This document shows, one piece after another, positions 1 through 40,565 of a stretch of 40,565 nucleotides of DNA. The notes below the pieces were generated by a model. That model was not told where the DNA came from. It did no database searches and was given only the letters and a program-made list of their open reading frames with translations. The number at the start of each line of letters is the position of its first letter. Positions within the stretch are counted from its first letter, which is position 1. Source of the DNA: a virus (taxonomy: Duplodnaviria > Heunggongvirae > Uroviricota > Caudoviricetes); the IMG/VR virus record IMGVR_UViG_2687453529_000006. One strand, given 5' to 3'. The position numbers and the translations under genes were made by a program.

Positions 1-4
1 AAGA

Positions 5-40
5 AATAGGGCTTCCACCTGGGAAGCCCTTTCTTTTTAT
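5..40. terminator. Intrinsic terminator-like hairpin downstream of pspG (possibly shared with an upstream convergent gene)
   Basis: GC-rich inverted repeat (agggcttcc / ggaagccct) followed by T-run on plus strand. Confidence 0.4.
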
Positions 41-165
41 AGTTCGGCTGTATGTAGGGTACAGCACGATGAATCTGTTAGAGGCGCAATAGTGACAGAT
101 TTGATTATCAATTCCTATTTTGTTCTAAGGATAAAACCTTAGGTTGTGATCATCCGCACAATCCC

Positions 166-408
166 TTAGTAACGCCAGCGGTCATAACGCTGATATTTCG
201 GCACTTTTGGTGCTTTAATCGCCTTAATAACCCACACCACCGCAACCGCCAGTAGTAACCACGGCAGCAACTTAATCATCAATGCCAGCATACCGCCGAG
301 GAACATAATGGCCGTCGCCACAACCAGCGCGGCGATAATGCCCAGCAACGAAACGCCGGTGACCATCAGCATGACAAAAAAGCCAATCACAAAAAGTAGT
401 TCCAGCAT
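166..408 (-). CDS. pspG: Phage shock protein G (80 aa inner-membrane protein)
   Basis: Translation from Met71 of the track ORF (MLELLFVIGFFVML...KVPKYQRYDRWRY) matches PspG as I remember it; GGGAGAG Shine-Dalgarno upstream; conserved position next to dusA. Confidence 0.85.
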   Translation of the reverse strand: MLELLFVIGFFVMLMVTGVSLLGIIAALVVATAIMFLGGMLALMIKLLPWLLLAVAVVWVIKAIKAPKVPKYQRYDRWRY

Positions 409-439
409 GATGCTCTCCCAAATATGAAATCTCTTGCAG

Positions 440-462
440 GCATTACAAGAATCATGCCAAAA
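440..462 (-). promoter_or_regulatory. Putative sigma-54 promoter of pspG
   Basis: Minus-strand sequence TGGCATGATTCTTGTA resembles the -24/-12 (GG-N10-GC-type) sigma-54 consensus; pspG is known to be sigma-54/PspF dependent. Confidence 0.35.
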
Positions 463-541
463 ATAATCTATTGATTTAACAGCAAAACGCCCCGCGACGG
501 TGCGCAGGGCGTGGTGAATTTGACTACTTTTTGGTGAAAAG

Positions 542-1579
542 TTAACGCTTATCCGCCACCAGTTTGAGCGCGTGTTCCAGCACATTAATGTCTGCACCCG
601 CTTTATGGGCATTTTCACTTAAATAACGCCGCCACTGCCGCGCGCCAGGAATACCCTGGAACAAGCCCAACATATGCCGGGTAATATGGCCAAGATACGT
701 CCCCTGGCTGAGTTCACGCTCAATGTACGGATACATGGCGCGCACTACCGCCACCGGATCGGCATCGGTATCCGAGGAACCAAAGATCTCTCGGTCTACC
801 GCCGCCAGAATACCCGGATTTTGATACGCTTCGCGCCCGACCATCACGCCATCCATATGTTGCAAATGCGCTTTAGCCTCTTCCAGCGACTTGATACCAC
901 CGTTAATCGACATTGTCAGATGCGGAAAGTCACGCTTCAGTTGATACACACGCGGATAATCGAGCGGCGGGATTTCACGGTTTTCTTTCGGGCTTAACCC
1001 CGAAAGCCAGGCTTTACGAGCATGGATGATGAACATCTCACACTCGCCTTTGCCGGAAACGGTGTTGATGAAATCGCAGAGAAATTCATAGCTGTCCTGG
1101 TCGTCGATGCCAATACGCGTTTTCACCGTCACCGGAATCGACACCACATCGCGCATCGCTTTCACGCAGTCGGCAACCAGCTGCGCATTACCCATCAGAC
1201 ACGCCCCAAACATGCCGTTCTGCACCCGGTCAGACGGGCAGCCGACATTCAGGTTGATCTCATCATATCCGCGCGCTTCTGCCAGCTTTGCACACTGCGC
1301 CAGCGCCGCCGGATCGCTACCGCCCAGTTGCAATGCTACCGGATGTTCTTCTTCACTGTACGCCAGATAATCACCTTTACCGTGAATAATCGCCCCTGTG
1401 GTCACCATTTCGGTATACAGCAACGTATTGCGGGAAAGCAGACGCAAGAAATAGCGGCAATGTCTGTCCGTCCAGTCGAGCATAGGAGCAATGCTAAACC
1501 GAGAATTCCAGTAAACACCATTTTTTTCAGGCATCACGCTGGTTTGATTAATTTTTTGTGTTTCATGATTATCGTGCAT
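542..1579 (-). CDS. dusA: tRNA-dihydrouridine synthase A
   Basis: 345-aa translation with the Dus TIM-barrel signature and near-identity to E. coli DusA over most of its length as remembered; the N-terminal ~30 aa appear divergent. Confidence 0.93.
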
Positions 1580-1582
1580 TTT

Positions 1583-1660
1583 TGAACATTTCAGGCTATT
1601 TTTCTCGCGTTAGGTTCCCGCACAGGTTCCCACGTTTTATGGGAACCCGAAATAACGAGG
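1583..1660. other. dusA/integrase junction with GGTTCCC direct and GGGAACC inverted repeats; candidate attL flank or integrase-binding/regulatory site
   Basis: aggttcccgcacaggttcccacgttttatgggaacc lies between the dusA start and the int start. Confidence 0.35.
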
Positions 1661-1667
1661 TCGTGTA

Positions 1668-2765
1668 ATGGCGTACTATAACATAGAGAAACGACTAAAA
1701 TCCGATGGCACACCACGCTATCGCTGTAATGTGATTATCAAAGAAAAAGGGGTTATCACTTACAGGGAAAGCAAAACATTCCCTAAACATGCTCATGCCA
1801 AAACATGGGGCACACAGAAAGTGATGGAATTAGATCTACATGGCATTCCATCATCAAATGCTGTTGACGGGCTTACAGTCCGTGACTTACTACGCAAATA
1901 TTTAAATGACCCAAATGCCGGAGGTAAAGCAGGCCGTACTAAAAGATATGTGCTGGAACTACTTATGGATAGTGACATTTCTGCGATCAGACTATCTGAA
2001 TTAACAGAAAATGACGTAATAGAACATTGCAGGTTGAGAAACAACGCCGGTGCAGGTCCAGCTACTGTTAGCCACGATGTTAGTTATCTTGGCAGTGTTC
2101 TGGATGCAGCCAAACCTGTATACGGAATTAATTACACATCAAACCCAGCAAAAGCCGCTCGTCCATATCTACTTAAACTTGGTTTAATTGGTAAATCAAA
2201 TCGTCGTAATCGTAGACCAGCATCTGATGAACTAGACATGCTCATTGAAGGCCTTCAACAACGATCTACTCATAAATGCTCAAAAATTCCGTTCGTTGAT
2301 ATCCTCAAATTTTCTGTGTGGTCCTGTATGCGAATCGGAGAAGTATGCCGGTTACGATGGGAAGATCTCGACCAGGAACAAAAATCTATACTAGTAAGAG
2401 ACAGGAAAGATCCACGTAAAAAGGAAGGTAACCATATGAAAGTGGCCTTGCTTGGGGAAGCCTGGGATATCGTCCAACGACAACCCAAAAAATCTGAATT
2501 CATTTTTCCATACAACAGCACTTCTGTTACCGCAGGATTTCAGAGGGTAAGAAGCAAATTAGGTATTAAAGATCTGCGATACCATGATTTGCGTAGAGAA
2601 GGGGCAAGTCGCTTATTTGAGGCTGGTTTTAGTATTGAGGAAGTCGCCCAGGTTACAGGGCATCGTTCATTAAACGTGCTATGGCAGGTATATACCGAAC
2701 TGTATCCAAAATCTTTACATAATCGTTTTGAAGAACTCCAAAGGAGCAGAAATAAGACCTCTTGA
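1668..2765 (+). CDS. int: Tyrosine-type site-specific integrase (dusA-associated integrase family)
   Basis: 365 aa; C-terminal catalytic region with R..HDLRR..Y-type motifs (RIGEV..., HDLRREGAS..., YTELY); GAGG RBS; positioned directly at the dusA 5' end. Confidence 0.9.
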   Translation: MAYYNIEKRLKSDGTPRYRCNVIIKEKGVITYRESKTFPKHAHAKTWGTQKVMELDLHGIPSSNAVDGLTVRDLLRKYLNDPNAGGKAGRTKRYVLELLMDSDISAIRLSELTENDVIEHCRLRNNAGAGPATVSHDVSYLGSVLDAAKPVYGINYTSNPAKAARPYLLKLGLIGKSNRRNRRPASDELDMLIEGLQQRSTHKCSKIPFVDILKFSVWSCMRIGEVCRLRWEDLDQEQKSILVRDRKDPRKKEGNHMKVALLGEAWDIVQRQPKKSEFIFPYNSTSVTAGFQRVRSKLGIKDLRYHDLRREGASRLFEAGFSIEEVAQVTGHRSLNVLWQVYTELYPKSLHNRFEELQRSRNKTS

Positions 2766-2813
2766 CACTGTTTATTCATACAGTTAAAAATAATACTGTA
2801 TACAAACACAGTA
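2762..2813 (+). promoter_or_regulatory. Promoter (TTGACA -35) with two LexA (SOS) boxes upstream of the dinI-like gene
   Basis: Two CTGT-N8-ACAG motifs: CTGTttattcatACAG (~2768-2783) and CTGTatacaaacACAG (~2796-2811); TTGACA at ~2762-2767. Confidence 0.6.
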
Positions 2814-2826
2814 TAGAGGGATTTTT

Positions 2827-3075
2827 ATGCGTATTGAGATCTGCATAGCCAAAGAGAAAATGACTAAAATGCCAAACGGTGCTGTGGATGCGTTAAAGGA
2901 AGAATTAACTCGACGCATCAGTAAGCGTTATGACGATGTAGAGGTGATCGTAAAAGCCACCAGCAACGATGGCCTTTCTGTTACGCGCACCGCCGATAAA
3001 GATTCAGCTAAAACTTTTGTTCAGGAAACTCTGAAAGATACCTGGGAGTCTGCTGACGAGTGGTTTGTTCATTAA
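2827..3075 (+). CDS. dinI: DinI-like DNA damage-inducible protein
   Basis: 82 aa; MRIEICIAK...[15 protein letters not shown] resembles DinI family end to end; GAGGG RBS; LexA boxes upstream. Confidence 0.85.
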
Positions 3076-3137
3076 TTAATACGTAAAATCGATAACGGCT
3101 GGAAATCATTCAATACTCGCACTATCGGAAGTTCACC

Positions 3138-3180
3138 AGCCAGCCGCAGTATTCTGCCATGACAAGTTGCTGCGGCTTTT
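3138..3180 (+). terminator. Putative terminator after dinI-like gene
   Basis: Inverted repeat cagccgcag ... ctgcggct followed by TTTTTAT. Confidence 0.35.
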
Positions 3181-3185
3181 TATGT

Positions 3186-3473
3186 TTAACGGATAAACAG
3201 CCAGACCAGCAGACACGCCATCACCGGCACAGCAAAATCCATCAGGCTTGCTACATCCCACACGCGCGGATCAAAACCGCCCCACCACGGCATATTCATA
3301 CGCTTGCCATGTCCGAACATTTCAATCCAGCGATATTCTGCCTGGGTGTGTTCACGCGCAATGAAGAACGTACAACCGGCTATCGCCCCGTAAGCCCAGT
3401 TTCCGGTAAAAAGGCCAATCAGTACCTGTGCAGCCACAGCACAAAGTGCATGAAGGAAAGGTGTTATATCCAT
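3186..3473 (-). CDS. Hypothetical small inner-membrane protein
   Basis: 95-aa ORF with two hydrophobic segments; convergent with dinI; no family recognised. Confidence 0.5.
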   Translation of the reverse strand: MDITPFLHALCAVAAQVLIGLFTGNWAYGAIAGCTFFIAREHTQAEYRWIEMFGHGKRMNMPWWGGFDPRVWDVASLMDFAVPVMACLLVWLFIR

Positions 3474-3483
3474 TACTCCTCCT

Positions 3484-4188
3484 TTATCCGATATCGCTTC
3501 GGGAAGTTGATAACAACTTTAATTCTGACTCAAGTTCATCAACTCTTTCAGTCAGTTTCTGGATATGGTGAATCAGTGGAACAACCAGACGTTCGTACAT
3601 TACACCTTCGGCAACAAGGCCATTGCTGGAAATAGCTTCAGGAGCATCATTCTCGTTAGCTGGTCGCCAGTGAACAAACTGAGGGGCAATTTCTCCTACT
3701 TCCTCGGCAATCAATCCATAGAATCCCCAATCGCGCCTGTCATTTTCGCATTGCGACCTGTACCACACAGGGCGCATCTTGAAAATGAGATCGGCGTGCT
3801 CCGAATCTATCGTCTCTACTGAATGTTTATAGCGGATAGACGATGTGGACCGCAGTACAGACGAAATTGCGGGGTCAGGATTAAGATAAAGGTTTGCCGC
3901 CGCTGTAGTCGTGCCCAATCCCCACAAATAAAACGCTTCACGACCAGTCAGCGGGTAAAAATCTCCACCATAACGACCACTTTCCAGATCGTTCACTTCC
4001 ACTTTGTTTTTCAGCTTATTATCAACTTCAGTTTTTGTGTATCTGGTGCTGATATCCTGCTTTGCACTGGTCATATCAGTCTGAAGCGTTGATACTTTTC
4101 CGTTAATTGAGGAAATATCTTCCTTGGCTTTACTGACATCTCCCTTTAACGTGGTGATGTCTCCTGGAATTACTGTCGATGTAGCCAT
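3484..4188 (-). CDS. Tail fibre-like protein with C-terminal intramolecular chaperone (peptidase S74-like) domain
   Basis: 234 aa; coiled-coil-like N-terminus; C-terminal DWGFYGLIAEEVGEIAPQFV...ELESELKLL resembles the endosialidase-chaperone auto-processing domain. Confidence 0.65.
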   Translation of the reverse strand: MATSTVIPGDITTLKGDVSKAKEDISSINGKVSTLQTDMTSAKQDISTRYTKTEVDNKLKNKVEVNDLESGRYGGDFYPLTGREAFYLWGLGTTTAAANLYLNPDPAISSVLRSTSSIRYKHSVETIDSEHADLIFKMRPVWYRSQCENDRRDWGFYGLIAEEVGEIAPQFVHWRPANENDAPEAISSNGLVAEGVMYERLVVPLIHHIQKLTERVDELESELKLLSTSRSDIG

Positions 4189-4197
4189 TTGTCTCCC

Positions 4198-4479
4198 TCA
4201 CATCCAGCCACGAAGTTGATGCTCAACAACAATCGCGTATTTATCGAATATTGACGATTTTTTTGCATCATTAATGATGCGCACGTTTACAAAATATCCG
4301 TCTTCCTTAACACATACCGGTTCGCCATCTTCAGTCAGTTCTCCGCTTTCTTTGTACACGTTACCTATCACGTCAATAAGAATATCATCCTGCATCGACT
4401 CGTCATCATAATAGCCAATACTCTCCATAAAGGCCGAAAAGTCGGCCCTGTCTGCAAATTTGAGTGTTAAATCTTTCAT
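4198..4479 (-). CDS. Hypothetical protein between the two fibre genes
   Basis: 93-aa acidic ORF; 4-nt overlap with stf stop region; no family recognised (does not resemble lambda Tfa). Confidence 0.45.
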   Translation of the reverse strand: MKDLTLKFADRADFSAFMESIGYYDDESMQDDILIDVIGNVYKESGELTEDGEPVCVKEDGYFVNVRIINDAKKSSIFDKYAIVVEHQLRGWM

Positions 4480-6824
4480 TTAATACTCTCCCCCATTTGC
4501 GCATCAGTTAATTCTTTATGCCAGATACGCAGATTACGGATATGACCAAAAAGATGATACTCCCCATTAGTGCCCTGCCCTCCAATTCGCAATACTGCCC
4601 GTGGAACAATTGAAGTCCATGTTGTTTTTGCCGCAACAGATAATTCACCATTACATACGGCCTGAACATCTCCATCAGCGCCACAACGTAAGCCTGAAAT
4701 GATTTTCCTCTGGGTTGTTGCCACATATTTATTACACCCTCCCATAGAAATAAAAGGAGAACCGGCATCAGAGAAATTATTACCACGGAATCCATGCGTG
4801 AACAGACCATTTTCCTGATAATCTTTAACATTAAAGATTAATGGTGATTTGCTGGGAGGGATATCCCAGTTTTTATTAACTTCAACAAGAGCACTGAATG
4901 GTAATCGGTGAATATTGTTTCTTACAGGTATTGTCACCATGTCGCTGGAGCGAGTGCCAGGAGCCCCTTCAGTAATGATAAATGACGTCCTGTACGACCC
5001 AATCTCCGCCTGAGGCATCGCAATATCTAACGTAGAGCCATTGGGGATAATACTGATTCCAGGCATCGCCAGGATTTCAAATCTTGAGCTGATTATCATT
5101 TCCTCATCTGCAAAAAGAGTGGCGGTAAACAACCACCATTCACCGACTCTTTCTGCCGTCACCGTCACATTATTTCCATGAACAACATTTCCCGTAACAG
5201 GATCCAGAGCTGCATCTGAATGAAAAACAAACGCACCATTATCAGACATTTTTCCGAACCTTGCACGACACCGGGAATTATCACTTTTCGTCAGACACGA
5301 TATCGTCGTATAAGAACCTGCCGGGCAGGTGTAAGCATCATTCGTGTTTACAGCAATTGCCTGATATCCTTGTGCTGTCGGATTTTCATTAATAACAGTT
5401 ATCCTTCCATAGTTAAACCCATTATCACTGTCGAACGACTCAACAGACACACTACCCGTGTTATTCCATGCTTCTGGTGTATTTGAATTTCTGAAATAGT
5501 TTGTTCTCTGTCCTTCAATCAGCAAACCTTCTCGTTCAAATCGCGGTTCGTCAACTTCAGCAACGGTTAATACACCTGATTTATTAATGTATGTTGCACC
5601 TGATGCGCGTTTGAAGCTAACAACCTTATCGGATGGCATTTTAATAACATCATCACCTACAGTTATTTGCTTATAACCAGGCGAAAAGCCAGCAAGCATA
5701 TCCAGTGAATCGTTAAACGGTATCCACACATCAGGCAGTGGCTGTAAGACATATTTATACGGCTCTGCTGCCTGGCTTGCATACTCTCTCGCTGCGTCTT
5801 CACTTGCTTTTGCAGCCATCTGGCTTGCAGCGGATGCTTTTGCCGAGTTAGTCGCCGCAGTCTCGCTCGCCTTTGCGTTGGTTTCACTGGTTTTTGCAGC
5901 TTTTTGACTGTTGGCTGATGCAGTGGCAGAAGAAGCCGCCGCACTTGCAGAACCAGCTGCAGCACTCTCGCTTTGGGCCGCCGCATCCTGACTGTTTTTC
6001 GCCGCAGTTTCGCTGGCTTTGGCATTCGTTTCGCTGGTCTTCGCTGCCGTCTGGCTGGACTTTGCGTTAGTTTCACTCGTCTTCGCTGCTTTCTGACTGT
6101 TAGCCGCAGCAGTTGCTGATCCAGCTGCTGAAGTCGCAGAATCGGCTGCCGCGCTCTCGCTTTCGGCTGCTGCAACCTGGCTGTTTTTTGCCGCAGTTTC
6201 ACTGGCTTTAGCATTCGTTTCGCTGGTTATCGCTGCCGTCTGGCTGGACTTTGCGTTGGTTTCGCTCGTCTTTGCGGCTGTCTCGCTATTTTTCGCGTTG
6301 GTTTCTGATTTTTTGGCTGCTGTCGCGGAGTTTGCCGATGCAGTCTTTGAGGTCGCTGCCGCCTGTGCACTATTAGCTGCATTCGTTTCTGACGTTTTCG
6401 CCGCGTTCTTCGATGATGCCGCTGCAGTTTCGGATTTCTTTGCCGCCGCTGCGCTCTGAGAGGCGGCTTCGGCGTTGCGTGCCGCTTCTTCCACCATTGC
6501 CTCAAAACGGCGCAATGCCTCCGGCATGACATCATCTTCCGTCATGGCACCGAGAAAATCATTCAGCGTACCTGGTCTGGAGCCTTCATAGACGGTAATG
6601 GTCCCGGCATGTGAAGGCGGAAAACCTTCAACCAGCAGGGTGACGCTGTACTGGCCATACTCAACATCCATGCTGTAACGCCCGGCTTCATCAGGATTTT
6701 CAGAGGCCACCGTGTTCACCAGTACCGTGGTGCTGTTACGCTTTGCCTTCAGTTGAATAGTGCAGTTCTGTATTGGTTTTCCCGCACCATCTTTCAGCAC
6801 ACCTGAGATTTTTACTGCTGCCAT
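4476..6824 (-). CDS. stf: Side tail fibre protein (lambda Stf-like N-terminus, repeat-rich shaft, divergent C-terminal domain)
   Basis: N-terminus from Met3 (MAAVKISGVLKDGAGKPIQNCTIQLKAKRNSTTV...) matches lambda Stf; track ORF begins at an upstream GTG; GGAG RBS before the ATG at 6824. Confidence 0.85.
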   Translation of the reverse strand: MAAVKISGVLKDGAGKPIQNCTIQLKAKRNSTTVLVNTVASENPDEAGRYSMDVEYGQYSVTLLVEGFPPSHAGTITVYEGSRPGTLNDFLGAMTEDDVMPEALRRFEAMVEEAARNAEAASQSAAAAKKSETAAASSKNAAKTSETNAANSAQAAATSKTASANSATAAKKSETNAKNSETAAKTSETNAKSSQTAAITSETNAKASETAAKNSQVAAAESESAAADSATSAAGSATAAANSQKAAKTSETNAKSSQTAAKTSETNAKASETAAKNSQDAAAQSESAAAGSASAAASSATASANSQKAAKTSETNAKASETAATNSAKASAASQMAAKASEDAAREYASQAAEPYKYVLQPLPDVWIPFNDSLDMLAGFSPGYKQITVGDDVIKMPSDKVVSFKRASGATYINKSGVLTVAEVDEPRFEREGLLIEGQRTNYFRNSNTPEAWNNTGSVSVESFDSDNGFNYGRITVINENPTAQGYQAIAVNTNDAYTCPAGSYTTISCLTKSDNSRCRARFGKMSDNGAFVFHSDAALDPVTGNVVHGNNVTVTAERVGEWWLFTATLFADEEMIISSRFEILAMPGISIIPNGSTLDIAMPQAEIGSYRTSFIITEGAPGTRSSDMVTIPVRNNIHRLPFSALVEVNKNWDIPPSKSPLIFNVKDYQENGLFTHGFRGNNFSDAGSPFISMGGCNKYVATTQRKIISGLRCGADGDVQAVCNGELSVAAKTTWTSIVPRAVLRIGGQGTNGEYHLFGHIRNLRIWHKELTDAQMGESIK
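5830..6440. repeat. Imperfect tandem DNA repeats inside stf encoding (S/T)ETNAK(A/S)S-type repeats
   Basis: Repeated units visible at about 21-nt and about 190-nt periodicity (e.g. gccgcagtttcgctggctttggcattcgtttcgctgg... recurs). Confidence 0.7.
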
Positions 6825-6834
6825 ATCCACTCCA

Positions 6835-6861
6835 CAAAAAAGCCCGCCTGAACCGGCGGGC
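6835..6861 (-). terminator. Intrinsic terminator between lom and stf
   Basis: Minus-strand hairpin gcccgcc-ggttca-ggcgggc followed by TTTTTTG. Confidence 0.6.
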
Positions 6862-6888
6862 TGTCATAACACTGTGTTACCTGGCTAA

Positions 6889-7488
6889 TCAGAATTTATA
6901 ACCGACACCCACGATGAAACCGTCAGTGCGCCAGTCGCCACTGCCGGAGCCTTCATAAGCAATATCAATGGCCACGGATTCGGTCGGGTTAAACTGCACG
7001 CCAGCTCCCCACGCCAGAGATGTGTTGCTGTGGCGATCGTCATCACTTCCGGTCAGCACATCGTGCGTTTTCCCCTTGTTGTCAGTTACGCGGAGATAAT
7101 CCCCGGAGAAGGTCGACACACGGCTGTAAGCCACACCTGCCATCGCATAAGCACTGAACCATTCATTCACGCGTACAGATGGCCCCGCCATCATGCTGAA
7201 CCAGCGGTTACGCACTGAATCTTCATGCCAGCGGGTATCGCTGTAATGCGTTTTTTGCTCATCTTTGGCATTGGCATAACTGAATGACGTCACCAGCCCC
7301 AGCGTGTCCGTAAATTCATAACGGTATTTCACGTTAATGCCCTTCAGGTCATCACTGCCTGGCATATCAGTATGGGTCTGAAGATACCCGGCGCTTAGTG
7401 TGGACTGATGCTCTGCTGCGCTCGCTGGCGTACCAGCGGCAACCAGCCAGACTACTGCGGACAGAATAACAGCACATAATTTACGCAT
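6889..7488 (-). CDS. lom: Lom/Ail-family outer-membrane protein
   Basis: 199 aa with signal peptide and beta-barrel pattern ending ...GVGYKF; lambda-like position after J. Confidence 0.85.
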   Translation of the reverse strand: MRKLCAVILSAVVWLVAAGTPASAAEHQSTLSAGYLQTHTDMPGSDDLKGINVKYRYEFTDTLGLVTSFSYANAKDEQKTHYSDTRWHEDSVRNRWFSMMAGPSVRVNEWFSAYAMAGVAYSRVSTFSGDYLRVTDNKGKTHDVLTGSDDDRHSNTSLAWGAGVQFNPTESVAIDIAYEGSGSGDWRTDGFIVGVGYKF

Positions 7489-7511
7489 AATTACCTCTCG
7501 CTTTTCTGCAA

Positions 7512-7537
7512 TAAAAAAGGCGTCATTTCTGACGCCC
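7512..7537 (-). terminator. Intrinsic terminator between J and lom
   Basis: Minus-strand hairpin ggcgtca-gaaa-tgacgcc followed by TTTTTTATT. Confidence 0.6.
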
Positions 7538-7555
7538 GTATTGGGGTTATAAAAT

Positions 7556-10500
7556 TCAGCTGATACTGATGCCTGCGGTGGCTTTCTTCATCACCACAAC
7601 CAGCAAATCGCTGATACTTGCTGTGGGATACCAGCCATTTACCAGCCATGCCGATACAGAAAATTCCAGTGTCATGACACCACTGCCTGCAGGCATATCA
7701 ATAACACCCGTATATATCAGCGTATTATCCAGAGCCGTTCGGTTATAAATTTCAGCACCGTTTTTTCGTACTATCAGACGGCATGAGGAGTAGATATCAG
7801 TATGATCTTGCTCATGTTTAGCGCCACTGAATGCCACCGCCGGGATAACAATTTGCCGGTCAAACGGCTGATCGTCATAAACCCTGACGGTAATGGTTCC
7901 TGATGGCCACCGCTCCGGTGCACGGGAGTCCCGGGGGAAAGCTTTGCCCACCGTTTTAACAATATCGCCTTCAATCTGGTTGGCTGACAGTTTTCCCAGA
8001 ATCCGGCAGTTCTGATTAATCGTGACATTGTTGAGCGTCCCGGAGTTCGCATTCACGTTACCGCTGATATCGGCATTTTTCGCCGTCAGCCGCCCGTCCG
8101 GTGTCAGGGAAAATGCCGGAGGATTACCGCCGCTGGTAATGGTGGGAGCCGTCAGGTATTTCAGGAACACTTCGTTCATGAATATCTGATCGCCCTGACC
8201 AACAAACATCGGCTTTGTGTTGCCATTCGCAGGATTAATCATCGCAATCCTGTCTGCCGCCAGCAGCACCTGACTCTGCATGCCGTCAGGGGTGTTTTCA
8301 ATACCGGCACCAATACCCGCGATATAAAGGCGTCCGTCCTGCATCTGCTGCAGCTTCACAGCCCACATGCTGTTCAGGTTATTATTTGTATCAACCTGAA
8401 CCTTCTGTATCTGCTGGATCGCTGCACTCTGGTCTTCCAGTTTCTTATTGACGGTCTGCGTGATTTCATTACTGACATCCGTGATGGACGTTCTGATTTC
8501 CGCCAGGTCAGGCGCAAGCTGACCGTTATCAATCTGCGTCCACAACTCCTGAGCCAGATGGGTTTTCCCTATCTCTCCTTTGAAAAAATCCAGATAGCCG
8601 GATGCATCATCACTCGGCTGGCCAACAGCCCCCACGAATGCCGATTTGCCAACGGTGTTCACACTGCGGATGTAAAAATAATAATCATGGCCCGGCCTGA
8701 TATTGATACTGGCAGCTATCCAGTACAGCGCCGTGCCAAGATAGCGCGCTGTGGTTTCAACCTGTCTGATATCCGCAATCCGCTTTTCCGAGAACCAGAA
8801 TTCAAACTGTACCGTCGGGTCATAAACGGCAAGATGCGGCGTGGCGGTTATCTGAAAATACCCCGGTGTCAGCTCAATCCGCGACGGTGCTGCCGGTGCG
8901 GCAATCCGGAACGATACCGACGCCGGATCGCCCTGCTGCCCCCAGGCATTTGCCGCCCGGACTGTCAGCCTGTAGTTTCCCAACGCCAGTTGCGTGAAGC
9001 GGTATGTGGTTTCCGTCGTCCGGGCCGTGCTGACCAGCCGCTCACTGCCGTCATCCGCTGCCACGGTCAGGCGAAGCATAAAGCTCACGCCCTTCACCAC
9101 CTTCGGCGTGTCCCAGCGCGCCAGTACCTGATATTCCCCGCTGTCTGCGGTGACTTCGGCAGTCAGGTGCTGCACCGCTGGCGGCGTGACACCATTCACC
9201 GTGCCACTCTGGTCGCCGTCAAAGTGCGCCCCGTTATCCACGATGGCCTCTTTTTCCGGCACATGCTGCACGGCGGTGATGGCATACGTGCCGTCGTCGT
9301 TCTCACGGATACTCACACAGCGGAACAGGCGCTGACGCAGCATCGGCAGCTTCAGCCCCCACACGCTGTATTCGGCAACGCCGTCAGGAACACGGCTCAC
9401 TTTTACCTTCACGCCGTCGGTGACGGACTGGACCTCCACGCTCACCGGATTACCCTGCCCGTCAACCAGGCTTATCAGCGTGGTGCCGGAGGATGGCAGC
9501 GTGATTTCACGGTCGAGCGTCAGCGTCCGGGTCTGGCTGTTCACCGCCAGCACGCGCCCGCCAATGCTGATCCCCGCATAGTCATCATCGCAGATTTCAA
9601 TAACATCACCCGGTACATGGCGCAGCCCTTCTGCACCCACGCTGAAGTCCACGGTCTGCGTTTCCAGCAGTTCCGTTTTAATCAGCCACAGCCCGGCGCG
9701 GTGCGCCTGCCCCCGGCTGGTACAGCCAAAGGCATCCATTTTCGTGACGTTACGACCGTAACGGAGAATGGCCTGCGTATCTTCAACAAGCTCTGTCGCC
9801 GTCTCCCAGCCGTTATTCGGGTCAATCCAGTTCACCTCAACGGCATTATGGCGGTCCTTCAGGGCGCTGAAGCTGTAGCGGAACGGCGCGCCATCATCCG
9901 GCATCACCACATTACTGCGGTTATAGGTCCACACCTTATCTGATGGTCGGTCCTGCACGAACGTCAGCGTCTGCCCGTTCCATACCGGCATACAGCGCAT
10001 CGCCGAGCAGAAATCACTGAGCACATCCCACGCCTTACGCTGCGTGGTCAGCCAGGCATTACAGGTGATGCGCGGCTCCGTGCCGCCAAAACCGTCCGGC
10101 ACTGACTGGTCGCAGTACTGGCCGATGACATACAGCGCCCATTTATCCACATCCGCCGCACCAAGACGTTTCCCCATGCCGTAGCGCGGGTGGGTCAGCA
10201 TATCCCACAGACACCAGGCCATGTTGTTGCTGTATGCCGGTTTAAACGTTCCGTCCCAGATACCGCTGTATTGCCGCGTCTGCGGGTTATAATTCGACGG
10301 CACCTGCAGAATACGCCCGCGCAGATGATAATTACGGCTCACCTGCTGGCTGCCGAACTGCTCCGAGTCCACCTGCACGCCGACCAGTGCCGTGTTCGGG
10401 TAGCACTGTTTCACATCGATAATTTCGGTGTATGACGACCAGAGCGTTTTGTTCTGCAGCTGGTCTGTGGTGCTGTCCGGTGTCATCCTGCGCATCCGGA

Positions 10501-11035
10501 TATTGAACGGGCGCGGCGGCAGGTTATCCACCACCACCGAGGCCAGATACTGCGACGTGGTTTTGCCCTTAATGGTGATGTCTTTTTCTGTCACCCAGCC
10601 ACCGTTACGCTGTATCTGAACCAGCAGTCGGACCTCCGACGGATTCCTGTCACCCTTTGAGGTGGTTTCCACCAGTGCCTGCACACCGAAGGTAAAGCGC
10701 AGACGGTCGATGTTTGCAGACGTGATGGTCCGGGTGATCGGCGTGTCGTATTTCACTTCCGTACCCAGTACCGTCTCAGAACCTGATGATTCAAATCCCT
10801 CTGGCGGTGTCTGTTCTTGCTCACCTGCCCGGAACACCACCGTGACACCGGAGATGTTGGTATTCCCCTCACTGTCCAGCACCGGTGTACTGTTCAGCAG
10901 CACGATTTTTAATCCATCCACCGGACCTTCAATCGGCCCTTCGCTGATGGCATCGATCACACTCAGCAACTGCGTGGATTTCAGGTTGTCCTTCGCTTCG
11001 CGCGGGGTATGCCCCTTACTGCTGCCTTTACCCAT
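7556..11035 (-). CDS. J: Tail tip host-specificity protein J
   Basis: 1159 aa; long stretches ([24 protein letters not shown]...) match lambda J as remembered. Confidence 0.95.
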
Positions 11036-11095
11036 TCGTCATGCTCCATAAACGACAAAACCGCCCGCAGGCGGTTTCACATAAAACATTTTGCA

Positions 11096-11743
11096 TCAGC
11101 GACCAATCACCACAACCTGACCACCATCCCCTTCGTCTGCCGTGCTGATCTCCTGAGAAACCACCCGCGACCCCACACGCATTTCACCGTACAGAACAGG
11201 CAAAACATTGCCCTGAGCAACCATGTTATCCAGTGAGGAAAAATAGGTGTTCTGTTTGCCGTTATCTGTACTGGCTGCCGTGGACGTCCTGGCTTTCGGT
11301 GCCAGCATCTGCGCCACACCGCCCAGGATCATACTGGCCCCTGCCGCATACATGCCCGATACAGCCGCGGCACCCAGCCAGCCCACAGGGTTCCACCATG
11401 CCACCGCAATCAACGCCGCCCCCAGCACCACCTGAAATACACCGCCACTTTTAGCTCCCGCCAGACGCGGCACGATATGGATCACGGCACCATTTGCCAG
11501 CGGCTCATTAAGACGGGCAGATAATTCGGTTTCACCTGCATCACGCCCGGCAATGCGCACCTGATACCAGCCGTCATTCAGTTTCTGACGAAACGCCGGG
11601 AGCTGTGTGGCCAGCGCCCGGATGGCTTCGGCCCCCGTTTTCACACGAAGGTCGATGCGGCGGCCAAATCGTTGCAAATCCCCGTAAAGGCAGATGCGTG
11701 CCATGCCCGGTGACGCCAGAGGGAGTGTGTGCGTCGCTGCCAT
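11096..11743 (-). CDS. I: Tail assembly protein I
   Basis: 215 aa; MAATHTLPLASPGMARICLYGDLQRFGRRIDLRV... matches lambda I. Confidence 0.9.
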   Translation of the reverse strand: MAATHTLPLASPGMARICLYGDLQRFGRRIDLRVKTGAEAIRALATQLPAFRQKLNDGWYQVRIAGRDAGETELSARLNEPLANGAVIHIVPRLAGAKSGGVFQVVLGAALIAVAWWNPVGWLGAAAVSGMYAAGASMILGGVAQMLAPKARTSTAASTDNGKQNTYFSSLDNMVAQGNVLPVLYGEMRVGSRVVSQEISTADEGDGGQVVVIGR

Positions 11744-12384
11744 TTGTCGGTATACCTCTCTCGTTTGCTCAGTTGTTCAGGAATATGGTGCAGCAGCTCG
11801 CCGTCACCACAGTAAATGGCGGCATGATTCGGCACCGATGAACCAAAACAGCACAGCAGCACATCGCCCGGCTGCGCCGCTGACAACGGCACCTGATACA
11901 GCCCTGTGGCCTCCAGATTATCCAGATAGAGATTCTGACCGTGACGCCACCAGTCATCCCCGCGATGAAAATCCGGCATCTCAATCCCCGCCAGATGATA
12001 AGCATCCCGGAACAGCGTGTAACAGTCCGTCACCCCGTGCTCAAAGCGCCGCCCGGTAAGATGCGGCACACAGCGGAATTTATGAATCTCACCCCGGCAG
12101 ACCAGCCACCAAGGCAAATCGCTCTGCACCTGCAGCCGCCTGTCAGCCTCACTCAGCCAGGGCAGACCACCGGGGTGGCTGTGGACCAGCGCCACAATCT
12201 CACCCTGCATCTCTGCCCGCAGCCAGTCCTCCGGCGACATCCGGAAATACGCCTCCGGCTCACCGGAGATATTCACGCAGGGAAAATATCTTTCCCCCTC
12301 CGGCGTTCTCACCACGAAGCCGCACGACTCCGCTGGCGCACATCGCCGGGCGTGCGCCAGAATCGCTGATTCTGTCTGTGTCAT
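11641..12384 (-). CDS. K: Tail assembly protein K (MPN/JAB plus NlpC/P60 domains)
   Basis: From Met26 of the track ORF, MTQTESAILAHARRCAPAESCGFVV...HSHPGG... matches lambda K; overlaps I as in lambda. Confidence 0.9.
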   Translation of the reverse strand: MTQTESAILAHARRCAPAESCGFVVRTPEGERYFPCVNISGEPEAYFRMSPEDWLRAEMQGEIVALVHSHPGGLPWLSEADRRLQVQSDLPWWLVCRGEIHKFRCVPHLTGRRFEHGVTDCYTLFRDAYHLAGIEMPDFHRGDDWWRHGQNLYLDNLEATGLYQVPLSAAQPGDVLLCCFGSSVPNHAAIYCGDGELLHHIPEQLSKRERYTDKWQRRTHSLWRHRAWHASAFTGICNDLAAASTFV

Positions 12385-12388
12385 GGGA

Positions 12389-13087
12389 TTACTGCGAAAG
12401 TTTGTTAATGGAAAGGAAGCCGCCAAAGTTGCCGACGTTATTGCGAAACTTACAACCACTCAGGCATTTGCTGCATTTATCCTTCGTGATATCGGACGTC
12501 GGCTGGTCATATTCATCAGCGACAGCCGGACCGTGATAACCGCACTCATCACCGCGATAGGTCCAGGTGCAGGTATTAGCCAGCATGATGCGCCCCGGAA
12601 AAACAGCACCGTCCGTTTCCGTCGGCGTGGACAGTACAAAAGAGGCACTGACCGCGCTCAGTTCGCTGCACTGCTCGATGCGCCAGCGGCTGATCACCTC
12701 CTGCTCCGGATCGGCGTCACTGTTTCCGTTGACGAAGTTCACCGCATCCAGAAAACGGGCGTAAACCTTACGCCTGACCACCGTTCCGCCGACCAGACTT
12801 TGCAGGTCTTCCGCCATCCCGGTGACCATGCCGTGCAGGTTAGAGACTTTCAGCGTTGGTCTTGCACTGGCTCCTTTGCCGTTCATCTCAAAGCCGCTTC
12901 CCTGAATAGGGTACGCCTGATACTGTCGCCCCTGCCAGGTGACTGACTCACCTTTTTCGTTCTGCTCATTACAGAAAAAATAACGCTCGCCACCGACTTC
13001 TGTCAGATCGACTTCCCAGAGCACGACCAGTGCGGATTGCTCCGCTTTTGTACACTCATTCAGTGTTTCCTGTTGTATATCCTGCAT
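12389..13087 (-). CDS. L: Tail tip protein L
   Basis: 232 aa; MQDIQQETLNECTKAEQSALVVLWEVDL... matches lambda L. Confidence 0.9.
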   Translation of the reverse strand: MQDIQQETLNECTKAEQSALVVLWEVDLTEVGGERYFFCNEQNEKGESVTWQGRQYQAYPIQGSGFEMNGKGASARPTLKVSNLHGMVTGMAEDLQSLVGGTVVRRKVYARFLDAVNFVNGNSDADPEQEVISRWRIEQCSELSAVSASFVLSTPTETDGAVFPGRIMLANTCTWTYRGDECGYHGPAVADEYDQPTSDITKDKCSKCLSGCKFRNNVGNFGGFLSINKLSQ

Positions 13088-13428
13088 CAGTGAGTGACCT
13101 CTTCAAAGGTACAGTTAAAATCGGTATACATGGCATTATCCGAAGTACTCCACTCCCTGCAGACAACCCTGACAGTCCTGTTGTGTTTTGGCGGGCGCCA
13201 CAAAAAAGCACGCATCCCGGCATGACGGGATAAAAAACTGTCCAGCACGGCGCGGGAATATTCATCTGTGACACGAAATACCGGTTTAAAGGTTTTCAGA
13301 TCCGCATTCAGACCACCAGCCCGTCGCTGTTCATATCCGTCACCGAACTTTACTGTAATAACAGATGGCTTTCGTGTCGTCTCCATTCCCTCGCGGGGGA
13401 TCCAGTTAAAAACTTCAGGTTCAGGCAC
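13087..13428 (-). CDS. M: Minor tail protein M
   Basis: VKFGDGYEQR... phage minor tail M signature; start placed at an in-frame GTG with GGAGG RBS overlapping the tape-measure stop (start uncertain; track ORF extends to 13473). Confidence 0.75.
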   Translation of the reverse strand: MPEPEVFNWIPREGMETTRKPSVITVKFGDGYEQRRAGGLNADLKTFKPVFRVTDEYSRAVLDSFLSRHAGMRAFLWRPPKHNRTVRVVCREWSTSDNAMYTDFNCTFEEVTH

Positions 13429-16400
13429 TGCATAATCCTCCGTCCCGACGTGATGACTGCATAATTGACACAACCCTGCTGTCGATCAGATCCACCAGCC
13501 CCCTGGCTGACTGCGTATCTATCTCGCCATTGCTCCCTTTATTCTGAATACTGATGTGATACACGGGAGAATAGACAAATCCCCCGCCACCACTCACATT
13601 CCCAATGGCTCTGACCCCTAGGGAGCCGTCCGCTGCCCGAGTCAGTGGCATGATAGCTTCAGGCCCGGCCTCGCCCATCAGCCCGGCACCTTTCGCAAAA
13701 GCAAAATACGTCGGTGTATCCACAATGGTGTTACTGTAAGCACTCAGATTTGCCGATGTGTAAACACCGCCTTTTGCGTTCGCTACTGCACCGGAAAGCC
13801 AGTCGCCAACACTACCAATCCATCCCCCCACTCCCGACATTGTCCCGGAGAGTGATTTCAGCCCGTTAACAATGGCCGCGTTCATCAGGATTTTTGAAAC
13901 TTCCTGAAGGATCGAACTCCCCCAGTTTCTCCAGTCCACAACGTTTCCGGCCAGTGCCTCAGAAATATTTGAAACCAGACCATCCATAGTGGAAACGACC
14001 GCATCTGCCGCTTGTGAAGCATAATCAGTGGCACTGTCTGCCCAGTTCGTCAGCCCCTCTTTGAGCCCAGCATTCCAGTTACTGCGTAAAGCATCGGCCT
14101 TTGCATAATAATCCTGCTGATCGTTGAGACGCTCCTCCAGATATTTTTCATTCAGCGTTTTTTCCTGTTTCCACAGGGCTTCTTCGATTTCTCCGGTCTG
14201 GTACTGTCTCAGCAACTCATTATTTTTCTGCTCAAACTCCTGTCGGATGTTCCACATTTCCTGAAGCCGCTCACGTATTCGTGTTCCGTCTCCATACCCT
14301 AACAACTGAGCCTCATTTGATGCCCTGACACTGGCGTTACTGTCCGCCAGGCTGCTTTCATAAGCAGCAATTTGCTCACGAATTTTTTTCTGGTCGATGA
14401 GTGCTGCATTCTGTAAAAGGGTTTGTTTCTGCGCTTCTGATAAGGTTGATAATTCGCCCTGGCTGACCTGGTATTTCATCTTAGCCAGTTCAGTATTCTG
14501 TCCTGCCAGTGCTATTTGTTCTTTTTGTTGTTTAATCAGTCTGTTATAAGCATCTTCCGTTTTTTCTGCTTCCGATTTTCCACCACGTACCTTTGGCTTA
14601 TTCGCCTGGTTGTTACGCCATGCTTCCAGCGCGTTGTTGATATAAGTTTGCCTTGCCGTCTGATAGGCATCCCCCACAAAACCGAGATCATCCGCTACAT
14701 AGCCCAGACGAGTACGCTCACGCGCTTCCCCCTTCATACGGGATAAGGTCAGCTCTCGCTCAGTGTTATTCAGCGCGTTCTGCTGTTTATCATCCAGAGC
14801 AGCCTGTGGCAGCCGTAACGGTACATTCACCAGCCCCTGTCGCTGCTGAAGTAATTCATTACCAAGCCCAAGAAGACGATTAAACTCGGTATGTTGGCCA
14901 TTCATGATCAGTAATGACTGATATGCTTTGTTTTGTTCCGCTGCCTGTTGGCGGATCAGCACCACTCGTCGTTCTTCCAGCCCGGCAAGCACATCCTGGA
15001 TTGACTGGGCTTTTTCCTGCATTCCGGAAAGTCGGGACTGCTCAACAGCCAGCTGACTTGTTGCTTCTGCAAGCCCTTCTGTGACAGTTTTCACCGACGT
15101 CATGTGGTTAATCATAAAACCGTTATCGGTTGTCCAGCCCGGGTTTGCCAGGACATACTGATAGCCAGCAATTTTTTCCTGTAAGGATTTAATCTTACTT
15201 TTCTGCTCGTCAATTAACCTGTTCTGCTCCTCCAGAGCCTGCCGCGTCTTTTCTTCATTATCTGCCGCTTCAGGAAGTGACATTGCAGACGTTTTCTGGC
15301 GAATTTCGTCGATTGTTGCGGCATACTGACGCGCTGATTCTCTGGCCTGCTCCTGGTTCTGATACATTGTGTACCAGGCCGCCGCCCCCAGCATGACAAG
15401 TCCAGGCACACCACCAACCAGCCCCAGAGCACCGCTTAACAACCGACTACTAACTGACGTAACGTTATTCAGCGTTGCCTGTGCCGCTGTTCTGGCAGCA
15501 ATATTACGGGTAAGTGAAGCCTGTGCGGTTGCCAGTTTCGCTTCTGCTGCAGCCTGTTTTTCTGTACCACGGGCAGCCATAACCGCCTGCTGCGCACGAT
15601 ACAATGCCGCCCGCGCTCTGGCTGTTGCTATCTGTGTCCCTCTGAGCTGTGCCTCAGCAAGAGCCACTTCGTTTCTGGCAGCAGTGATTAACCCGGCAGT
15701 TGCAGAGCCCGCAGAAGACGCCATATTGCCAAAATATCGGGCTACACCAATTGCAACCAGAGCTCCCGCCGCCGTGGCAACCGTATCAATATTATTCGCA
15801 ACACCATTCATTATTCCGGTAAGCGTTTTTGTTGCACCGCTGGCATCATTCGCACCACCAACCCAGGCCATAAAGGCGTTTTCAACTTTGGTTGCAGAGG
15901 ATGATACGGTATCAGGCATGGCTGCATATTCATCCCGCAGCGTACCAAGCTGACTAATCAGTGCAGGAACAACCTTATCGGCGGTCAGCTTTCCATCATC
16001 CGCCATTGCCTTCAGATCTTTACGGGCAACCCCCATTCCTGCAGCCAGAGCACGAATAACACGATCACCGCTTTCATTTACTGAATTAAACTCTTCACCG
16101 CGCAGAACCCCTTGCGCCAGTGCCTGGCTGAACTGAGTGATCACCGAGCTGGCTTCCGCAGAACTGGCTCCGGACAATTTCAATCCTGTAGAAATGGCCT
16201 CGGTAACTTTCAGTACTTCCTCAGACCTGTAACCATATTCCCGCATGGAAGAAGCCGAACGTGCAAAAAGACTGGCGTTATCAGCAAAAGCAGTACCCGT
16301 TCTCTGGCTGATCGCCATTAATTCGCGCTGTGATGCCTGGAAATCATCGCTGGACTGCGTGGCCTGCTTCAAACGGGCATTTACTGAGCTCCATTCATCC

Positions 16401-16663
16401 GCAAGAGATATAAGATGTCCAGTGGCAAAAGCACCGGCAAATGCGCCAGCCATATTCATTGCCGAAGACTTCGCCGTATTTATCTGCTCGGTCACTTCTG
16501 CCAGTGCTCGCCGCATATCACGGGATGCAGCTGCAGACTGTCGACCTCCGTTCTGCATGGTACGGTAGTACTCCTGTCCCATACGTGAAGCTCGCGCAAT
16601 TTCTGACTGGAATGACTGCGAATTTGCCGAGATTTTTATAATCAGTTCGCGTAGTGACGCCAT
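13421..16663 (-). CDS. H: Tail tape measure protein
   Basis: 1080 aa, coiled-coil-rich and Ala/Gln-rich, in the position between G-T and M. Confidence 0.9.
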   Translation of the reverse strand: MASLRELIIKISANSQSFQSEIARASRMGQEYYRTMQNGGRQSAAASRDMRRALAEVTEQINTAKSSAMNMAGAFAGAFATGHLISLADEWSSVNARLKQATQSSDDFQASQRELMAISQRTGTAFADNASLFARSASSMREYGYRSEEVLKVTEAISTGLKLSGASSAEASSVITQFSQALAQGVLRGEEFNSVNESGDRVIRALAAGMGVARKDLKAMADDGKLTADKVVPALISQLGTLRDEYAAMPDTVSSSATKVENAFMAWVGGANDASGATKTLTGIMNGVANNIDTVATAAGALVAIGVARYFGNMASSAGSATAGLITAARNEVALAEAQLRGTQIATARARAALYRAQQAVMAARGTEKQAAAEAKLATAQASLTRNIAARTAAQATLNNVTSVSSRLLSGALGLVGGVPGLVMLGAAAWYTMYQNQEQARESARQYAATIDEIRQKTSAMSLPEAADNEEKTRQALEEQNRLIDEQKSKIKSLQEKIAGYQYVLANPGWTTDNGFMINHMTSVKTVTEGLAEATSQLAVEQSRLSGMQEKAQSIQDVLAGLEERRVVLIRQQAAEQNKAYQSLLIMNGQHTEFNRLLGLGNELLQQRQGLVNVPLRLPQAALDDKQQNALNNTERELTLSRMKGEARERTRLGYVADDLGFVGDAYQTARQTYINNALEAWRNNQANKPKVRGGKSEAEKTEDAYNRLIKQQKEQIALAGQNTELAKMKYQVSQGELSTLSEAQKQTLLQNAALIDQKKIREQIAAYESSLADSNASVRASNEAQLLGYGDGTRIRERLQEMWNIRQEFEQKNNELLRQYQTGEIEEALWKQEKTLNEKYLEERLNDQQDYYAKADALRSNWNAGLKEGLTNWADSATDYASQAADAVVSTMDGLVSNISEALAGNVVDWRNWGSSILQEVSKILMNAAIVNGLKSLSGTMSGVGGWIGSVGDWLSGAVANAKGGVYTSANLSAYSNTIVDTPTYFAFAKGAGLMGEAGPEAIMPLTRAADGSLGVRAIGNVSGGGGFVYSPVYHISIQNKGSNGEIDTQSARGLVDLIDSRVVSIMQSSRRDGGLCSA

Positions 16664-16678
16664 TCTCGTTCTCCAGGC

Positions 16679-16705
16679 AAAAAAAACCGCCGAAGCGGTT
16701 TTTGC
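16679..16705 (-). terminator. Intrinsic terminator between the zinc-ribbon gene and the tape measure gene
   Basis: Hairpin aaccgc-ttcg-gcggtt flanked by A-run and T-run (bidirectional form). Confidence 0.55.
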
Positions 16706-16707
16706 TT

Positions 16708-17049
16708 TTAAAGAAGCCCAGCCTTACGCCTTGCTTCTTCAAGATATTCATCATCCGTTTTTTGCGAAACGGTACTATCAGGGTTATGTGTTAAATCACT
16801 ACCGCAATGCTTACACTTAATGGCTTCTTCTTTGATCAACTCCGCACAGTAAGGGCATTTTTTCATGCCATTGCTCACCATTTGTTGCTCATGCGTTTTT
16901 TCATCTTTTTGGATTACAAGTGAATGAACCAGGGCAACGATAAAGAGTAAGGCTCCGTATATCCACCATCCCCAAAATGAACGCCCTTTACTTTGCGCGA
17001 TAATAGCCGGAATTAACCCCAGGACTAGCGCAATAAGAATAACTTCCAT
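16708..17049 (-). CDS. Small membrane protein with C-terminal zinc-ribbon (moron candidate)
   Basis: 113 aa; two hydrophobic helices then CPYC...CKHC; AAGGAG RBS; inserted between T and H where lambda has no gene. Confidence 0.6.
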   Translation of the reverse strand: MEVILIALVLGLIPAIIAQSKGRSFWGWWIYGALLFIVALVHSLVIQKDEKTHEQQMVSNGMKKCPYCAELIKEEAIKCKHCGSDLTHNPDSTVSQKTDDEYLEEARRKAGLL

Positions 17050-17107
17050 CAATATCTCCTTATTTACTTAATAAAAATCGGAATCATAATCCAGTAAAGT
17101 AAGAAGA

Positions 17108-17781
17108 TCATTGTGTCGCTGCAAATAATGCATTTTCAAACGCTGTGAACGGATCTTTAATATTATTTGCAGGAACGACCTCCCACTGAAGAATCGCTTC
17201 ATTCAGTGGAACTTTGACACCCTGCGCCCCGTAAACTGCAGAAACTATCTGGGCAGCCCGGATATCAGCCCGCTCGTCACCCAGCGGGCTGATCCTGTCA
17301 AATTCTGCCCACATCATGATTTCCGATGCAGACATTTCCCGGCGTAACTCTGACAATGTGCGCCCCATCCTGAGCGCCAGCATCATCAGAAAACGAATAC
17401 CCGGAAGTGCTACTTTTTTTTAATAACTTCAGCATCAGTGATCAGTTCCAGTGACTGACGAAGCAGTCGCGCATGTACAGGACCATATACTGCAAGTACC
17501 TGCTCCCGATCATCCGCTGAAAACACGGGTTGCATCCCGGTATCACACAGAACATCGATGAACAGTTCAACATCCGCTTCCAGATTTCGGCGGGCACGCT
17601 CCGCAACTGATAACGGTGTATCATCATCTCCGGTTTTAACGATCTCCTGCCAACGTAACCAGGCTTCTGCAGAGGGTTCCCGTAATACAACCGTTGTACC
17701 TTCCCACTCAGGAACATCAACTGTTTTGTGGCGAAAACCAGACATCGTCGCCAGTGCCAGATTGCGGATATTTTTAGACAT
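17108..17781 (-). CDS. Tail assembly chaperone G-T fusion produced by -1 programmed frameshift
   Basis: T-frame ORF (MMLALRMGRTL...) is open back to the slippery site at the end of G. Confidence 0.6.
17410..17781 (-). CDS. G: Tail assembly chaperone G
   Basis: 124-126 aa ORF directly after the major tail gene; AAGGAGG RBS favours the second Met; ends ...EVIKKK. Confidence 0.8.
   Translation of the reverse strand: MSKNIRNLALATMSGFRHKTVDVPEWEGTTVVLREPSAEAWLRWQEIVKTGDDDTPLSVAERARRNLEADVELFIDVLCDTGMQPVFSADDREQVLAVYGPVHARLLRQSLELITDAEVIKKK
17413..17424 (-). promoter_or_regulatory. Programmed -1 ribosomal frameshift site (A-AAA-AAG heptamer)
   Basis: mRNA reads GUU AUU AAA AAA AAG UAG; the -1 frame continues into the T extension. 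Confidence 0.6.
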
Positions 17782-17795
17782 AGATTTCATCCTCC

Positions 17796-18500
17796 TTAAC
17801 TGACAGTTACGGTGCAGGAAGTGGAGGTCACCTTATTAATCGGGCTTGCTGAATCAGAAACCTCACAGGTATACGCACCGGCATCTCCGGATGTCACGGA
17901 GGCCTTGTTGAAAGTTGCCGATGTCTGCCCGGAAACTGGAGAGCTGCCTTTCTTCCAGACATATGAATAAGGAGGCACACCACCTGATGCCTCAACAGAC
18001 ATATTCAGCGTTTCACTGGCAGAAACCTGTAGTGTACTTTTCAAATCAGAGAGGAGTTTCAAAGGTTCAGTGGTCAGAGAGGGCTTTCCTTTCAGGCGCA
18101 GGGAAAATGTGGCAGCAACAACACCGTTGGTTCCCACAGACCAGGTATGCTGGCGAACTTCTGCCATAAAGGTAAATCCATTTCCTGACGGGAAAATAAC
18201 TTTGAAACCGTATGTGGTGTCGTTGTCATAAGCACTACGCAACGCGTTCTGGGCAGCGTTGAGATAAAAGTTTCCTGACATGGAAATCTCTGAAGCAGCC
18301 CCAAGACCGTTGATATTCTCCTGCTCGGTAGAACACAGCGTAGTGACATCAATATCCTGTTTCTGCCCGGCGGTAAACTGAACCTCTTTAATCGTACAGC
18401 TCAGTTCAAGAAAACTGGCAGAACTCAGCGTTTCTGCCGTTACCGGTGCAGACGAGATCATGACTTTGGTCTGCTGAGAACGTTCAAAATTAGAGGACAT
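17796..18500 (-). CDS. V: Major tail protein V with C-terminal Ig-like domain
   Basis: From Met18 of track ORF with GGAG RBS; C-terminus (…GGVPPYSYVWKKGSS...AYTCEVSDS) looks like a bacterial Ig-like domain as on lambda V. Confidence 0.85.
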   Translation of the reverse strand: MSSNFERSQQTKVMISSAPVTAETLSSASFLELSCTIKEVQFTAGQKQDIDVTTLCSTEQENINGLGAASEISMSGNFYLNAAQNALRSAYDNDTTYGFKVIFPSGNGFTFMAEVRQHTWSVGTNGVVAATFSLRLKGKPSLTTEPLKLLSDLKSTLQVSASETLNMSVEASGGVPPYSYVWKKGSSPVSGQTSATFNKASVTSGDAGAYTCEVSDSASPINKVTSTSCTVTVS

Positions 18501-18516
18501 ACTCGTCTCCTGAAAA

Positions 18517-18542
18517 TAAAAAACCCGCCAGCGGCGGGTGGG
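18517..18542 (-). terminator. Hairpin plus U-run immediately upstream of the major tail gene
   Basis: Minus strand: cccgcc-gct-ggcggg followed by TTTTTATTTTCAGG. Confidence 0.4.
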
Positions 18543-18559
18543 TAAAATCATTAACGACC

Positions 18560-18904
18560 TCAGGCAATTACCTGAAATTCAAGCGTAGCTCTGCTCAGAC
18601 GGGAATCAGGATCATAACCCTGAGTTTTAGAAATAACGGATGGTGCCAGTTCCCTTACCGCATCAAGCGCCTGCTCACGGATATCATCTGCGTCATCAGG
18701 AGCCGTTGCCCAGATATCAATCTGCACTGTGATTCTGGATTCAGCCTGACCATCAAGCACATCAGACGCGATGTCAGACACCACTGAAAACACCAGCCAT
18801 GGTGGAGATACCGCAGGCTTTCCCTCCGTCAGCGGGACCACGTAAGGATAAACCTGCCCTCCGGCCAGTTGGGACAGAAGAGCATACAGCGTGGCTTCTC
18901 TCAT
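18560..18904 (-). CDS. Putative tail completion/terminator protein
   Basis: 114-aa ORF in the position immediately upstream of the major tail gene; assignment is positional only. Confidence 0.5.
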   Translation of the reverse strand: MREATLYALLSQLAGGQVYPYVVPLTEGKPAVSPPWLVFSVVSDIASDVLDGQAESRITVQIDIWATAPDDADDIREQALDAVRELAPSVISKTQGYDPDSRLSRATLEFQVIA

Positions 18905-19350
18905 TTACTCAGCACCCCATCAATAGCCTGATTCATATGCTTCATGGCAACCTGTGCTGCCAGCTCCTCTGTCGTATCAAAGGCCGGGCGAATGAACGGA
19001 TGGGCAGGCATATTGATAGTCCCCAGCTCCACGAAACGCCAGTAAAACGCGTTTCGCGGATCGCTGGCTTTCATGCTGTTATCACTGTTTCCGGTTCGCA
19101 GATTCCGCCCACGAATGTGGACACCAGAGATAATTTCACCACGACGCCGTGAACGCTGAGTCAGAATAACCACGTTTTTCTTCAGTTTTCCGGTTCGCTC
19201 TGGCGCATGGTCAATAACCGCCTCCCGGATAACCTCTGCTCCGGCACGGGAGGCATCGCGAAGCACCTTATTACTCTCTGCTCTGCTGAGAAGTTCCAGA
19301 TCTCTTGCAATATCCGCCAGGCCAGAAAAATCCAGACTAAAATCCGTCAC
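18901..19350 (-). CDS. HK97 gp10-family phage protein
   Basis: ...FYWRFVELGTINMPAHPFIRPAFD... typical of the family; start placed at GTG with GAGAGG RBS overlapping upstream stop. Confidence 0.7.
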   Translation of the reverse strand: MTDFSLDFSGLADIARDLELLSRAESNKVLRDASRAGAEVIREAVIDHAPERTGKLKKNVVILTQRSRRRGEIISGVHIRGRNLRTGNSDNSMKASDPRNAFYWRFVELGTINMPAHPFIRPAFDTTEELAAQVAMKHMNQAIDGVLSK

Positions 19351-19685
19351 ATTCCACCTCTCTGGCTGCAAAGTATTTCAAGCCTGGAGGATCGTGCGTC
19401 CGGGATCGGCGGCCCGTCGATATTCAGAATGGCTCCCTTGAATGCCCCTGTCAGCACTTTCAGACGTGAGGCGGCCGTCACATCGCGCCGAAATCGCATC
19501 CAGACTCTTACTGTTGTCTGCGCGGTTTCCGCACCGCCCGATATACGTTCCCGCCCACTGATCCCCTTAACCTCTGCCCATACCGTAGCCCCCTCTTTCA
19601 GGGTTTCCTCCGGGTGACCGGAAGGGGTACGGGAGGTCGTAATATTCAGAATAACCACGCGATCACGTAATCTTCCTGCCTGCAT
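19347..19685 (-). CDS. Head closure / head-tail adaptor protein
   Basis: 112 aa; ...VWAEVKGISGRERISGGAETAQTTVRVWMRFR... resembles phage head-tail joining family; GGAGG RBS. Confidence 0.75.
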   Translation of the reverse strand: MQAGRLRDRVVILNITTSRTPSGHPEETLKEGATVWAEVKGISGRERISGGAETAQTTVRVWMRFRRDVTAASRLKVLTGAFKGAILNIDGPPIPDARSSRLEILCSQRGGM

Positions 19686-19694
19686 GAAATCCTC

Positions 19695-20000
19695 CTATGT
19701 TCCGGGATGAAACCGATACATTCGGAGTCCGGTATAGAAAAAATCAGGTACAGCATCCTGCATTTCCCTGTTCTCGTACCAGTAGCCAACCAGTTGCATA
19801 AGACGCAGCTTTATCAGCGGTGTTATTACAAGCCCGGTCGTATCCTGATCAGGAACAGTTTCATCGTGAAGTGTCCGGTTTAAAAACTTTTCAGCCTCTT
19901 CTCTGGCTGCTGCCAGATACATCATAAGAAGTGCATTCTCCTGTTCATTGTCATCATCAATCCGGCACTGAACACGAAGCTCTTCCAGAGTAGGCATCAT
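19695..20000 (-). CDS. gp6-like head-tail connector protein
   Basis: 101 aa; MMPTLEELRVQCRIDDD...ALLMMYLAAAREEAE... typical of the family. Confidence 0.75.
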   Translation of the reverse strand: MMPTLEELRVQCRIDDDNEQENALLMMYLAAAREEAEKFLNRTLHDETVPDQDTTGLVITPLIKLRLMQLVGYWYENREMQDAVPDFFYTGLRMYRFHPGT

Positions 20001-20011
20001 TTGGGCTACCT

Positions 20012-20200
20012 CTATGAATGCTGTTTTTTAGCCTTATCAGATACCCGTGCAACAGGTGTTCTCTTATCAGAAACAATCCCTGTTGCAGTGGCAATTTCAC
20101 GTACCCGTTCGGGTAATTCTTTATCTTCATACTCACCAGCACGAATGATCTCAACGCGCATACCGTCCGGTGACCATTTCAGATCTTGTTTCAGGATCAT
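20012..20200 (-). CDS. Hypothetical small protein between capsid and connector genes
   Basis: 62 aa from internal Met with AGGTG RBS; no family recognised. Confidence 0.4.
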   Translation of the reverse strand: MILKQDLKWSPDGMRVEIIRAGEYEDKELPERVREIATATGIVSDKRTPVARVSDKAKKQHS

Positions 20201-20249
20201 GATTCTTTCACCTGTCAGAACAGGGGCGCAATTCAGCGCCCCTGAGTGA

Positions 20250-21455
20250 TTACGCCGCTGCAATCTTCAGCAGTTTGATGGCCTGCGAATCGACCAGCAT
20301 GCCGCCGGTGCGCTTGGTGGTATAAAAACCGACAAACGGTTTATTGGTGTACGGATCACGCAGAATGCGGGTACCGATACGGTCAACGATGGTGTAACCC
20401 CGCTTGAAGTTACCAAATGCAATAGCTTTCGCATCAGCGGCGATATCCGGCATCTGTTCGTTTTCAGCGATACCGTAACCCGCCAGAGAGGACGGTTGCC
20501 CCAGCTCCAGCCCCGGACGCCACAGATAGTTACCCTCGGTGTCTTTCAACAGACGGATGGCAAACAGGCTGTTGTTGTTCATCATGAACTTCGCGCCAGT
20601 GCGGTGTGCCTTACGCAGCGTGTAAATCAGTTTGATAATGGCGTCTGCGGTCACCGTCGTCGCTTCACCGGATACAATATGCTGAAGTTTACCGAACGCA
20701 CGAACCTTATCGGTTTCATCGGTGGATTCATACGCCAGGAACCCTTTTGGCTTCTTGGTGCCATCACCGGTGGTAAAGGCAATTTCTTCCTGTTCGGCAA
20801 ATTCGGTCGCCAGCTCGCTGTTGATCCAGGCCTCCACGTTGAAGAAGGCATCATCCAGCATTTTCTGAGTGGCCTGCGGGTTACCGTAGATTTCCCCCAT
20901 GAAAGGTTCAATCAGTCCCAGTTTTGAGGTGGCAGTCAGGGAGCGCGCGTCAGTCTCGCCCACCCATCCGGAAGCCGTGCCGCCCAGATTCACCAGTTTT
21001 TTGTAGTCGGAACCGCCAACAGTGATCACCGTGGCTTCCTGGCGCATCACCACTTCATCTTTCAGCAGGGTGAGAATGTTGCGATCCAGTGCTTCCGGCA
21101 CGGCATAGCCACCGTCTTCATCGGTGCCCACCTGTAATGCCTTGCGCTCCAGATCGCGCAGACCGTCTTCACGGCCTTTACGCAGAAAGCCCACAAACGC
21201 TTCTTTATGCTCGGTGGCCAGTTTATTTTGCGCACCACCTGCCGGACGTTTCAGCTCAAGCAGCTCTTTTTCAAGGTCGCTTTTGAGATTTTCCAGCTCG
21301 CTGAGTTTTCCGTTCAGGGTTTCCACCTGCCCGGCAAGTTTGCCTTTTTCCTGCTCAATCGCCTCAACGCGCTTGTCGTTCTTTGCTTTGAAGTCGTCAA
21401 ACTTCTGCTGCAGCTCCTGCGCGACCTGTTCGACATCTTTAATATCAACCGCCAT
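20250..21455 (-). CDS. Major capsid protein, HK97 family
   Basis: 401 aa with coiled-coil N-terminal delta domain followed by HK97-fold region. Confidence 0.93.
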   Translation of the reverse strand: MAVDIKDVEQVAQELQQKFDDFKAKNDKRVEAIEQEKGKLAGQVETLNGKLSELENLKSDLEKELLELKRPAGGAQNKLATEHKEAFVGFLRKGREDGLRDLERKALQVGTDEDGGYAVPEALDRNILTLLKDEVVMRQEATVITVGGSDYKKLVNLGGTASGWVGETDARSLTATSKLGLIEPFMGEIYGNPQATQKMLDDAFFNVEAWINSELATEFAEQEEIAFTTGDGTKKPKGFLAYESTDETDKVRAFGKLQHIVSGEATTVTADAIIKLIYTLRKAHRTGAKFMMNNNSLFAIRLLKDTEGNYLWRPGLELGQPSSLAGYGIAENEQMPDIAADAKAIAFGNFKRGYTIVDRIGTRILRDPYTNKPFVGFYTTKRTGGMLVDSQAIKLLKIAAA

Positions 21456-21469
21456 CGTATTTCTCCTGA

Positions 21470-22156
21470 TTAGAAGTTCAGATTTTTCAGTGCATTCAGT
21501 GCAGAGCCCACATCCTCAGCGTCGCGCAGGGACAGTGCGCCATAGCCCCCGGCCATGAATGCTTTGGCCTGGGTACGGGAGAGTCCGACATCACGCAGGA
21601 CTCTTTCGATTTTTTTCTGTTCGGGGATTTCCCCGCGGGCCAGTGCGTTCTTGACGTCGCTGATCCGCGCCTCGTCGTTAGACGGGAATGTCACCAGACT
21701 GACTTCCCAGAGGTCGATTTCTTTCAGCAGAAAGGCTTCTTTCGTCCGGTCGTATTCCCAGTCCTTCAGGACGTACCCAATAGAAAGGCCGGTTAACGAA
21801 CCGGCCTTCATGTGTGCATGTGCGCGTTTTGCCAGGGGATCATCATCAATGAGCAACCGCCCCCTGACGTAAAGCCCGACATCGTCTTCCTTCATTTCGG
21901 TGTAAACACCGATGGGCTCATCCATGCGGTGCTGCCAGAGCAGCGCAGGTAACGCTTTTCTGTCACTCCACGCCCGCAGGGAAGCAGCAAATGCCCCGGA
22001 CATCACCACATCATCGTGGCTGTCCTTTACACCAAAGACGGAGCCATACCCTTCAAACTCACCGGAGTCACTGACAGATTTCAGACTCAGCGGTACATCA
22101 AGACGTTGTTTCGTCTGCATTGGCGTTATCCTTCTGCTTACCGGCTTTACTGCCAT
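21470..22156 (-). CDS. Prohead protease, HK97 family
   Basis: 228 aa between portal and capsid; ...VSLVTFPSNDEARI... ; true start may be Met13. Confidence 0.85.
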   Translation of the reverse strand: MAVKPVSRRITPMQTKQRLDVPLSLKSVSDSGEFEGYGSVFGVKDSHDDVVMSGAFAASLRAWSDRKALPALLWQHRMDEPIGVYTEMKEDDVGLYVRGRLLIDDDPLAKRAHAHMKAGSLTGLSIGYVLKDWEYDRTKEAFLLKEIDLWEVSLVTFPSNDEARISDVKNALARGEIPEQKKIERVLRDVGLSRTQAKAFMAGGYGALSLRDAEDVGSALNALKNLNF

Positions 22157-23339
22157 CGGAGGGTTTCGTGGTCATGTTCATCGGTGTGAGATAGACATCC
22201 CCACCGGGACGCGGATTCATATCTTCCAGGTCGCGGCAGTCATTGGGAGAGTAAATTCCCCAGTTAATCCCGGTGGCGTAGGCTTCAAAACGGGACTTCA
22301 TATCCCCGCGCAGTAACGCCCCGGCGTTAAATTTGGCGTAATAAACGCCCTGCTTACTTTTTCGTACCAGTCCGGTGTTGATCCGCTGTTCGATGCGGGT
22401 CAGATACGGCACCAGTGAATAGTTGATAAATCCGAGCCCCAGTTCTTCGATATTGTTGAAGGTGGCGCGATCGGTGTTCTGTACCATGTGCAACGGTACC
22501 CGGAACAGACGACAGATTTCTTCAAGCTGAAACTTGCGGGTTTCCAGGAACTGGCTGTCCTCGGCGTTCAGCGCCATCGACTTCCAGTCCAGCCCCATCT
22601 CAAGGATCATCGGGCGGTGAGCATTGCCAAGCCCGGTGTGACGCTCCTCAAAATCTTTCTTCAGGCGCTCGTAAGCCTGATCTGACAGCGTCTGCTCTGT
22701 ACGCAACACACCCGACGTCACCGCACCATTGCTGAACAGTCTGGCCCCATGCTCTTCGGTCGCTGCCGCCAGCGATATTGCCTCGCGGGCATAGGCGACG
22801 GGATTCAGCCCCACCAGTCCGTCCAGCGTCAGCGTGCGCACATGCCAGATATCCTCCTGGGTCAGCACATCCGTGGAGCCGTCCGGGAATGTGACCTGGT
22901 AAACCGGCTCCCAGCTACTGTTAAGCTTCGGTACCACACAGCCGGGATCGACGGGCAGCAGTTCAGCCACTTCGCCAAATGCTTTCACTTTGTAGGCGTA
23001 AAAGTTTCCCCTCAGGCACAGACAGGTGACCACCAGCTCCCAGAACTCCTGCGGCGTCATATAGCCATTGGGATGCGTGGAGATCAGCTTATGCAGACGT
23101 TCGCCGGTGGCTCTCTGTTTCAGGCTGCCGTTCAGGTGATACAGATTGCAGGGCAACATCCCGACCGACTCTGCCAGCACCCTGACGCAGGAAAAAACCG
23201 CCGTCAGTCGCATGGCCCGCTGGCTGCTGATCTGCTTTCCGGTATAGGTGTCATATGACAGCCCGATAGCCTCCGCCAGCTCTGCTGGCGTGGTCACCGG
23301 TGCGTCACTTTTTCGTTGAAATAATCCCGAAAAGAACAC
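22098..23339 (-). CDS. Portal protein, HK97 family
   Basis: 413 aa downstream of terminase; portal-family pattern. Confidence 0.9.
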   Translation of the reverse strand: MFFSGLFQRKSDAPVTTPAELAEAIGLSYDTYTGKQISSQRAMRLTAVFSCVRVLAESVGMLPCNLYHLNGSLKQRATGERLHKLISTHPNGYMTPQEFWELVVTCLCLRGNFYAYKVKAFGEVAELLPVDPGCVVPKLNSSWEPVYQVTFPDGSTDVLTQEDIWHVRTLTLDGLVGLNPVAYAREAISLAAATEEHGARLFSNGAVTSGVLRTEQTLSDQAYERLKKDFEERHTGLGNAHRPMILEMGLDWKSMALNAEDSQFLETRKFQLEEICRLFRVPLHMVQNTDRATFNNIEELGLGFINYSLVPYLTRIEQRINTGLVRKSKQGVYYAKFNAGALLRGDMKSRFEAYATGINWGIYSPNDCRDLEDMNPRPGGDVYLTPMNMTTKPSDGSKAGKQKDNANADETTS

Positions 23340-23521
23340 TATTTACCTCCGCCGACAGATGGCTGTGTACGGTCGAGATATCGCGCCACCAGCCACGACC
23401 AGAACAGGCACAGCGCCCCGGCAACAACAAACCCCGCCGGGGGATAAATCAGCCAGGCACCATATGCCAGCAAAAGCGCACCCAGCACGCCTACCAGAGG
23501 CGCGAGAATCAGCATGATCAT
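23339..23521 (-). CDS. Possible small membrane protein between terminase and portal
   Basis: 60-aa ORF with two hydrophobic segments; may be spurious. Confidence 0.35.
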
Positions 23522-23532
23522 AATTACCTCAG

Positions 23533-25266
23533 TTAAAGCGAGCGGATCCCATAGGACTCAATGTGGTCAGACAGCGTGTCTTCTTTCTCGTACAACATGG
23601 CTCTGCCAACCGCCATAATCAGCGCAACTGCACCATCGATTTTGTTTTCCGCCTGCTCTTTGACGGGCTTCACCACATCATCGTTACCCGGGATGGTTTT
23701 GCCGACCACGTTGCCGATACACCAGGTCATGATGGGATTGCCATCATGATGAAAGCGCCCCGATTCAATCGCCGCTTCCAGCTCTTTCATCGGATCGGAC
23801 ATGTTGGTGTAGTTCTGAATGATGGTGATGGGGTTCAGGTCTTCATCAGCAAGGTCATGTGACAGCCCGGTCGCCCCGAAGGGGTCGATGGGTGACTCGC
23901 TGACCGGGCTGATTTTGTTCGCCGCTTTGGCCTCTTCGAGGATGTAGCGATAATCCACCTCTGCACCATCGGTAACTGTCAGGACGCCCATTTCCACCCA
24001 TTTCTGAAAGCGTTCGGCTGTCCGGCGATCTTCATTTTTCTCGACGCTGTACACCGTGTCATACGGTACCCAGAAACGAGGGGCCACACTGTAGTAATGC
24101 GTTTTACCGTCAATCTCGCGGGTATAAAGTCGCGCCATGCTGTTCATATCCAGTTTACGCGCCAGGTCAAAGGCCAGAATGCACGGCTGCCCCTCGAATT
24201 GCTCAAGAGTCAGTGATTTATCCTCACAGCTCTGCCAGCTCACCAGGTTGAAATACGCCGAACGCGCCGACACCCAGATATTGAGGTGTTTTGTTTTAAA
24301 GACGTTTGCCAGACGGGCGTTATTTTTCGCACGCTGCTGCTGACTTAACAAAAATTCGCGATAAACCGACACGCCAATATTTGGATTGGCTTTTTCCAGC
24401 ACCTGCGGGTCGGTCCAGTCGTCACCTTCATCAACGGTATAGATGATCCCGAACAGTTCATCGTTGGGCACCGAGCCGTTGAGCATCTCGATGACTTCCC
24501 GCCGCTTGTCGTAGCACGGCCCCTCAATGTTGTACCCGGCAGTGGTGATGGCCCACATCAGTGGCTGACGTCGCGCCCCCATCCCGGTAAGCATCGTGGT
24601 GTAAAGCGCATCGGTGGCGTGCTCGTGATATTCATCCACCACCGCACAGTGGGGTGATGAACCATCACCGGGGTTACCGATCAGCGGTTCAAACCGCGCG
24701 CCATCCTCCGGACGGTTCATGTTTGAGGCGTTAACCTCAATCCCGAACGCTTCCGTCAGCATTGGTGTGCGTTTACACATCAGTCGCGCCGGACGAAAGA
24801 CTTCCCACGCCTGTTTCTCTGTCGTGGCACCGGAATACACTTCCGCGCCAAACTCGTTATCACAGGCAAAACAATACAGGGCAACACCGGCAGAGATTGC
24901 CGATTTACCGTTCTTACGGGGAATTTCGGTATACACCTCCCGGAAGCGGCGCAACCGGGTGCCTTTATTGACCCAGCCAAACGCACAGCAGATCACAAAT
25001 AGCTGCCACGGCTCCAGCGTGATGGGCATCCGTTTAAATGCCCACTCACCCTTGGTGTGCGGCAACAGCTGAATAAATTTGGCGGCCCGTTCAGCCAGGT
25101 CCTTGTCGAAGCGGTAACGAAACGACTTACTTTTTTCCGCCATCAGGTCATCAAGATGGCGCTGGCAGGCCTGAATCACAAACTGGCAGGCAACAATCTT
25201 TCCGCGCACGACATCCCGGGCATACTGATTTGCAGCATTTACGTTGGGGTAAGATTTCCGGCTCAT
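23533..25266 (-). CDS. Terminase large subunit
   Basis: 577 aa; ATPase region (…[16 protein letters not shown]...; ...[10 protein letters not shown]...) and nuclease-like C-terminus. Confidence 0.95.
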
Positions 25267-25766
25267 GATTCGATAATTTTCAGAAACGGGTTAGTGGCTT
25301 TCTTCTGCCCCGCCAGGCCAATCAGACGCTGGCGGCTGCTGGGGTCGAGTCCGAGCATTGCCCCCGTACTGCTCATCTCGGACTCCTGTTCTTTTTTGGC
25401 GGTCAGCTCCGGATTTTTGACCATGCCGCCCATTGCACCGGTGATGGTGTTGCCCTGTCTGGCAATATTTTTCACGGCACGTCGCCAGAACTCATAGGCT
25501 ACGCACCACCGCTCAAGCACTGCGAGGTCAGTCACGCACAGCAGGCCCTGACCGCAGAGTTCTTTGGTTGTCAGTTGCCACATGATCGTGGCGAGAGGGA
25601 GCTCTTCTTCAGCGAACCACTCCGGTGGCTCAACACCTTTGATGGGCGTAAAAACGGGTTCATCTTTGTTCAGGGCTCGCTTGCCGGGGTTTCCGGCCAG
25701 CGCCTTGCGCGCCGTTGGCTTGGGGCGACGCCCGGAACGCCCCGCCGTTCCAGCCATATGCGGCAC
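25263..25766 (-). CDS. Terminase small subunit (P27 family)
   Basis: 167 aa; basic N-terminus [17 protein letters not shown]... typical of P27-family small subunits. Confidence 0.85.
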
Positions 25767-25794
25767 TCCTGGTTAAATTTCATTTTTCGCGGGT

Positions 25795-25860
25795 ATAAAA
25801 AAACGATGGGGCGGGCAGTCCGGAAGACGTCAGGTCACAGAGATTTGACCCGCCCCTCCC
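25795..25860. other. Candidate packaging (cos) region between HNH and terminase small subunit
   Basis: Inverted repeat ggggcggg ... cccgcccc in the intergenic region, in the position cos sites occupy in HNH/terminase phages. Confidence 0.25.
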
Positions 25861-25883
25861 CCGCAGATAGTTGAGAGTTATTA

Positions 25884-26234
25884 TCACTTCAGTCGTTCAC
25901 GGGCCGTCTTCGCCTTATGACACGGCCAGCACAGGCTCTGCAGATTGCAGTCTGCATCAGTGCCGCCATGCGCTTTAGGGATGATGTGGTCAACGGTTTT
26001 CGCCTCACGCACCACACCGACACGCAGGCACAACTGACACAGGCCTTTGTCACGCTTCAGCACGCGCGCGCGGATAACATCCCACTTCGAACCGTAGCCG
26101 CGCTGGTGACGGGATTGTCCTGGCTTGTATTGTTTCCAGCCTTCGCTTTTGTGGCTTTCGCAGTAGCCTGACGGGTCAGTGGTGGTTTGGCGGCAGCCGC
26201 GAACGCGGCAGGCTTTTGGGGTTCGTGGTGGCAT
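25884..26234 (-). CDS. HNH endonuclease (terminase-associated)
   Basis: 116 aa from Met24; Cys-rich N-terminus and ...DHIIPKAHGGTDADCNLQSLCWPCH... HNH motif. Confidence 0.85.
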   Translation of the reverse strand: MPPRTPKACRVRGCRQTTTDPSGYCESHKSEGWKQYKPGQSRHQRGYGSKWDVIRARVLKRDKGLCQLCLRVGVVREAKTVDHIIPKAHGGTDADCNLQSLCWPCHKAKTARERLK

Positions 26235-26299
26235 GCTGGCTCCAATAAAAAGCCCCGCGACGCGAGGCTTAGACAGAAAAAACACCGGATAAGATCTGG

Positions 26300-26503
26300 T
26301 CATTCTTCCTTTTTAATAATGACTTCTCGAGGGCGCAATTGTTGGATAGCACGACAAATACAATATGGAATAACTGCCCATGCTACTCCCATTGCTGCAC
26401 CTGCAGCCTGTTGTGGAGCACTCTGAGCACCGAAAACCCCGAGGATTCCTTCAATAAATCCAATAGCACTACACAAAAGACTGATGACCCAGAGAATTTT
26501 CAT
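26300..26503 (-). CDS. Small membrane protein
   Basis: 67 aa, two hydrophobic helices, AAGGAG RBS; AT-rich upstream region. Confidence 0.5.
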   Translation of the reverse strand: MKILWVISLLCSAIGFIEGILGVFGAQSAPQQAAGAAMGVAWAVIPYCICRAIQQLRPREVIIKKEE

Positions 26504-26620
26504 AAACCCAAACTCCTTTTAAATAAACACTTTACTAGGATAATTCTCATAAAATGTTAGTAAAGTATTTTCAGGAAAATAGCGTATCACTGCCTATTTT
26601 TGACACTGATGCTGGGATAA

Positions 26621-26995
26621 TTATTCCGGTCGCTGGAGTTGCTCATGATGATACAGAGCGAGAATCAGGTCATAAGACCCTTGCCTGTCTTTGTAACCAG
26701 TTTTATCAACCAATTCAGCTTTACTGATTCCGGGTAAATCAAGAATCAGATTCGCAACTTCAATTGCCCTTTGGTACAACTTACCGCCCTTTTTCTCCCC
26801 ATGCAGTGGTTTTACATTCTTGAGGTAACCGCTATCCGCCAGGGCGAGAAATGTTGCCCTTGGGCATATCTTCTTTCTTGACGATTCGCTTTCTGTAACC
26901 TCTGCGACAGCTGCATCCCATGCATCACGAGGAGGCATTGAGCTATCAGCAACCAAATGATAAGCGATTAAAGCGGCGCGCGCGTATTGAGACAT
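26621..26995 (-). CDS. Hypothetical protein downstream of Rz
   Basis: 124-141 aa ORF; no family recognised. Confidence 0.5.
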   Translation of the reverse strand: MSQYARAALIAYHLVADSSMPPRDAWDAAVAEVTESESSRKKICPRATFLALADSGYLKNVKPLHGEKKGGKLYQRAIEVANLILDLPGISKAELVDKTGYKDRQGSYDLILALYHHEQLQRPE

Positions 26996-27033
26996 AATGC
27001 ATCCATATACAAAAATCTCATGATAAGACTTTT

Positions 27034-27477
27034 CTAATATGAACACTGTGATCTCACATACTCTTGCAGGCCATGCAATTGGTTAGTTATGGTTTCGATG
27101 CGCTCTCTGAGAACGAAATAATCCCGTTGAGCGGTGTCAGTAAGTCTGGGGCTGGAAGCATCATCCACGCCGGAGGCGGCGGTGGTTTTATGCATGTCCG
27201 GACAGACTGCTTTGACGTGCAGCCACTTACGACCAGCAGAAACATCAGCACGAAGACTTTCGATAGTCGCGTTAGCATCAGCAAGCTCCTTTGTATATCT
27301 GGCATCGAGTTCAGCTACATTACTTTGACGTTTCTGCATGTCAGCGATAATGGATGCGGCCTTATCGCGCTGCTTTTTGTAGGTGATGGCGTTATCACGG
27401 TAATGATTAACCGCCCATGACAGGCAGACGATGATGCAGATAACCAGAACGGAGATAATCGCGGTGACTCTGCTCAT
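27034..27477 (-). CDS. Rz: i-spanin Rz
   Basis: 147 aa, N-terminal TM helix and coiled-coil; follows endolysin. Confidence 0.85.
27087..27278 (-). CDS. Rz1: o-spanin Rz1 (lipoprotein embedded in +1 frame of Rz)
   Basis: Signal peptide with lipobox ...LLVVSGC followed by proline-rich KPPPPPAW as in lambda Rz1; start codon uncertain. Confidence 0.7.
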
Positions 27478-27950
27478 ACCTCAATCTCTCTGACCGTTCC
27501 GCCCGCTTCTTTGAATTTTGCAATCAGGCTGTCAGTCTTATGCTCGAACTGACCATAACCAGCGCCAGGCAATGAGGCCCAGATATTGCTGCAACGGTCG
27601 ATTGCCTGACGGATGTCACCGCGATCAATCATTAGTAAAGCGCCACGCTCCTTAATCTGCTGCAATGCAACAGCATCCTGGCTTTTAGGAGAGAAGTCTG
27701 TCAGCCCTAACTGCTTGCGGTAAGCATCCCACCAGCGTGAAAGAAGTTGATAACGGCCTGCGGCTGTTGATTTGAGTTTCGGGTTTAGCGTGACAAGTTT
27801 TCGAGGGTGATCGGAGTAATCAGTGAAGAGTTCGCCACCGACAATAACGTCATAACCGTGGTTACGTGTCGGTTGTCGCCCGTTATCCGTTCCTTCTGAC
27901 CAGGCCACCATATCAAGGAAAGCTTTACGCTGGGGATTTAGTACCTGCAT
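27474..27950 (-). CDS. R: Endolysin (lambda R-type lytic transglycosylase)
   Basis: 158 aa; ...[48 protein letters not shown]... matches lambda R. Confidence 0.95.
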
Positions 27951-27953
27951 AAA

Positions 27954-28289
27954 TTACTCCTTCGAGCTACCAAATTTGTTACCGATTACTCGCATTGCAG
28001 CCCCACGAATAGCATCGACACCGATCAGCCCAACGCCGCCACCAATGGCAACAGAAAGCGATTTGGGCCATCCGACATACTCAAGAGCGGATGCAAAAGT
28101 CAGCGTCAGAGCACCACAGAGCAAAATCTCGAGCGTTTTTCGCTTCCAGCCACCACCACCGCCAAAATAGGCAATGCGCAAGCCAGCCATAACGATCGAC
28201 ATAATCACTGCGCCCAGCGGTGTGTCTCCACGCCACCAGCTCTGTAACAGTTCAAGTAAATCAGGCCAGGAATGAGGATCGTTGTGCAT
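27954..28289 (-). CDS. S: Holin (lambda S-like)
   Basis: 111 aa from Met30 with GGAGGTG RBS; three hydrophobic segments and charged C-terminus; track ORF extends upstream to 28376. Confidence 0.75.
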   Translation of the reverse strand: MHNDPHSWPDLLELLQSWWRGDTPLGAVIMSIVMAGLRIAYFGGGGGWKRKTLEILLCGALTLTFASALEYVGWPKSLSVAIGGGVGLIGVDAIRGAAMRVIGNKFGSSKE

Positions 28290-28376
28290 TTCATAATTCC
28301 CACCTCCGATTACCGGAAGTGCCACAAGTAAAAGGGAAAGAAGCTGGTTATAACGCTGATTTGCAGAAGTGCGCAT

Positions 28377-28400
28377 AAAAAAGGCCGCCCGTAGGCGGCC
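28377..28400 (-). terminator. Intrinsic terminator upstream of the lysis cassette (tR'-like)
   Basis: Minus strand ggccgcc-tacg-ggcggcc followed by TTTTTT. Confidence 0.6.
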
Positions 28401-28418
28401 TCAAAAATCTTATTTTCA

Positions 28419-28622
28419 TCATCGCGAAGGATGGAGGGTTTTATGACGAGGTTTAATGTAAACCTCATAGGAATGAGACAGCTTGTCTACTTCTCTAATT
28501 GGTAATTCCCAACCAGTATTCAGCAGAATACTTTTCTGAGTAGCAGACACTAATACTGAGCCAATCTCAATATTATTTGCAATTGCCACGACCTTCTTGG
28601 TCGTGTGTTTACTATTTTGCAT
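28419..28622 (-). CDS. Small hypothetical protein between Q and the lysis cassette (moron candidate)
   Basis: 67 aa, AT-rich, AAGGAG RBS 7 nt upstream of ATG; flanked by hairpins. Confidence 0.5.
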   Translation of the reverse strand: MQNSKHTTKKVVAIANNIEIGSVLVSATQKSILLNTGWELPIREVDKLSHSYEVYIKPRHKTLHPSR

Positions 28623-28697
28623 GGTGATCTCCTTTCAACCAGTATCACAAATGTGATGAAGATCACAATATCAGCTGTTCAAAAAACATGCAACATA

Positions 28698-28716
28698 AAA
28701 CCCGCCTGAGCGGGTT
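28698..28716 (-). terminator. Hairpin downstream of Q (terminator or qut-associated structure)
   Basis: acccgc-ctga-gcgggt with TTTTATGTT on the minus strand. Confidence 0.3.
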
Positions 28717-28814
28717 TATAAAAGTTAGACATTCAATGCCCATCTTTATGTTAAGGCTAACCATATTTTTTGAAAATTGCAAGCATTGTGCGGAGAAAAT
28801 CATTAAAAATGTAG

Positions 28815-29567
28815 CTATCGTGTCACTTTTTGCAACTGTAACTCTGCGAATGCTTCTTCCTGCCAGCACTTTGTTACCAGTTTATCAATGACGTCTGCAT
28901 ATCCTTTGTACCACTGATAATCCGTCAGGTCTGGTACCAGCTTCTGGACATGACGTCGTGCCAGTGTGGTCGGTAAACGACTAAACCGATTTCCATTGCA
29001 ACGCCCACAAATCTTATAAACAGGCGCGCCATGAAGCCGGGTTCTTTTTTCATCCAGGACAATGCCTTTACCCTTACACCCTCTGCAAGCCGTGCTGACT
29101 TCTCCCTTACCATGGCAATGCTGACATAATTCCTTCACCCACTCTTCCTTGATAACAGACTCACCGCTTCTGGAGTGTTTCACCACTTCGCGCAATACAT
29201 TATGAAATCCAGTACCAGCACAATGCTCACAGCGAGCCTTACTTGCCGCAGACCTGGAATAATCAGCAAAGGCAAAATTCACAAGGTAAGTGATGATCTG
29301 TAACCGGGTTTCTTCACTCAATTTGTTCAATGTCGGGTTATCCAGTGCCATCGCGTAATTGAGCAGACCTTCAATCGCAAACTGAGGATCCTGAACACCA
29401 ACTTTTGCCAGGAATAAGGCAAACCCAAGCGGTGCTTTCGACTGCACCATCCCCTGCGCAGCCATCACATCCGTAATCGTTAAACCACCCGAGCCTGTCG
29501 CCGGTGCCTCATCGCTCAATTTGGGAGATTTTGGGGAGTAATATTTTGGTAAGGCTTCAAGGTTCAT
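28815..29567 (-). CDS. Q: Late-gene antitermination protein Q (QuuQ-like, CxxC zinc-finger)
   Basis: 250 aa with multiple CxxC pairs; resembles E. coli Qin QuuQ as remembered; directly upstream of lysis genes. Confidence 0.8.
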   Translation of the reverse strand: MNLEALPKYYSPKSPKLSDEAPATGSGGLTITDVMAAQGMVQSKAPLGFALFLAKVGVQDPQFAIEGLLNYAMALDNPTLNKLSEETRLQIITYLVNFAFADYSRSAASKARCEHCAGTGFHNVLREVVKHSRSGESVIKEEWVKELCQHCHGKGEVSTACRGCKGKGIVLDEKRTRLHGAPVYKICGRCNGNRFSRLPTTLARRHVQKLVPDLTDYQWYKGYADVIDKLVTKCWQEEAFAELQLQKVTR

Positions 29568-29580
29568 GCTCGTTCTCCAC

Positions 29581-30577
29581 TTACGCCAGTACGCCTATTG
29601 CCAGCGCACGATCGATAAAACGAAATATCAGCTCCAACTGGGAGCCATACTTCTCTTCAAATGCCACGGTATCCGCATGCAGCTCGTCGTGATGCTTTCT
29701 GCACAAAGGCAACACAAAGAGGTCATGCGCTTTTGTACCCATTCCCCCCCTGACCGTGGCCTATCAGGTGGTGGGGATCATCAGCAGACTTTCCACAACA
29801 TGCACACGGCTGTGTCTTAACCCAGCGCGTGTACTTTTCGTTAACCCAGCGGCGACGTTTGGGGCGTAACATAAAAGACTCCGGCGACTCCGGATCCACT
29901 TTCAGCGCCAGCACCTTTTTCGCTTTATCCTGGATGATGCTGGTGGCAGGAACCGAAGGCACAAGGTCACTTTCCCGGGTGACAGATGGCACAACAGGCT
30001 TCGGTAATCTCAGTGCCTTACGGGCTGCGCTTTCCGGTAAGACATCCGCCAGATCATTACGAACCAGCCACCAGCACAGTTCCGGCATTGTCACAACGTG
30101 ACTGTCATCAAAACCGAGATCCCGACGCACAACAGACAACACCCAGCGGGCACAGTTATCCGTTGCCATTGATTCCAGCCGTTCCGTGAACTGATCGCGC
30201 AGCTGGTTATCGCAGTGCCAGCACAGACGGATTGCGCCCGGCGCGTGTCGCATTGTGGTCATGTTCTCGCTGTGCCAGTCGGAATGAGGCCACTGGCAGC
30301 CTTTTTCACGAAGTAACCAGCTTTCAAGACATTCCACGCCACCAGCACGACGGATCACTGCCTCATTGCGGAACACGGCCCGAACGGCAGGATCATCCGC
30401 CAGCGGTTGTGATGCCGCCGGAACGGCACCACTGGCGAAAGATGAATAACGTTCCGGCTCAGGCTCCAGCAGGACACGCCCCTGCATAAACAGGGGCATC
30501 AGCTCTGAACCTGGTCTGAACAATACGATCCCCATACGCGGGGCAATTTCAGGGGTCAGTAGTGCTCTCACGTTCAC
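29581..30577 (-). pseudogene. DUF968-like (YdfU-like) gene interrupted by a +1 frameshift in a homopolymer run
   Basis: 284-aa ORF stops at ...HLIGHGQGGNGYKSA; the next frame continues MGTKAHDLFVLPLCRKHHDELH...; join lies in a 7-nt C run (plus strand, about 29744-29750). Confidence 0.6.
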
Positions 30578-30578
30578 C

Positions 30579-31388
30579 TCAATGAACGGTATCGAGCAGC
30601 TTTAACAGCTCAGGGAATCGGGATTCGAAGAAATGCGGCTGCGTCTCGCGCGGATTTGCGGGACTGGTGATGTTCTTGCCGAACATGCAACCTTTCGCTG
30701 TCAGCGACCAGAATTTTTTGATGTTGTTAATCGCGGTACGGCTGTATCGTTCGCGCTGCTCGACGATCCCCAGTTTCACCATCTGGTGATATGCCTGATT
30801 AGCCGTCAGGCGTATACCATACTGTTTCAGCAGTGCACTCAGTGACAGTGTCGGGCGACTTGAGCCATCGTGTGCATCAGCAGGAGCATCAATGGCATAG
30901 CGCGGTGCCAGATTCGGTAAGCCAACAGCCTCCTGGAGTTTCTGACAGGCACCAAGCACTGAAGAGTTAGACAGGTTTAATTCCCGGCGCATAAAGTCCA
31001 GCAGAATCACACCAGCCTGCATCTTGTCAGCAGCCTGTCCGGATAATTTTTCCGGTGCGCTGGTTACCATGTCGAAAGTACGGATCACCTTCAGATGGAA
31101 TGACGGGCTGATCCACATTGCATAGGCATACACCAGTTCCTTGCAGACATACGTTCCCCGTTCATTTCCCCCATGAATCACACTCACCGGGTCAACACCC
31201 AAATTCTGGGTGTTGGTCAATTCATGAATAAGCTCAACAGTTTGTTGGCTGGAAAGAAACTTTCCTGGCTCCTTGGTTCTGGCATTTGCACCAGATGCTA
31301 CTGCTGCGCGATGCAGATCGTTCAGGCTGTAACGCCCATAAGCATCACGACGAACTTCAATACCATCAATGACCATCAGATTATTCAT
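30579..31388 (-). CDS. KilA-N domain protein (antirepressor-like)
   Basis: 269 aa; N-terminal region resembles the KilA-N domain. Confidence 0.7.
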   Translation of the reverse strand: MNNLMVIDGIEVRRDAYGRYSLNDLHRAAVASGANARTKEPGKFLSSQQTVELIHELTNTQNLGVDPVSVIHGGNERGTYVCKELVYAYAMWISPSFHLKVIRTFDMVTSAPEKLSGQAADKMQAGVILLDFMRRELNLSNSSVLGACQKLQEAVGLPNLAPRYAIDAPADAHDGSSRPTLSLSALLKQYGIRLTANQAYHQMVKLGIVEQRERYSRTAINNIKKFWSLTAKGCMFGKNITSPANPRETQPHFFESRFPELLKLLDTVH

Positions 31389-31407
31389 ACTTCGTTTCTC
31401 CTCTTAA

Positions 31408-31797
31408 TCAGGCGGCTGCACCCGCCGGTTTCTCATACTTACTGATAGTGATCTCGACCTTCCCTTTCGGGATAACCGGTCCCCACTCCACCAGCATTCT
31501 TTTCACCTGTCTGTCGTCTTCCCACACACCCGCGTGGGTCAGGGCGTCAAACAGAGCCTTGTTATAGTTGTCCAGATCGCGGATCCGGTTATCCGGAGGA
31601 AACAACACGATCTCCACTGAAGCAGGTGCCGACGTTGGTTTCGGCAGACGACGTAACTGCTCAACTATTGCTGCGCACGCCGCGCTCTGAAATTTTCGCC
31701 CCGCCTCGCTTATCAGGCTCTTACCAGCAAATGCCCCTTTGTTGGGGTGTCGCCAGTACGTGTTCACACTGGGCGGGAAAGGAAGGATCAACTTCAT
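31408..31797 (-). CDS. rusA: Holliday junction resolvase RusA
   Basis: 129 aa; ...RDLDNYNKALFDALTHAGVWEDDRQV... matches the RusA family signature. Confidence 0.85.
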   Translation of the reverse strand: MKLILPFPPSVNTYWRHPNKGAFAGKSLISEAGRKFQSAACAAIVEQLRRLPKPTSAPASVEIVLFPPDNRIRDLDNYNKALFDALTHAGVWEDDRQVKRMLVEWGPVIPKGKVEITISKYEKPAGAAA

Positions 31798-32120
31798 ACT
31801 TTCAGGCCCCTCTCATGTAACCAGTGGGCTGCACGCAACCTAGCGTTCTCCTCACCGGCAAGCAGTGCGCGGATGATACCGACCGCTTCGCTGTCGTCGT
31901 CCTTCACTGCGGTATGAAGCGTGATCCCCCGGGCCACGCCACGCTTTATCGTGATGACGCCTTTTTTCTCCAGTGCGCGAAGATGCTCCACCGCTGCATT
32001 CACTGAACGGTATCCCAGCATGGTTGCCACCTCCTGATTGGTTGGCGGGAAGCCACGTTCTTTCTGGTAAGAAATCAGCATATCCAGCACCTGCTGCTGG
32101 CATTGAGTTAACGTCGTCAT
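31794..32120 (-). CDS. LexA DNA-binding-domain-like protein (no peptidase domain)
   Basis: 108 aa; MTTLTQCQQQVLDMLISYQKERGFPPTNQEVATMLGYRSVNAAVEHLRALEKKGVI... resembles the LexA N-terminal winged helix. Confidence 0.6.
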   Translation of the reverse strand: MTTLTQCQQQVLDMLISYQKERGFPPTNQEVATMLGYRSVNAAVEHLRALEKKGVITIKRGVARGITLHTAVKDDDSEAVGIIRALLAGEENARLRAAHWLHERGLKV

Positions 32121-32770
32121 GCCGCCATCTCCCTGACCAGTTTTTCCGCCTGCTGGCGAACCTGCGCCAGAAAGGCCTCACCACATGCCTCAAGTTCATC
32201 GCGCCCGATGTAGCTGATTGCCGGTCCCTTCCAGGTCTTGTCGAAAACAGCAATAGCACCAGCGAAGAACGCTCCTGTCGGCACCTGCTTCTCATCCTTC
32301 GGGATAAACCAGGCAGGCAGTTCAAAACCAATACGCCCGCGAATAAAAGCAATATGGTCTGCATCTTCCGGCCACCAAACTTCGCTGGTGGCAGCTTTGA
32401 TCAGGAAAACATAGCGCCCGCCCTTATCACGCATGGCACTGGCATGCTTCATGATGTAACGCATGCCGGTGATGTATTGCCCCTCATGCTGACTGGCGCG
32501 GCTGTATGGGGGATTACCAAAGGCAGCACCTTTAAGCTCCGCAAGACGTTCTGACCAGTCATGCGCCAGCGCGTTGTCTTCCGCCGTGTAATACGCAGCA
32601 CATTTGGCGTTATCACCGTCAGTGAACAGATCCAGAACAAACGGGCCAAACAGGGTGTTAATTCCCCAGAAAATGTTGTCCGGCGTGCGCCACTGATCGC
32701 CCACGTCCTTCAGTTCATGGGCTGGTTTGTTCCGCAGTTCCACCAGCGCCTGGCAATATTTATTACTCAT
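32117..32770 (-). CDS. Phage N6-adenine DNA methyltransferase (orphan)
   Basis: NPPY motif (...FGNPPYSRA...) characteristic of N6-adenine methyltransferases; start at Met12 of track ORF; no restriction partner seen. Confidence 0.8.
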   Translation of the reverse strand: MSNKYCQALVELRNKPAHELKDVGDQWRTPDNIFWGINTLFGPFVLDLFTDGDNAKCAAYYTAEDNALAHDWSERLAELKGAAFGNPPYSRASQHEGQYITGMRYIMKHASAMRDKGGRYVFLIKAATSEVWWPEDADHIAFIRGRIGFELPAWFIPKDEKQVPTGAFFAGAIAVFDKTWKGPAISYIGRDELEACGEAFLAQVRQQAEKLVREMAA

Positions 32771-33258
32771 TAAGCCCCCACGTAATTCCCTGACAGATAC
32801 CACTCTTCACCCGATGCAGCGCGCTTGCTGCTTTTCCGTAAGCACCGCTCACGATGCGCCAGAAAATTGTTTCGTTCTGGCTGGGAGTGGCTTTCACGGA
32901 ATGCCTCCATCCACACCGTTGCAGCTCGACGGAATAAGCCCCTGGACTCCAGTTCTTCAGCCTGGCGGGTCAGGCACAAAATCACCCGGGGGTCGTTAGT
33001 GCCGACATAGAAATTGCGCACAGGTCTGGTTTCACAAACTGGTTCCGGCTCCTGCAATATCTCAGCCTGGCGCGGGAAATGTCTGCGTGTATCCCCTTCA
33101 CAACGGTGAGCCACACGCCCACTCTGACGTAACTTGCTTGCTGACTGCAGAACGCGCTGCCGTGAGTAACCTGCAAAAGCATCCGCAATGTCTCCGGAAG
33201 TACACCCCGGATGGGCTTCAATGAATTTCTGAACGTCATTCAAAAGGCTCATTATCAC
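32770..33258 (-). CDS. Hypothetical protein with PerC-like C-terminal region
   Basis: 162 aa; ...ESRGLFRRAATVWMEAF... resembles the PerC/Pch motif as remembered. Confidence 0.45.
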   Translation of the reverse strand: MIMSLLNDVQKFIEAHPGCTSGDIADAFAGYSRQRVLQSASKLRQSGRVAHRCEGDTRRHFPRQAEILQEPEPVCETRPVRNFYVGTNDPRVILCLTRQAEELESRGLFRRAATVWMEAFRESHSQPERNNFLAHRERCLRKSSKRAASGEEWYLSGNYVGA

Positions 33259-34196
33259 CCCCTGAATCCTGCCGGGATCTGGCTGTAGTCCACATTGTCG
33301 TAACTGGCTTTGAAGTACGGGTCTTCGCGTTTTTCTGTGTACGTGCTGACGGACGGCGATAAGCGCAGGGAAAGTTCATCCCATTTTTCCCGCAGCTTCG
33401 ACGGGCTGAGCACGTTACGGCACCAGAACGGGTCGCGGCTGACACGGTTGTACATCTCGCAGATTTGTTTATGAGTACGACCATCCTGCACACACATCAG
33501 GCGAATTTCGTTTGCCCAGGCTGTCCAGTTCGGTTCTTTGGGACGAACCACCTCGCCGTCACATTCGGCGGCATGCTCGTACAGGGCGATGATTTTTTTC
33601 CAGAGCCACTGTGCACAGGTCAAATCATCCTGCGTCCCCCACTGGCGCTTTTTAGGGCTGAATACAACCGCATCAGGATGGCGAGTTAAAAAATCCTGTT
33701 CAGCCGTCTGCGTGTCCGGTTGCGAAGCGTCCGGACGAGAAGGTTTTTTATCTGACGGATCATGTTTTGATTTTACTGACGGATCCCCGCCAGATTCTGA
33801 CGGGTGAAAACCCGCTTTTTTGCCAGATTTCGACGCATCAAATTTTGACGGGTCAGATTTTGATGCGTCAGATTTTGACGGGTCAGAATCTGACAGTTGA
33901 GAAAGTGCCGCAGCCTGAAGCTTTGCAACGTTAAGCTGATAGACGTTCGACGCATTGCGGTTACCCTGGCGACGCGCCTTACGCGTTAACCAGCCTTCTG
34001 CTTCCAGCCGTGCGATAGCCGTTCTTACAGTACTCACCCCTGCGCCAATCTGGCGGGCAATGGTTTCAATTGATGGCCAGCACACACCTTCGTCATTACT
34101 GAAATCAGCCAGGCGGGCCATAATTGCCACACTGGATAATTTCATGCCTGACGCTGCGCAACCATCCCATACATAGCCGGTTAATTTAGTGCTCAT
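33255..34196 (-). CDS. Replication initiator (lambda O-like N-terminal HTH) with internal repeat linker
   Basis: 313 aa; N-terminus (…VAIMARLADFSNDEGVCWPSIETIARQIGAGVSTVRTAIARLEAEGWL) resembles phage O-type initiators; Ser/Asp/Lys repeat linker. Confidence 0.8.
   Translation of the reverse strand: MSTKLTGYVWDGCAASGMKLSSVAIMARLADFSNDEGVCWPSIETIARQIGAGVSTVRTAIARLEAEGWLTRKARRQGNRNASNVYQLNVAKLQAAALSQLSDSDPSKSDASKSDPSKFDASKSGKKAGFHPSESGGDPSVKSKHDPSDKKPSRPDASQPDTQTAEQDFLTRHPDAVVFSPKKRQWGTQDDLTCAQWLWKKIIALYEHAAECDGEVVRPKEPNWTAWANEIRLMCVQDGRTHKQICEMYNRVSRDPFWCRNVLSPSKLREKWDELSLRLSPSVSTYTEKREDPYFKASYDNVDYSQIPAGFRG
33745..33900. repeat. Iteron-like direct repeats inside the replication initiator gene (candidate origin)
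   Basis: About eight copies of a TYTGACGGRTC-like 11-mer (tctgacggatc, actgacggatc, tctgacgggtg, tttgacgggtc, tttgatgcgtc, ...). Confidence 0.6.
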
Positions 34197-34205
34197 GACC
34201 GACCT

Positions 34206-34544
34206 CTATTTCCCTGAATTTACGACGAAACTGTTCGAGCGGACTGAAGCATTCATGCTCATAGCCTTCGCGGAGGTAGATAACCCGTTGTGTTTCCGGC
34301 TCCCAACGAATGACTCTGACGGGTACTCCGTAGTGATCTTTGAACCAGCGGTTAATTTGTCGCAAAGGACTGTCTCCTTCTGCCGGTTGAAATCACCCAC
34401 AGCCCACTCTGCAAAGCTGTGGGTTACAATTTCCCTGTCACCTGGTACATTCACTGCATAGCAATACTCCACCTTCGCTTTTCCACCCGGTACAGGAAGC
34501 GCAATCAGTTGCGAGCGACGGTAGGGTGTTGTTAAACTGTTCAT
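34206..34544 (-). CDS. Hypothetical protein between CII-like and replication genes
   Basis: 112-aa ORF whose start overlaps the upstream stop (ATGA-type coupling); no family recognised. Confidence 0.4.
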
Positions 34545-35110
34545 GCGTTAGTTTCTCCACAACCAGAAGCAATCGACGCCACGACGCCCGGAGCTGCACA
34601 CTCGCGGGCGTCATTACTTTCTGAAATGCAAAAGATTTTGTAGACCAGTGCTGCATGCTCCTGCAGCTTCGAAATTGACAGGTACAGTTCGTCGTTAATT
34701 GCTGCCTGCTCGTGTGGTTCCACCACCCCGTCTTCAATTGCTGAACGAATCTGTTTTGAATAACTGCCGATCTGTTCAATGACCTCCAGCAGGCGTTGGT
34801 TGATATCGGCGTTCTCTACTTCCTCAATTTCAGGAAGCGATACAAACACCCCACCAGCAGACTGTGCGACTGCATCCGCAATGTGGTGAGTGCCAGCAGC
34901 ACGCTGTAAAACCATTGCCCATCCCAGCGGGAAAATCTGATCGCCATCGGCACGAAGGCGGTTAAATAATGCGTTCTCTGTTACATCCAGCCAGTCAGCA
35001 GCTTCAGCGTAACCCCCCGGCAATGCCGCGATAGTTTTTCTGACAGCTTTCACGTACCACTCAGGCTGTTTTTCTACTTTCCAGTGATGCTTACCCACGG
35101 TTAGCCTCAT
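34541..35110 (-). CDS. CII-like regulatory protein (YdaT/CP76-like)
   Basis: 189 aa immediately downstream of the cro-like gene; family assignment from memory. Confidence 0.5.
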
Positions 35111-35141
35111 CGTTCTGTGGTTAAAAATTGAAGGTGTTCTG

Positions 35142-35342
35142 TTAATCTTTCGGATAGATATCCGGTCTTAAGTCAGATTTCGTAATTGCACCTGACGTGC
35201 ATTGCTCAATTTTTTTAGCCAGCACAAAACTGGCTTTTTTATAACCATTGAAAACCAGCCGTAAGTAGCCTGGTGTTGAGCCAACTTTTCCGGCCAACTC
35301 GCCCTGCTGTTCTTTGGTTAAAGAGTCCCAATACGCTTTCAT
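35142..35342 (-). CDS. Cro-like HTH regulator (YdaS-like)
   Basis: 66 aa from Met9 with GGAGG RBS; ...GKVGSTPGYLRLVFNGYKKAS... HTH-like; divergent from cI. Confidence 0.7.
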   Translation of the reverse strand: MKAYWDSLTKEQQGELAGKVGSTPGYLRLVFNGYKKASFVLAKKIEQCTSGAITKSDLRPDIYPKD

Positions 35343-35343
35343 A

Positions 35344-35417
35344 CAATATGTACCTCCGATGTACATATTACATGATTAAAATGAACCTTCAAGATACTTG
35401 TACCTTAACGGTACAAG
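35344..35417. promoter_or_regulatory. Immunity-region operators and divergent promoters
   Basis: Perfect palindromes AATATGTAC-ctccgat-GTACATATT and CTTGTACC-ttaac-GGTACAAG; minus-strand TTGAAG-16-TAATAT promoter for cro; weak -35/-10 for cI. Confidence 0.6.
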
Positions 35418-35432
35418 GGTTTTAATTTCATT

Positions 35433-36107
35433 ATGAAAACAGTCCATGACATCCGGCGGTCTAACGCCAGAAAACTGAGAGATGGTGTTGGCGGGAATTC
35501 TTCCTTTGCCACCATGATTGATCGCGAGCCGACCCAGACCAGCAGGTTTATGGGAGATGGTGCAACTAAAAATATCGGTGACAGCATGGCACGGCACATC
35601 GAAAAATGTTTCGACCTGCCTGTCGGATGGCTTGATCAAGAACACCAGACAACGAACATCACAAAAAAACCTGATGTTTCAATCACTAACAAACAAATAA
35701 CGTTAGTCCCTGTCATATCATGGGTACAGGCCGGAGCATGGAAAGAAGTTGGTTATTCTGAGGTTGATTTGAGCACAGCAGAAACTTATCCCTGCCCTGT
35801 ACCCTGTGGTGAAATGACTTATATCTTGCGGGTGATTGGTGATTCAATGATTGATGAGTACCGCCCAGGAGACATGATTTTTGTTGATCCTGAAGTCCCT
35901 GCCTGCCACGGTGACGACGTTATTGCATTGATGCACGATACAGGCGAAACCACCTTCAAGCGGTTGATAGAAGATGGAACACAGCGTTACCTCAAAGCAT
36001 TAAACCCAAACTGGCCTGAACCTTACATTAAGATCAACGGTAATTGCTCTATAATTGGTACAGTGATTTTCTCGGGAAAACCAAGAAGATACAAAATAAA
36101 GACCTAA
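35433..36107 (+). CDS. cI: CI-like repressor (HTH plus S24 LexA-like peptidase domain)
   Basis: 224 aa; C-terminal ...LRVIGDSMIDEYRPGDMIFVDPE... with Ser and Lys of S24 autocleavage domain. Confidence 0.9.
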   Translation: MKTVHDIRRSNARKLRDGVGGNSSFATMIDREPTQTSRFMGDGATKNIGDSMARHIEKCFDLPVGWLDQEHQTTNITKKPDVSITNKQITLVPVISWVQAGAWKEVGYSEVDLSTAETYPCPVPCGEMTYILRVIGDSMIDEYRPGDMIFVDPEVPACHGDDVIALMHDTGETTFKRLIEDGTQRYLKALNPNWPEPYIKINGNCSIIGTVIFSGKPRRYKIKT

Positions 36108-36117
36108 TCAATATTTA

Positions 36118-36142
36118 TGAACCTGCTTCGGCAGGTTTTTTT
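36118..36142 (+). terminator. Intrinsic terminator after cI
   Basis: cctgc-ttcg-gcagg followed by TTTTTTT. Confidence 0.65.
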
Positions 36143-36146
36143 ATAC

Positions 36147-36180
36147 TTGACAATGTACCTTTGGGATACATAATGTATCC
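36147..36180 (+). promoter_or_regulatory. Sigma-70 promoter with overlapping 17-bp palindromic operator
   Basis: TTGACA, 16-nt spacer, CATAAT; perfect palindrome GGATACAT-A-ATGTATCC covers the -10. Confidence 0.55.
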
Positions 36181-36569
36181 AAAAGAAACATGCAACAGGC
36201 AAGATTCAAACAAAGTTTGGTTGTAACACGGCGTATGGCACATGCGTCGTTAGCGGTCTGGAGACGTTAAAGGGGACAATCCACTCCTTGCTCGGGCAAA
36301 CAAACCAGGTAGCCGGAATGTGCAAGTCAATGATGATGCTGATAAGACGCCTAACCAGCGTGGCGATTCGGTTTGACGCCTGGGAAGAGACCAGGGTGCA
36401 ACGATAAGAGCATTTATGGAGCCGAGACAAAGTGTGGCGCCGAACTGGCTAAGTGCTCTCAGCGTTGTGGTAATCCGCGAAATGGCGCGGCGGTAAGTAT
36501 GGCGGGGTTACTCTTTCCCCGTTGAGGACACCGGATTGTCAGGTTGACCATACGCCTGAGTGACAACCC

Positions 36570-36638
36570 CACCACAACAGCCACTGCTTTGGCGGTACCA
36601 GTTTGTACACTTGCTTCCGGCTGGTACCGCTCTTTTTA
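36570..36638 (+). ncRNA. Candidate DicF-like small RNA / terminator at the end of a long structured leader
   Basis: ctttGGCGGTACCAGTTTgtac...CTGGTACCGCtcTTTTT: stable hairpin with U-run; the 5' arm resembles the DicF 5' region as I recall it. Confidence 0.4.
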
Positions 36639-36774
36639 CAAAACAGAGAAGAGCATCACCGGACGACGGGCTCATAACCCAATCCATCCGGGCAGCAGCC
36701 ACTGCAGGTGTTCTTCTCTGTTTTGTGGAGAAACTAACCGACCTTGCAGGGTCGATATGATGAGGAGCAGCAAA

Positions 36775-37137
36775 ATGGCTAGCGAACGCAGTACTGATGT
36801 GCAGGCATTTATCGGGGAGCTGGACGGCGGCGTATTTGAAACCAAAATCGGCGCAGTTCTCAGTGAAGTCGCTTCCGGTGTGATGAACACGAAAACCAAA
36901 GGTAAGGTCTCGCTCAACCTGGAAATCGAACCGTTTGATGAGAACCGTGTGAAAATCAAACACAAACTCTCATATGTTCGCCCAACTAACCGCGGGAAAA
37001 TTTCCGAAGAAGACACCACCGAAACGCCGATGTATGTCAATCGCGGTGGTCGCCTGACTGTTCTGCAGGAAGACCAGGGACAATTACTGACTCTTGCCGG
37101 TGAACCTGACGGAAAACTCCGCGCAGCAGGTCATTAA
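36775..37137 (+). CDS. YfdP-like prophage protein
   Basis: 120 aa from MASERSTDVQAFIGELDGGVF...; GAGGAG RBS; family name from memory. Confidence 0.6.
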   Translation: MASERSTDVQAFIGELDGGVFETKIGAVLSEVASGVMNTKTKGKVSLNLEIEPFDENRVKIKHKLSYVRPTNRGKISEEDTTETPMYVNRGGRLTVLQEDQGQLLTLAGEPDGKLRAAGH

Positions 37138-37202
37138 TATCGTTTTTAATAAACTGATTATTTCTCTCATCACTGAATATTTTTATATAGTGAGGACTTA
37201 TT

Positions 37203-38027
37203 ATGTCTCAGAACTTAGACGCAACCGCAATTAATCAAATCCATGCCCTTATTTCTGCTCAGGGTGTTAATGAAATTATCAGTAAGATTGGTGCCGATGC
37301 TGTGGCATTGCCTGAGAATTTCCGCATTCATGATCTGGAAAAATTTAATTTAAATCGCTTCCGTTTCCGTGGTGCGCTTTCCACTGCCAGCATCGATGAC
37401 TTTACCCGTTATTCTAAAGATCTTGCAGATGAAGGCACCCGCTGCTTTATCGATGCCGATAATATGCGTGCCGTCAGTGTGCTTAACCTAGGTACTATTG
37501 ATGAACCAGGTCACGCAGATAACACCGCCACTCTCAAACTGAAAAAGACAGCACCGTTCTCTGCTCTGTTGTCTGTTAACGGCGAGCGTAACTCCCAGAA
37601 GTCACTGGCAGAATGGATTGAAGACTGGGCCGACTACCTTGTGGGCTTTGATGCTAATGGTGACGCTATTCAGGCAACAAAAGCGGCTGCGGCTGTCCGT
37701 AAAATCACGATTGAAGCAAACCAGGCCGCTGATTTTGAAGATAATGACTTCAGCGGCAAACGCTCCCTGATGGAGTCTGTCGAAGCGAAGACCAAAGACA
37801 TTATGCCAGTGGCATTTGAATTTAAATGCGTTCCGTTTGAAGGCCTGAAAGAACGTCCGTTTAAATTACGCCTCAGCATTATCACTGGCGATCGTCCTGT
37901 ACTGGTTCTGCGCATTATTCAGCTGGAAGCGGTGCAGGAAGAAATGGCTAACGAATTTCGTGATCTGCTTGTTGAGAAATTCAAAGACAGCAAAGTAGAA
38001 ACCTTTATTGGTACTTTCACCGCCTGA
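37203..38027 (+). CDS. YfdQ-like prophage protein (DUF2303-like)
   Basis: 274 aa; resembles E. coli CPS-53 YfdQ as remembered; function unknown. Confidence 0.7.
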
Positions 38028-38037
38028 TTTCATTACT

Positions 38038-38064
38038 GCAAATGCCCCTGCGGGGGCATTTACG
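38038..38064 (+). terminator. Putative terminator after yfdQ-like gene
   Basis: aaatgcccc-tgcg-ggggcattt hairpin; weak T-run. Confidence 0.35.
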
Positions 38065-38148
38065 GAAGCGATAATTTTAACTATTGCCGCCCCTATAAAG
38101 AACCATTAAACAATAACGTGACGTAGCTATTGATAGTAAATGAAGCAC

Positions 38149-38181
38149 TTGCAAAATAATTGCATTGCGTATATATACGCA
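38149..38181 (+). promoter_or_regulatory. Promoter with 16-bp perfect palindrome upstream of the AT-rich membrane-protein gene
   Basis: TTGCAA, 17-nt spacer, TATATA; palindrome TGCGTATATATACGCA spans the -10. Confidence 0.5.
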
Positions 38182-38203
38182 CATGTGTTGTATTACAGCG
38201 ATA

Positions 38204-38998
38204 ATGGTAAAGCAAATGATTAACTCTGAAGCAATTGAGCAACTAATGTGGCTATGGTCCTTATTTGACATTAAATTCTTATCTATTCTTGCCGCTGCCT
38301 TCACTATATATTTTGGCGTGCAAAAAATATCAAAAAAGGTGACAGTGTCGTATTCGACAGATGTAAGTAGAATATATGACATGCATATATCAACCATAAT
38401 CCTGAATAATAAAAGAGATAATGCAATTGCTATATCTTCAATCAATATGGAGGTTGAAGGTAAAGGGATACTACAAGTTATTAAATTTGACTCCCCTCTT
38501 CTTTTAAAGAACTATGATTCTTTAAAAGTTGAACCACCAAAATTTAGCAGCCTTTATAATAATGATGGCGTAGTTAAGTTAGATATTTCTGATAAGTTTC
38601 ATTTTTATATAATCACGACATCTGGAGATGAAATTAAATGTATTTCTGAAAATAAATATGTGGCACCAAACATGGAAAACAAAATAGCTACAGACATAAG
38701 AAAATTTAATGGCATTGTCTTAACAAACAGAATGTCTTATATTTTTTTCTATGCAAATGACAACGGAGAGAAATACTGCATAATAGATGTTTCATTGTTC
38801 ATAAATGGTGACAACCCATTTCATTTTAATTTTTTAAAAGAAGATGAATTAAGAGATTTTTCTAGCATCCTTATTGGTTACGGATATCACCAACGGTTTA
38901 AAAGTTATGCATTGTTTAAAATAGACAACCATCTTGCTCCTTCTTTGGTTTTAAATAAGTCAATGATAGAAAATAATATTATTGAAATGAATAAGTAA
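38204..38998 (+). CDS. Unrecognised low-GC membrane-anchored protein (about 265 aa)
   Basis: Long ORF in a markedly AT-rich block; one N-terminal hydrophobic helix (…FLSILAAAFTIYFGV…); start codon uncertain (track ORF begins at 38165 with TTG). Confidence 0.6.
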   Translation: MVKQMINSEAIEQLMWLWSLFDIKFLSILAAAFTIYFGVQKISKKVTVSYSTDVSRIYDMHISTIILNNKRDNAIAISSINMEVEGKGILQVIKFDSPLLLKNYDSLKVEPPKFSSLYNNDGVVKLDISDKFHFYIITTSGDEIKCISENKYVAPNMENKIATDIRKFNGIVLTNRMSYIFFYANDNGEKYCIIDVSLFINGDNPFHFNFLKEDELRDFSSILIGYGYHQRFKSYALFKIDNHLAPSLVLNKSMIENNIIEMNK

Positions 38999-39034
38999 CT
39001 CACCGGGTGCAGCCGGTTATGATGGAGAAATGAT

Positions 39035-39316
39035 ATGAATACCTTGTTTTTACTGATGGCTGAATTCAATACCCCAAACATTGAACTCTCAGCAGTTAGT
39101 CAAAAATACTTTGGTATGAGTCCAGCCACAGCAGAAGCAAAAGCAAACGCTTGTAAGTTGCCCGTTCCAACATATCGCATCGGCACATCACAAAAAGCAA
39201 AACGTTGCATCAATATTCAGGATCTTGCGGAATATATAGACAAAAGACGAGAAGAAGGACGTATCGAGTGGGAACAGGTCAGAACAGGCAAACAGAAGGG
39301 CAAAGAACATCACTAA
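39035..39316 (+). CDS. PrtN-like small DNA-binding regulator (pyocin-activator/excisionase-like)
   Basis: 93 aa; MNTLFLLMAEF...KLPVPTYRIG... resembles PrtN family as remembered. Confidence 0.7.
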   Translation: MNTLFLLMAEFNTPNIELSAVSQKYFGMSPATAEAKANACKLPVPTYRIGTSQKAKRCINIQDLAEYIDKRREEGRIEWEQVRTGKQKGKEHH

Positions 39317-39317
39317 A

Positions 39318-39350
39318 GAAAAAACCCGCCTAAAGGCGGGTTTTCAAAAA
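39318..39350. terminator. Bidirectional intrinsic terminator
   Basis: acccgcc-taaa-ggcgggt flanked by A-run and T-run; sits between convergent genes. Confidence 0.6.
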
Positions 39351-39363
39351 GCACCAGCTATGA

Positions 39364-39537
39364 TCATGCTGCTTTGCGACGACGAAGCTTACCCTGCTGC
39401 TCTTTACCAGAGACAATAGCGTGAGTGAACGCATTAGGAGCAGCCTTCATCAGAACTTCAGCAGCAGCCCCCATACCTGCGAATGCTTTCATTGTGTCGA
39501 ACTTAACCTGTGGCTTGGTTGCTTTTTGATCTTCCAT
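39364..39537 (-). CDS. Small basic protein (57 aa), last gene of the minus-strand accessory operon
   Basis: Below the ORF-track cutoff: MEDQKATKPQVKFDTMKAFAGMGAAAEVLMKAAPNAFTHAIVSGKEQQGKLRRRKAA; GGAG RBS; terminator immediately downstream. Confidence 0.45.
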   Translation of the reverse strand: MEDQKATKPQVKFDTMKAFAGMGAAAEVLMKAAPNAFTHAIVSGKEQQGKLRRRKAA

Positions 39538-39576
39538 AGAAAACTCCAGAAGCTATACCGAAAAAATTCCTGTTGT

Positions 39577-39996
39577 TTACTCATCATCAATAGATGATAC
39601 GCAATATTTATTTTTAAATTTAAGGTTCTTTGGCGTAACTTCATCAGATATATCAAAACCGTCCAGAATTCTATTGAATGTAGCTTCTGGCATATCATCA
39701 TGAACAGAAATCTCACCCGATCGCTGCTTTCTAACCATGTTATCCACTCGCCAAATTATAGCTTCAGCGTAAACAACATAACTTGGATGCTTGATAAAGC
39801 GATGATCACCAGAATTCAAGACGCAAGACGGATCGTGGGGGACACCATCCTTGATACTAGAAATATTAACAACTAAAACACAATAACAATCGTTAACGGG
39901 GTAATAAACAGGATCATTACAAATCACATGAAGATGATTGCATGGCCCAGTTGGGGCAAGCACAGTTCCTTTCCTGTATGGCTGATAATCCGTCAT
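39577..39996 (-). CDS. Unrecognised 139-aa protein translationally coupled to the PanA-like gene (candidate toxin/effector)
   Basis: Start overlaps upstream stop (ATGA); low GC; contains an R-x6-H stretch (RSGEISVH). Confidence 0.6.
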   Translation of the reverse strand: MTDYQPYRKGTVLAPTGPCNHLHVICNDPVYYPVNDCYCVLVVNISSIKDGVPHDPSCVLNSGDHRFIKHPSYVVYAEAIIWRVDNMVRKQRSGEISVHDDMPEATFNRILDGFDISDEVTPKNLKFKNKYCVSSIDDE

Positions 39997-40565
39997 GATA
40001 ATTGCAAAGAAAATTCCTTAAGTTTCTGAGATTCTTCCATTTTGCCAATTATACGATTAGCCTCATCCTCGCTTTTACCCTCACTGATCAGCATTTCTTT
40101 CAGGTCTATAGGCTTACGAGAATTGCCAGAATTATGCCACTCTGGACAAACGCTTTCTAAATGCGTCATGTTTGCGAGATCAAATCGGTTCATATGCCCA
40201 TACAGAGAATAGATTTCATCTAAAATCCGGATATCTGCACGGCTCAACTCATCAAAGACCTCGTCTGCATCCATTTCCCTCGGATCTGAACGCAACAACA
40301 CATCATGCCCGTTCGTCTCTATCAAGTTGTACCAGTAGTCACCAATGCCTTCAGCCTTACCACGAATCAAGTTCAGCGTATTCGACATGACTGGACCAAA
40401 TTTCATAGAGTAAAGACTATCTTCGCCGATCATCCTGCCATGCTTCAAAATCGACTTGCGGTTAGACAGATAGAGCAGCTTCATCAATTTCAGATATGCC
40501 ATGCGCCCACCTCGCTTAAGAAGTAGGTATGCAGCCATTTGAGCTACTTTTTCTTCGCAAAACAT
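39993..40565 (-). CDS. Panacea-domain (DUF4065, PanA/GepA-like) protein, N-terminus probably beyond the window
   Basis: ...AYLKLMKLLYLSNRKSILKHGRMIGEDSLYSMKFGPVMSNT... resembles the Panacea domain core as remembered; ORF reaches the window edge. Confidence 0.6.
   Translation of the reverse strand: MFCEEKVAQMAAYLLLKRGGRMAYLKLMKLLYLSNRKSILKHGRMIGEDSLYSMKFGPVMSNTLNLIRGKAEGIGDYWYNLIETNGHDVLLRSDPREMDADEVFDELSRADIRILDEIYSLYGHMNRFDLANMTHLESVCPEWHNSGNSRKPIDLKEMLISEGKSEDEANRIIGKMEESQKLKEFSLQLS

Follow-up and report, generated by a model that had tools for sequence, protein, structure and literature searches.

Left junction of a lambdoid prophage in dusA of Escherichia coli: a chimeric host gene and candidate arm-type sites of the integrase

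Near the beginning of the viral DNA analysed here, which is referred to in its full length of 40,565 nucleotides as the window, the gene dusA (542-1579, minus strand, 345 aa) stands next to an integrase gene. This raises the questions of where the prophage ends, from which source the start of dusA originates, and what the repeated heptamers between the two genes represent. The initial annotation placed the integrase start 89 bp from the dusA start, which agrees with two divergent genes separated by a gap of 88 bp, the A's of their start codons being 89 bp apart. It also proposed a dusA-integrating prophage with a dusA-type integrase, and this is borne out by the four-way pattern of the attachment sites, the integrase homologs and phage 1720a-02. 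Positions 1430-1670 very probably represent the attL of a lambdoid prophage of about 39.3 kb, similar to mEp460 and 1720a-02 and inserted in dusA. The arrangement at the dusA junction is already known and well documented for the dusA-associated integrase family. Regions past the window were taken from the genome of E. coli FDAARGOS_497 (NZ_CP033850.1), which is 100% identical to the window. Out of 5426 complete genomes of E. coli, 739 contain the dusA-int junction at a coverage of at least 80%.

Attachment core and chimeric dusA gene

The junction comprises the following parts:

542-1475, minus strand: host-derived part of dusA, codons 36-345 and stop codon, assigned by its match to K-12; codons 33-34 and the first part of codon 35 (two bases) belong to the core
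1476-1483: att core TCGAGCAT, assigned by four-way alignment and coordinates
1484-1579, minus strand: phage-supplied 5' end of dusA, codons 1-32, assigned by continuity with free phages and divergence from K-12
1580-1667: region between int and dusA, derived from the phage and representing the P' arm of attP, without relation to the sequence preceding native dusA

Alignment to an unoccupied dusA locus, as suggested in the initial annotation, was carried out with four sites, namely attL from the window, the empty site of K-12 (attB), the attP of phage mEp460, and attR. The empty site and the free-phage attP gave the classic four-way att pattern: to the left of TCGAGCAT, attL equals attB and attR equals attP, and to the right, attL equals attP and attR equals attB. 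This block is the only one that is identical in attL, attR, attB and attP and flanked by switching parentage, and it is therefore regarded as the crossover region. It belongs to the stretch coding for APMLD, a conserved motif in the beta-1 strand of DusA; read on the minus strand, it is ATGCTCGA and encodes Met33-Leu34-Asp35 of the conserved motif APMLDWTD. In the reconstructed attP sequence, the core sits between the inverted hexamers TCCTAT and ATAGGA. Positions 1471-1489 (TCCAGTCGAGCATAGGAGC) match the C. rodentium attB printed in PMC6328086 at 18 of 19 positions.

The far end of the prophage, which had been expected beyond the window with a duplicated core, was found 255 bp past the window end, where attR carries the second core copy (virtual position 40820-40827) and the displaced native 5' end of dusA. 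The prophage boundaries are thereby set by the core at 1476-1483 and by this second copy. The dusA fragment at attR adjoins DUF2713 and zur, is annotated in RefSeq as a dusA pseudogene, and is identical to K-12 in 104 of 104 nt; as the displaced native 5' end, the annotated pseudogene fragment is now explained. The core at both ends, located in the region coding for APM(L/M)D, corresponds to the semi-conserved att repeat of about 21 bp of dusA-associated integrase elements. The 5' end of dusA in the window thus differs from the empty-site allele, and the att site is duplicated at the far end of the element.

The chimeric nature of the gene is apparent from the distribution of differences. That the first 30 or so residues of DusA are odd and the rest close to K-12 had been noticed before, and indeed all 10 amino-acid differences to K-12 lie within residues 3-30, with residues 31-345 identical. 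The host-derived part and the core together contain 13 differences in 942 nt, all synonymous, whereas the first 96 nt contain 19 differences (77/96 identical, 80%), which amount to 10 nonsynonymous and 4 synonymous codon changes in codons 1-32. The phage-supplied 5' end is likewise identical in 77 of 96 nt to the displaced 5' end of the strain itself. The complete protein is recognised in full length by the DusA family models above their curated cutoffs (TIGR00742 with 581 bits, cutoff 397; NF008774 with 560 bits, cutoff 269) and by Pfam Dus with 350-351 bits, above cutoff. Since these models begin at residues 19-30, the conserved core of the family leaves out most of what the phage supplies.

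An unusual N-terminus could also reflect ordinary allelic variation of dusA in E. coli, with the prophage merely adjacent. Naturally different 5' ends do exist in the species, as genomes of the SCU-101 type have an unrelated 5' region and a dusA annotated with 331 aa without containing a prophage. However, the 5' sequence of the window runs unbroken into the genomes of free phages, of which mEp460, 1720a-02 and Lys8385Vzw match only from about position 1475 rightward, a K-12-identical native 5' end is located at the far end of the prophage, and the nucleotide divergence from K-12 leaps from 1.4% to 20% exactly at the core. The four-way alignment thus refutes allelic variation, to which we assign a negligible probability, and the free-phage match and the native 5' end at attR confirm the earlier proposal that the N-terminus is phage-supplied. 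The short allele of the SCU-101 type was additionally considered as the scar of an earlier integration and rejected: its 5' region is simply another one, which shows no similarity to phages, and its core has one mismatch.

As judged by sequence comparison, the crossover is shown to lie in the core, with a chimeric dusA as the product and the native 5' end and promoter displaced to attR. The phage tyrosine integrase (1668-2765) recombined attP with the chromosome inside the 8-bp core, whereby attP brought a look-alike of the first 32 dusA codons and the sequence upstream of them. Because of this look-alike, integration rebuilds a full-length chimeric dusA, in which phage codons 1-32 are joined to the host codons from 33 on, and the native 5' end and its promoter are pushed to attR. 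The intergenic region at 1580-1667 shares 21 of 88 positions (ungapped) with the sequence that precedes native dusA. Both the replacement promoter of dusA and the int promoter are expected in it. No sigma-70 promoter was detected in these 88 bp at the threshold of a consensus scan, and we therefore infer the expression of the chimeric gene from a distant relative, IMEVchUSA3, for which a new promoter supplied by the element has been demonstrated (PMC8409611).

Integrase, probable directionality factor and known relatives

Two genes of the prophage are connected, the second of them probably, with recombination at this site:

1668-2765, plus strand: int, dusA-associated tyrosine integrase of 365 aa, with Pfam Phage_integrase and conserved catalytic residues
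39035-39316, plus strand: PrtN-family protein, likely recombination directionality factor (RDF) and RdfN homolog (PF11112, E 3e-23; PHROG 1300 'excisionase', E 1e-39)

The Pfam domain Phage_integrase (PF00589) covers residues 189-346 of Int (E 1e-20), and the RHRH tetrad and the nucleophilic tyrosine (R222, H306, R309, H332, Y342) are invariant or nearly so among 30 homologs. Int is 99.2% identical to the protein of 1720a-02 and 97.5% identical to that of mEp460. An AF2 model (mean pLDDT 84) has the integrases of Tn1549 and lambda as best Foldseek matches. Out of 80 loci from other species, 54 have the Int homolog upstream of dusA in divergent orientation, and the int-dusA gap is 85-101 bp in the 25 loci whose DusA match starts at residue 1. 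Among characterised recombinases, the shufflon recombinase Rci is given as the nearest to the dusA-associated integrases; for the present protein, second-hand pointers to it are the GenBank note of mEp460, which cites cd00796 INT_Rci, and one phage Int homolog annotated as 'shufflon-specific recombinase'.

The integrase is a member of the dusA-associated integrase family, which was defined together with the dusA-specific islands and prophages and included Escherichia members already in the original survey (Farrugia et al., 2015, PMC4482086). As in the window, its members are tyrosine recombinases encoded divergently beside the 5' end of dusA, the element replaces this 5' end and displaces the original to the far junction, semi-conserved att sites of about 21 bp are found at both ends, and a prtN homolog is present. 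Nothing essential distinguishes the present element from the family; PMC4482086 does not contain arm-type repeats or an N-terminal DNA-binding domain, and the term 'arm-type' occurs 0 times in it.

Among complete phages, the int region is matched most closely at the DNA level by Lys8385Vzw, 1720a-02, SKA5 and mEp460. Phage 1720a-02, or Phi-stx2dact (KF030445), integrates 100 bp into dusA at a core of about 7 bases, its attP formation and its excision, as a circle that leaves native dusA restored, were shown experimentally to be Int-dependent, and the orientation of its int, which borders attL, is termed 'non-canonical' (Balasubramanian et al., 2019, PMC6328086). Besides the nearly identical Int, it has the same attP arm, the same dusA' fragment and int next to attL, but it carries stx2 and was studied in a C. 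rodentium lysogen, whereas the host here is E. coli. Enterobacteria phage mEp460 (JQ182728) shares 95.8% DNA identity over the int-attP region and has all five GGYTCCC sites in identical positions, and downstream of int it encodes a DinI-like protein and a side tail fibre; its dusA' fragment departs from that of the window at about 9 of 96 nt.

In the circular phage, the rdfN homolog is located across attP from int. A PrtN/RdfN-type factor in this position is found in about 64% of the islands carrying dusA-associated integrases. RdfN has been demonstrated as the RDF of a dusA element (PMC8409611), and elements of the IMEVchUSA3 type need a PrtN-type RdfN for excision (Rivard et al., 2021, PMC8409611). 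The Vibrio dusA-specific integrative elements, including IMEVchUSA3, resemble the prophage in this factor and in having int and rdfN on opposite sides of attP, but they are mobilisable islands under IncC AcaCD control and not phages. By analogy, the PrtN-type RdfN of the window would serve as excision factor, and its expression is presumably triggered by the lambdoid early programme. The prophage has retained the two cores as well as int and the rdfN homolog in intact form.

Heptamer repeats on both arms of attP

The repeats GGTTCCC/GGGAACC reported in the intergenic region are present as stated, and we propose them as arm-type sites:

1613-1619, plus strand: proposed arm-type site P'1, GGTTCCC, +137 from the core start
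1625-1631, plus strand: proposed arm-type site P'2, GGTTCCC, +149 from the core start
1641-1647, minus strand: proposed arm-type site P'3, GGTTCCC inverted, +165 from the core start

P'1 and P'2 are direct repeats of AGGTTCCC with a spacing of 12 bp, and P'2 together with P'3 makes up an inverted repeat of 8 bp whose arms are 7 nt apart. Three of the five GGTTCCC copies of the 40.6-kb window are thus found within 35 bp, with about four copies expected window-wide. The other arm has two more copies of GGYTCCC, positioned at -61 and -50 relative to the core start, and all five heptamer copies of the reconstructed attP (916 bp) lie between -61 and +171. In 70 close E. coli relatives, about 20 positions of the repeat region are substituted, all of them outside the heptamers.

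A scan of IMG/VR with the integrase alignment returned only E. coli elements with 90-100% identity; since all matches were close, distant intact attP sites were taken from complete phage genomes instead. The Yersinia phage YeP1 has a different heptamer, GCACCCC, at near-identical positions (-60, -49, +137, +149 and, inverted, +164). Similar positions, with 1-mismatch copies included, were found for C5a (GTCACCC) and for RHph_Y3_1 (GTACGAC), in which the count is only weakly above shuffles, and BcepIL02 and JBD90 (TTGCTAC) have repeats on both arms at looser positions. Upstream of int, the direct-direct-inverted pattern occurs in 34 of 54 loci; among control windows it was seen in 10 of 324, and among shuffles in 15 of 540.

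In the int leader, P'2 and P'3 could pair to a hairpin, as RNA or as DNA, and act for instance in translational control or as a terminator, and not as protein-binding sites. The stem of 8 bp is perfect, the loop has 7 nt, and in locus L005 both arms share a matching T-to-C change (GGTCCCC and GGGGACC). Nevertheless, the fold energy of 1605-1675 equals that of shuffles (z = 0.01), the arms are non-complementary in L006, L007 and L063 (GGCTCCC versus GGGAACC or GGGGACC), and a hairpin leaves the direct copy P'1 and the two P-arm copies unexplained. Given the folding energy, we rejected it as the main explanation and consider it highly improbable.

The repeats might instead be operators of a regulator, or sites of the PrtN-type RdfN, which control the divergent int and dusA promoters. 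They occupy the divergent control region just upstream of int, the inverted repeat of P'2 and P'3 is typical of dimeric regulators, and RdfN is likewise element-specific and could co-vary with its sites; RdfN or another element-encoded protein could thus be the reader of the repeats. For the N-domain of Int, Pfam Arm-DNA-bind_4 matches below threshold and only in a homolog (E 0.065). On the other hand, two copies are located across the core, at a distance of about 200 bp and past the dusA' fragment, and the two-plus-three geometry is kept among phages whose integrases are only 35-68% identical. As this geometry is kept relative to the core, it suits a recombination architecture more than the control of promoters. 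The RDF sites that are known, for example those of lambda Xis, are found on one arm only, whereas the heptamers are two-armed. Taken together, we regard operators or RdfN sites as unlikely.

The repeats look like arm-type recombination sites, to which Int may bind; the earlier guess of integrase-binding or regulatory sites fits the comparative evidence. The heptamers would be bound by an N-terminal beta3-alpha domain of Int, assembling a lambda-like intasome. Lambda attP (P1, P2, P'1-P'3) likewise has its repeats, which are separate from the core sites, divided into two on one arm and three on the other, a small N-terminal domain of beta-sheet plus helix may exist here too, and full-length lambda Int aligns over the whole predicted Int model (358-373 columns). 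Unlike lambda, the N-domain has no detectable sequence similarity to that of lambda Int, heptamers and spacing differ, attP separates int from the RDF gene, and Int binding is a prediction here. N-domain residues and heptamer type show a matching pattern, which counts as a hint only, because it is confounded by shared ancestry and L034 is an exception.

On this basis, we lean slightly towards the view that dusA-associated integrases are heterobivalent lambda-like recombinases with a conserved two-plus-three arm layout (about -60 and -49 on one arm; +137, +149 and, inverted, +165 on the other), that heptamer and N-domain have diversified together, and that Int occupancy couples int and dusA expression. 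As the 88-bp control region between the two divergent genes is taken up by the P' sites, Int bound to them may also alter the transcription of int and dusA.

Implications for dusA and its integrases

The junction is chiefly of use for annotation, since the "odd" N-terminus of DusA is a phage graft, which about 14% of the complete genomes of E. coli carry. No description of an arm-site layout with lineage-specific heptamers was found in the literature searched, and the co-varying arm-site architecture is a modest new element. If the lambda-like view is true, each lineage would have a private intasome code, with a chromosomal target common to all. Provided that Int binds the sites, the minimal attP of a very widespread integrase family would comprise about 235 bp (-61 to +171 from the core start), and naturally orthogonal pairs of arm sites and N-domains would be aimed at one conserved chromosomal target. 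Such pairs could help to engineer integration vectors and to predict which dusA elements cross-excise.

The dusA-int junction and its att sites

The features at the two prophage ends are as follows.

542..1579, minus strand: dusA (tRNA-dihydrouridine synthase), 345 aa
1476-1483: 8-bp core TCGAGCAT
1613 (+), 1625 (+) and 1641 (-): GGTTCCC copies P'1, P'2 and P'3, between dusA and int
1668 (start), plus strand: int ORF, 365 aa
2762..3075, plus strand: DinI-like gene (PF06183), immediately downstream of int
39035..39316, plus strand: PrtN-family protein, homolog of the excision factor RdfN (PF11112; PHROG 1300 'excisionase')
39577-39996, minus strand: 139-aa ORF, function unassigned, overlapping the next gene
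39993-40565, minus strand: Panacea/SocA-like domain protein, last prophage gene before attR
Virtual position 40820-40827, 255 bp beyond the window end: second core copy

The divergent genes dusA and int are separated by 88 bp, with 89 bp between the A's of their start codons, as the initial annotation had stated; the downstream neighbour of dusA is pspG, as in K-12. E. coli FDAARGOS_497 (NZ_CP033850.1) matches window 1200-2000 with 100% identity, and the dusA-int junction is carried by 739 of 5426 complete E. coli genomes (coverage at least 80%). In K-12-type genomes the match stops at window 1582, 3 bp beyond the dusA start codon, with 94.5% identity, while from about 1475 rightward the sequence is found with 95-97% identity in the free phages Lys8385Vzw, 1720a-02, SKA5, mEp460, PhiR40_1 and relatives, and phiSTEC1575-Stx2k.

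Alignment to an empty locus and a search for a duplicated core at the far prophage end had been suggested as checks, and both led to the same 8 bp. Four sites were aligned: attL (window), attB (K-12 BW25113), attP (mEp460) and attR (FDAARGOS_497). On the left of TCGAGCAT, attL has the attB sequence and attR that of attP; on the right, attL goes with attP and attR is identical to attB. Since the parentage switches at TCGAGCAT and phage and host have different bases on either side of it (left AG vs TA, right T vs A), the crossover must lie within these 8 bp. Read on the coding strand, the core is ATG CTC GA (Met33-Leu34-Asp35), within the conserved APMLDWTD motif of DusA, and in attP it is flanked by the inverted hexamers TCCTAT / ATAGGA, as core-type sites should be. 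The right end of the window coincides with the start codon of the Panacea-domain gene, and 254 bp further on the source genome has a RefSeq-annotated 105-bp pseudogene, a dusA fragment, and then a DUF2713 gene and zur, the usual upstream neighbours of dusA; the core-to-core length is about 39.3 kb. Window 1471-1489 matches the published C. rodentium attB for phage 1720a-02 at 18 of 19 positions (PMC6328086).

Judged from these alignments, this is site-specific recombination at TCGAGCAT between attP and dusA, by which the first 32 dusA codons and the upstream region are replaced by phage DNA and the native 5' end is moved to attR. The displaced fragment is identical to K-12 (104/104) and reads MHGNS...APMLDRMYRF, then stop. 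All 10 amino-acid differences from K-12 DusA fall in residues 3-30, residues 31-345 being identical, and of the nucleotide differences, 19 fall in the first 96 nt, while the 13 in the other 942 are all silent. The phage-supplied 96 nt are identical to the displaced 5' end at 77 positions (10 nonsynonymous, 4 synonymous codon changes), whereas upstream of the start codon phage and native sequence are unrelated (21/88). DusA family models start at residues 19-30, so the graft replaces a poorly conserved N-terminal extension and the first beta strand (RFSIAPM), in line with the account that Farrugia et al. gave of the family (PMC4482086).

Some E. coli genomes, such as SCU-101 (NZ_CP048920.1; L004 4241..4500), have another native 5' end of dusA, and the gene is annotated with 331 aa. 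They lack the DUF2713 (yjbL/M) genes and have zur immediately upstream of dusA; starting about 9 bp beyond the core, their sequence shows no relation to K-12. There is one mismatch in their core (TCAAGCAT), and its use as attB might be affected.

Integrase family and excision factor

The int product contains a Phage_integrase catalytic domain with conserved R222, H306, R309, H332 and Y342, and the best matches of its AF2 model (pLDDT 84) are the Tn1549 and lambda integrases. It is 99.2% and 97.5% identical to the integrases of 1720a-02 and mEp460, respectively, and in mEp460 the arrangement of int and the DinI-like gene is the same; a near-consensus promoter of the latter, TTGACA-18-AAAAAT, overlaps the int stop codon. 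Of 80 loci with homologs in other species (Int identity 52-98%), 54 have dusA divergently upstream of int, and in 5 of the remainder the upstream sequence is too short for a decision. Where the DusA match begins at residue 1 (25 loci), the gap measures 85-101 bp. For about 20 homologs (52-66% identity), from Xenorhabdus, Serratia, Providencia, Raoultella and other genera, upstream sequence of at least 1.2 kb is available but contains no dusA (loci without dusA: L026, L030-L032, L035-L039, L041-L043, L050-L052, L058, L059, L064, L066, L081, L082); their targets are presumably other genes, which has been reported for a minority of the family.

The feature is of an already known kind, as is the phage lineage. 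Farrugia et al. (2015) defined the dusA-associated integrases, with 5'-end replacement including the DusA N-terminus, a 21-bp att and excision circles (PMC4482086). Phage 1720a-02 was shown to integrate 100 bp into dusA, with a core of about 7 bases, and to carry a 'dusA-prime' ORF; its attP formation depends on int (Balasubramanian et al., 2019; PMC6328086). In dusA-specific elements, the PrtN-type RdfN serves as the excision factor (Rivard et al., 2021; PMC8409611). As in those elements, the PrtN-family gene, at the prophage end opposite int, lies across attP from int in the circular form. By analogy with near-identical or related elements, in which these properties are experimental, excision would be Int-dependent with RdfN-dependent directionality, and the rebuilt dusA would be expressed from an element-borne promoter. 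The four-site alignment, the phage matches and the integrase family bear out the initial reading of a prophage at the dusA 5' end with a dusA-type integrase and a phage-supplied N-terminus, and the observations behind it (spacing, DusA N-terminus, GGTTCCC/GGGAACC repeats) were accurate in all details.

Heptamer repeats on both arms of attP

Three of the five GGTTCCC copies in the window lie within 35 bp, with about 4 expected by chance over 40.6 kb. The copies at 1613 and 1625 are direct repeats of AGGTTCCC at a distance of 12 bp, and those at 1625 and 1641 make up an 8-bp inverted repeat whose spacer is 7 nt long. An RNA hairpin from this inverted repeat is not supported, as its fold energy equals that of shuffles and in three homolog loci (L006, L007, L063) the arms are not complementary. 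When the prophage's own attP was rebuilt from attR and attL and 916 bp were scanned with up to 1 mismatch, all five matches lay near the core, at -61, -50, +137, +149 and +165 (inverted), with about 0.7 expected in shuffles. In 70 close E. coli relatives, the 70 nt that precede int have about 20 substituted positions, none of them inside heptamers.

A similar layout with a different heptamer is seen in complete genomes of phages whose attP is intact and whose integrases are progressively more distant.

Candidate arm-site heptamers, positions relative to core start (some copies listed for C5a, BcepIL02, JBD90 and RHph_Y3_1, as for YL2 in the text, have one mismatch)
YeP1, Int 68%, GCACCCC: -60, -49, +137, +149, +164 inverted
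C5a, Int 54%, GTCACCC: -91 inverted, -60, +138, +149
RHph_Y3_1, Int 36%, GTACGAC: -60, -48, +138, +148 inverted (count weakly above shuffles, reached in 5/300)
BcepIL02, Int 36%, TTGCTAC: -80, -69, +14 inverted, +124, +147, +159, +174 inverted, +198 inverted
JBD90, Int 35%, TTGCTAC: -81, -70, +85, +106, +149 inverted, +170 inverted

In YL2 (Int 37%, GGTGTGC) exact copies occur on the P' arm only (+147, +159, +201 inverted), with 1-mismatch copies elsewhere, so that this phage supports the layout weakly. A direct-direct-inverted triplet upstream of int was found in 34 of 54 chromosomal loci, as opposed to 10/324 control windows and 15/540 shuffles. The triplet search picked 36 different first-repeat heptamers, and the clearly recurring types include GCACCCC, GTACACC, GGACACC, GTATCCC and GTGCCCC. 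In marine dusA-integrase elements (C5a, L166; also L057-L083), the stretch from the dusA' start to the putative arm sites additionally contains a 10-bp repeat of the TGAATTGCC type in three tandem copies (in C5a at about -110 to -70 relative to the int start); these may bind another factor, and the E. coli element lacks them.

Candidate readers of the heptamers and a possible promoter exchange

The fixed position and the concerted sequence change on both arms argue that the sites are read by an element-encoded protein of the recombination machinery, for which the integrase itself is the simplest candidate. Int residues 1-58 are predicted with high confidence as a three-stranded sheet and a helix, a topology shared with AP2 domains and with the arm-binding domains of the lambda and Tn916 integrases. 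A Foldseek search with this N-domain gave nothing significant, and Pfam Arm-DNA-bind_4 matched below threshold only, in a homolog; the fold evidence for a putative arm-binding domain is weak. Across L005-L084, residues 29-33 (predicted beta strand 3) track the heptamer type (VITYR/GGTTCCC, KYIYR/GCACCCC, KHLHR/GTACACC, KRIYN/GGACACC), with one exception (L034) and confounded by phylogeny. The main rival explanation is that the heptamers are operators of a regulator or of RdfN. On the sequence comparisons we lean towards arm-type sites. As such, Int would bind all five heptamers through its N-domain, and occupancy of P'1-P'3 would influence the divergent int and dusA promoters.

A consensus promoter scan placed no promoter in the int-dusA region. 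The P arm holds a promoter-like TTGACC-17-TAAACT (L001, the source genome, 18877..19139), and no terminator-like site was found between the dusA' remnant and the Panacea/SocA-like gene with its 139-aa ORF, both oriented like the displaced native dusA promoter. It is therefore possible that integration swaps promoters, and the host dusA promoter may be directed into these two genes and a phage promoter into dusA.

The co-varying architecture of the putative arm sites, of which we found no description in the literature searched, is one modest increment over the known dusA elements.

Follow-up and report, generated by a model that had tools for sequence, protein, structure and literature searches.

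A dinI-like gene in a lambda-like prophage

The stretch of DNA analyzed here (the window; 40,565 nucleotides) carries, in this order, dusA, an integrase gene, a dinI-like gene and tail-fibre genes of lambdoid type; E. coli chromosomes with the same annotation match it at 100% identity. The carrier of the dinI-like gene is a lambda-like prophage (mEp460-like) integrated at dusA of E. coli. The gene is preceded by a promoter containing two predicted LexA boxes and followed by a two-hairpin element (Table 1). Since the repressor of this prophage contains a Peptidase_S24 domain, RecA-dependent repressor self-cleavage is the expected route of induction.

Table 1. Features of the dinI-like cassette and the prophage repressor (positions in the window)
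Feature	Position	Strand	Remarks
-35 element, TTGACA	2762-2767	+	overlaps integrase stop TGA 2763-2765; left edge of cassette
LexA box 1 (predicted), CACTGTTTATTCATACAGTT	2766-2785	+	core CTGTTTATTCATACAG 2768-2783; fills -35/-10 spacer
Probable -10 element, TAAAAA	2785-2790	+	17-bp spacing; alternative AAAAAT 2786-2791, 18 bp
LexA box 2 (predicted), TACTGTATACAAACACAGTA	2794-2813	+	core CTGTATACAAACACAG 2796-2811; 15 nt before ATG
RBS, GAGGG	2816-2820	+	6 nt before ATG; read from the sequence
dinI-like gene	2827-3075	+	ATG 2827; 82 aa + stop; DinI paralogue
TAnAAT motif	3084-3089	+	7 nt before helix 1; possible -10 element or processing site
Helix 1	3097-3141	+	GGCTGG 3097-3102 with CCAGCC 3136-3141; dinI 3' UTR
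Helix 1 loop, conserved 21-mer CATTCAATACTCGCACTATCG	3107-3127	+	
Helix 2	3142-3182	+	AGCCGCAGTA 3142-3151 with TGCTGCGGCT 3168-3177; T run T3177-T3181 overlaps last stem base
Prophage repressor	35433-36107		Peptidase_S24 domain

The product of the dinI-like gene matched Pfam family PF06183 with 70.8 bits (cut-off 24.2; E = 1.2e-19), with residues 16-80 aligned to profile positions 1-63. Using phmmer, residues 1-81 matched DinI (PDB 1GHH/7YWA) over its full length (E = 8e-13), and PHROG 189 ("RecA filament binding protein DinI") was matched at E = 4e-31. The protein is entered in RefSeq as WP_001217539.1, "DinI-like family protein". Together with the gene order of the window, the PF06183, PDB and PHROG matches bear out the proposal of a first-pass annotation that a prophage-borne dinI homologue lies at this locus. 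The NCBIfam equivalog model for DinI (NF007893; cut-off 111) gave 72.5 bits for the prophage protein and 174.6 for K-12 DinI. Thus, the prophage protein is a paralogue, its activity may differ from that of DinI, and the name "DinI-like" is correct.

The residues through which DinI contacts RecA form a hydrophobic pocket and an acidic patch (PMC9926225). All eight are kept in the prophage protein, five as identical and three as conservative residues: L13, L21, W71, W77, and F78 of DinI align with M15, L23, W73, W79, and F80, while the acidic residues E24, E69, and D76 align with E26, D71, and E78. The protein is clearly under purifying selection as judged from its dN/dS of 0.03-0.13; in distant pairs, synonymous sites are saturated. 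Chromosomal dinI of K-12 (b1061) resembles the prophage gene in Pfam family, size, RecA-contact residues, and the overlap of a LexA box with the promoter. However, the two proteins are only 48% identical, and the prophage subfamily has a two-residue insertion after A8 (IAKEK..KMP) and lacks the two-residue "GH" segment of K-12 DinI.

Coliphage 186 likewise has a DinI domain in a gene under LexA control, that of the antirepressor Tum, whose C-terminal half is DinI-like. In contrast, the prophage protein consists of the DinI domain alone, without the antirepressor half. The prophage protein matches positions 71-149 of the 151-position PHROG 189 profile, which fits the presence of longer, Tum-like members in this family.

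Two predicted LexA operators occupy the dinI promoter

The motif CTGT-N8-ACAG occurs exactly twice in the 40,565 bases of the window, both times in the dinI promoter. As stated in the first-pass annotation, the two motifs lie between the TTGACA and the RBS. Shuffled windows contained a mean of 0.59 matches, and since 15 of 100 shuffles had two or more, we dropped the raw motif count as evidence for LexA sites. The significance of the boxes derives instead from their clustering, scores, AT-rich cores and conservation.

The two boxes are 28 bp apart within one promoter. Comparison of the 20-mers with the consensus TACTGTATATATATACAGTA gave 15/20 matches for box 1 and 17/20 for box 2; the proven K-12 dinI box has 15/20. 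Heterology indices were 4.5 for box 1 and 3.1 for box 2, and no other site in the window scored better than 12.3; these values are rough, since they come from an approximate matrix rebuilt from LexA sites of the literature, and only their ranks are reliable. For the K-12 dinI box, the rebuilt matrix gives 4.1, against a reported value of ~6.2. We found no published heterology-index matrix or LexA site list in the literature searched. An AT-rich core was absent from all 31 other CTG-N10-CAG matches in the window.

A promoter consensus scan returned TTGACA-18-AAAAAT (10/12), and diverged copies of the promoter have TAAAAA, TAAATA or TAAACA at 17-bp spacing. The -10 element is weak whether read as TAAAAA or AAAAAT. 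Box 2 begins 4-6 nt past this element, and transcription would start at ~2795-2798, within box 2. As in promoters of the LexA regulon, near-consensus CTG-N10-CAG operators overlap the core promoter and predicted start and are conserved in orthologous promoters whose adjoining bases vary. The position of the sites, where a bound repressor would block RNA polymerase, and their selective conservation support the LexA control envisaged at first pass, and we infer that LexA binds here. In K-12 dinI the arrangement is different: a single box (ACCTGTATAAATAACCAGTA) covers the -10 element, whereas in the cassette the first box lies in the spacer and the second over the start.

The operator pair is conserved across genera

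Both boxes were present in 59 of 59 close copies, as two CTG-N10-CAG sites 28-29 bp apart. Variation in box 1 was confined to the central bases, and box 2 was intact in every close copy and lay 15-17 nt from the ATG in diverged copies. The layout, in which the -35 element, box 1 in the spacer, the -10 element and box 2 over the start follow one another, recurred in at least five genera with differing box sequences, and copies from several genera kept the TTGACA directly followed by CTGT.

When DinI-family genes were sampled from one genome per species, 75 of 80 had at least one CTG-N10-CAG site within 110 bp upstream, compared with a chance expectation of ~0.03 per gene. In the 82-residue prophage subfamily there were mostly two sites, one ~42-44 nt and the other 15-17 nt before the ATG. 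Box sequences differed among the genera with this two-site arrangement, which were Escherichia, Shigella, Trabulsiella, Mixta, and Erwinia; a Pantoea copy kept box 1 but had a box 2 one base off the pattern. Judged from these comparisons, the conservation shows that the box pair is under selection.

The cassette is mobile and common in E. coli

Homology to loci in other contexts ended on the left at 2761/2762 (13 loci) and on the right at 3146-3178 (64 loci). Insertions into lambdoid phages consisting of a promoter, a gene and a terminator are known as morons, a concept attributed to Juhala and Hendrix (2000). The dinI cassette has its own promoter and terminator and unrelated flanks, and its homology ends at both signals. 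With other lambdoid morons it shares the promoter and terminator, predicted expression from the repressed prophage and the occurrence in many unrelated contexts; in contrast to them, its promoter would be gated by the SOS repressor of the host instead of being constitutive. We therefore consider it probable (roughly 75%) that 2762-3182 is a self-contained, SOS-inducible moron carried as cargo by a lambda-like prophage and made up of a sigma-70 promoter, two LexA operators, a DinI paralogue and a hairpin terminator.

A BLAST restricted to the promoter and CDS detected the cassette in 1679 of 5426 complete E. coli genomes (~31%), with 3360 copies in all. In these genomes the gene product was always annotated "DinI-like family protein". 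There were up to 7 copies per genome, such counts being found in O157:H7-type genomes. A first BLAST count of 4099 of 5426 genomes was rejected because matches to the conserved 3' element and to a remnant of the K-12 type had inflated it. The arrangement, which had been put forward as notable, is thus common, and its principle is already published: LexA-gated prophage dinI homologues are known from Gifsy-1/2/3, phiKO2, and Serratia phage OS31. For this particular cassette, we found no experiments in the searchable literature.

Comparison with known prophage dinI homologues

The Gifsy dinI homologues, too, are prophage-borne DinI paralogues that lie directly behind a sigma-70 promoter, and their LexA box is near the ATG. 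Their expression is induced by SOS and shut off in the lysogen before induction (PMC3121763; Merida-Floriano et al., 2021, PMC8072944), as we predict for the present cassette. Their products accumulate after mitomycin C in dependence on the LexA box region (PMC3121763), and nalidixic acid induces them 4.6- to 23-fold (PMC8072944). The related proteins in this comparison, P0074 and P0085, are 74-76% identical to the prophage protein.

There are three differences. For the Gifsy copies a single box has been reported, at 19 bp from the ATG, whereas the present cassette has two. The Gifsy genes head an operon that also includes a gene for a small antirepressor (gfoA/gftA) and irsA, while here no gene lies between dinI and the terminator: we detected no antirepressor of this type, as no + strand ORF of at least 30 residues occurs from 3075 to the terminator (3142-3182), and the 107-nt interval after the dinI stop is a non-coding structured element. 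Lastly, the present prophage has an S24 self-cleaving repressor, whereas the Gifsy repressors are controlled by antirepressors.

In phiKO2 and Serratia phage OS31, as here, a DinI-like gene lies beside and opposite to tail-fibre genes; the OS31 gene has a LexA box 14 bp upstream, and the phiKO2 gene is LexA-regulated (PMC7556043). However, neither is a lambda-like prophage, one box has been described, and the OS31 gene has a translationally coupled second ORF.

A two-hairpin element follows dinI

We aligned 96 distinct copies of the element downstream of dinI. RNAalifold recovered only the base of hairpin 2 from this alignment, and pairing was scored by counting pairs in a structure specified by hand. 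In helix 1, 93.9% of cells were paired, and four of the six pairs showed changes on both sides, such as G-C to A-U in 25 sequences. This helix 1 element is present as a single copy in the window. Helix 2 covaried at 11 of 12 pairs across the 96 copies, and the RNA fold of its region had an energy of -31.4 kcal/mol (z -2.4). Counts for the successive columns of the upstream TAnAAT motif were T86, A90, (A62/C23/G10/T1), A92, A89, and T93. The motif is possibly a -10 element or a processing site; no conserved -35 or TGn motif was seen.

From its stem and T run, helix 2 is at this locus an intrinsic-terminator-like hairpin that would end both the dinI transcription unit and the cassette. A terminator consensus scan of the region returned no match, hairpin 2 included, because its 16-nt loop exceeds the limit of the scan. 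An Rfam search of 2300-3700 with E up to 1 also gave no match.

Since 71 of the 96 copies are not beside dinI, the element does not need dinI. It also occurs in phage lambda (24190-24262), between ea31 and ea47 and 3.5 kb from lambda attP; in HK633, annotated there as attP; and in the K-12 chromosome between ykgJ and ecpE, where a decayed 3' half of dinI precedes it. The order dinI, element, ykgJ homologue recurs in some phage contigs. An interpretation of the element as no more than the attP of an HK633-type integrase is weakened by the dinI remnant upstream of the K-12 copy, by these contigs and by the distance of the lambda copy from attP. That 3084-3182 represents a structured RNA widespread in lambdoid phages and not described before, coupled to SOS by read-through from the dinI promoter, is suggested by the covariation but seems unlikely to us at present.

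Discussion

A model for the prophage cassette begins in the undamaged lysogen, where LexA dimers would sit on operator 1 within the -35/-10 spacer and on operator 2 at the transcription start and jointly keep out RNA polymerase. With two sites near consensus, repression should be tight and be relieved only upon strong depletion of LexA. Upon DNA damage, RecA filaments would stimulate LexA self-cleavage, the 82-residue protein would be made from the still-integrated prophage and it would join the pool of chromosomal DinI. We infer that it binds RecA, with its hydrophobic pocket receiving F203 and its acidic patch lying against K232, R243, and K245. The protein could then stabilize the RecA filament while filling the site of slow-cleaving substrates, namely UmuD and CI-type phage repressors.

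The S24 self-cleaving repressor of this prophage makes an effect of prophage DinI on induction plausible. Our preferred consequence is that cleavage of this repressor and of UmuD would be delayed, or its threshold raised. We favor only tentatively, and at somewhat less than even odds, the view that the cassette dampens induction and mutagenesis at moderate damage through later cleavage of the repressor and UmuD. Stoichiometric DinI stabilizes filaments, whereas excess DinI is inhibitory (PMC6590174), so an effect of either sign on repressor cleavage could result. The only published deletions of prophage dinI homologues count against a role in induction: non-polar deletions of those of Gifsy-1 and Gifsy-3 did not affect induction significantly (PMC3121763). 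This result may not transfer to the present prophage, since the Gifsy prophages use antirepressors and not repressor cleavage.

A substantial competitor, to which we give about one chance in three, is lysogenic conversion, in which the cassette is kept mainly for the benefit of the host and any effect on induction of the phage is incidental. The extra DinI would damp UmuD processing, SOS mutagenesis or SOS-linked killing under DNA-damaging antibiotics. Consistent with this, movement of the cassette is not tied to phage type or integrase, its frequency and copy number in E. coli are as given above, and deletion of the Gifsy dinI homologues left induction unchanged. A review-level summary states that excess DinI inhibits UmuD cleavage, and in an association study that is correlative, the accessory genes linked to emerging quinolone resistance in E. 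coli included a DinI-like gene of a viral region (PMC10575684). Host benefit is also compatible with damped induction, and the same biochemistry underlies both.

The opposite sign, in which phage DinI stabilizes RecA filaments, prolongs the SOS signal, promotes cleavage of CI-type repressors and so commits the lysogen, appears to us unlikely. In its favor, DinI lengthens and stabilizes RecA filaments (PMC9926225) and is described in the literature as a positive modulator of RecA at stoichiometric levels. However, DinI, UmuD, and lambda CI share elements of the RecA groove (PMC9926225), and one DinI occupies them per two RecA protomers; with the groove elements shared between DinI and lambda CI, direct competition is expected.

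We think it less likely still that selection acts partly or mainly on an RNA product, with the two-hairpin element (3084-3182) acting as a regulatory RNA made damage-inducible by the LexA-controlled dinI promoter. Besides the strong covariation in 96 distinct copies, this reading could draw on the excess of G-U over A-C pairs on the dinI-sense strand (120 vs 52), on a core that is identical in elements where the synonymous sites of dinI are saturated and on the precedent of DinR, which is cut from dinI mRNA in Klebsiella (PMC10907235). Against it stand the many copies that do not adjoin dinI, a T run after hairpin 2 in only about a third of copies, the absence of an Rfam match and the purifying selection on the protein itself. 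Lastly, it is hardly credible that both CTGT-N8-ACAG motifs are palindromes arisen by chance in a promoter rich in AT and that LexA does not regulate the gene: shuffles can reach two matches, but these sites are clustered, have flanks and AT-rich cores near consensus, rank first and second in the 40.5 kb, far ahead of any other site, are both retained in all close copies at a position conserved across genera despite sequence turnover and have relatives that are experimentally LexA-dependent (PMC3121763, PMC8072944).

When DNA-damaging antibiotics induce prophages, toxins are released, genes are transferred and lysogens are killed. Few cargo genes of E. coli prophages are as common as the DinI-like genes, whose role is still called elusive. 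Because its repressor is self-cleaving, the present prophage offers a cleaner test bed than Gifsy for an effect of phage DinI on the induction threshold. Current understanding is unchanged, as the cassette is the expected LexA-gated RecA modulator, a common and already understood kind of cargo. The double-operator layout conserved across genera is a small new detail that predicts unusually tight and late SOS expression. We judge the widespread, strongly covarying 3' element to be the more interesting finding; if it is indeed a structured RNA, the cassette would have a dual output of protein and RNA, like dinI/DinR in Klebsiella.

Promoter and predicted LexA operators of the prophage dinI-like gene

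The first-pass annotation described two CTGT-N8-ACAG motifs between a TTGACA element and the ribosome-binding site of a DinI-like gene, and all are present as described. These sites, box 1 (20-mer 2766-2785) and box 2 (2794-2813), are the only matches to the pattern in the 40,565-base window. Since at least two matches occurred in 15 of 100 shuffles of the window, the raw count is weak evidence. Both boxes fall within one promoter, 28 bp apart, and match the LexA consensus at 15/20 (box 1) and 17/20 (box 2) positions, compared to 15/20 for the experimentally known box of K-12 dinI. Using an approximate heterology index (HI) matrix rebuilt from known LexA sites, for which ranks are reliable and values are not, box 1 scored 4.5 and box 2 scored 3.1, with no site below 12.3 elsewhere in the window. 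The AT-rich core typical of LexA sites was absent from all 31 other CTG-N10-CAG matches in the window.

The layout is conserved. Both CTG-N10-CAG sites were kept in 59 of 59 IMG/VR and E. coli copies with sufficient upstream sequence, and the stricter CTGT-N8-ACAG pair in 58, with substitutions solely at the central bases of box 1. Among DinI-family genes from GTDB (one genome per species), 75 of 80 had at least one CTG-N10-CAG site within 110 bp upstream, where chance predicts ~0.03 per gene. The 82-amino-acid subfamily, which includes the window gene, mostly has two sites, one ~42-44 nt and the other ~15-17 nt ahead of the ATG, a layout found in Escherichia, Shigella, Trabulsiella, Mixta, and Erwinia; in Pantoea, box 1 is preserved and box 2 deviates from the pattern at a single base. 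The arrangement TTGACA-CTGT...CAG-TAAA(A/T/C)A-...CTGT...CAG was retained across copies although box interiors differ. As the distance between boxes varies from 24 to 29 bp between genera, the comparison argues for two predicted operators that are bound independently, rather than by fixed helical phasing. Box 1 and box 2 are probably LexA operators through which the dinI-like gene is repressed. The LexA/SOS control proposed at first reading is thus probably right, based on spacing, consensus match, HI rank, and conservation.

Features of the dinI cassette and its surroundings (window positions unless stated)
Feature	Position	Strand	Remarks
dusA	542-1579	-
Tyrosine integrase	1668-2765	+	directly beside dusA; precedes dinI cassette
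-35 hexamer TTGACA	2762-2767	+	sequence read
Box 1 core CTGTTTATTCATACAG	2768-2783	+	sequence read; fills spacer directly after -35
Weak -10		+	promoter scan; TAAAAA at 17-bp spacing, scan prefers AAAAAT at 18 bp
Box 2 core CTGTATACAAACACAG	2796-2811	+	sequence read; over expected transcription start, end 15 nt before ATG
GAGGG	2816-2820	+	sequence read
dinI-like ORF	2827 (ATG)-3075	+	82 codons
Terminator hairpin stems AGCCGCAGTA/TGCTGCGGCT	3142-3151/3168-3177	+	then T run T3177-T3181, overlapping last stem base
95-aa hydrophobic ORF	3186-3473	-	function unassigned; PHROG 1443 E 1e-57, no Pfam match; convergent with dinI
Antiterminator Q gene	28815-29567		late-regulatory region, further on
CII-like gene	34541-35110		immunity region
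Cro-like gene	35142-35366	-	weak YdaS_toxin HTH match
224-aa repressor with Peptidase_S24	35433-36107	+	immunity region; divergent from Cro-like gene
K-12 dinI remnant and 3' element	L166 (E. coli K-12 locus) ~2747-2960; NC_000913.3 ~304,246-304,460	- (L166)

The product retains the RecA-contacting residues of DinI

The identity assigned to the gene, a prophage dinI homologue, was borne out by matches to Pfam PF06183 (70.8 bits, cut-off 24.2), to the full length of E. coli DinI in PDB 1GHH/7YWA (E 8e-13), and to PHROG 189, "RecA filament binding protein DinI". The protein is 48% identical to K-12 DinI and scored 72.5 bits, below the NCBIfam DinI equivalog cut-off of 111 bits, while K-12 DinI scored 174.6. 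Judged from its sequence, the gene is a DinI paralogue, not the chromosomal orthologue.

In the cryo-EM structure of the RecA-DinI filament, DinI L13, L21, W71, W77, and F78 form a pocket for RecA F203, and E24, E69, and D76 face RecA K232/R243/K245 (PMC9926225). Alignment with K-12 DinI places M15, L23, W73, W79, and F80 of the window protein at the pocket positions and E26, D71, and E78 at the acidic ones; each of the eight contact positions is either identical or conservatively substituted. Purifying selection acts on the gene, with dN/dS of 0.03-0.13 against relatives without saturation; against distant copies such as that of Pantoea, where synonymous sites are saturated, pN was 0.15-0.22.

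The cassette is a widespread moron in a lambdoid prophage

In copies from other contexts, homology begins exactly at the -35 hexamer (2761/2762) and ends in or just past the terminator hairpin (3146-3178). Therefore, 2762-3182 constitutes a promoter-gene-terminator "moron". Of 5426 complete E. coli genomes, 1679 carry promoter and CDS (at least 80% coverage), with 3360 loci in total and as many as 7 in a single genome; the annotation is always "DinI-like family protein". A higher count (4099/5426) was discarded, as it was inflated by matches to the element that follows the gene. Another 179 deposited phage genomes carry promoter and CDS, among them mEp460, whose record already has the promoter and a DinI-like protein annotated, as well as cdtI, 2H10, and numerous Stx phages. 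Enterobacterial-type cassettes with LexA boxes, encoding proteins 68-72% identical to the window protein, were also present in records titled Chryseobacterium sp. 18061 (L088) and Candidatus Saccharibacteria MAG (L092); these assemblies labelled non-Enterobacterales probably reflect contamination or mis-binning.

The window is 100% identical to several E. coli chromosomes, and the integration point adjoins the 5' end of dusA. The dinI -35 hexamer overlaps the integrase stop codon; with no terminator between the two genes, transcription from the integrase gene could continue into the predicted LexA operators. The 95-aa ORF separates the cassette from lambdoid tail-fibre genes on the minus strand. 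Integration parts int and dinI from the early leftward operon, which would leave the LexA-gated promoter as the only evident route to dinI expression before excision.

A structured element follows dinI

The ~100 nt past the dinI stop codon are not ordinary spacer but a conserved two-hairpin non-coding element (3' element, 3084-3182). Pair counting on 96 distinct copies, with a hand-specified two-hairpin structure, gave 92.5% of cells paired and changes on both sides in 15 of 18 pairs (131 cells). None of 500 shuffles reached any pairing or covariation measure, a statistic that related sequences can inflate, and slid controls were 27-57% paired. On the dinI-sense strand, G-U pairs exceeded A-C pairs 120 to 52. 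Helix 1 is preceded, at a distance of 7 nt, by a TAnAAT motif whose third base varies freely. Pattern-found copies show no variation in the 21-nt loop core, in part because the search pattern itself fixes this sequence; however, the L088 and Pantoea copies, recovered through the protein instead, share the identical core, and K-12 and lambda depart from it by one or two bases. A T run follows hairpin 2 in only about a third of copies, and no Rfam family matches the element. RefSeq (PGAP) places at 3072-3152 (minus strand), overlapping the element, a 27-codon pseudogene fragment labelled "capsid protein"; the reverse-strand frame across 3060-3185 is interrupted by stop codons, and the fragment is probably spurious.

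Searching with the core pattern recovered at least 120 viral contigs (L167-L286). Among the matches listed, 96 copies had sufficient flanking sequence, and 71 of them lacked dinI upstream. Lambda (NC_001416, L164) carries the element at 24190-24262 between ea31 and ea47 (90% identity), with no dinI nearby, and phi80-like phages and many IMG/VR contigs likewise carry it without dinI. In at least six copies the element directly adjoins the 3' end of a sequence resembling ssrA, as comparison with K-12 ssrA confirmed. HK633 (L165), also without dinI, has the element between int and stf; its annotation there as attP may stem from common phage ancestry and not mark an actual attachment site. In K-12 it lies between ecpE and ykgJ (92% identity), after what remains of a dinI-like gene, a decayed 3' half lacking RefSeq annotation. 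Since four phage contigs (L064, L067, L079, L081; 84-85% identity) have the order dinI, 3' element, ykgJ homologue, the K-12 ykgJ region may be an old prophage end. The element could be a terminator combined with a regulatory RNA, a processing site, or a recombination boundary. That it encodes a widespread lambdoid structured RNA, made damage-inducible by the dinI promoter, seems to us unlikely.

Proposed role and relation to known systems

The best-supported account is that LexA would repress the dinI-like gene at two operators, the SOS response would derepress the promoter, and the small protein then made would bind the RecA filament groove. Extra DinI would be expected to compete with slow substrates. 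Because the repressor carries Peptidase_S24, the prophage is expected to be induced through RecA-stimulated repressor self-cleavage, unlike Gifsy prophages, whose induction runs via antirepressors (PMC3121763). We favor, at a probability of roughly 40%, a role in which the DinI-like protein damps cleavage of the prophage repressor and UmuD. Alternatively, the host may benefit, through damping of SOS and mutagenesis or through quinolone tolerance. The protein could also act in feed-forward, a role with which filament stabilization by DinI is consistent. The one reported genetic test, which used non-polar deletions of the Gifsy-1 and Gifsy-3 homologues, showed no significant effect on induction (PMC3121763).

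LexA control of such genes has precedent. A LexA box precedes the Gifsy dinI homologues, which accumulate after mitomycin C (Lemire et al., 2011; PMC3121763); they are listed as SOS genes whose single box lies 19 bp from the ATG, and the chromosomal dinI of Salmonella carries a pair of boxes, at 19 and 42 bp (Merida-Floriano et al., 2021; PMC8072944). Serratia phage OS31 carries a DinI-like gene opposite its tail-fibre genes with a LexA box 14 bp upstream, the phiKO2 gene is stated to be LexA-regulated, and genes of this type are described as frequent among temperate phages (PMC7556043). In Klebsiella, a LexA box covers the dinI start site (PMC10907235). Compared to the single-box Gifsy copies, the window cassette has two strong predicted operators, a subfamily trait across genera; it is also monocistronic, without an antirepressor, and resides in a prophage with a self-cleaving-type (S24) repressor. 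The cassette therefore belongs to an already published kind, and is common and already annotated; the three traits just named are what is specific to it.

Follow-up and report, generated by a model that had tools for sequence, protein, structure and literature searches.

Gene content of the locus

The segment described here belongs to a 40,565-nucleotide stretch of phage DNA (the window) and is read as the module that encodes the host-recognition fibre in a lambda-like prophage of E. coli. On the minus strand, the lom gene is followed by four closely packed genes: stf, p93, p234 and p95. The first, stf (positions 4476-6830), encodes the side tail fibre, or proximal fibre. In the ORF listing its product is 784 amino acids (aa) long, starting from a GTG at 6830; the RefSeq entry (WP_022646430) places the start two codons later, at the ATG at 6824, for a length of 782 aa. 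The product matches PHROG 1419 from end to end. In two genomes the stf gene is annotated in pieces. Plus-strand ORFs within stf (e.g., 5220-5486 and 6256-6459) were set aside as unsupported by-products of the Ala/Ser-rich repeat codons.

The second gene, p93 (4198-4479), specifies an acidic 93-aa protein (PHROG 1361, unknown function); the p93 ATG and the stop codon of stf overlap in the junction sequence ATGA. The third gene, p234 (3484-4188), is preceded by a ribosome binding site (RBS), GGGAG, 5 nt upstream of its own start codon. On the basis of an S74 domain match (PF13884) and of homologues in Drexlerviridae and lambdoid phages, its product is a candidate second fibre protein, forming a distal element or a branch. 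A preliminary description of this DNA had listed a 93-aa unknown and a 234-aa protein with an S74 domain downstream from stf; both ORFs are found in these positions, and PF13884 scores above its threshold. The last gene of the string in lambdoid prophages, p95 (3186-3473; RBS AGGAGG), encodes a hydrophobic, membrane-like protein of 95 aa (PHROG 1443, unknown function). This protein is 89-98% identical across loci regardless of the fibre allele, and it is missing where the module described below occurs in T1-like or T5-like phages. It probably lies outside the fibre proper.

The Stf anchor and shaft

Residues 5-97 of Stf (6540-6818, minus strand) align with the collar of Ur-lambda Stf, for which a structure has been solved (9e7m_Ta/9mgh; E 7.5e-49), and PF08400 is recognized in residues 5-134 (E 9.9e-67). 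The role of the collar is attachment to the tail tip (PMC12617516), and the match identifies residues 5-97 as the domain predicted to fix the fibre there. Over residues 5-345 Stf shares 59% identity with lambda orf-401, and more within the collar. Together, these matches confirm the lambda-like N-terminus proposed in the preliminary description.

Residues 115-352 (5775-6488, minus strand) consist of 34 uninterrupted xAxxSxx heptads. This periodicity and the orf-401 identity predict that the proximal shaft is a trimeric coiled coil. Lambda Stf likewise has a heptad unit, and there residues 102-393 constitute the proximal coiled coil (PMC12617516); the repeats are thus normal for this class of fibre. 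At the DNA level, Tandem Repeats Finder (TRF) identified a 189-nt period in 2.3 copies between 5852 and 6283 (score 570, 81% matches); shorter periods of 21 and 42 nt are nested in it. Two tandem 189-nt copies (5852-6040 and 6041-6229, minus strand; repeat family D2) are 79-81% identical and correspond to 63 aa, or nine heptads, each. The shaft had originally been described as a series of (S/T)ETNAK(A/S)S units encoded by tandem DNA repeats; the tandem repeats are there, but the unit is a heptad, not an octamer.

The repeats had also been regarded as a substrate for length variation. Variants differing by whole heptads do exist, but they are rare: of 64 distinct sequences, 58 have a shaft of 248 aa. 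The remaining lengths (241, 199, 185 and, twice, 143 aa) are offset by multiples of 7, and in phage IdasGreatGrand the shaft is short by exactly one 63-aa unit. The exception to the whole-heptad rule is a 207-aa shaft in an ORF that is probably cut at its N-terminus. Changes in shaft length are therefore rare and occur by whole heptads.

The predicted C-terminal lectin region of Stf

The C-terminal portion of Stf, approximately 400 aa, shows no similarity to lambda orf-314 (best E 2.4), in agreement with the earlier statement that it is unlike lambda Stf; nor does Stf have a Pfam match to an S74 domain. Its best-conserved stretch, residues 364-455 (5466-5741, minus strand), reads PLPDVWIPFNDSL...DEPRFE..GLLIEGQRTN. 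Here the window allele shares 62-82% identity with other alleles; over the next 160 residues the figure is 18-38%. We propose that residues 364-455 may serve as a junction or docking segment. The AF2 monomer has low confidence at residues 376-435.

Residues 456-615 (4986-5465, minus strand) correspond to a variable, ConA-like lectin jelly roll, predicted to be the likely determinant of glycan-binding specificity. Residues 437-628 match NF048003 (the "phage head spike fiber domain" of NCBIfam) with 64.9 bits against a cut-off of 36, and the match takes in profile positions 1-181 of 182. In the AF2 model, the lectin domain adopts a beta-sandwich jelly-roll fold. The remainder of the protein (residues 616-784; 4479-4985, minus strand) is a second beta-rich domain, delineated from the AF2 secondary structure (pLDDT 66-92) and the conservation profile; its middle part is variable, and its C-terminal strand, HLFGHIRNLRIWHKELTDAQ, is conserved and of LamG type. 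Some homologues have PF13385 on record. The lectin-like jelly roll suspected at the outset is thus supported by the NF048003 match and the AF2 prediction, and the C-terminal 400 or so residues are predicted to consist of ConA/LamG-type lectin jelly rolls.

The fold, the family name and the allelic variability suggest that these domains bind glycan. By the same token the C-domain could set receptor specificity, a role it may share with the second protein. The domain is not an uncharacterised novelty, given the NF048003 match and the published galectin-like homologue of phage IrisVonRoten (see below). Hypervariation by a diversity-generating mechanism (DGR type) was considered and rejected, as the variable region has no second copy (template repeat) in the 40.5-kb window.

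The probable second fibre protein, p234

The p234 protein begins with a conserved motif, M(A/V)T.T(V/I)IP.DIT.LK... (residues 1-30; 4099-4188, minus strand), in common with second-fibre proteins of 231 to 574 aa in phages WaterSpirit, JenP1 and IrisVonRoten. We propose that this motif could be a docking module. An alternative second protein, 346 aa long, resembles p234 at the N-terminus only (66-74% identity, residues 1-27 or 1-32). When the motif alone was used in tblastn searches, it retrieved Enterobacteriaceae phages of the groups that carry the module (best E 2e-11) and, among the matches listed, at least six weak hits in Bacillus phages (E 0.6-0.8).

Residues 116-234 (3487-3843, minus strand) make up a putative S74 intramolecular chaperone domain. 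PF13884 matches residues 116-172 over profile positions 1-57 of 58 (27.5 bits, threshold 22), and the C-terminus of p234 aligns with residues 952-1067 of 8hqz_d, the chaperone region of a 1076-aa L-shaped tail fibre chain. Ser116 and Lys121, which we take to be the catalytic dyad from what is established for the S74 family, lie in an S-x4-K motif (TSSIRYK) aligning with VSDSRLK in IrisVonRoten Gp24 and LSDRDLK in the JenP1 protein. The alignment predicts self-cleavage before Ser116. The mature part would be only about 115 aa long, with some 50 residues between the coiled coil and the predicted cleavage site, and its contribution to receptor binding may be small.

In about 80 IMG/VR loci p234 is 95-100% conserved, and the ORF is intact (233-241 aa) in 74 of 79; variants cut to 229 and 157 aa exist. 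The gene is present in the plaque-isolated phages IdasGreatGrand and PhiR49_1, and lytic T1-like phages have 231-aa counterparts with 57-62% identity. The PHROG 3299 profile has 1385 positions, and p234 aligns to the last 238. The length of this profile prompted a search for a single-chain fibre containing p234; none was found among the 79 IMG/VR loci. In GenBank, the p234 homologue is labelled "putative lateral tail fiber chaperone" in the entries for the BASEL phages KarlJaspers and PeterMerian; other entries name it "chaperone of endosialidase". None of the three downstream ORFs matches Tfa/Caudo_TAP in Pfam or NCBIfam, as anticipated by the preliminary description, which had seen no Tfa-like chaperone here.

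p93, a constant companion of the lectin-type fibre

In all 69 IMG/VR loci with an Stf-type C-domain, p93 adjoins the fibre gene, with an overlap of 1 or 4 nt; it is also found in all 79 loci selected by means of p234. Homologues occur in 185 phage records. AF2 models the protein with a pLDDT of 83, and fold comparison gave no significant match. A "Rosetta-stone" fusion was sought by searching a p93 profile against 1.84 billion representatives: the search yielded 69 small stand-alone proteins, and the lone large match, a 1677-aa PKD-repeat protein, looks spurious, resulting from beta-hairpin similarity.

The constancy of its association with the C-domain (69/69) suggests that p93 may do the work of an assembly factor, although it is not homologous to Tfa. 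More generally, we infer that p93 is either a structural adaptor or an assembly factor. Our tentative suggestion, which we regard as possible rather than probable, is that p93 defines an unrecognised fibre-junction family. Its members would be either monomeric adaptors by which a trimeric distal fibre plugs onto the lectin-bearing proximal one, or fibre assembly factors of a new kind, without relation to Tfa. Travelling with the cassette over at least five phage groups, this family would make distal fibres freely exchangeable.

Spread and reassortment of the module

The Stf-type C-domain occurs in 220 phage records. The order fibre, protein of about 92 aa, S74 protein recurs in T5-like IrisVonRoten, T1-like WaterSpirit and Nonagvirus JenP1. 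In rV5-like CarlMeissner, the fibre is accompanied by a p93 homologue of 110 aa, but the next protein, of 196 aa, has neither an S74 match nor the N-terminal motif. Judged from these arrangements, stf-p93-p234 is taken to be a mobile cassette of lambdoid, T1-like, T5-like, Queuovirinae and, in part, rV5-like phages. The second proteins (231-574 aa) have nothing in common but the N-terminal motif, some 30 aa long, and the S74 domain. Each of three allele clusters of the C-domain occurs with the 234-aa as well as with the 346-aa second protein, a pattern indicating that second proteins reassort freely with lectin alleles.

The anchor of the proximal fibre varies among carriers of the cassette (PF08400, none, or Tail_spike_N), whereas the edges of the C-domain are conserved, as are p93 and the motif at the start of the second protein. 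This suggests that docking is internal to the cassette. Lambdoid modules of the 1H12 type have the fibre and p93 and lack a second protein, which must therefore be dispensable in at least this divergent version. Overall, the module is an ordinary, widespread phage cassette.

A model for the fibre

We consider it probable that the locus equips a lambdoid prophage with a side (lateral) tail fibre made of two proteins and derived from a horizontally mobile cassette. By homology with solved or described parts of lambda, trimers of Stf are anchored at the tail tip by the lambda-type collar and project a long alpha-helical coiled coil of 34 heptads, leading through the conserved junction segment into two domains that structure prediction and family membership identify as beta-sandwiches. 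The first is predicted to be a lectin jelly roll of the ConA/LamG type, with a homologue in the head-spike-fibre domain that the gene transfer agent (GTA) of Rhodobacter carries. Primary host recognition may be a matter of the allele-variable parts, with a surface glycan (O-antigen, capsule or LPS) as their ligand. In this scheme, p234 would form a second, short trimeric fibre, folded with the aid of its own S74 chaperone, which would cut itself off before Ser116 to leave a mature protein of about 115 aa. By its N-terminal 30 residues the latter would dock onto the Stf junction, producing a serial or branched fibre; this proposal follows, by analogy, the published model of the homologous Gp22/Gp24 pair of IrisVonRoten. 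Translationally coupled to stf, p93 would act at the junction as a structural adaptor or as an assembly factor replacing Tfa. Finally, occasional in-frame changes in shaft length could arise from the heptad array and the 189-nt duplication within it.

An alternative, which we think unlikely, is that p234 is not part of the virion and instead acts in trans as a chaperone of Stf, its S74 domain helping the Stf C-terminus to fold or trimerise, perhaps together with p93, before being discarded. The chaperone labels in the GenBank records (those of KarlJaspers and PeterMerian, and "chaperone of endosialidase") would fit this reading, as would the shortness of the mature part and the lack of a Tfa homologue among the ORFs searched. 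However, S74 domains are described as working in cis on their own polypeptide before cleaving themselves off (summarised in PMC4728585 and PMC12090712). Moreover, the N-terminal motif of p234 also stands at the head of much longer proteins (346 aa, 351 aa and, in the T-shaped Gp24, 574 aa) in which the receptor-binding parts are large, and fibres of the 1H12 type exist without any S74 protein. ConA-like domains, being globular monomeric folds, should not need a trimerisation chaperone.

Rather improbable is the possibility that p234 is an independent short fibre fixed directly to the tail tip, with stf a mere neighbour. Some phages do have several independent fibre sets (PMC8594841), and p234 has its own RBS and start codon. 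Yet the motif spans lambdoid, T1-like, T5-like and Queuovirinae phages whose proximal anchors are unlike one another, and its travelling companions are the fibre C-domain and p93. That the motif travels with these and not with the anchor argues against attachment at the tail tip, by the reasoning applied to LtfB of phage DT57C (PMC4728585).

It is most improbable that the module is a decaying remnant and p234 a functionless leftover of a longer fibre gene: the confinement of its alignment to the last 238 of 1385 PHROG 3299 positions, the variants truncated to 229 and 157 aa and the piecemeal annotation of stf in two genomes might suggest so, but p234 is 95-100% conserved in about 80 loci with 74 of 79 ORFs intact, is carried by plaque isolates (IdasGreatGrand, PhiR49_1), has 231-aa counterparts (57-62% identity) in lytic T1-like phages, and retains its RBS and predicted catalytic dyad.

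Side or lateral fibres mediate the first step of host recognition and have been swapped to re-target lambda-based delivery particles and therapeutic phages. The distribution shows a lectin-tipped fibre, its 93-aa partner and an exchangeable S74 second protein moving as a unit between lambdoid, T1-like, T5-like and Queuovirinae phages and, in part, rV5-like ones. The conserved joints lie at Stf residues 364-455, at the C-terminal strand of Stf and in the first 30 residues of the second protein; they offer practical cut points for chimeras. For the prophage in the window the module is otherwise ordinary; what stands out is p93, the putative adaptor or assembly factor.

Comparison with known systems

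Three published sources were found to have no direct bearing on the module or to leave it aside. The work on engineered chimeric lambda STF (PMC11338833) is without bearing on it, gp28 of Cronobacter Drexlerviridae (PMC12090712) is a single-chain fibre, and the main text of the rV5 virion proteomics study (PMC3606486) does not resolve the small ORF.

The closest parallel is phage IrisVonRoten (Bas32). Humolli et al. (2025; PMC11990801, Fig 12B) present an AlphaFold-Multimer model in which the proximal Gp22 has a protruding galectin-like domain and the distal Gp24 is attached to it. Gene order and the overlap between the fibre stop and the start of the small ORF are as in the window, the middle gene encoding the 92-aa Gp23. 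The C-domain is 45% identical to that of the window Stf over 408 aa, the p93 homologues are 36-37% identical, and Gp24, like p234, has the N-terminal motif at its start and an S74 domain at its end. The two systems differ at the anchor, PF08400 being present in the window Stf and absent from the IrisVonRoten proximal fibre, and in the size of the second protein. Gp24 is a T-shaped protein of 574 aa with a Gp12-like RBD1, a T5-like RBD2 and an intramolecular chaperone (IMC); the alignment of p234 with it is confined to the N-terminal motif and the S74 region. Lacking RBD1 and most of RBD2, p234 cannot be T-shaped. The distal-to-proximal attachment in the IrisVonRoten cassette is itself a predicted structure.

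Ur-lambda Stf (PDB 9E7M/9MGH; PMC12617516) resembles the window Stf in its collar, its proximal coiled coil and its position after J and lom. It differs in the distal half, where Ur-lambda has the gp37-like, OmpC-binding orf-314 and Tfa; in the window this half is replaced and there is no Tfa homologue. Lambda has no second fibre gene, whereas the window has p234.

The LtfA/LtfB pairs of the T5-like phages DT57C and DT571/2 (PMC4728585, PMC10713586) likewise form a two-protein fibre, branched and L-shaped, the second protein being thought to dock by a short conserved N-terminus; it has an S74 end and modular O-antigen specificity. In DT57C, however, both proteins have S74 domains, with no ConA-like domain or small intervening gene described, whereas the window Stf has no S74 domain. 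The N-terminus of DT57C LtfB is related to phiEco32 gp15; in a tblastn search with residues 1-32 of p234, the 60 matches listed (out of 69) include no DT57C-type phage at E ≤ 1.

The head spike fibre of the Rhodobacter capsulatus GTA (NF048003) has one domain in common with the window Stf (residues 437-628) and binds capsular polysaccharide (PMC10218006). It sits on a capsid spike, whereas Stf is a tail fibre, and the coliphage domain is a candidate polysaccharide binder. As for the chaperone, p234 shares with K1F endosialidase and T5 pb1 the C-terminal location of the S74 domain, PF13884 and the Ser-x4-Lys motif. It differs from both in that the part to be chaperoned, upstream from the predicted cleavage site, is unusually short, at about 115 aa.

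Gene organization at the end of the late operon

The window carries an E. coli lambdoid prophage adjoining dusA (542-1579, minus strand). The prophage starts with an integrase gene (1668-2765, plus strand), followed by a DinI-like gene (2827-3075, plus strand). The junction (542-3075) comprises an apparently intact dusA gene (345 aa), a tyrosine integrase gene and the DinI-like gene; a small fragment of a capsid-protein pseudogene is also annotated in RefSeq, at approximately 3072-3152. The end of the late operon lies on the minus strand and reads J (7556-11035), lom (6889-7488), the side tail fibre gene stf (4476-6830) and the genes for proteins of 93 aa (p93, 4198-4479), 234 aa (p234, 3484-4188) and 95 aa (p95, 3186-3473). 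All elements listed in the preliminary description are present, and the RefSeq gene set matches, with the stf start placed two codons later. The stf stop codon overlaps the p93 start in the sequence ATGA; 9 nt, with the ribosome-binding site GGGAG, separate p93 from p234, and 10 nt, with AGGAGG, separate p234 from p95. As read from the DNA, these junctions show a compact and presumably co-translated string.

Exact (100% identical) copies of segment 3100-6900 occur in many complete E. coli genomes, with 108 genomes having 80% or more of it. The module is interrupted in a chicken isolate (NZ_CP067342.1), where the match spans 5.6 kb versus 3.8 kb, with a diguanylate cyclase and a tail fibre assembly protein among the annotated products. 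This suggests an insertion or a recombination event within the fibre locus. A strong terminator-like hairpin (6841-6862, minus strand; 8-bp stem with 7 G-C pairs, then a T run) separates lom from the start of stf, an arrangement consistent with lom being expressed alone in the lysogen and with late readthrough by antitermination. Elsewhere in the window, a 15-nt unit forms an array (33824-33898; four 30-nt copies that overlap, at 15-nt spacing) within a 313-aa minus-strand ORF (33255-34196); the array looks like replication-origin iterons within an O-like gene.

Where lambdoid loci extend far enough downstream, p95 nearly always ends the string. Its identity is 80-98% (mostly 89-98%) regardless of the fibre allele or the second protein, and it is not present in the T1-like and T5-like versions of the cassette formed by the fibre tip, p93 and the second fibre protein. 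The protein has three hydrophobic stretches and belongs to PHROG 1443, where no function is assigned. p95 may be a moron or a membrane protein with no connection to the fibre.

Anchor and shaft of the side tail fibre

The 784-aa Stf has the lambda-like N-terminus initially proposed: it matches PF08400 (E 1e-66) and is 59% identical to lambda orf-401 through residue 345. Residues 5-97 align with the solved collar domain of Ur-lambda Stf (9e7m/9mgh; E 7.5e-49). Tandem Repeats Finder confirmed the DNA repeats within stf (5852-6283; period 189 nt, 2.3 copies, score 570), with sub-periods of 21 and 42 nt, and a repeat search placed two 189-nt copies at 5852-6040 and 6041-6229. When the protein is printed in sevens, residues 115-352 form 34 uninterrupted xAxxSxx heptads. 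Therefore, the repeat shaft described as "(S/T)ETNAK(A/S)S" stands, with its unit redefined as the heptad, and the 189-nt repeat represents a nine-heptad duplication. Lambda Stf builds its proximal coiled coil (residues 102-393; PMC12617516) from the same kind of sequence, indicating that the heptad repeats are the normal shaft of this fibre class.

Shaft length was taken between the landmarks MVEE and PLPDVWIP in 64 distinct Stf sequences. Repeat copy number is not invariant among these relatives. One length dominates (248 aa in 58 of the 64), and the variants (241, 199, 185 and, twice, 143 aa) each differ by multiples of seven, so that the heptad phase is kept; one more ORF, with a shaft of 207 aa, is probably cut at the N-terminus. 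Stf of phage IdasGreatGrand is without exactly one 63-aa (189-nt) unit, and the IMG/VR locus L017 has a 49-aa in-frame deletion in the shaft. In two genomes, NZ_CP099754.1 (locus L002, 2877-5225) and NZ_CP015834.1, an stf 99.6-99.7% identical at the DNA level is annotated as three or four pieces, which suggests frameshifts in or near the repeats, reflecting real decay or assembly error.

A lectin-like tip that varies between alleles

The C-terminal 400 residues of Stf (C-domain) show no similarity to lambda orf-314. NCBIfam model NF048003 ("phage head spike fiber domain"), named for the Rhodobacter gene transfer agent (GTA), matches residues 437-628 above cut-off. An AlphaFold2 model built with 65 homologues is all-beta (mean pLDDT 79.9, pTM 0.76), confidence being very high for residues 436-615, lower for 616-784 and low for 376-435. 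Its structural matches are the baseplate protein gp46 of Pseudomonas phage Pa193 (18.5), domain 4 of the arabinanase AbnA (15.2) and, scoring 11-14.6, botulinum toxin Hcn, pentraxins, CBM40 sialic-acid binding modules and LamG domains. The model and these matches support the early guess of a lectin-like jelly roll and assign the C-domain a predicted lectin fold. As capsular polysaccharide is the ligand of the GTA head spike fibre (PMC10218006), glycan binding is a natural inference, by analogy, for the Stf C-domain.

Relatives of the C-domain number more than 2,180 in the protein collection. The 220 phage records matched include lambdoid phages (phage 21 among them), T1-like Drexlerviridae, Dhillonvirus, Queuovirinae (JenP1/JenP2), T5-like Markadamsvirinae and rV5-like myoviruses. 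When alleles are compared, residues 376-455, 616-655 and 736-784 are conserved and residues 456-615 and 656-735 vary; in the variable parts, the window allele is only 18-38% identical to the others. IdasGreatGrand combines a shaft as in the window with a different lectin allele, and another protein (P0001) carries the window's lectin allele (95%) on a different shaft. Judged from these alignments, the mosaic is classic modular exchange.

p93 is linked to the fibre tip

p93 has no match in Pfam or NCBIfam and belongs to PHROG 1361, a function-unassigned family. A tblastn search found it in 185 phage records; among the matches listed, it directly follows the tail fibre gene, mostly overlapping it. 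Annotated examples repeat this order. Lengths of the proximal fibre, the small ORF and the next protein are, respectively, 796, 92 and 574 aa in IrisVonRoten (T5-like), 654, 92 and 231 aa in WaterSpirit (T1-like), 703, 92 and 351 aa in JenP1 (Nonagvirus), 1479, 110 and 196 aa in CarlMeissner (rV5-like), and 673, 92 and 97 aa in 1H12 (lambdoid). We selected 80 IMG/VR loci by the C-domain alone. All 69 with enough downstream DNA contain p93, with a 1- or 4-nt overlap with the fibre gene, as do all 79 IMG/VR loci selected by p234. At the level of gene content, p93 and the fibre C-domain are thus linked in a cassette. p93 remains 86-99% identical even where the lectin allele falls to about 43% identity, which ties it to the conserved parts of the cassette and not to the variable lectin surface; in a fibre type without a second protein it is only 39-42% identical. 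p93 may serve within the cassette as, for example, part of a docking site. Its profile also gives weak matches to five repeats of a PKD-repeat protein of 1677 aa (P0312; E 2.3e-7), probably a chance beta-hairpin resemblance (DGYFVNVRI.. versus ..Y.V.VRV.DDDG).

Second proteins reassort behind a common N-terminus

The S74 chaperone domain attributed to p234 was recovered by PF13884 (residues 116-172, above threshold). p234 also aligns with an L-shaped tail fibre protein of 1076 aa (chain 8hqz_d), which we take to be DT57C LtfA, over that protein's C-terminal intramolecular chaperone region. In the JenP1 and IrisVonRoten proteins, the Ser/Lys positions coincide with Ser116 and Lys121 of p234 in the alignment. 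Membership in the S74 family is shown by these alignments, and self-cleavage is predicted; the mature protein would then consist of residues 1-115. This part includes an N-terminal motif, a coiled-coil-like stretch resembling P22 gp26 repeats and about 50 residues before the predicted cleavage site.

One architecture recurs in the second proteins of other phages, at 231, 346, 351 and 574 aa: the N-terminus M(A/V)T.T(V/I)IP.DIT.LK is conserved, the middle varies, and the protein ends in an S74 domain. The lambdoid 346-aa alternative has only residues 1-27 or 1-32 in common with p234 (66-74% identity). Both forms occur with each of three lectin allele clusters, indicating that the second protein reassorts independently of the lectin allele. 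Used alone in tblastn, the 32-residue motif matched Enterobacteriaceae phages only in cassette-carrying groups, plus six weak Bacillus-phage matches (E 0.6-0.8). Three IMG/VR loci (L010, L016 and L017) have the window-type lectin allele, some with shortened second proteins of 229 and 157 aa. In PHROG 3299, a tail-fibre profile of 1385 positions, all of p234 aligns to the last 238 positions and the shaft of Stf to 214-379. Such an alignment hints at the existence of single-chain fibres that include the p234 sequence; 79 IMG/VR loci contained none.

It is possible that p234 is a chaperone only and not a fibre, as the GenBank records of the BASEL phages KarlJaspers and PeterMerian label its homologue. 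This reading fits poorly with the large receptor-binding parts that longer homologues carry behind the same N-terminus, and with the existence of fibres without any S74 protein. Independent attachment to the tail is unlikely, given that the anchor domains of the proximal fibres are unrelated: PF08400 in lambdoids and JenP1, Tail_spike_N in rV5-like phages, and neither detected in the T1-like and T5-like fibres. The only elements that move together with the second protein's N-terminal motif are the C-domain of the fibre and p93. On the reasoning that Golomidova et al. applied to LtfB of DT57C (PMC4728585), the docking site should be within the cassette. Stf stretch 364-455, highly conserved and poorly predicted as a monomer, is the best candidate; the second protein would dock on it with or without p93. 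That p234 or the module is a decaying remnant is unlikely in view of 95-100% conservation over about 80 loci, ORFs of 233-241 aa in 74 of 79 cases, and presence in phages isolated as plaques.

Comparison with known systems

Three features are not described in the published accounts that we found: the 93-aa gene is strictly linked to this fibre tip, S74-bearing second proteins reassort freely behind a shared N-terminal plug, and there is a minimal version of 234 aa. The module itself is an ordinary lambdoid side-fibre locus, correctly recognised as such at the outset, and its cassette type is common among phages, with a T5-like example already outlined in the literature. In the homologous cassette of IrisVonRoten (Gp22/Gp23/Gp24), an AlphaFold-Multimer model has the T-shaped fibre Gp24 attached to the proximal fibre Gp22, and a further "galectin-like" domain protrudes from Gp22, where it is proposed to act as an extra receptor-binding domain (PMC11990801, Figure 12B legend). 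The passages of that paper drawn on here do not take up a role for Gp23. As presented in the legend, the multimer agrees with the docking proposed for the window cassette. A parallel, by analogy only, comes from the closest solved structural relative of the Stf C-domain, Pa193 gp46, which uses a single attachment loop to bind a trimeric fibre at its N-terminal loops (PMC11456595).

Follow-up and report, generated by a model that had tools for sequence, protein, structure and literature searches.

A moron in the T–tape-measure slot of an HK97-like prophage carries a gene of a widespread, uncharacterised membrane zinc-ribbon family

The window analysed here, a stretch of 40,565 nucleotides, contains a moron in the textbook slot, between the tail assembly gene T and the gene for the tape-measure protein (TMP), and the cargo belongs to a widespread, uncharacterised protein family. 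The feature is very probably a real accessory moron gene. According to the proposed explanation, an optional cassette, about 400 bp long and composed of a candidate promoter, a ribosome-binding site and one gene, would have been set between T and a pre-existing hairpin, and its product would keep the DNA of incoming phages out of the cell. For this explanation as a whole, including the exclusion function, the probability is estimated at about 45%.

An optional gene at the T–tape-measure junction

Over 37.5 kb, the window is 99.98% identical to a region of an E. coli chromosome, annotated by PGAP as a lambdoid prophage adjoining dusA, its site of integration. Head and tail genes are of the HK97 type, and J is followed by a Lom-family gene; the prophage also contains a lysis cassette and, upstream of the late genes, the gene for a Q-like antiterminator. 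The order of the genes around the junction, all on the minus strand, is major tail protein, G, T, the open reading frame for 113 aa and TMP. T sits in the -1 frame relative to G and is read as part of a G-T fusion via a -1 frameshift. Along its whole length, the tape-measure protein shares 55% identity with HK97 gp16 (BLASTP). The features of the region are reported below.

17796-18551, minus strand: major tail protein
17410-17790, minus strand: tail gene G (PF06222)
17413-17419, minus strand: -1 slippery site A_AAA_AAG joining G and T (frame and site read from the sequence)
17108-17386, minus strand: tail assembly protein T, left flank (PF06223, E 2e-17)
17110-17139, minus strand: alternative candidate promoter P1, TTGAAA, 18 nt, CACAAT (consensus scan, 9 of 12 matches)
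17083-17111, minus strand: candidate sigma-70 promoter P2, with -35 ATGATC (17111-17106), a 17-nt spacer and -10 TATGAT (17088-17083)
16706-17107, minus strand: moron insert (about 400 bp), bounded by the T stop codon and the resident hairpin (junction comparison)
17061-17056, minus strand: ribosome-binding site AAGGAG, 6 nt 5' of the ATG (read from the sequence)
16708-17049, minus strand: coding sequence of the membrane zinc-ribbon protein, stop codon included, with ATG start at 17049, 113 aa (ORF list and sequence)
16915-17046, minus strand: two-helix membrane hairpin, residues 2-45 (AlphaFold helices and alignment conservation)
16792-16866, minus strand: Cys4 zinc ribbon, residues 62-86, CPYC...CKHC (Pfam PF13248 match)
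16679-16703, minus strand: terminator-like hairpin A5-CCGC-UUCG-GCGG-U8, resident at the T–TMP junction, just before the TMP ribosome-binding site
16674-16671, minus strand: TMP ribosome-binding site GGAG
13421-16663, minus strand: tape-measure protein, right flank (PF06120, PF20155, PF09718)

A gene for 113 aa between T and the TMP gene, preceded by a strong ribosome-binding site, had been described in the initial annotation from the sequence alone; both are present on the minus strand. The open reading frame is taken as a real gene on two grounds. It is annotated in RefSeq (WP_021543566.1, "zinc ribbon domain-containing protein"), and it is under strong purifying selection: when compared to an 86%-identical E. 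coli variant, dN/dS is 0.078 at a dS of about 0.9, with values of 0.02 for the ribbon, 0.10 for the membrane hairpin and 0.15 for the tail.

The optional nature of the gene was evaluated on 80 IMG/VR contigs, featuring a T at least 80% identical, by measuring the distance from the T reading frame to the hairpin preceding TMP. The hairpin starts 10 nt past the T stop codon in 71 of the 80 loci, and 404–409 nt past it in the other nine: eight of these carry the same gene, while one contains a frameshifted copy of a 71% homologue. Comparison of three empty junctions (contigs L056 and L060, and phage phi467) places the insert where empty sites have 8–10 nt. In 63 related contigs, where both genes can be called, the gap between T and TMP is 39–45 nt; it is 45 nt in phi467, which is about 90% identical in G/T and has no insert, and 19 nt in HK022, where no gene separates T from TMP. 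The gene is absent from phi467, Evi and HK022, all deposited as phage genomes.

These observations may be set against the definition of morons by Juhala et al. 2000, used here in the form in which it is summarised in PMC3594210. The insertion separates genes which are adjacent in related phages, and its nucleotide composition is unlike that of the surrounding genes: GC content is 0.36–0.43 over positions 16600–17200, and 0.47–0.56 in the flanks. A promoter of its own, likewise part of that definition, is represented by a candidate (P2), while a terminator belonging to the insert is not found, as described in the next section. The slot itself is the one where the moron concept was defined: gene 15 of HK97, lying between the tail chaperone and tape-measure genes, was the first element to be called a moron (PMC3594210), and is annotated as "moron product", followed by a putative terminator. 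The empty junctions of 71 of the 80 relatives, the presence of HK97 gp15 in the same slot and the lower GC content thus give good support to the moron layout, originally suggested from the window alone; the comparison with relatives lacking the insert, proposed there as a check, gave empty sites in the 71 contigs, in phi467 and in HK022.

Conservation of the gene in all relatives, as a structural or assembly component, would point the other way, and is not what was found. A role in the tail, for example as a helper of the tape-measure protein, has in its favor only the position within the tail operon. The gene is missing from the 71 close relatives, which have intact tail modules, and is pseudogenised in one more; it is missing from the three phage genomes, and family members are found in different slots in different phages. 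A structural role is therefore effectively refuted.

Candidate promoters and a resident hairpin

The -35 element of P2 overlaps the TGA stop codon of T, and the candidate scores 8 of 12 consensus positions. In 7 of 11 members of the family, from five independent lineages (E. coli; Cronobacter and Salmonella; Serratia; Atlantibacter; Edwardsiella) and three slots, a similar match begins 58–62 nt 5' of the start codon. Individually, the matches are weak (8–9 of 12, with a shuffle probability of 0.02–0.07 per sequence), and none of the other upstream positions in the 11 members gathers three or more promoter-like matches. The comparison of sequences thus offers good support for a candidate promoter P2 travelling with the gene. 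The alternative candidate, P1, lies within the 3' end of T. Its HK97 equivalent, TTGAGG-18-CACAAT, is found in the same place, while a P1-type element was not found in the relatives with an empty site; its likeness to HK97 may be explained by the shared coding sequence.

The weakness of the promoter matches is in line with a different view, where the gene is an accessory of the lytic cycle, expressed solely with the late operon, for example to block injection by progeny or competitors, or to tune lysis. The gene has the orientation of the late operon, and there is no terminator between it and T. The positional conservation of the promoter-like element, across lineages and slots, speaks against this view, as does a prophage of Cronobacter which retains an identical copy even though its tape-measure gene is disrupted; a complete lysis cassette, moreover, is present elsewhere in the prophage. 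A purely lytic role is accordingly regarded as decidedly improbable.

The hairpin preceding TMP had been described as the insert's own terminator. This attribution does not hold: empty junctions read TGA-GTCAACAT-AACCGCTTCGGCGG-T7-8-CGTCCGGAGAATGAGTGTG, with identical hairpin, T run and TMP ribosome-binding site, and the insert is placed upstream of a resident structure. A CCGC-N4-GCGG-T-run hairpin is found in all 80 related loci; since these include all 71 empty sites, the hairpin belongs to the junction, not to the insert. It varies with the lineage, the pairing of the stem being maintained: the loop is TGCG in the E. coli lineage with 78% protein identity, while the stem is CCCCGC/GCGGGG in Cronobacter and CCCGCT/AGCGGG in HK97. 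A comparable layout, made of a hairpin, a T run and the sequence (A)TTG(T/C)CCGGAGA, is seen ahead of the TMP start codon in one Klebsiella siphophage and in two Pseudomonas phages. A terminator-like hairpin is found downstream of every family member, in every slot examined.

The folding energy of the junction hairpin is -12.6 kcal/mol (z -1.86). It was not reported by a consensus terminator scan, probably because an A/U extension of the stem consumes part of the T run, and over it Rfam gives only weak isrK and rsmX matches, far below the gathering scores. The hairpin can still act as a terminator for the moron transcript. At empty sites, it could be an insulator of downstream genes, an mRNA stabiliser, or else a scar left by cassette exchange or a landing pad for it. 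Its presence at all junctions shows that a terminator beside a small gene is not by itself proof of being part of a mobile cassette.

The protein, its family and its genomic contexts

In the product, a highly conserved membrane hairpin of two helices is followed by a Cys4 zinc ribbon and, towards the C-terminus, a short helix. The two transmembrane helices of the initial annotation correspond to residues 2–21 and 25–45 of an AlphaFold model (58-sequence alignment, mean pLDDT 76.5), where they are followed by a short helix (50–59), the strands of the ribbon (about 62–73) and a last helix (99–109). The CPYC...CKHC ribbon, also noticed there, is recognised by Pfam PF13248 (Zn_ribbon_3) as C65-P-Y-C68 ... 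C79-K-H-C82, with 34.6 bits against a cut-off of 27 (E 1.1e-8). In family alignments, the four cysteines C65, C68, C79 and C82 vary little or not at all; near-invariant in the membrane hairpin (alignments A1–A3) are the loop K21-G22-R23-S24 and residues W28, W29, Y31, G32 and H42.

Hints on topology point in both directions. The invariant K/R loop suggests that the loop is inside and the ribbon outside, while the Cys4 ribbon and the 11 K/R among the C-terminal 65 residues suggest a ribbon inside. Natural fusions are also in conflict: in P0337, a signal peptide and a 200-aa domain precede the core, pointing to a ribbon outside; in P0384 and P0319 a third transmembrane segment follows the ribbon, preceded in P0384 by RRRK, pointing to a ribbon inside. 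Charge counts are balanced and indicate no preference.

The window protein is a member of a large family without a name. A word-indexed search produced 1,761 relatives; an exhaustive HMM search of 1.84 billion cluster representatives identified 4,016 at E <= 1e-10, 370 of them at E <= 1e-30, so that the family comprises at least 370 clusters at 50% identity, from many phyla. Its conserved core corresponds to the first 86 residues or so, and the membrane hairpin is as conserved as the ribbon: the signature GLIPAxIAxxKGRSFxxWWxYGxxLFIVALPHS is followed by CPxCAE...C..C. The C-terminal part is variable, with forms of about 90, 113 and 170–185 aa. In a species-level genome scan, the core was found at 50–60% identity in Proteobacteria of all classes, Firmicutes, Bacteroidota and Spirochaetes, and also in Acidobacteria, Nitrospirae, Chloroflexi and others.

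PHROGs assigns the protein to phrog_8436 (E 3e-51), with no function assigned there. No Pfam model covers the membrane hairpin of the family, NCBIfam gives nothing above threshold for the 113-aa protein, and the defence models of PADLOC-DB produce two weak matches only, at the level of the zinc ribbon (HEase, 21 bits; LmuB, 14 bits). When the AlphaFold model was compared to viral structures by Foldseek, only other "zinc-ribbon containing" family members were retrieved. A full-text literature search did not return a functional study of this family.

Genomic localization of family members is varied. The slot between T and TMP is occupied in HK97-like prophages from three E. coli lineages (protein identity 100%, 86% and 78%), in Cronobacter (67%) and in Salmonella phage FSL SP-016 (64%). 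Homologues are found between the chaperone and TMP genes of an unrelated Klebsiella siphophage and of Pseudomonas phage vB_Pae_U7, where the gene is an unannotated ORF for 103 aa, 34% identical; in the same slot, Pseudomonas phage YMC11/02/R656 encodes a ribbon-homologous protein. Further slots in tail operons are those between L and K, in Edwardsiella, and between K and I, in Serratia and Atlantibacter prophages, where the long members of 170–185 aa are found. Other copies reside in a non-phage neighbourhood, in Pantoea, or on a Klebsiella phage fragment beside Rha/KilA genes. In a species-level sample, the immediate neighbours are T, TMP, L or K in enteric loci and otherwise very mixed, including phage regulators, transposases, a type I methylase and an Ltp lipoprotein.

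Directly upstream of the family gene, at least 20 of 80 species-level loci have a gene for a conserved partner protein of about 104 aa, which combines a membrane anchor at the N-terminus with a two-cysteine domain some 75 aa long and is apparently periplasmic. The partner family includes 929 members, all labelled hypothetical, and has no match in Pfam or NCBIfam. In Vibrio parahaemolyticus, partner and ribbon protein (the latter 60% identical to the window protein) are found as a pair in the accessory region of a prophage, between lysis genes and early genes on the opposite strand; in Stenotrophomonas, the partner adjoins a CI-like repressor. The partner gene was searched for within the window and is absent.

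The family is very broad and is found also outside prophages, as in Pantoea and in many genomes of non-enteric bacteria, and its ancestral function may thus be unrelated to phages. The gene might then serve lysogenic conversion without exclusion, altering the physiology of the host envelope (stress tolerance, transport or signalling), possibly the ancestral job of the wider family. Such a role finds arguments in the hundreds of clusters spread over many phyla at 50–60% identity, in the frequent signal-anchor partner and in the copies with non-phage neighbours; HK97 gp15 itself, moreover, derives from a bacterial family, YebO (authors' addendum, PMC3594210). Yet enteric and Pseudomonas copies are overwhelmingly found in siphophage tail operons, beside injection genes, the cassette bearing the partner is also found in accessory or immunity regions of prophages, and the prophage in the window does without the partner. 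On balance, a function limited to envelope physiology seems unlikely.

The shape of the protein, small, with two transmembrane segments, the second carrying conserved polar and aromatic residues (W28, W29, Y31, H42), and with a charged C-terminal domain, would also suit an effector of abortive infection, acting after phage entry: once the ribbon had recognised some cytoplasmic phage product, the hairpins would assemble into oligomers and harm the membrane. Among the neighbours of non-enteric copies are genes for restriction-modification, toxin-antitoxin systems and transposases, which go in the same direction. No match to known defence families was found by PADLOC, however, and the position beside the tape-measure gene is better explained by a function at the entry stage; abortive infection is regarded as quite unlikely.

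Comparison with known systems and possible function

The closest parallel is offered by HK97 gp15, a protein expressed from the prophage and located in the inner membrane, which keeps the genomes of HK97 and HK75 from entering the cell, in a manner depending on the tail, sensitivity mapping to the tail region (PMC3594210). Window and HK97 genes share the T–TMP slot, within tail modules of the same family, and a common organization: a short AT-rich leader, a strong ribosome-binding site, a small inner-membrane protein, and a hairpin with a T run before the TMP ribosome-binding site. The proteins are different: gp15 is 62 aa long, has one hydrophobic helix and no zinc ribbon, and is assigned to phrog_5031, not to phrog_8436. 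Homology to gp15 and the YebO family was considered and rejected, the best BLASTP match covering 4 residues with E = 5 and the PHROGs being different.

A second parallel is gp065 of YMC11/02/R656, where a true PF14373 domain (E 1.6e-18, 67 bits) is joined to a zinc ribbon homologous to that of the window protein. The architecture combining PF14373 and ribbon is common; T4 Imm, itself a PF14373 member (58 bits), has no zinc ribbon. Like gp065, which occupies the chaperone–TMP slot, the window protein features two hydrophobic helices connected by a basic loop and followed by a CPxCAE...C..C ribbon. The two proteins are similar by BLASTP (E 3e-14), mainly because of the ribbon, and share the motif (L/F)-P-A-I-I-A-x-x-(K/R) at the end of helix 1, which in the window family reads L-I-P-A-I-I-A-x-x-K-G-R; helix 2 is not aligned.

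Membership in PF14373 was tried and discarded: unlike gp065, the window protein and 146 family representatives have no match to this model, at E <= 1 for the former and at E <= 0.001 for each of the latter. An hhalign comparison of the family with PF14373 gives a probability of 40–50% over 21 columns, limited to helix 1 and the loop. A PF14373-type profile scores family members at a median of 6.95 bits, as compared to -0.2 for the shuffled median; the scores are above those of shuffled and reversed controls, and below 14 bits. As the signal is at the level of a motif in helix 1 and the loop, a common origin of the hairpins is not claimed, and the two groups are treated as architectural analogues with a homologous ribbon.

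Other exclusion systems are less close. P22 SieA, TP-J34 Ltp and Cor of phi80 and N15 are envelope proteins expressed from prophages, which stop DNA entry or inactivate receptors (PMC3594210, PMC11436027). No homology of the window protein to SieA, Ltp or Cor was detected. Ltp exerts its effect through the tape-measure protein; as differences from the window protein, Ltp is a lipoprotein found in Gram-positive phages, and the site of action of Cor is the outer membrane. Gp20 of HK022 is an annotated moron in the K–I slot, different from that of the window gene and the same where the Serratia and Atlantibacter family members sit; the parallel drawn here concerns the slot.

By analogy with these systems, above all with gp15, exclusion of phage DNA at the inner membrane would be the most likely role of the gene, an attribution which is tentative and falls somewhat short of even odds; superinfection exclusion, as already put forward in the initial annotation, is a reasonable analogy only. 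In the lysogen, the gene would be transcribed from its own candidate promoter, and the resident hairpin would end the transcript before the TMP gene; during lytic growth it would also be read within the Q-antiterminated late operon. The protein, presumably located in the inner membrane, might keep incoming siphophage DNA from crossing it, as gp15 does, probably by interfering with the channel which the tape-measure protein of the incoming phage forms with inner-membrane proteins of the host. With the tape-measure gene so closely linked, the specificity of exclusion would stay together with the injection machinery being recognised.

The best circumstantial argument for a block at the tape-measure step is that unrelated tail modules have repeatedly captured family members next to the genes for tape-measure and tip proteins. 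Counting against exclusion are the lack of similarity to gp15, the lack of matches to PF14373 and in PADLOC, and the presence of the family outside prophages as well.

The same reading may be extended to the family. The core made of two transmembrane helices and a ribbon would represent a large, cross-phylum family of membrane modules, often translationally coupled to the periplasmic partner, and repeatedly captured by temperate siphophages, near tape-measure and tip genes, as a block to DNA entry directed at the tape-measure protein. This extension is possible but doubtful. If true, the core would amount to a new and widespread class of proteins for superinfection exclusion or defence. A function for one 113-aa protein could inform hundreds of clusters, now labelled only "zinc ribbon domain-containing protein".

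The cargo of HK97 in the T–TMP gap is a proven exclusion protein. The finding of a second, unrelated cargo family, in the same gap and in nearby tail slots of several genera, suggests a general docking site for membrane defences of prophages. Within E. coli, 43 of 5,426 complete genomes contain the whole of a 1.1-kb stretch surrounding the gene, partial matches being found in 902; by a measure too crude to bear on exclusion, related tail modules occur at about 1.2 places per genome among the 30 moron-bearing genomes listed, as compared to 1.07 overall.

The junction upstream of the tape-measure gene

Two elements of the tail region are located in the window as follows:

16679-16703: hairpin followed by a T run, directly upstream of the ribosome binding site of the tape-measure gene
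17413-17419, minus strand: A_AAA_AAG, a canonical slippery heptamer for -1 frameshifting, at the 3' end of G, shortly before its TAG stop

The hairpin and its T run are sited within the late operon, and are kept whether the slot between T and the tape-measure gene is occupied by a cargo gene or empty (80 of the 80 related loci); empty junctions bearing them include those of comparison loci L056, L060 and L001 (phi467). A similar layout precedes the tape-measure genes of Klebsiella and Pseudomonas siphophages (L134, L020, L021), where hairpin and T run are followed by (A)TTG(T/C)CCGGAGA and by the start codon. At the slippery heptamer, a -1 shift brings T in frame, allowing a G-T fusion. A promoter-like match, TTTACT-16-CATAAT (9/12), is found on the plus strand at 17063-17090, within the leader of the insert, and is directed antisense into T.

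Decay and retention of the zinc-ribbon gene

The zinc-ribbon gene is dispensable and able to decay, judging from a 71% identical copy, likewise placed between T and the tape-measure gene (IMG/VR UViG_2778261301_000008, loci L045 and L055, about 5001-5332): this copy is broken by a frameshift or a stop into ORFs of 57 and 55 aa, while the tail genes on either side look intact. In a Cronobacter prophage (L006, GCA_050602645.1, 5001-8289), which appears degraded, the gene is nevertheless kept, with an identical protein sequence; the next ORF features both tape-measure Pfam matches and IMS/UmuC-type matches, and the downstream tail genes are absent. A further homologue, 57% identical, is present in Klebsiella phage KP12 clone KP12_4 (L003, 4001-4381). 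The record is classified within Vequintavirinae, yet the homologue adjoins Rha and KilA genes, a neighbourhood which looks like that of a temperate phage; the clone may therefore be chimeric or misclassified.

Partner protein and cargo of related slots

In many non-enteric bacteria, and in one Vibrio prophage, the gene for the two-helix membrane and zinc-ribbon protein is immediately preceded, on its 5' side, by a gene for a conserved, unannotated partner of about 104 aa, which combines a membrane anchor with a two-cysteine domain (pattern ...FIDSADAMCER..GGVSLLCRG...RLPYSEWLY.ISTDGK.Y.R). The partner has 929 homologues, and no match to it was found in Pfam or NCBIfam. Its positions, internal to each comparison locus, include:

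about 5660-5998: L150, L151, L156, L159, L162, L175, L195, L205, L207
6001-6315: L218

Pseudomonas phage vB_Pae_U7 (L021) carries two cargo genes in the gap between chaperone and tape-measure genes (3515-4279):

BamE-like lipoprotein, 138 aa
3968-4279: unannotated member of the zinc-ribbon family, 103 aa, where the record shows two tiny ORFs on opposite strands

The slot between K and I holds morons in HK022 and in members of the zinc-ribbon family. The corresponding gap of HK97 (L004, 6514-6834), about 320 nt without an annotated gene and with an annotated putative terminator at its end, may therefore be a remnant or contain an unannotated small gene.

Other elements of the prophage

Three more elements are reported below, with window coordinates carried over from locus L135 (offset 3601):

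542-2765: dusA side, where the prophage adjoins dusA, with a tyrosine integrase
6889-7488: Ail/Lom family outer-membrane protein gene, a second classical moron-type gene of the prophage, located after J
28816-29568: Q-like antiterminator gene; the lysis and late genes lie downstream of it

Follow-up and report, generated by a model that had tools for sequence, protein, structure and literature searches.

Lambdoid late control, Q-to-lysis cargo and morons

The interval between the antiterminator gene Q and the lysis genes is a site of lambdoid prophage conversion genes, such as those of Shiga toxin, and we take cspB/cspF to be its cargo in Qin. In lambda, the 6S leader RNA measures 194 nt, and AACGAT is presumably the pause-inducing element. 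Stem-loops at the 5' terminus protect E. coli mRNAs from 5'-end-dependent decay; those of the ompA 5' UTR type reportedly stabilise E. coli mRNAs, an observation attributed to Emory, Bouvet and Belasco in 1992. In lambda and in Stx phages, pR' is constitutive and its transcription is terminated at tR' in lysogens, and the StxS RNA of Stx phages (258 nt) is processed to 74 nt (PMC7547250). Pfam accessions have been assigned to the Q families, PF03589 being that of Q-lambda, and the general role of QBE and SDPE has been described (PMC9388147). Morons are autonomous cassettes of phage genomes, each made of a promoter, a gene and a terminator (PMC3714127).

Here we analyzed the Q-to-holin interval of an E. 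coli prophage (Caudoviricetes), contained in a DNA stretch of 40,565 nt (IMG/VR record IMGVR_UViG_2687453529_000006), referred to as the window. Q, a first hairpin (hairpin 1), an ORF of 67 amino acids, a terminator (T2) and the holin gene all lie on the minus strand. As in the lambdoid morons (bor and lom of lambda; HK97), an extra gene of deviant GC content is found between two conserved phage modules; the initial annotation, made from the DNA letters, had rightly called this ORF AT-rich (GC 0.39 versus 0.50 for the whole window). A sigma-70-type promoter signature, predicted from the sequence, lies upstream of the gene, a factor-independent intrinsic terminator (T2) lies downstream, and collinear relatives (Q5, SfV and mEp460) lack the cassette or have other cargo in its place. 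The locus differs from these morons in that its downstream terminator is generic and is shared by the holin leader instead of being exclusive to the cassette.

A predicted lambda-type late control unit precedes the ORF

The Q gene (28815-29567) encodes a QuuQ/YdfT-like antiterminator of 250 amino acids belonging to the Q-lambda family. Its product matches PF03589 (Pfam, E 2e-53) and phrog_127, and PGAP labels it 'antitermination protein'. Directly after Q, the late promoter pR' is predicted at 28754-28782, with a -35 box TTGCAA (28782-28777), a 17-nt spacer and a -10 box TAGCCT (28759-28754). Its predicted +1 (28747) opens a putative sigma-70-dependent pause element, AAAGAT+GGGC (28738-28747), which is -10-like as judged by its letters. 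The window sequence, TTGCAA-17-TAGCCT-TAACAT-AAAGATGGGC, is laid out as in lambda pR', where TAAATT-TGACTC is followed by AACGATGGG at +1 to +9. Relatives carry AACGATGGGC where the window has AAAGATGGGC, and all phages that have this Q conserve the block made up of the promoter, the spacer and this element. The predicted pause element of the window matches that of lambda, both being of the AACGAT type at +1 to +6 and followed by GGG. An alignment including SfV, mEp460, a Stx2k phage and Citrobacter prophages shows hardly any variation of the pR' spacer among the phages that have this Q; the spacer is a candidate Q-binding element.

Hairpin 1 (AAACCCGC-TCAG-GCGGGTTT, 28717-28698) has a dG of -12.7 kcal/mol and a z-score of -3.5. 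Its 8-bp stem is followed by UUUUAU, the whole element covering 28694-28717, and the homologous hairpin of SfV (NC_003444) is annotated as a 'putative rho-independent terminator'. We consider that hairpin 1 is the predicted tR' of this lambda-type late promoter. It is located 98 nt past the Q stop codon, where the initial annotation had seen a hairpin at about 100 nt; the presence of pR' and tR' in the interval, which it had expected, is also borne out by the alignment to relatives and by the lambda layout, together with the sigma-dependent pause element. The unit resembles that of lambda by its Q family, its predicted pause element and the predicted intrinsic terminator shortly downstream, but differs by a weaker -10 (TAGCCT) and by the interrupted U-tract of tR', which is weakened by one T-to-A change compared with the TTTTTT of Citrobacter. 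The predicted pR' leader RNA ending at tR' (28747 to ~28694) would measure ~51-54 nt, whereas lambda 6S RNA and StxS are both longer.

The tR' T-run ends at 28694, and the ATG of the 67-aa ORF (28622) follows 72 nt further downstream. Because it lies after tR', and not in the sequence between pR' and tR' that defines the leader sRNAs, the ORF is not leader RNA. The initial annotation had envisaged that the region might align with a non-coding pR'/tR' RNA in relatives; such an alignment fails, since the homology with SfV, mEp460 and Stx2k stops just past the tR' T-run, before the ORF.

The ORF encodes a member of a small protein family

The ORF and its Shine-Dalgarno sequence cover 28419-28634 (AAGGAG at 28634-28629, ATG at 28622, stop codon at 28421-28419). 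AAGGAG lies 6 nt before the ATG, which confirms the perfect ribosome binding site pointed out by the initial annotation, and PGAP calls the same CDS with identical coordinates (28622-28419; WP_001181554.1). The product matches PHROG 25981 (phrog_25981) over its full length (E 3.8e-51, residues 1-67 on profile 1-67 of 67). Homologues were searched, as the initial annotation had suggested, and about 15 clusters of proteins 61-82 aa long were recovered, which have 31-78% identity and the conserved motifs L.TGW..P, SH.YEV and H...HPS.W in common. The dN/dS ratio of the family is 0.23-0.5, falling to 0.23-0.30 at larger divergence, and a Shine-Dalgarno sequence is present in every copy of the family cassette. 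Judged by this coding signature, the 67-aa ORF is a genuine gene.

Of 5,426 complete E. coli genomes, 31 carry the family, which also occurs on at least 1,000 assembled contigs. The IMG/VR search returned three near-identical contigs and no others, a tblastn search of 50,697 phage records with the ORF gave no match, and no relative was found among the GTDB species representatives scanned. In the protein search, the cluster of the query itself seemed to be missing; this is a clustering artefact, as the 67-aa protein is assigned there to a lambda-holin cluster. Family, fold and defence-system searches with the 67-aa protein gave no informative match. Its structure predicted by AF2 is all-beta with five strands (pLDDT 73), and its pI is 9.9, 11 of 12 family proteins having a pI of 8.9-10.2. 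We infer that the product, which belongs to a small family of orphan proteins, is soluble, basic and rich in beta structure. Two other ORFs of the interval (28688-28891 on the plus strand and 28663-28869 on the minus strand) have no family match and overlap the conserved pR' region, and they were treated as spurious.

The cassette occupies an exchangeable slot between two predicted terminators

For comparison, we used ten loci of related sequences from at least seven lineages, each carrying a cassette of the 67-aa family. These cassettes follow Q genes of all three families (Q-lambda, Q82 and Q21) and, where the downstream side is sequenced, precede at least three kinds of lysis cassette. Wherever the sequence extends that far, in six lineages with different holin types, the ORF lies directly upstream of the holin gene, except in Citrobacter, where a methylase gene of 350 aa is found between them. 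In every case, no other gene intervenes between tR' and the ORF, irrespective of the Q family and of the type of holin.

Other prophages carry other genes at this place. In E. coli Q5, a different ORF of 80 aa fills the slot, and the surrounding Q, pR', tR', T2 and holin are the same. SfV carries orf47 and a DNA methylase gene there, the cargo of mEp460 also differs, and phages with 96-97% identical Q carry either stx2 or a methylase gene. As unrelated genes are found in the slot of other prophages, the position of the ORF is explained by the slot, without a link to lysis. The locus is comparable to the Q-to-S cargo of Stx phages (stx and tRNAs) and of SfV, placed in the same slot after pR'-tR' and before the holin, although the genes share no sequence similarity and the cargo here is a single 67-aa gene. 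The proposal of the initial annotation that the ORF is extra cargo at a known Q-to-lysis cargo site is supported by these relatives.

On the downstream side, T2 (28375-28402) consists of a 9-bp GC-rich stem and a T6 tract, its sequence being GAGGCCGCC-TACG-GGCGGCCTT plus TTTTAT (28402-28375), with a dG of -19.7 and a z-score of -4.6. It is a strong terminator, as the initial annotation had stated, but it does not abut the holin gene as annotated. The lambda-family holin gene (27954-28289, 111 aa), the first of the lysis cassette, starts in PGAP at 28289, behind GGAGG (28307-28303), and 86 nt separate this start from the T2 T-run. T2 abuts only the longest holin ORF (ATG 28376, 140 aa), in which the Pfam holin match PF05106 begins at residue 31. 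T2 follows the ORF in every homologous cassette. The T2 motif also occurs in at least 120 unrelated IMG/VR viral contigs, in many gene contexts and in none of them with this ORF family upstream, and in E. coli Q5, whose cargo differs, T2 accompanies the holin leader. We therefore rejected the idea that its sequence conservation marks T2 as the cassette's own part, the motif being generic and shared with the holin leader in Q5. By its distribution, T2 is a generic terminator closing the exchangeable cargo slot, with no special partner in the ORF or in the holin start.

A promoter signature and a covarying stem-loop lie between tR' and the ORF

A cassette promoter, P2, is predicted at 28665-28693, with a -35 box TTGCAT (28693-28688), a 17-nt spacer and a -10 box TATTGT (28670-28665). 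P2 matches only 7 of 12 consensus positions and was not picked up by a consensus promoter scan; its support is purely comparative and comes from the ten related sequences. In all ten cassettes, a -35 TTG, a distance of 16-17 nt and a TAnnnT are invariant, and the spacer sequences diverge. The predicted +1 of P2 (28657) is a purine in the ten cassettes and forms the first paired base of a hairpin that is also found at the predicted +1 in each of them. In the window, this 5' stem-loop of the predicted transcript is AUCAC-AUUU-GUGAU (28644-28657). Taken alone, the stem of the window copy is weak (dG -4.0, z -0.7); across the cassettes, compensatory changes affect three of its six pairs, 90% of the cells are paired, and none of 500 shuffles reaches the covariation score. 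It resembles the ompA type in being a short hairpin at, or at most 1 nt from, the predicted 5' end and in being kept by compensatory changes, but its stem has only 5-8 bp and the 5' end is itself a prediction.

The sigma-70-type signature of P2 and the covarying stem-loop, placed between tR' and the ORF, suggest that the ORF is probably not purely Q-dependent. The Q-dependence put forward in the initial annotation thus stands in part: the ORF lies downstream of tR', where Q-modified polymerase would transcribe it, but it would probably have a start of its own. P2 would be active as a promoter and the stem-loop would stabilise the mRNA. An extended -10 (TGTGATACT), seen in the window downstream of the palindrome described below, was rejected as it is not conserved in relatives, and a CII-type TTGC-N6-TTGC at the -35 of P2 was absent on inspection of the cassette alignment.

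A CRP-like palindrome spans the predicted start

A CRP-like palindrome, TGTGATCTTCATCACA (28652-28667), spans the -10 and the start site of P2. It has the exact core TGTGA-N6-TCACA (28667-28652) and is the sole exact match in the window, where 0.06 are expected. By manual count, it matches 18 of the 22 positions of AAATGTGATCTAGATCACATTT, which we take to be the CRP consensus. In nine of the ten cassettes, a sequence found at the same position agrees with the core at 9 or more of its 10 letters, the N6 being variable; the remaining one, L027, has no left half-site and keeps the promoter and the hairpin. Covariation between the two halves was tested across the cassettes and none was detected. 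Because the halves do not covary, the constraint on the palindrome acts on sequence and not on RNA pairing.

Relative to the predicted start of P2, the centre of the palindrome is at about -1 to -2, and it precedes the ATG by 37-45 nt. This position fits no activating class of CRP sites (centre near -41.5, -61.5 etc.), leaving only repression by occlusion as plausible for CRP. Class II activation of the ORF was rejected, as transcription starting 41.5 nt away from the centre of the palindrome would begin within the coding sequence. With its core match, the palindrome is a putative CRP site.

Proposed organisation and alternative explanations

We propose, with a probability of roughly 60%, that the ORF belongs to a moron-type cassette inserted in an exchangeable slot between tR' and T2, beside a Q-lambda late control unit, and that it is also transcribed late by Q read-through. 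The late control unit would comprise pR', a pause element at +1 to +6 acting as the Q loading site, and tR', and in the lysogen it would yield only a leader RNA of ~50 nt. The second unit would be a self-contained cassette made of the weak sigma-70 promoter P2, the stem-loop at the 5' end, a strong Shine-Dalgarno sequence and the 67-aa gene, which would be transcribed in the lysogen from P2 as an mRNA of ~280 nt. T2 would stop the P2 transcripts before the holin gene, insulating the lysis genes, and cAMP-CRP or another dimeric regulator bound at TGTGA-N6-TCACA would shut P2 off. After induction, the Q-loaded polymerase coming from pR' would ignore tR' and T2, and the ORF would therefore also be the first late gene.

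Another explanation could be that the ORF is a purely Q-dependent late gene devoid of its own promoter, silent in the lysogen behind tR' and having a lytic role such as lysis timing. Its place on the late strand downstream of pR' and tR', its position immediately before different holin types in six lineages, and the weak consensus match of P2 would all agree with this. However, if there were no start site, it would be difficult to account for the TTG, TA and T that never vary at promoter spacing and for the covarying hairpin beginning exactly at the predicted +1, and a lysis role sits poorly with the methylase gene that separates the ORF from the holin gene in Citrobacter and with the unrelated cargo of the slot in other prophages, so that we regard pure Q-dependence as rather unlikely. 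That the ORF is spurious and the region a non-coding RNA, either an extended pR' leader or an sRNA like lambda 6S RNA or StxS, is extremely improbable. Lambda does have an annotated orf-64 inside its pR'-tR' leader, and close relatives taken alone (78% identity, variable N-terminus included) give dN/dS values up to 0.7-0.9. The present ORF is nevertheless outside the leader, its homologues keep length, frame, Shine-Dalgarno and motifs down to 31% identity, and the ratio drops as divergence grows. In addition, no Rfam family came near threshold, a scan of 27900-29000 at E<=10 giving only sub-threshold noise (e.g., isrK at 12.8 bits versus a gathering score of 50).

The nature of the palindrome was weighed in the same way. 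It could be the operator of a phage regulator, possibly the 67-aa protein itself by autoregulation, or its left half could be kept for other promoter-proximal reasons and its right half solely because it forms the 5' arm of the hairpin in the RNA. The right half indeed covaries with its downstream complement and not with the left half, L027 dispenses with the left half, the family proteins are basic, and 7 of the 10 copies have GTCACA where the CRP consensus prefers ATCACA. On the other hand, G, G, A and T of the left half-site, after the -10, are kept in 8-10 of the 10 copies although sigma-70 does not need them, the two halves are exactly N6 apart in spite of a variable spacer sequence, the window copy is close to the consensus, and the known hosts, E. 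coli and Citrobacter, are enterobacteria, which have CRP. We thus consider a site that is not for CRP as somewhat unlikely. A more elaborate possibility, which we find quite improbable, is a metabolically gated module, in which cAMP-CRP would sit on the P2 start, the protein would be made in the lysogen only at low cAMP, and it would act on late transcription or lysis, for example by binding nucleic acid or polymerase at the late operon. If this were true, the carbon status of the host would be coupled to the late and lysis programme via a protein without known relatives or fold.

With the moron-type cassette as the preferred reading, the interval would be organised as a slot between two terminators, tR' and T2, holding interchangeable small cassettes, one of which is fully defined here by a promoter signature, an operator-like palindrome, a 5' stem-loop, a Shine-Dalgarno sequence and a gene. 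This cassette is compact, and the predictions on its regulation (CRP or glucose, Q) and on its function are directly testable. It would be an ordinary moron in kind, and what can be learned from it depends on the role of its protein, for which our best guess is an accessory factor of the lysogen or of the late phase, possibly binding nucleic acid. Finally, a C-terminal WWK is kept in the 70-aa form of Citrobacter, and the window copy does not have the conserved C-terminal tryptophan of the family, TGG TGG being changed to TGA TGA, and may be impaired by this loss.

A 67-aa orphan-family gene lies between Q and the holin

The window is a lambdoid prophage of E. coli, HK97-like, whose integration site adjoins dusA (window 1-2800 and 39900-40565), and over the searched interval 28300-28900 Ecol_881, ECONIH1 and other chromosomes are 100% identical to it. 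A tyrosine integrase gene lies at 1667-2764, and further accessory genes encode a DinI-like protein (2826-3074), Ail/Lom (6888-7487) and a Panacea-domain protein (39992-40564). The late genes lie on the minus strand, in the order Q (29567-28815), interval, holin (28289-27954, PGAP start, behind GGAGG), endolysin (27950-27474) and spanin. The AT-rich 67-aa ORF that the initial annotation placed in the interval is indeed there, at 28622-28419, with a GC content of 39% versus 50% in the whole window and with AAGGAG (28634-28629) 6 nt ahead of its ATG; PGAP lists it as hypothetical protein WP_001181554.1.

The ORF is a genuine gene and belongs to a small family of orphan proteins. Over its full length its product aligns with phrog_25981 (unknown function). 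When 1.84 billion cluster representatives were searched exhaustively with a profile, 8 hits emerged, and a word-indexed profile search gave 15 clusters; no match to the ORF was found among 50,697 phage records or, at the sensitivity used, among GTDB species representatives. Members have 61-82 aa, are 31-78% identical to the window protein and share the motifs L.TGW..P, SH.YEV and H...HPS.W. With the variable first seven codons left out, dN/dS is 0.36-0.49 in close pairs, and it is 0.23-0.30 in distant ones. Family proteins are soluble and for the most part basic (pI 8.9-10.2 in 11 of 12), and the AF2 model has five beta strands (pLDDT 73). The window copy is three residues shorter: Citrobacter TGG TGG AAG TAA has become TGA TGA AAA TAA (28419-28430, minus strand), so that the protein ends in ...HPSR and the conserved C-terminal Trp that closes most family members is lost. 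Among 5,426 complete E. coli genomes, 31 carry the gene, always at least 99% identical and in the shorter C-terminal form, and a large collection has it on at least 1,000 contigs. A protein collection places the 67-aa protein in a cluster of 753 members; the representative and the named members are lambda-family holins without sequence similarity to it. This is a clustering artefact, and it keeps homology searches from showing the protein's own cluster. Codons 6-12 contain an inverted repeat, CACGACC-AAGAA-GGTCGTG (28587-28605), flagged by a scan as terminator-like on the plus (antisense) strand and largely kept in Citrobacter copies.

A predicted lambda-type late control unit precedes the gene

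A hairpin after Q had also been noted, and we find it 98 nt past the Q stop as AAACCCGC-TCAG-GCGGGTTT (28717-28698; dG -12.7 kcal/mol, z -3.5 versus shuffles). Its sequence context identifies it as the putative tR' in a late control unit of the lambda type. Q proteins fall by Pfam into Q-lambda (PF03589), Q21 (PF06530) and Q82 (PF06323) families (Yin et al. 2022, PMC9388147), and the window Q matches PF03589. SfV, mEp460 and the Stx2c and Stx2k phages have Q proteins 96-97% identical to it. Their alignment with the window extends from Q across TTGCA(A/T), a 17-nt spacer that hardly varies, a -10, 6 nt and AACGATGGGC; in the window the -10 is TAGCCT, and AAAGATGGGC follows. The lambda counterpart is TTGACT-17-TAAATT-TGACTC-AACGATGGG. 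In lambda, AACGAT at +1 to +6 is the sigma-70-dependent pause element. All these aligned phages carry a hairpin and T-run after the promoter block, labelled 'putative rho-independent terminator' in the SfV record, and in SfV-type phages homology to the window stops just past the T-run. From this alignment, the lambda layout and the hairpin with its T-run, pR' is predicted at 28782-28754 (minus strand), its +1 near 28747 and the tR' end near 28694, for a leader RNA of 51-54 nt. In lambda and Stx phage lysogens pR' is constitutive and its transcription stops at tR' (PMC7547250). The window's pR' -10 is weaker and its tR' U-tract is interrupted (UUUUAU versus UUUUUU in Citrobacter).

In two loci with a Q21-family Q, L020 (3850-3950) and L026 (3200-3290), a gene of opposite orientation directly follows Q, and a promoter-like TTAACG-18/19-TAGTGT with a weak hairpin lies just upstream of the small-ORF cassette; this could be a displaced pR'-tR'.

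tR' and T2 enclose a slot for exchangeable cargo

The strong terminator reported before the holin, here T2, is likewise present (28402-28375; dG -19.7, z -4.6). In every locus of the family the gene sits on the late strand between Q and the lysis cassette, and the Q genes come from all three families: PF03589 in the window and Citrobacter loci L002-L010, PF06323 in loci L014 and L015, and PF06530 or DUF1133 in loci L017, L018, L020, L022, L024 and L026. Holins vary too (lambda S type; holin_8 with holin_3_7; unassigned 100-106-aa proteins), and a gene for a 350-aa N6/N4 methylase separates the ORF's terminator from the holin in Citrobacter. The E. coli strain Q5 locus (L152, NZ_CP127255.1) has Q, pR', tR', T2, holin leader and holin in common with the window and carries different cargo, and in SfV the slot is filled by orf47 plus a methylase, along with another terminator. 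What lies between tR' and T2 is therefore exchangeable cargo. The Q5 slot holds an unannotated 80-aa Cys-rich ORF (L152 2778-3020, minus strand) with several CxxC pairs, zinc-ribbon-like, which seems to be another kind of small-protein cargo. The T2 motif, GGCYGCC-N4-GGCGGCCTTTTTTAT, is generic: it recurs in near-identical form on at least 120 IMG/VR contigs and in many gene contexts, and this ORF family lies upstream of it in none of them. The genes downstream of the motif in these contigs are diverse, holins included. The gene's constant place ahead of the holin may merely reflect the slot.

The cassette carries promoter-like signals of its own

We compared ten cassettes, which represent at least seven lineages, anchored on a palindrome. 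The bases of greatest weight for sigma-70, the TTG of a -35 and the T, A and final T of a -10, are invariant in all ten, at a spacing of 17 nt (16 in one lineage) with diverging spacer sequences; a purine lies 8 nt past the -10 in every cassette, a short hairpin starts at that purine, and each copy has a Shine-Dalgarno. The predicted promoter, P2, has its -35 at 28693-28688, its -10 at 28670-28665 and its +1 at about 28657 (minus strand). The hairpin (28657-28644) shows compensatory changes in three of six pairs, for example UCACA/UGUGA versus UCGCA/UGCG; pairing extends to 90% of its cells, and in 500 shuffles its covariation score was never reached.

Of the four marks of a moron, an autonomous promoter-gene-terminator cassette (PMC3714127), an intrinsic terminator, deviant GC and other cargo in collinear relatives are apparent from sequence, and for the promoter the support is comparative only. 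The suggestion that the ORF is Q-dependent cargo was right in kind as to cargo, but the ORF probably forms an autonomous moron and is not purely Q-dependent, and the cassette is a well-delimited example of an already known kind of element. In the most economical model, P2 would transcribe the ORF in the lysogen as an mRNA of about 280 nt. Stem-loops at the 5' terminus are known to stabilise E. coli mRNAs, and the one here would do so for the P2 mRNA, and T2 would keep read-through transcription out of the lethal lysis genes. Once the prophage is induced, Q-loaded polymerase would pass both tR' and T2, and the ORF would then be the first of the late genes as well.

The palindrome, TGTGA-N6-TCACA (28667-28652, minus strand), spans the P2 -10 and start site and is the window's single exact site of this form versus 0.06 expected. 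Nine of the ten cassettes match its core at nine or more of 10 positions, with variable N6. Its halves do not covary with each other, so what is constrained is the DNA sequence and not RNA pairing. The window copy agrees with the CRP consensus, AAATGTGATCTAGATCACATTT, at 18 of 22 positions. Its position fits no activating CRP geometry, and CRP bound over the P2 start site could only repress. Since the left half is missing in the family member L027, we propose CRP control of P2 tentatively, with the odds against it; the palindrome might instead be the operator of a phage-encoded protein, or serve autoregulation by the ORF product, which is itself basic.

The holin start

T2 had been described as abutting the holin gene, which applies only to the longest possible holin ORF (ATG 28376) and not to the PGAP start at 28289. 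In that longest ORF the Pfam match to the holin domain starts at residue 31. In relatives the start reads ATGAAAATGCAT, that is M-K-M-H-N, a dual start like that of lambda S (e.g. L152 2640-2660), whereas the window (28284-28307, minus strand) reads ATGAAATGCAC, with one A fewer. The first Met is consequently out of frame and only the 111-aa holin can be made, and the same frameshift leaves the frame open upstream to 28376, creating a misleading 140-aa ORF. Holin forms of 111 and 113 aa are both common in databases.

Follow-up and report, generated by a model that had tools for sequence, protein, structure and literature searches.

A one-base homopolymer length difference splits a DUF968/YdfU-family gene in a lambdoid E. 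coli prophage sequence

Introduction

DUF968 has been placed in the His-Me finger (HNH) nuclease superfamily, in group 7 with DUF1364/YbcO (PDB 3g27), and the genes of this group have RusA, Q, and antirepressor genes as neighbors (Jablonska et al. 2017, PMC5714182). A zinc-finger HNH motif has also been described for DUF968 proteins (Curtis et al. 2014, PMC4118853). Here we describe a gene of this family in the window, i.e., the whole 40,565-nt stretch of viral DNA that was analyzed. The window gene has in common with two group 7 members, YdfU of the Qin prophage and YbcO of the DLP12 prophage (PDB 3g27), its Pfam family and a Cys/His HNH-type motif, and the neighborhoods are of the same kind (RusA, antiterminator Q, and antirepressor-like genes). 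It differs from them in having an extra N-terminal domain of ∼160 aa (PHROG 11007); 3g27 was not matched directly by phmmer, and the function of the subfamily is putative.

Closer relatives are found in phages mEp460, SfV (orf45), SfII, SfIV, cdtI, Stx2c-converting phages, and PhiR47_1, where the DUF968 region is 97-99.8% identical in nucleotide sequence. These homologues are annotated as HNH endonuclease, YdfU family, or hypothetical, they sit just upstream of Q where the match reaches Q, and they lie in mosaic phages with structural modules unlike those of the window. Their top full-length matches are 1400 nt long compared to 1401 nt for the query, as expected for a run of six G residues (G6) in place of the seven (G7) found here. 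The closest counterpart of all is WP_024946498.1, encoded by an intact 990-nt CDS in strains such as FDAARGOS_497, 500010, 3150, and MSB1_8B, for which the nucleotide sequence is identical to that of the window save for one G. The neighbors (RusA and KilA-N upstream, Q downstream), the prophage, and the integration site of these strains are also those of the window; however, the relatives possess G6 and a single 990-nt ORF, whereas the window possesses G7 and a split ORF.

Results

Prophage context of the DUF968 gene

Read as its reverse complement, the whole window corresponds to a complete lambdoid prophage inserted at dusA in E. coli, and it aligns end to end with positions 1879138-1919702 of NZ_CP033850.1. 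Some 25 complete genomes, which come from several countries and hosts, have a nearly unchanged copy of this prophage, with G6 in all of those checked. On the coding strand the genes follow each other as LexA-like, RusA, KilA-N, DUF968, antiterminator Q, and lysis genes, in which the RusA - KilA-N - DUF968 - Q segment corresponds to a nin-like region upstream of Q. The genes flanking DUF968 are as follows.

30579..31388, minus strand: KilA-N domain gene, immediately upstream (ORF list; annotation of relatives)
28815..29567, minus strand: antitermination protein Q gene, immediately downstream (ORF list; annotation of relatives)

Two host genes, dusA and pspG, are also included at the low-coordinate end of the window. 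Each end of the window falls on a CDS boundary in the annotation of the relatives (next to qorA at one end and at the start of a Panacea-domain gene at the other), resembling the cuts made by provirus-prediction tools.

A G7 run divides the gene between two frames

The minus strand of the window contains a G7 run at 29744-29750 (C7 on the plus strand), where the coding strand reads ...CAC GGT CAG GGG GGG AAT GGG TAC AAA AGC GCA TGA. The features of the divided gene are listed here.

29581..30571, minus strand: DUF968/YdfU-family gene (His-Me finger, HNH-like), frameshifted (ORF list, Pfam, PHROG, RefSeq relatives)
29744..29750, minus strand: G7 homopolymer, for which the intact state is G6 (CAG GGG GGA = Gln-Gly-Gly) (alignment to four near-identical genomes)
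29723..29725, minus strand: premature TGA stop in the shifted frame (sequence and ORF list)
29581..29742, minus strand: 53-aa ORF in the +1 frame, native residues 277-329 (ORF list; Pfam DUF968 positions 122-171, E=9.6e-24)

The long ORF (30577..29723, minus strand) ends in ...HLIGHGQGGNGYKSA followed by the stop. It comprises 284 aa when counted from the first GTG, an alternative upstream start at 30577, or 282 aa when counted from the GTG at 30571, the start used by RefSeq in the relatives. In the latter form the truncated product consists of 276 native residues and six foreign ones (NGYKSA). Overlapping its end in the +1 frame is the 53-aa ORF (29742..29581, minus strand), which begins with MGTKAHDLFVLPLCRKHHDELH... 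and contains the second half of the HNH motif (LC-RKHH-DELH) together with the C-terminal helix region. The gene as a whole spans 991 nt in the window compared to 990 nt in intact relatives. Deletion of one G from the G7 run yields ...GHGQGGMGTKAHD... and a 329-aa protein, in agreement with the natural continuation that the initial annotation had proposed for a run one base shorter. The broader proposal of that annotation, a DUF968-like gene split by a one-base homopolymer frameshift, is borne out by the sequence, the ORFs, the Pfam matches, and relatives that are one G shorter.

The two frames encode one domain

The repaired 329-aa protein matched the Pfam DUF968 profile (PF06147) with 271.9 bits (cut-off 27.8; E=3e-81) over positions 2-171 of 171. 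When the two ORFs were compared separately, the long fragment scored 175.8 bits over profile positions 2-125 and the short one 84.8 bits over positions 122-171. The repaired protein also matched PHROG 96, labeled 'HNH endonuclease' by annotation rather than experiment, from end to end (E=6.5e-177). In a public collection of ∼15 billion proteins, the exact repaired protein occurs on at least 1000 contigs and belongs to a cluster of 9520 members, and the exact truncated proteins, in both start versions, are absent from the same collection. All of the homologues retrieved from IMG/VR by protein similarity (80/80) are encoded by one uninterrupted ORF of 329 aa or more. A single indel restores both the frame and full identity to intact single-ORF homologues, as in the class of frameshift pseudogenes and artefacts. 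The two frames are two halves of one domain and no chance juxtaposition, because the fragments match DUF968 positions 2-125 and 122-171 separately.

A natural arrangement of two genes, in which ...NGYKSA is the true C terminus of the protein and the 53-aa ORF forms a gene of its own, is suggested by nothing except the ORF list. The Pfam profile crosses the junction without a break, each of the 80 homologues has one ORF, and the last six residues of the long ORF are out-of-frame residues found in no homologue. We give this arrangement practically no credence, and regard it as refuted by a domain that spans the junction and by homologues with a single ORF. The initial annotation had named homologues that end here, with a downstream frame that is not conserved, as the finding that would speak against a frameshift; the homologues are intact instead, and the downstream frame encodes the conserved C-terminal third of the Pfam domain.

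The break falls within the HNH-type motif

The frameshift cuts the putative nuclease motif in two.

29677..29806, minus strand: Cys/His nuclease motif region (motif positions; HNHc_6 partial match; PMC5714182)

The motif comprises C256-A-C-C, D265-P-H-H, C290-R-K-H-H, and E296-L-H, with the frame lost after G276, between the His-His pair and the second Cys/His cluster. The repaired protein thus contains the His-Me finger/HNH pattern CxxC ... (D/E)xHH ... polar residue ... CxxH/C ... H. Residues 253-310 matched Pfam HNHc_6 with 25.5 bits, just below the cut-off of 26.6, and the motif pattern lined up with the IscB HNH domain at a non-significant E=1.7. A search for a solved structure by sequence (phmmer) returned only non-significant zinc-finger and IscB-HNH matches and did not recover 3g27 (YbcO). 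In the 282-aa product the CxxC and the His-His pair are retained, but the second zinc-ligand pair and the final metal-binding His are gone, and half of the zinc and metal ligands would thereby be missing. The C-terminal helices are likewise lost. If the extra base is real, the gene as written would be a null allele and the truncated protein predicted to be inactive, because the HNH (His-Me finger) motif is interrupted by the break.

The N-terminal ∼160 aa of the protein (window positions 30100-30571) lie outside the Pfam domain, and residues 2-133 match PHROG 11007, of unknown function. A second stretch rich in Cys and His (CQWPHSDWH...LCWHCDNQL) occurs in this part and resembles a further zinc-binding element or a degenerate HNH-like one.

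We also considered the effect of the break on the downstream gene. The Q gene starts with an ATG located 13 nt past the native DUF968 stop and is preceded by its own GGAG Shine-Dalgarno sequence. The 159 nt between the premature stop and the Q start are G-rich rather than C-rich (48 G and 32 C), and a terminator-like hairpin lies at 29647-29629, within the native coding sequence. These features give no strong reason to expect polarity on Q, and any such effect would be speculative at most.

Private differences of the window

Comparison of the window with four near-identical genomes over all 40.5 kb revealed three substitutions and two one-base indels private to the window, with both indels in homopolymers and no other indels anywhere in the comparison. 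The substitutions, at 40130, 37060, and 8631, change the Panacea-domain protein (P146S), YfdP (I96V), and gpJ (E802G), respectively; all three are nonsynonymous transitions. The two that fall within 36800-40400 are absent from all complete genomes, and the 25 best hits lack both. The base of the relatives at 40130 is within a CCTGG (Dcm) site, and the change at 8631 converts GGAGG to GGGGG.

The second private indel is located far from the DUF968 gene.

16679..16686, minus strand: homopolymer shortened from T9 to T8 (A8 on the plus strand), intergenic (alignment to four relatives)

This T run follows a GC hairpin (CCGCTTCGGCGG-T9) to form a terminator-like element between a zinc-ribbon gene and the tape-measure gene. 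T8 was seen in none of the 26 complete genomes carrying the T-run segment, all of which have T9. The T9 run is the longest homopolymer of the ancestral prophage, and the G6 run of DUF968 is one of only three G/C runs of at least 6 nt. Both indels are placed where length-dependent slippage, whether by a cell polymerase or by sequencing chemistry, would put them, and we read this as a signature of length-dependent slippage or miscalling because they hit the longest homopolymer and one of those three G/C runs.

Run-length variants and other broken copies

Among 5426 complete E. coli genomes searched, 1872 hold the 81-nt DUF968 segment, and G7 was found in none of these (no hits at ≥99% identity). 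Nor was G7 found in the phage collection, the GTDB species representatives, or the JGI metagenomes, and an exact scan of IMG/VR for G7 gave no match. The run-bearing stretches of IMG/VR among the matches listed (n=122) had G6 in at least 120 cases and G5 in 2. The glycine codons of the 80 close intact homologues were GGTGGA in 46, GGGGGA in 21, GGAGGA in 3, GGCGGG in 2, and GGTGGG in 1, with 7 not scorable, so that the run is interrupted (GGT/GGA/GGC) in 52 of the 73 that could be scored. The uninterrupted run is thus a minority synonymous variant that is not conserved.

One of the two G5 contigs (L138) is plainly an error-prone assembly: compared with a 99.9% identical relative, it shows four further single-base deletions in G/C runs across 6.6 kb. 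L005, which also reads G5 at this site, has three indels inside the 990-nt gene. The only other G7 that we found belongs to a different allele, 97.8% identical and present on two contigs (L008). At L008:1465-1500 the sequence reads D-P-L-H-L where other alleles read D-P-H-H-L, so that the first His of the His-His pair is lost.

Public E. coli assemblies hold further broken copies of the DUF968 gene, with insertion of an IS3-family element in two (L006 and L011) and an A-run frameshift in another (L009); in a fourth (L004) the ORF is shortened without any indel, presumably by a nonsense mutation. Occasional decay of the DUF968 gene in nature is real, because different lesions break other prophage copies. 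L013 is also among the public E. coli assemblies with a broken DUF968 gene.

Discussion

We interpret the split gene as the result of a non-programmed one-base length change (G6 to G7), private to the window, in an ordinary DUF968/YdfU-type His-Me-finger gene, and we lean, with modest confidence, toward a homopolymer miscall as its source. An error of this kind in sequencing or assembly would have added the G, and the real gene would then be intact. The window is the prophage of the ∼25 complete genomes save for three substitutions and two homopolymer one-base indels, and both indels are private (G7 in 0/1872 and T8 in 0/26 of the genomes holding the respective segment). Precedents at this very run are provided by L138, with five G/C-run deletions in 6.6 kb, and by the G5 of L005, and the exact truncated proteins are nowhere in a protein collection that has the repaired protein on at least 1000 contigs. 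From these observations we infer that the extra base is an artefact rather than a mutation. The window also resembles homopolymer frameshift artefacts and pseudogenes as a general class in that the change is of one base, confined to a single assembly, and accompanied by a second homopolymer indel. Against a miscall, the indel density of the window (2 in 40.5 kb) is low, far below that of L138, and the two changes go in opposite directions (one insertion and one deletion), so that no strong platform signature is apparent. The three private substitutions, moreover, define a genuine private branch where real indels could arise. The lambda nin region is dispensable, and a real loss of the DUF968 gene would probably be tolerated by analogy; DUF968 genes with unquestionably real lesions, the IS insertions of L006 and L011, do occur elsewhere. 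A genuine and recent slipped-strand mutation, in which polymerase slippage added the G and the gene became a pseudogene by neutral decay, possibly in a mismatch-repair-deficient (mutator) host, accordingly has a substantial chance in our estimation, if somewhat short of even. The change lies in a homopolymer, the type of site at which one-base indels most commonly arise in nature. The branch is real and bears three nonsynonymous transitions, which together with the two homopolymer indels resemble the spectrum of a mismatch-repair defect. Other copies have been broken by IS elements (L006, L011), an apparent nonsense mutation (L004), and a frameshift (L009), an independent G7 exists in the different allele of L008, and the prophage is otherwise intact, so loss of the gene is evidently not strongly selected against. 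On the other side, two indels against three substitutions on one branch is an unexpected ratio, although the numbers are small, because real one-base indels are ∼10 times rarer than substitutions in repair-proficient E. coli; in addition, G7 is present in no other genome of the clade and so gives no sign of inheritance. Everything other than an artefact or a real slippage mutation is, taken together, quite improbable.

Those less probable readings would give the G run a function. In evolved phase variation, the run would act as a contingency tract, and slipped-strand mispairing within it would turn the nuclease on and off at high frequency. The frameshift does lie in a G/C homopolymer, and G5 and G7 variants at the run exist in a few public assemblies. 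Contingency loci, however, typically have tracts of ∼8 nt or more, and the ON-state tract here would be only 6 nt, well under that length; the tract is not conserved, being interrupted in 52 of 73 scorable homologues; OFF variants are almost absent (G7 in none of 1872 genomes, and at least 120 G6 to 2 G5 among the IMG/VR matches listed); and at least one of the two G5 cases, L138, is an assembly artefact. We consider phase variation very unlikely. It is disfavored, and largely refuted, because the intact state is only G6, most alleles are interrupted by a synonymous T, and length variants are almost absent. Sequencing error, pseudogene formation, and phase variation were the three causes offered by the initial annotation; the former two remain, and the last is disfavored by the short, interrupted tract and the few variants. 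We allow a slim chance that the G is real and that G6/G7 forms a low-frequency heritable nuclease switch or else, with the T9 to T8 change and the three transitions, marks a mismatch-repair-deficient mutator host that inactivates prophage accessory genes at homopolymers. Programmed recoding, in which the full-length protein would normally be made from the split gene by +1 ribosomal frameshifting or by transcriptional slippage at the G run, seems to us extremely unlikely. Judged from the codons, the native QGGMGTK would be restored exactly if tRNA-Gly slipped by +1 on GGG-G, and a low-level +1 leak in such a mutant is plausible; no sign of selection for this leak was seen at the locus. Every homologue examined, including the 80 retrieved by protein similarity and the near-identical genomes checked, has one frame, neither an in-frame stop nor a rare-codon pause of the kind seen in prfB adjoins the run (the UGA is 7 codons downstream), and the stability of the 101-nt local RNA fold does not exceed that of shuffled controls (z=-0.21). 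As a conserved mechanism, recoding is refuted, for the split arrangement is not conserved.

Our preferred reading, a homopolymer miscall in an intact gene, and a real slippage mutation alike describe a one-base homopolymer frameshift of an ordinary kind, in a gene family already known from prophages, and the G run appears to be no regulatory device. The locus is suitably labeled as 'frameshifted: pseudogene or sequencing error' rather than as two separate proteins, and the 282/284-aa and 53-aa products should not be deposited as distinct families in protein databases. Should the base be real, the window would represent a prophage copy without a putative nin-region nuclease, a natural DUF968 knockout with which the role of these proteins could be probed, although an equivalent one would be trivial to construct in the laboratory.

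Two other regions of the window are of separate note. The gene for a tail-fibre N-terminal-domain protein contains direct repeats at 5856-6280, consisting of two 243-nt stretches that are offset by 189 nt and ∼82% identical, and that encode alanine/serine/lysine-rich repeats. At the prophage end (39577-40565), a small hypothetical gene comes after the gene for the Panacea-domain protein (SocA/PanA-like antitoxin), and the equivalent pair in phage PhiR47_1 is annotated as PanA antitoxin and PanT toxin.

Follow-up and report, generated by a model that had tools for sequence, protein, structure and literature searches.

A cluster of near-palindromic 14-bp repeats within an O-like initiator gene, in the part that codes for the linker, is probably the replication origin of the lambdoid prophage to which the gene belongs; judged from comparative sequence analysis, the probability of this reading is about 0.78. 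The call rests on synonymous sites that are frozen across the array, on the clustering of weight-matrix matches and on the presence of other repeats at the same place in genes with other N-terminal domains. It was also to be expected, because an origin inside the initiator gene is textbook knowledge for phage lambda. A prophage 100% identical to the window, i.e. to the whole stretch of 40,565 nucleotides that was analyzed, occurs in E. coli Ecol_881 and in some 30 further complete genomes. This prophage is complete, lambdoid, about 39 kb long and inserted at dusA. CI, Cro and CII-like genes lie upstream of the initiator gene, and PerC-like, Dam, LexA-DBD-like, RusA, KilA-N and Q-like genes lie downstream of it. 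Most matches in the plasmid collection came from prophages in large replicons or from circles of phage size, and no typed plasmid replicon was found among them.

The gene and the parts of its product were located as follows.

33255..34196, minus strand: O-like replication initiator gene, 313 aa (ORF; phrog_391 match)
33987..34130, minus strand: N-terminal winged helix-turn-helix domain, aa 23-70 (Pfam HTH_36, E 3e-12)
33366..33701, minus strand: C-terminal helical domain, aa 166-277, homologous to the lambda O C-terminal domain
33258..33308, minus strand: C-terminal tail, aa 297-313, ending ...ASYDNVDYSQIPAGFRG, common to host DnaT

The protein matched phrog_391 ("replication initiation O-like") over its full length with an E value of 9e-134, and the gene was 97.7% identical at the nucleotide level to those of the Shigella phages SfIV and SfII. 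In the identical E. coli prophage the product is labeled "helix-turn-helix domain-containing protein" by PGAP, and in phage records the initiator appears as "replication protein O" or "primosomal protein". Besides HTH_36, residues 23-70 gave weaker Pfam matches to GntR, MarR, DnaD_N and RP-C; this winged-helix domain is presumed to be the iteron reader. PF04492 (Phage_rep_O, the family of the lambda O N-terminal domain) was not matched in the initiator in the Pfam scan at E <= 0.01. Residues 166-277 shared 39% identity with the C-terminal domains of the O proteins of lambda, 434 and 933W (E 1e-17). This domain had no Pfam family match and was modeled as a helical bundle with pLDDT values of 76-91 (AlphaFold2). 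A PDB sequence search with the whole initiator yielded marginal MarR-type HTH matches only and nothing for the C-terminal half, and the NCBIfam search gave no informative family. The first-pass annotation had called the product an O-like initiator, which is borne out by the phrog_391 match, the HTH_36 domain and the identity to the lambda O C-terminal domain.

Between the HTH_36 and the lambda-O-type C-terminal domain, at nucleotides 295-446 of the 942-nucleotide gene (31-47% of its length), lies the array. It spans window positions 33751-33902 and holds, within 152 bp, eight sites of the near-palindromic 14-mer TYTGACSSGTCARA, read on the plus strand and listed here with their agreement with the palindromic consensus.

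33889-33902, plus strand: site H, weak or half iteron, TCTGACAGTTGAGA, 11/14 (matrix score 5.2 bits)
33874-33887, plus strand: site A (iteron 1), TTTGACGGGTCAGA, 14/14
33859-33872, plus strand: site B (iteron 2), TTTGATGCGTCAGA, 13/14
33844-33857, plus strand: site C (iteron 3), TTTGACGGGTCAGA, 14/14
33829-33842, plus strand: site D (iteron 4), TTCGACGCATCAAA, 12/14
33796-33809, plus strand: site E (iteron 5), TCTGACGGGTGAAA, 13/14, 33 bp from iteron 4
33775-33788, plus strand: site F, ACTGACGGATCCCC, 9/14, with one GATC inside
33751-33764, plus strand: site G, TCTGACGGATCATG, 11/14, with one GATC inside

Five of the eight sites are strong, and four of these follow each other head to tail at every 15 bp. 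About eight repeats had been proposed at this location from a first reading of the letters, and number, consensus and location were right. The spacing of 18-24 bp given there was wrong, as the measured centre-to-centre distances are 15, 15, 15, 15, 33, 21 and 24 bp. The repeat-finder check that had been suggested (Tandem Repeats Finder) returned a period of 15 bp in 4.3 copies at 33824-33887. The repeats do encode, as had also been claimed, a Ser/Asp/Lys linker of the O-like protein (DPSKS DASKS DPSKF DASKS ...), which joins both domains and reads SDSDPSKSDASKSDPSKFDASKSG...DPSVKSKHDPSDKK.

The array stood out clearly from the rest of the 40.5-kb window. Inside the array lay all four of the 14-mer matches that had no more than one mismatch, and five of the seven that had up to two. 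With up to three mismatches, 24 matches were found in the window compared with 14.2 ± 3.6 in shuffled sequence, and none of 100 shuffles reached 24. A weight matrix was derived from 163 units found in other genomes, and the window itself did not contribute. Its ten best matches in the window all fell at 33792-33891, on both strands, and the biggest cluster in 200 shuffles was 2. The repeats are non-random, and a chance origin of the array is ruled out. Because the array sites score on both strands, they are dyad-symmetric.

Conservation in relatives, on which the first-pass annotation had let its proposal depend, was assessed with 40 loci from enterobacterial genomes that carry the same N-terminal domain at 60-99% identity. 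The array was kept in all 36 distinct homologues (36/36), each with 3-10 tandem 15-bp units plus spaced downstream sites. The genera included Enterobacter, Citrobacter, Kluyvera, Buttiauxella, Kosakonia, Yersinia, Tatumella, Rosenbergiella, Providencia, Erwinia and others. The tandem unit has the form GAY-NCN-TCA-AAA-TCT. Over 167 units, the first Ser was encoded by TCA in 85% compared with 16% elsewhere in the same genes, the Lys by AAA in 100% compared with 61%, and the second Ser by TCT in 76% compared with 10%. In addition, a same-codon fraction, i.e. the share of sequence pairs with equal amino acid that also share the codon, was calculated from a codon alignment of 27 diverged homologues representing about 15 enterobacterial genera. 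The value was 0.84 (median 0.96) for codons 99-156 and 0.45 for codons 2-98 (Mann-Whitney p = 1e-16); the latter value indicates that synonymous sites in codons 2-98 are essentially scrambled. Even in site F, with its low match to the consensus, the codons GAT CCG TCA GTA were invariant in 24-27 of the 27 homologues.

33729..33902 (174 bp), no strand assigned: frozen synonymous zone, codons 99-156 (same-codon fraction, 27 homologues)

The synonymous positions of this 174-bp block are under strong purifying selection across enterobacterial genera, and 33729..33902 would mark how far the cis-acting element, and with it the candidate origin, extends. As a peptide, the repeats make a plausible flexible linker, their copy number varies as in slippage-prone repeats, and alternative frames are open across the array. 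They might therefore be regarded as the by-product of a low-complexity Ser/Asp/Lys linker grown by slippage, of an overlapping ORF or of an RNA element, with no protein-binding role of the DNA. However, the near-fixed TCA, AAA and TCT codons, set against the background usage of the same genes, together with the frozen block mean that constraint at the peptide level cannot account for the pattern. The open alternative frames have no conserved start and range from 0 to 114 aa among homologues, and no Rfam match was obtained in the window. An antisense terminator-like hairpin at 33801-33814 falls in the least conserved part of the block, and its stem is not kept in homologues. We consider this explanation very improbable.

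Several relatives combine the domains of the initiator differently.

Citrobacter phiNP: N-terminal domain and repeats as in the window; C-terminal domain unrelated (Pfam Phg_2220_C)
mEp460_4F5 and PhiR42_1: different N-terminal domain; four different repeats of the CATCGGGTCAAAATG type; C-terminal domain as in the window
cdtI and Stx2a_1447: third N-terminal domain type; third repeat type, GGTAGTGCAGGAGATTCAC; third C-terminal domain type

In these phages the repeat type varies with the type of the N-terminal domain and not with that of the C-terminal domain, from which it follows that the repeats travel with the N-terminal domain. The co-variation could in part be linkage, since the two coding regions are adjacent. 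Repeats that move with the N-terminal domain are classic in lambda, 434, phi80 and 82. The mosaics also bear on a different explanation, in which the block is a recombination joint for swapping N- and C-terminal modules and the linker has been homogenized by exchange and not selected for protein binding. Mosaic breakpoints indeed lie just downstream of the array, where phiNP and mEp460_4F5 part from the window at ...S(R/C)P(D/V)ASQP, and one and the same N-terminal domain with its repeats is found joined to several types of C-terminal domain. As the frozen block falls on this mosaic junction, recombination could add to its uniformity. However, the array is not one recently spread sequence: between 3 and 10 copies are present, and within the unit the middle codon differs (A/P/T/G), whereas the 12 flanking nt and their synonymous sites are fixed. 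The sites are also dyad-symmetric and score on both strands. Other repeats at the same place with other N-terminal domains would not be needed by a generic joint, and we regard a recombination joint as improbable.

On the transcription-downstream side of the tandem iterons, overlapping sites F and G, the DNA is richer in A+T.

33740..33779, no strand assigned: the stretch richest in A+T within the region (GC 0.30 over 40 bp; 67% A+T in 30-bp windows)

This stretch is a candidate unwinding region, although it is only moderately A+T-rich and weak compared with classical unwinding elements. No DnaA boxes were detected within the array, the nearest match with one mismatch being located at 33596. 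The two GATC sites in the array are too few to judge enrichment over the window average of 3.6 per kb; both are conserved along with all surrounding sequence.

With the array as origin, initiation may be pictured as follows. Dimers of the initiator N-terminal domain probably bind each palindromic site, for which the co-variation of repeat type with N-terminal domain type speaks indirectly, and form an O-some-like nucleoprotein complex, which would strain and open the neighboring, moderately A+T-rich stretch at 33740-33779. A protein-binding array could also serve control, as an autoregulatory operator, as a handcuffing site or, in the manner of P1 incA, as an array for copy control or incompatibility, with replication starting elsewhere or being mainly recombination-dependent. 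Plasmid iteron arrays are established to have control roles, the A+T-rich neighbor is weak, and phage LLS, a lambdoid phage with O as its only replication gene, has been linked to recombination-dependent growth (PMC12315714). Against this, the array agrees in place and layout with the mapped lambda and phi80 origins, at the domain junction of the initiator gene, lambdoid phages use the same iterons as origin, and the matrix found no second array anywhere in the 40.5-kb window. A control element in place of an origin is therefore judged unlikely.

The suspected lack of a P/DnaC-like loader downstream of the initiator gene held up over a wider range. The PGAP annotation of the whole prophage lists no helicase, loader or primase, and no Walker-A ORF was found within 3 kb downstream of the initiator homologue in 35 related loci. 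Likewise, no loader or helicase is annotated near the initiator gene in SfIV, mEp460_4F5, cdtI, Stx2a_1447, PhiR42_1, phiNP and Klebsiella phage 1 LV-2017. A recent survey noted an O-only replication module for phage LLS and in 34 of 314 lambdoid phages, and called its mechanism not understood (PMC12315714, 2025). The window module matches this O-only class. Neither an origin nor the DnaT-like tail is described in that survey (PMC12315714), and in the genome paper on SfIV no origin is mentioned and the word "repeat" concerns O-antigen units only. With P, DnaC and helicase genes all missing from the phage, the initiator itself would have to bring in the host DnaB helicase.

A possible route for this recruitment was found at the extreme C-terminus of the initiator. 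Its last nine residues, SQIPAGFRG, are identical in 8/9 positions to those of E. coli DnaT, SQIPPGFRG (BLASTP E 0.009), and relatives of the window protein agree with DnaT in 13 of their final 17 residues (VNHISEPDTEIPPGFRG compared with VNTVSEPDSQIPPGFRG). The motif forms the extreme C-terminus in both proteins. In profile-profile alignments (hhalign) the tail alone was aligned, over 17 columns with an E value of 2.9e-6, whereas the globular domains were not. The tail ...PD..IPxGFRG of DnaT is invariant in 14 genera and recognizable in very divergent DnaT proteins. It lies outside the Pfam DnaT domain, and in the initiator it is predicted to be disordered (AlphaFold2 model). The DnaT DNA-binding domain PF17948 matched E. 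coli DnaT and, even at E <= 10, neither the window protein nor its relatives. DnaT also has an N-terminal oligomerization domain that the window protein lacks. The idea that the lambda-O-type C-terminal domain is a diverged DnaT C-terminal domain was discarded, as hhalign aligned the tail only and Pfam DnaT gave no match.

Among phage initiators the tail is borne by four different types of C-terminal domain.

Carrier 1: lambda-O-type C-terminal domain, as in the window
Carrier 2: Phg_2220_C, as in phiNP and most genomic homologues
Carrier 3: cdtI-type C-terminal domain
Carrier 4: true DnaT C-terminal domain, in many proteins of 250-580 aa (DnaT profile search, 1.84 billion sequences)

In a small sample, all four proteins with a lambda-O-type C-terminal domain but no P gene ended in IPxGFRG or the variant SLPENSGFRT, whereas the four with a P partner (lambda, phi80, Yersinia 210.17 and Hafnia Meifeng) all lacked the tail. 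The O proteins of lambda, phi80 and Yersinia 210.17 have NTDWxxGV-type ends, and that of Hafnia Meifeng ends in ...SKESWEDFI. The tail is not a strict mark of loader-less modules. On a 16-kb circle, an O-like gene that is frameshifted but has the tail is succeeded by a gene for a DnaC-like ATPase, and about one-fourth of the loader-less homologues end otherwise, e.g. in ...WKEQAQRGNQGEAA.

DnaT docks on PriA with its C-terminal domain, via a surface that is hydrophobic and conserved, and is believed to bring in DnaB-DnaC through an unknown contact (PMC13377028, PMC5778457). In the literature searched, no partner is assigned to DnaT residues 154-179. The likeness suggests that the initiator tail was "copied" from the host restart protein DnaT and points to how the host machinery is borrowed. 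As a more speculative step of the mechanism, the lambda-O-type C-terminal domain and the disordered DnaT-like tail (...DYSQIPAGFRG) might recruit the helicase together, with the tail docking on the partner of the DnaT tail, PriA or DnaB-DnaC, and so replacing a phage loader. We tentatively propose, with less than even confidence, that ...(D/M)Y..IPxGFRG is a portable docking motif, taken from or shared with host DnaT, that lets one origin-binding phage protein enter helicase loading at the DnaT step via PriA or DnaB-DnaC. The proposal draws on the deep conservation of the motif in DnaT, on its presence on four unrelated C-terminal domain types, one of them true DnaT, and on its absence from the small sample of four O proteins with a P partner. 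If true, it would explain how loader-less O-only lambdoid phages replicate and would point to an unmapped contact by which DnaT hands the primosome to DnaB-DnaC.

No description of this origin or of a DnaT-like tail in phage initiators was found in the literature searched, an absence of evidence within that set. With the array, a candidate origin would be defined for the first time in a replicon type that is common and of clinical relevance and that comprises the serotype-converting Shigella phages SfII and SfIV and many prophages of E. coli and other enterobacteria. The larger point is the missing loader, as about one-tenth of lambdoid phages were O-only in the 2025 survey. For these, the DnaT-like tail offers a concrete hypothesis of loader-less replication, which also bears on the question in replication restart of how DnaT connects to DnaB-DnaC. 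The defined sites open the way to synonymous recoding and to small plasmids run by one phage gene.

Compared with known systems, the array pattern reads, at the level of sequence, as the signature of a lambda-type origin inside an initiator gene. Iterons bound by O, together with an A+T-rich tract, make up the lambda origin midway in gene O (PMC7466680). In lambda, with four or six iterons in its ori/O-some, and in its Stx-phage variants, the origin is likewise situated within the initiator gene, where the N- and C-terminal domains join. As in the window, lambda has multiple dyad-symmetric sites, an A+T-richer stretch on the transcription-downstream side and repeats that double as linker-coding sequence. 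The early suggestion that the layout mirrors the lambda ori within O is supported by this shared domain-junction position in lambda and phi80. The N-terminal domain of lambda O belongs to the PF04492 family, whereas that of the window initiator is HTH_36. With a length of 14 bp and one site every 15 bp, the window sites are shorter and more closely packed than the iterons of lambda. Lambda has a P gene and its O protein ends in ...NTDWIYGVDL, whereas the window has no P and a DnaT-like tail.

In phi80, four gp15-binding sites are annotated at 40-49% of gene 15, compared with 31-47% for the window array. They are 15-16 bp long with a spacing of 20-21 bp, and their iteron sequence, TTCCCGAAAACGGGAA, is unlike the window repeats. 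The phi80 protein has a C-terminal domain that is homologous to that of the window initiator (35% identity), but it ends in ...NTDWAYGVIR, and a P-like gene 14 lies directly downstream of gene 15, where the window prophage has none. SfII, SfIV and mEp460_4F5 resemble the window in having a single O homologue without helicase or loader.

It is established that pSC101, R6K, P1 oriR and SPP1 G38P place, as is proposed here, a winged-helix initiator on tandem repeats beside an unwinding region. Plasmid iterons are usually about 17-22 bp long, lie about two helical turns apart and are located outside the rep gene. In SPP1 the origin is inside initiator gene 38, and the phage encodes its own loader and helicase. 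The origin proposed here differs from the known ones in its 14-bp palindromes abutting every 15 bp, in the family of its N-terminal domain, in the lack of a loader and in the DnaT-like tail of its initiator.

The extreme C-terminus of the 313-residue O-like initiator was compared with host DnaT, and its last residues (...DYSQIPAGFRG) were found to match the conserved C-terminal tail of that protein.

Window 33258-33308, minus strand: DnaT-like tail, residues 297-313 of the initiator.

Among phage initiators, the tail is borne by four unrelated types of C-terminal domain, and the tail-bearing proteins include some in which a phage-type N-terminal domain is followed by a true DnaT C-terminal domain (P0301, P0331, P0354 and others). 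Variants of the tail were found repeatedly in both protein classes, phage initiators and DnaT. The ending GFRGAK closes two Enterobacter prophage initiators (loci L009 and L010) as well as DnaT of two other genera, Yokenella and Pseudenterobacter (P0192 and P0239), and GFRGA closes the initiators of Rosenbergiella and Tatumella (L029, L030, L034 and L035).

A related O-like gene, broken into ORFs of 163 and 127 residues, is present in a 16-kb circular E. coli record (L094).

NZ_CP148542.1 (pZ1322PEC0161-2), 1660-3390: split O-like gene and DnaC-like ATPase gene.

The second ORF terminates in IPPGFRG and is directly followed by the gene for the DnaC-like ATPase (248 residues, with a Walker A motif). 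This order, a tail-bearing ORF followed by a DnaC-like gene, resembles the host dnaT-dnaC operon. A divided initiator gene was also observed in E. coli ECGI0523 and ECDA1023 (L041, L042, L043 and L045), where it is distributed over two distant chromosomal places: one carries residues 1-79, joined there to unrelated sequence, and the other carries residues 77-313. This arrangement suggests that the prophage copy has decayed or undergone rearrangement, in the manner of yfdO, the remnant in CPS-53 of K-12.

The window contains the whole prophage, integrated beside dusA. At 1668-2765 and 542-1579 the integrase gene adjoins dusA, and an identical genome carries a dusA fragment just outside the window. 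At the end opposite the integrase lies a gene truncated by the window edge.

Window end, 39993-40565: region of the Panacea-domain protein gene.

Together with the two small hypothetical genes that adjoin it, this gene may form a toxin-antitoxin or defence cassette.

Downstream of the initiator, a small gene begins in an overlap with the initiator stop codon (ATGA).

Window 32770-33258, minus strand: 162-residue protein, winged-helix-like in its N-terminal half and PerC-like in its C-terminal half.

A small protein of 139-162 residues follows the initiator in about one-third of the related loci (L007, L012, L014, L016, L022, L024, L030, L034 and L036), and several of these proteins are visibly alike at the N-terminus. 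In the remaining loci, a Dam methyltransferase gene comes directly after the initiator.

Within the array of eight candidate-origin sites, the following features were located.

Window 33801-33814, plus strand, antisense to the initiator: terminator-like hairpin, CGGGTGAAAACCCG then CTTTTTTG.
Window 33758 and 33782: GATC sites within array sites G and F.

The hairpin lies between iterons 4 and 5, where the block of frozen synonymous sites is least conserved, and its stem is not preserved in homologues, for example L008 (GATGGTTTTGACCCG). The first GATC (GAT CC) is conserved in all 27 homologues. The prophage also encodes its own Dam methyltransferase, and most related loci carry such a phage gene after the initiator.

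Window 32117-32803, minus strand: phage Dam methyltransferase gene.

The conserved GATC and the phage Dam gene together suggest methylation-sensitive control as a possible mode of regulation for this candidate origin, a kind of control known from oriC and P1 oriR.
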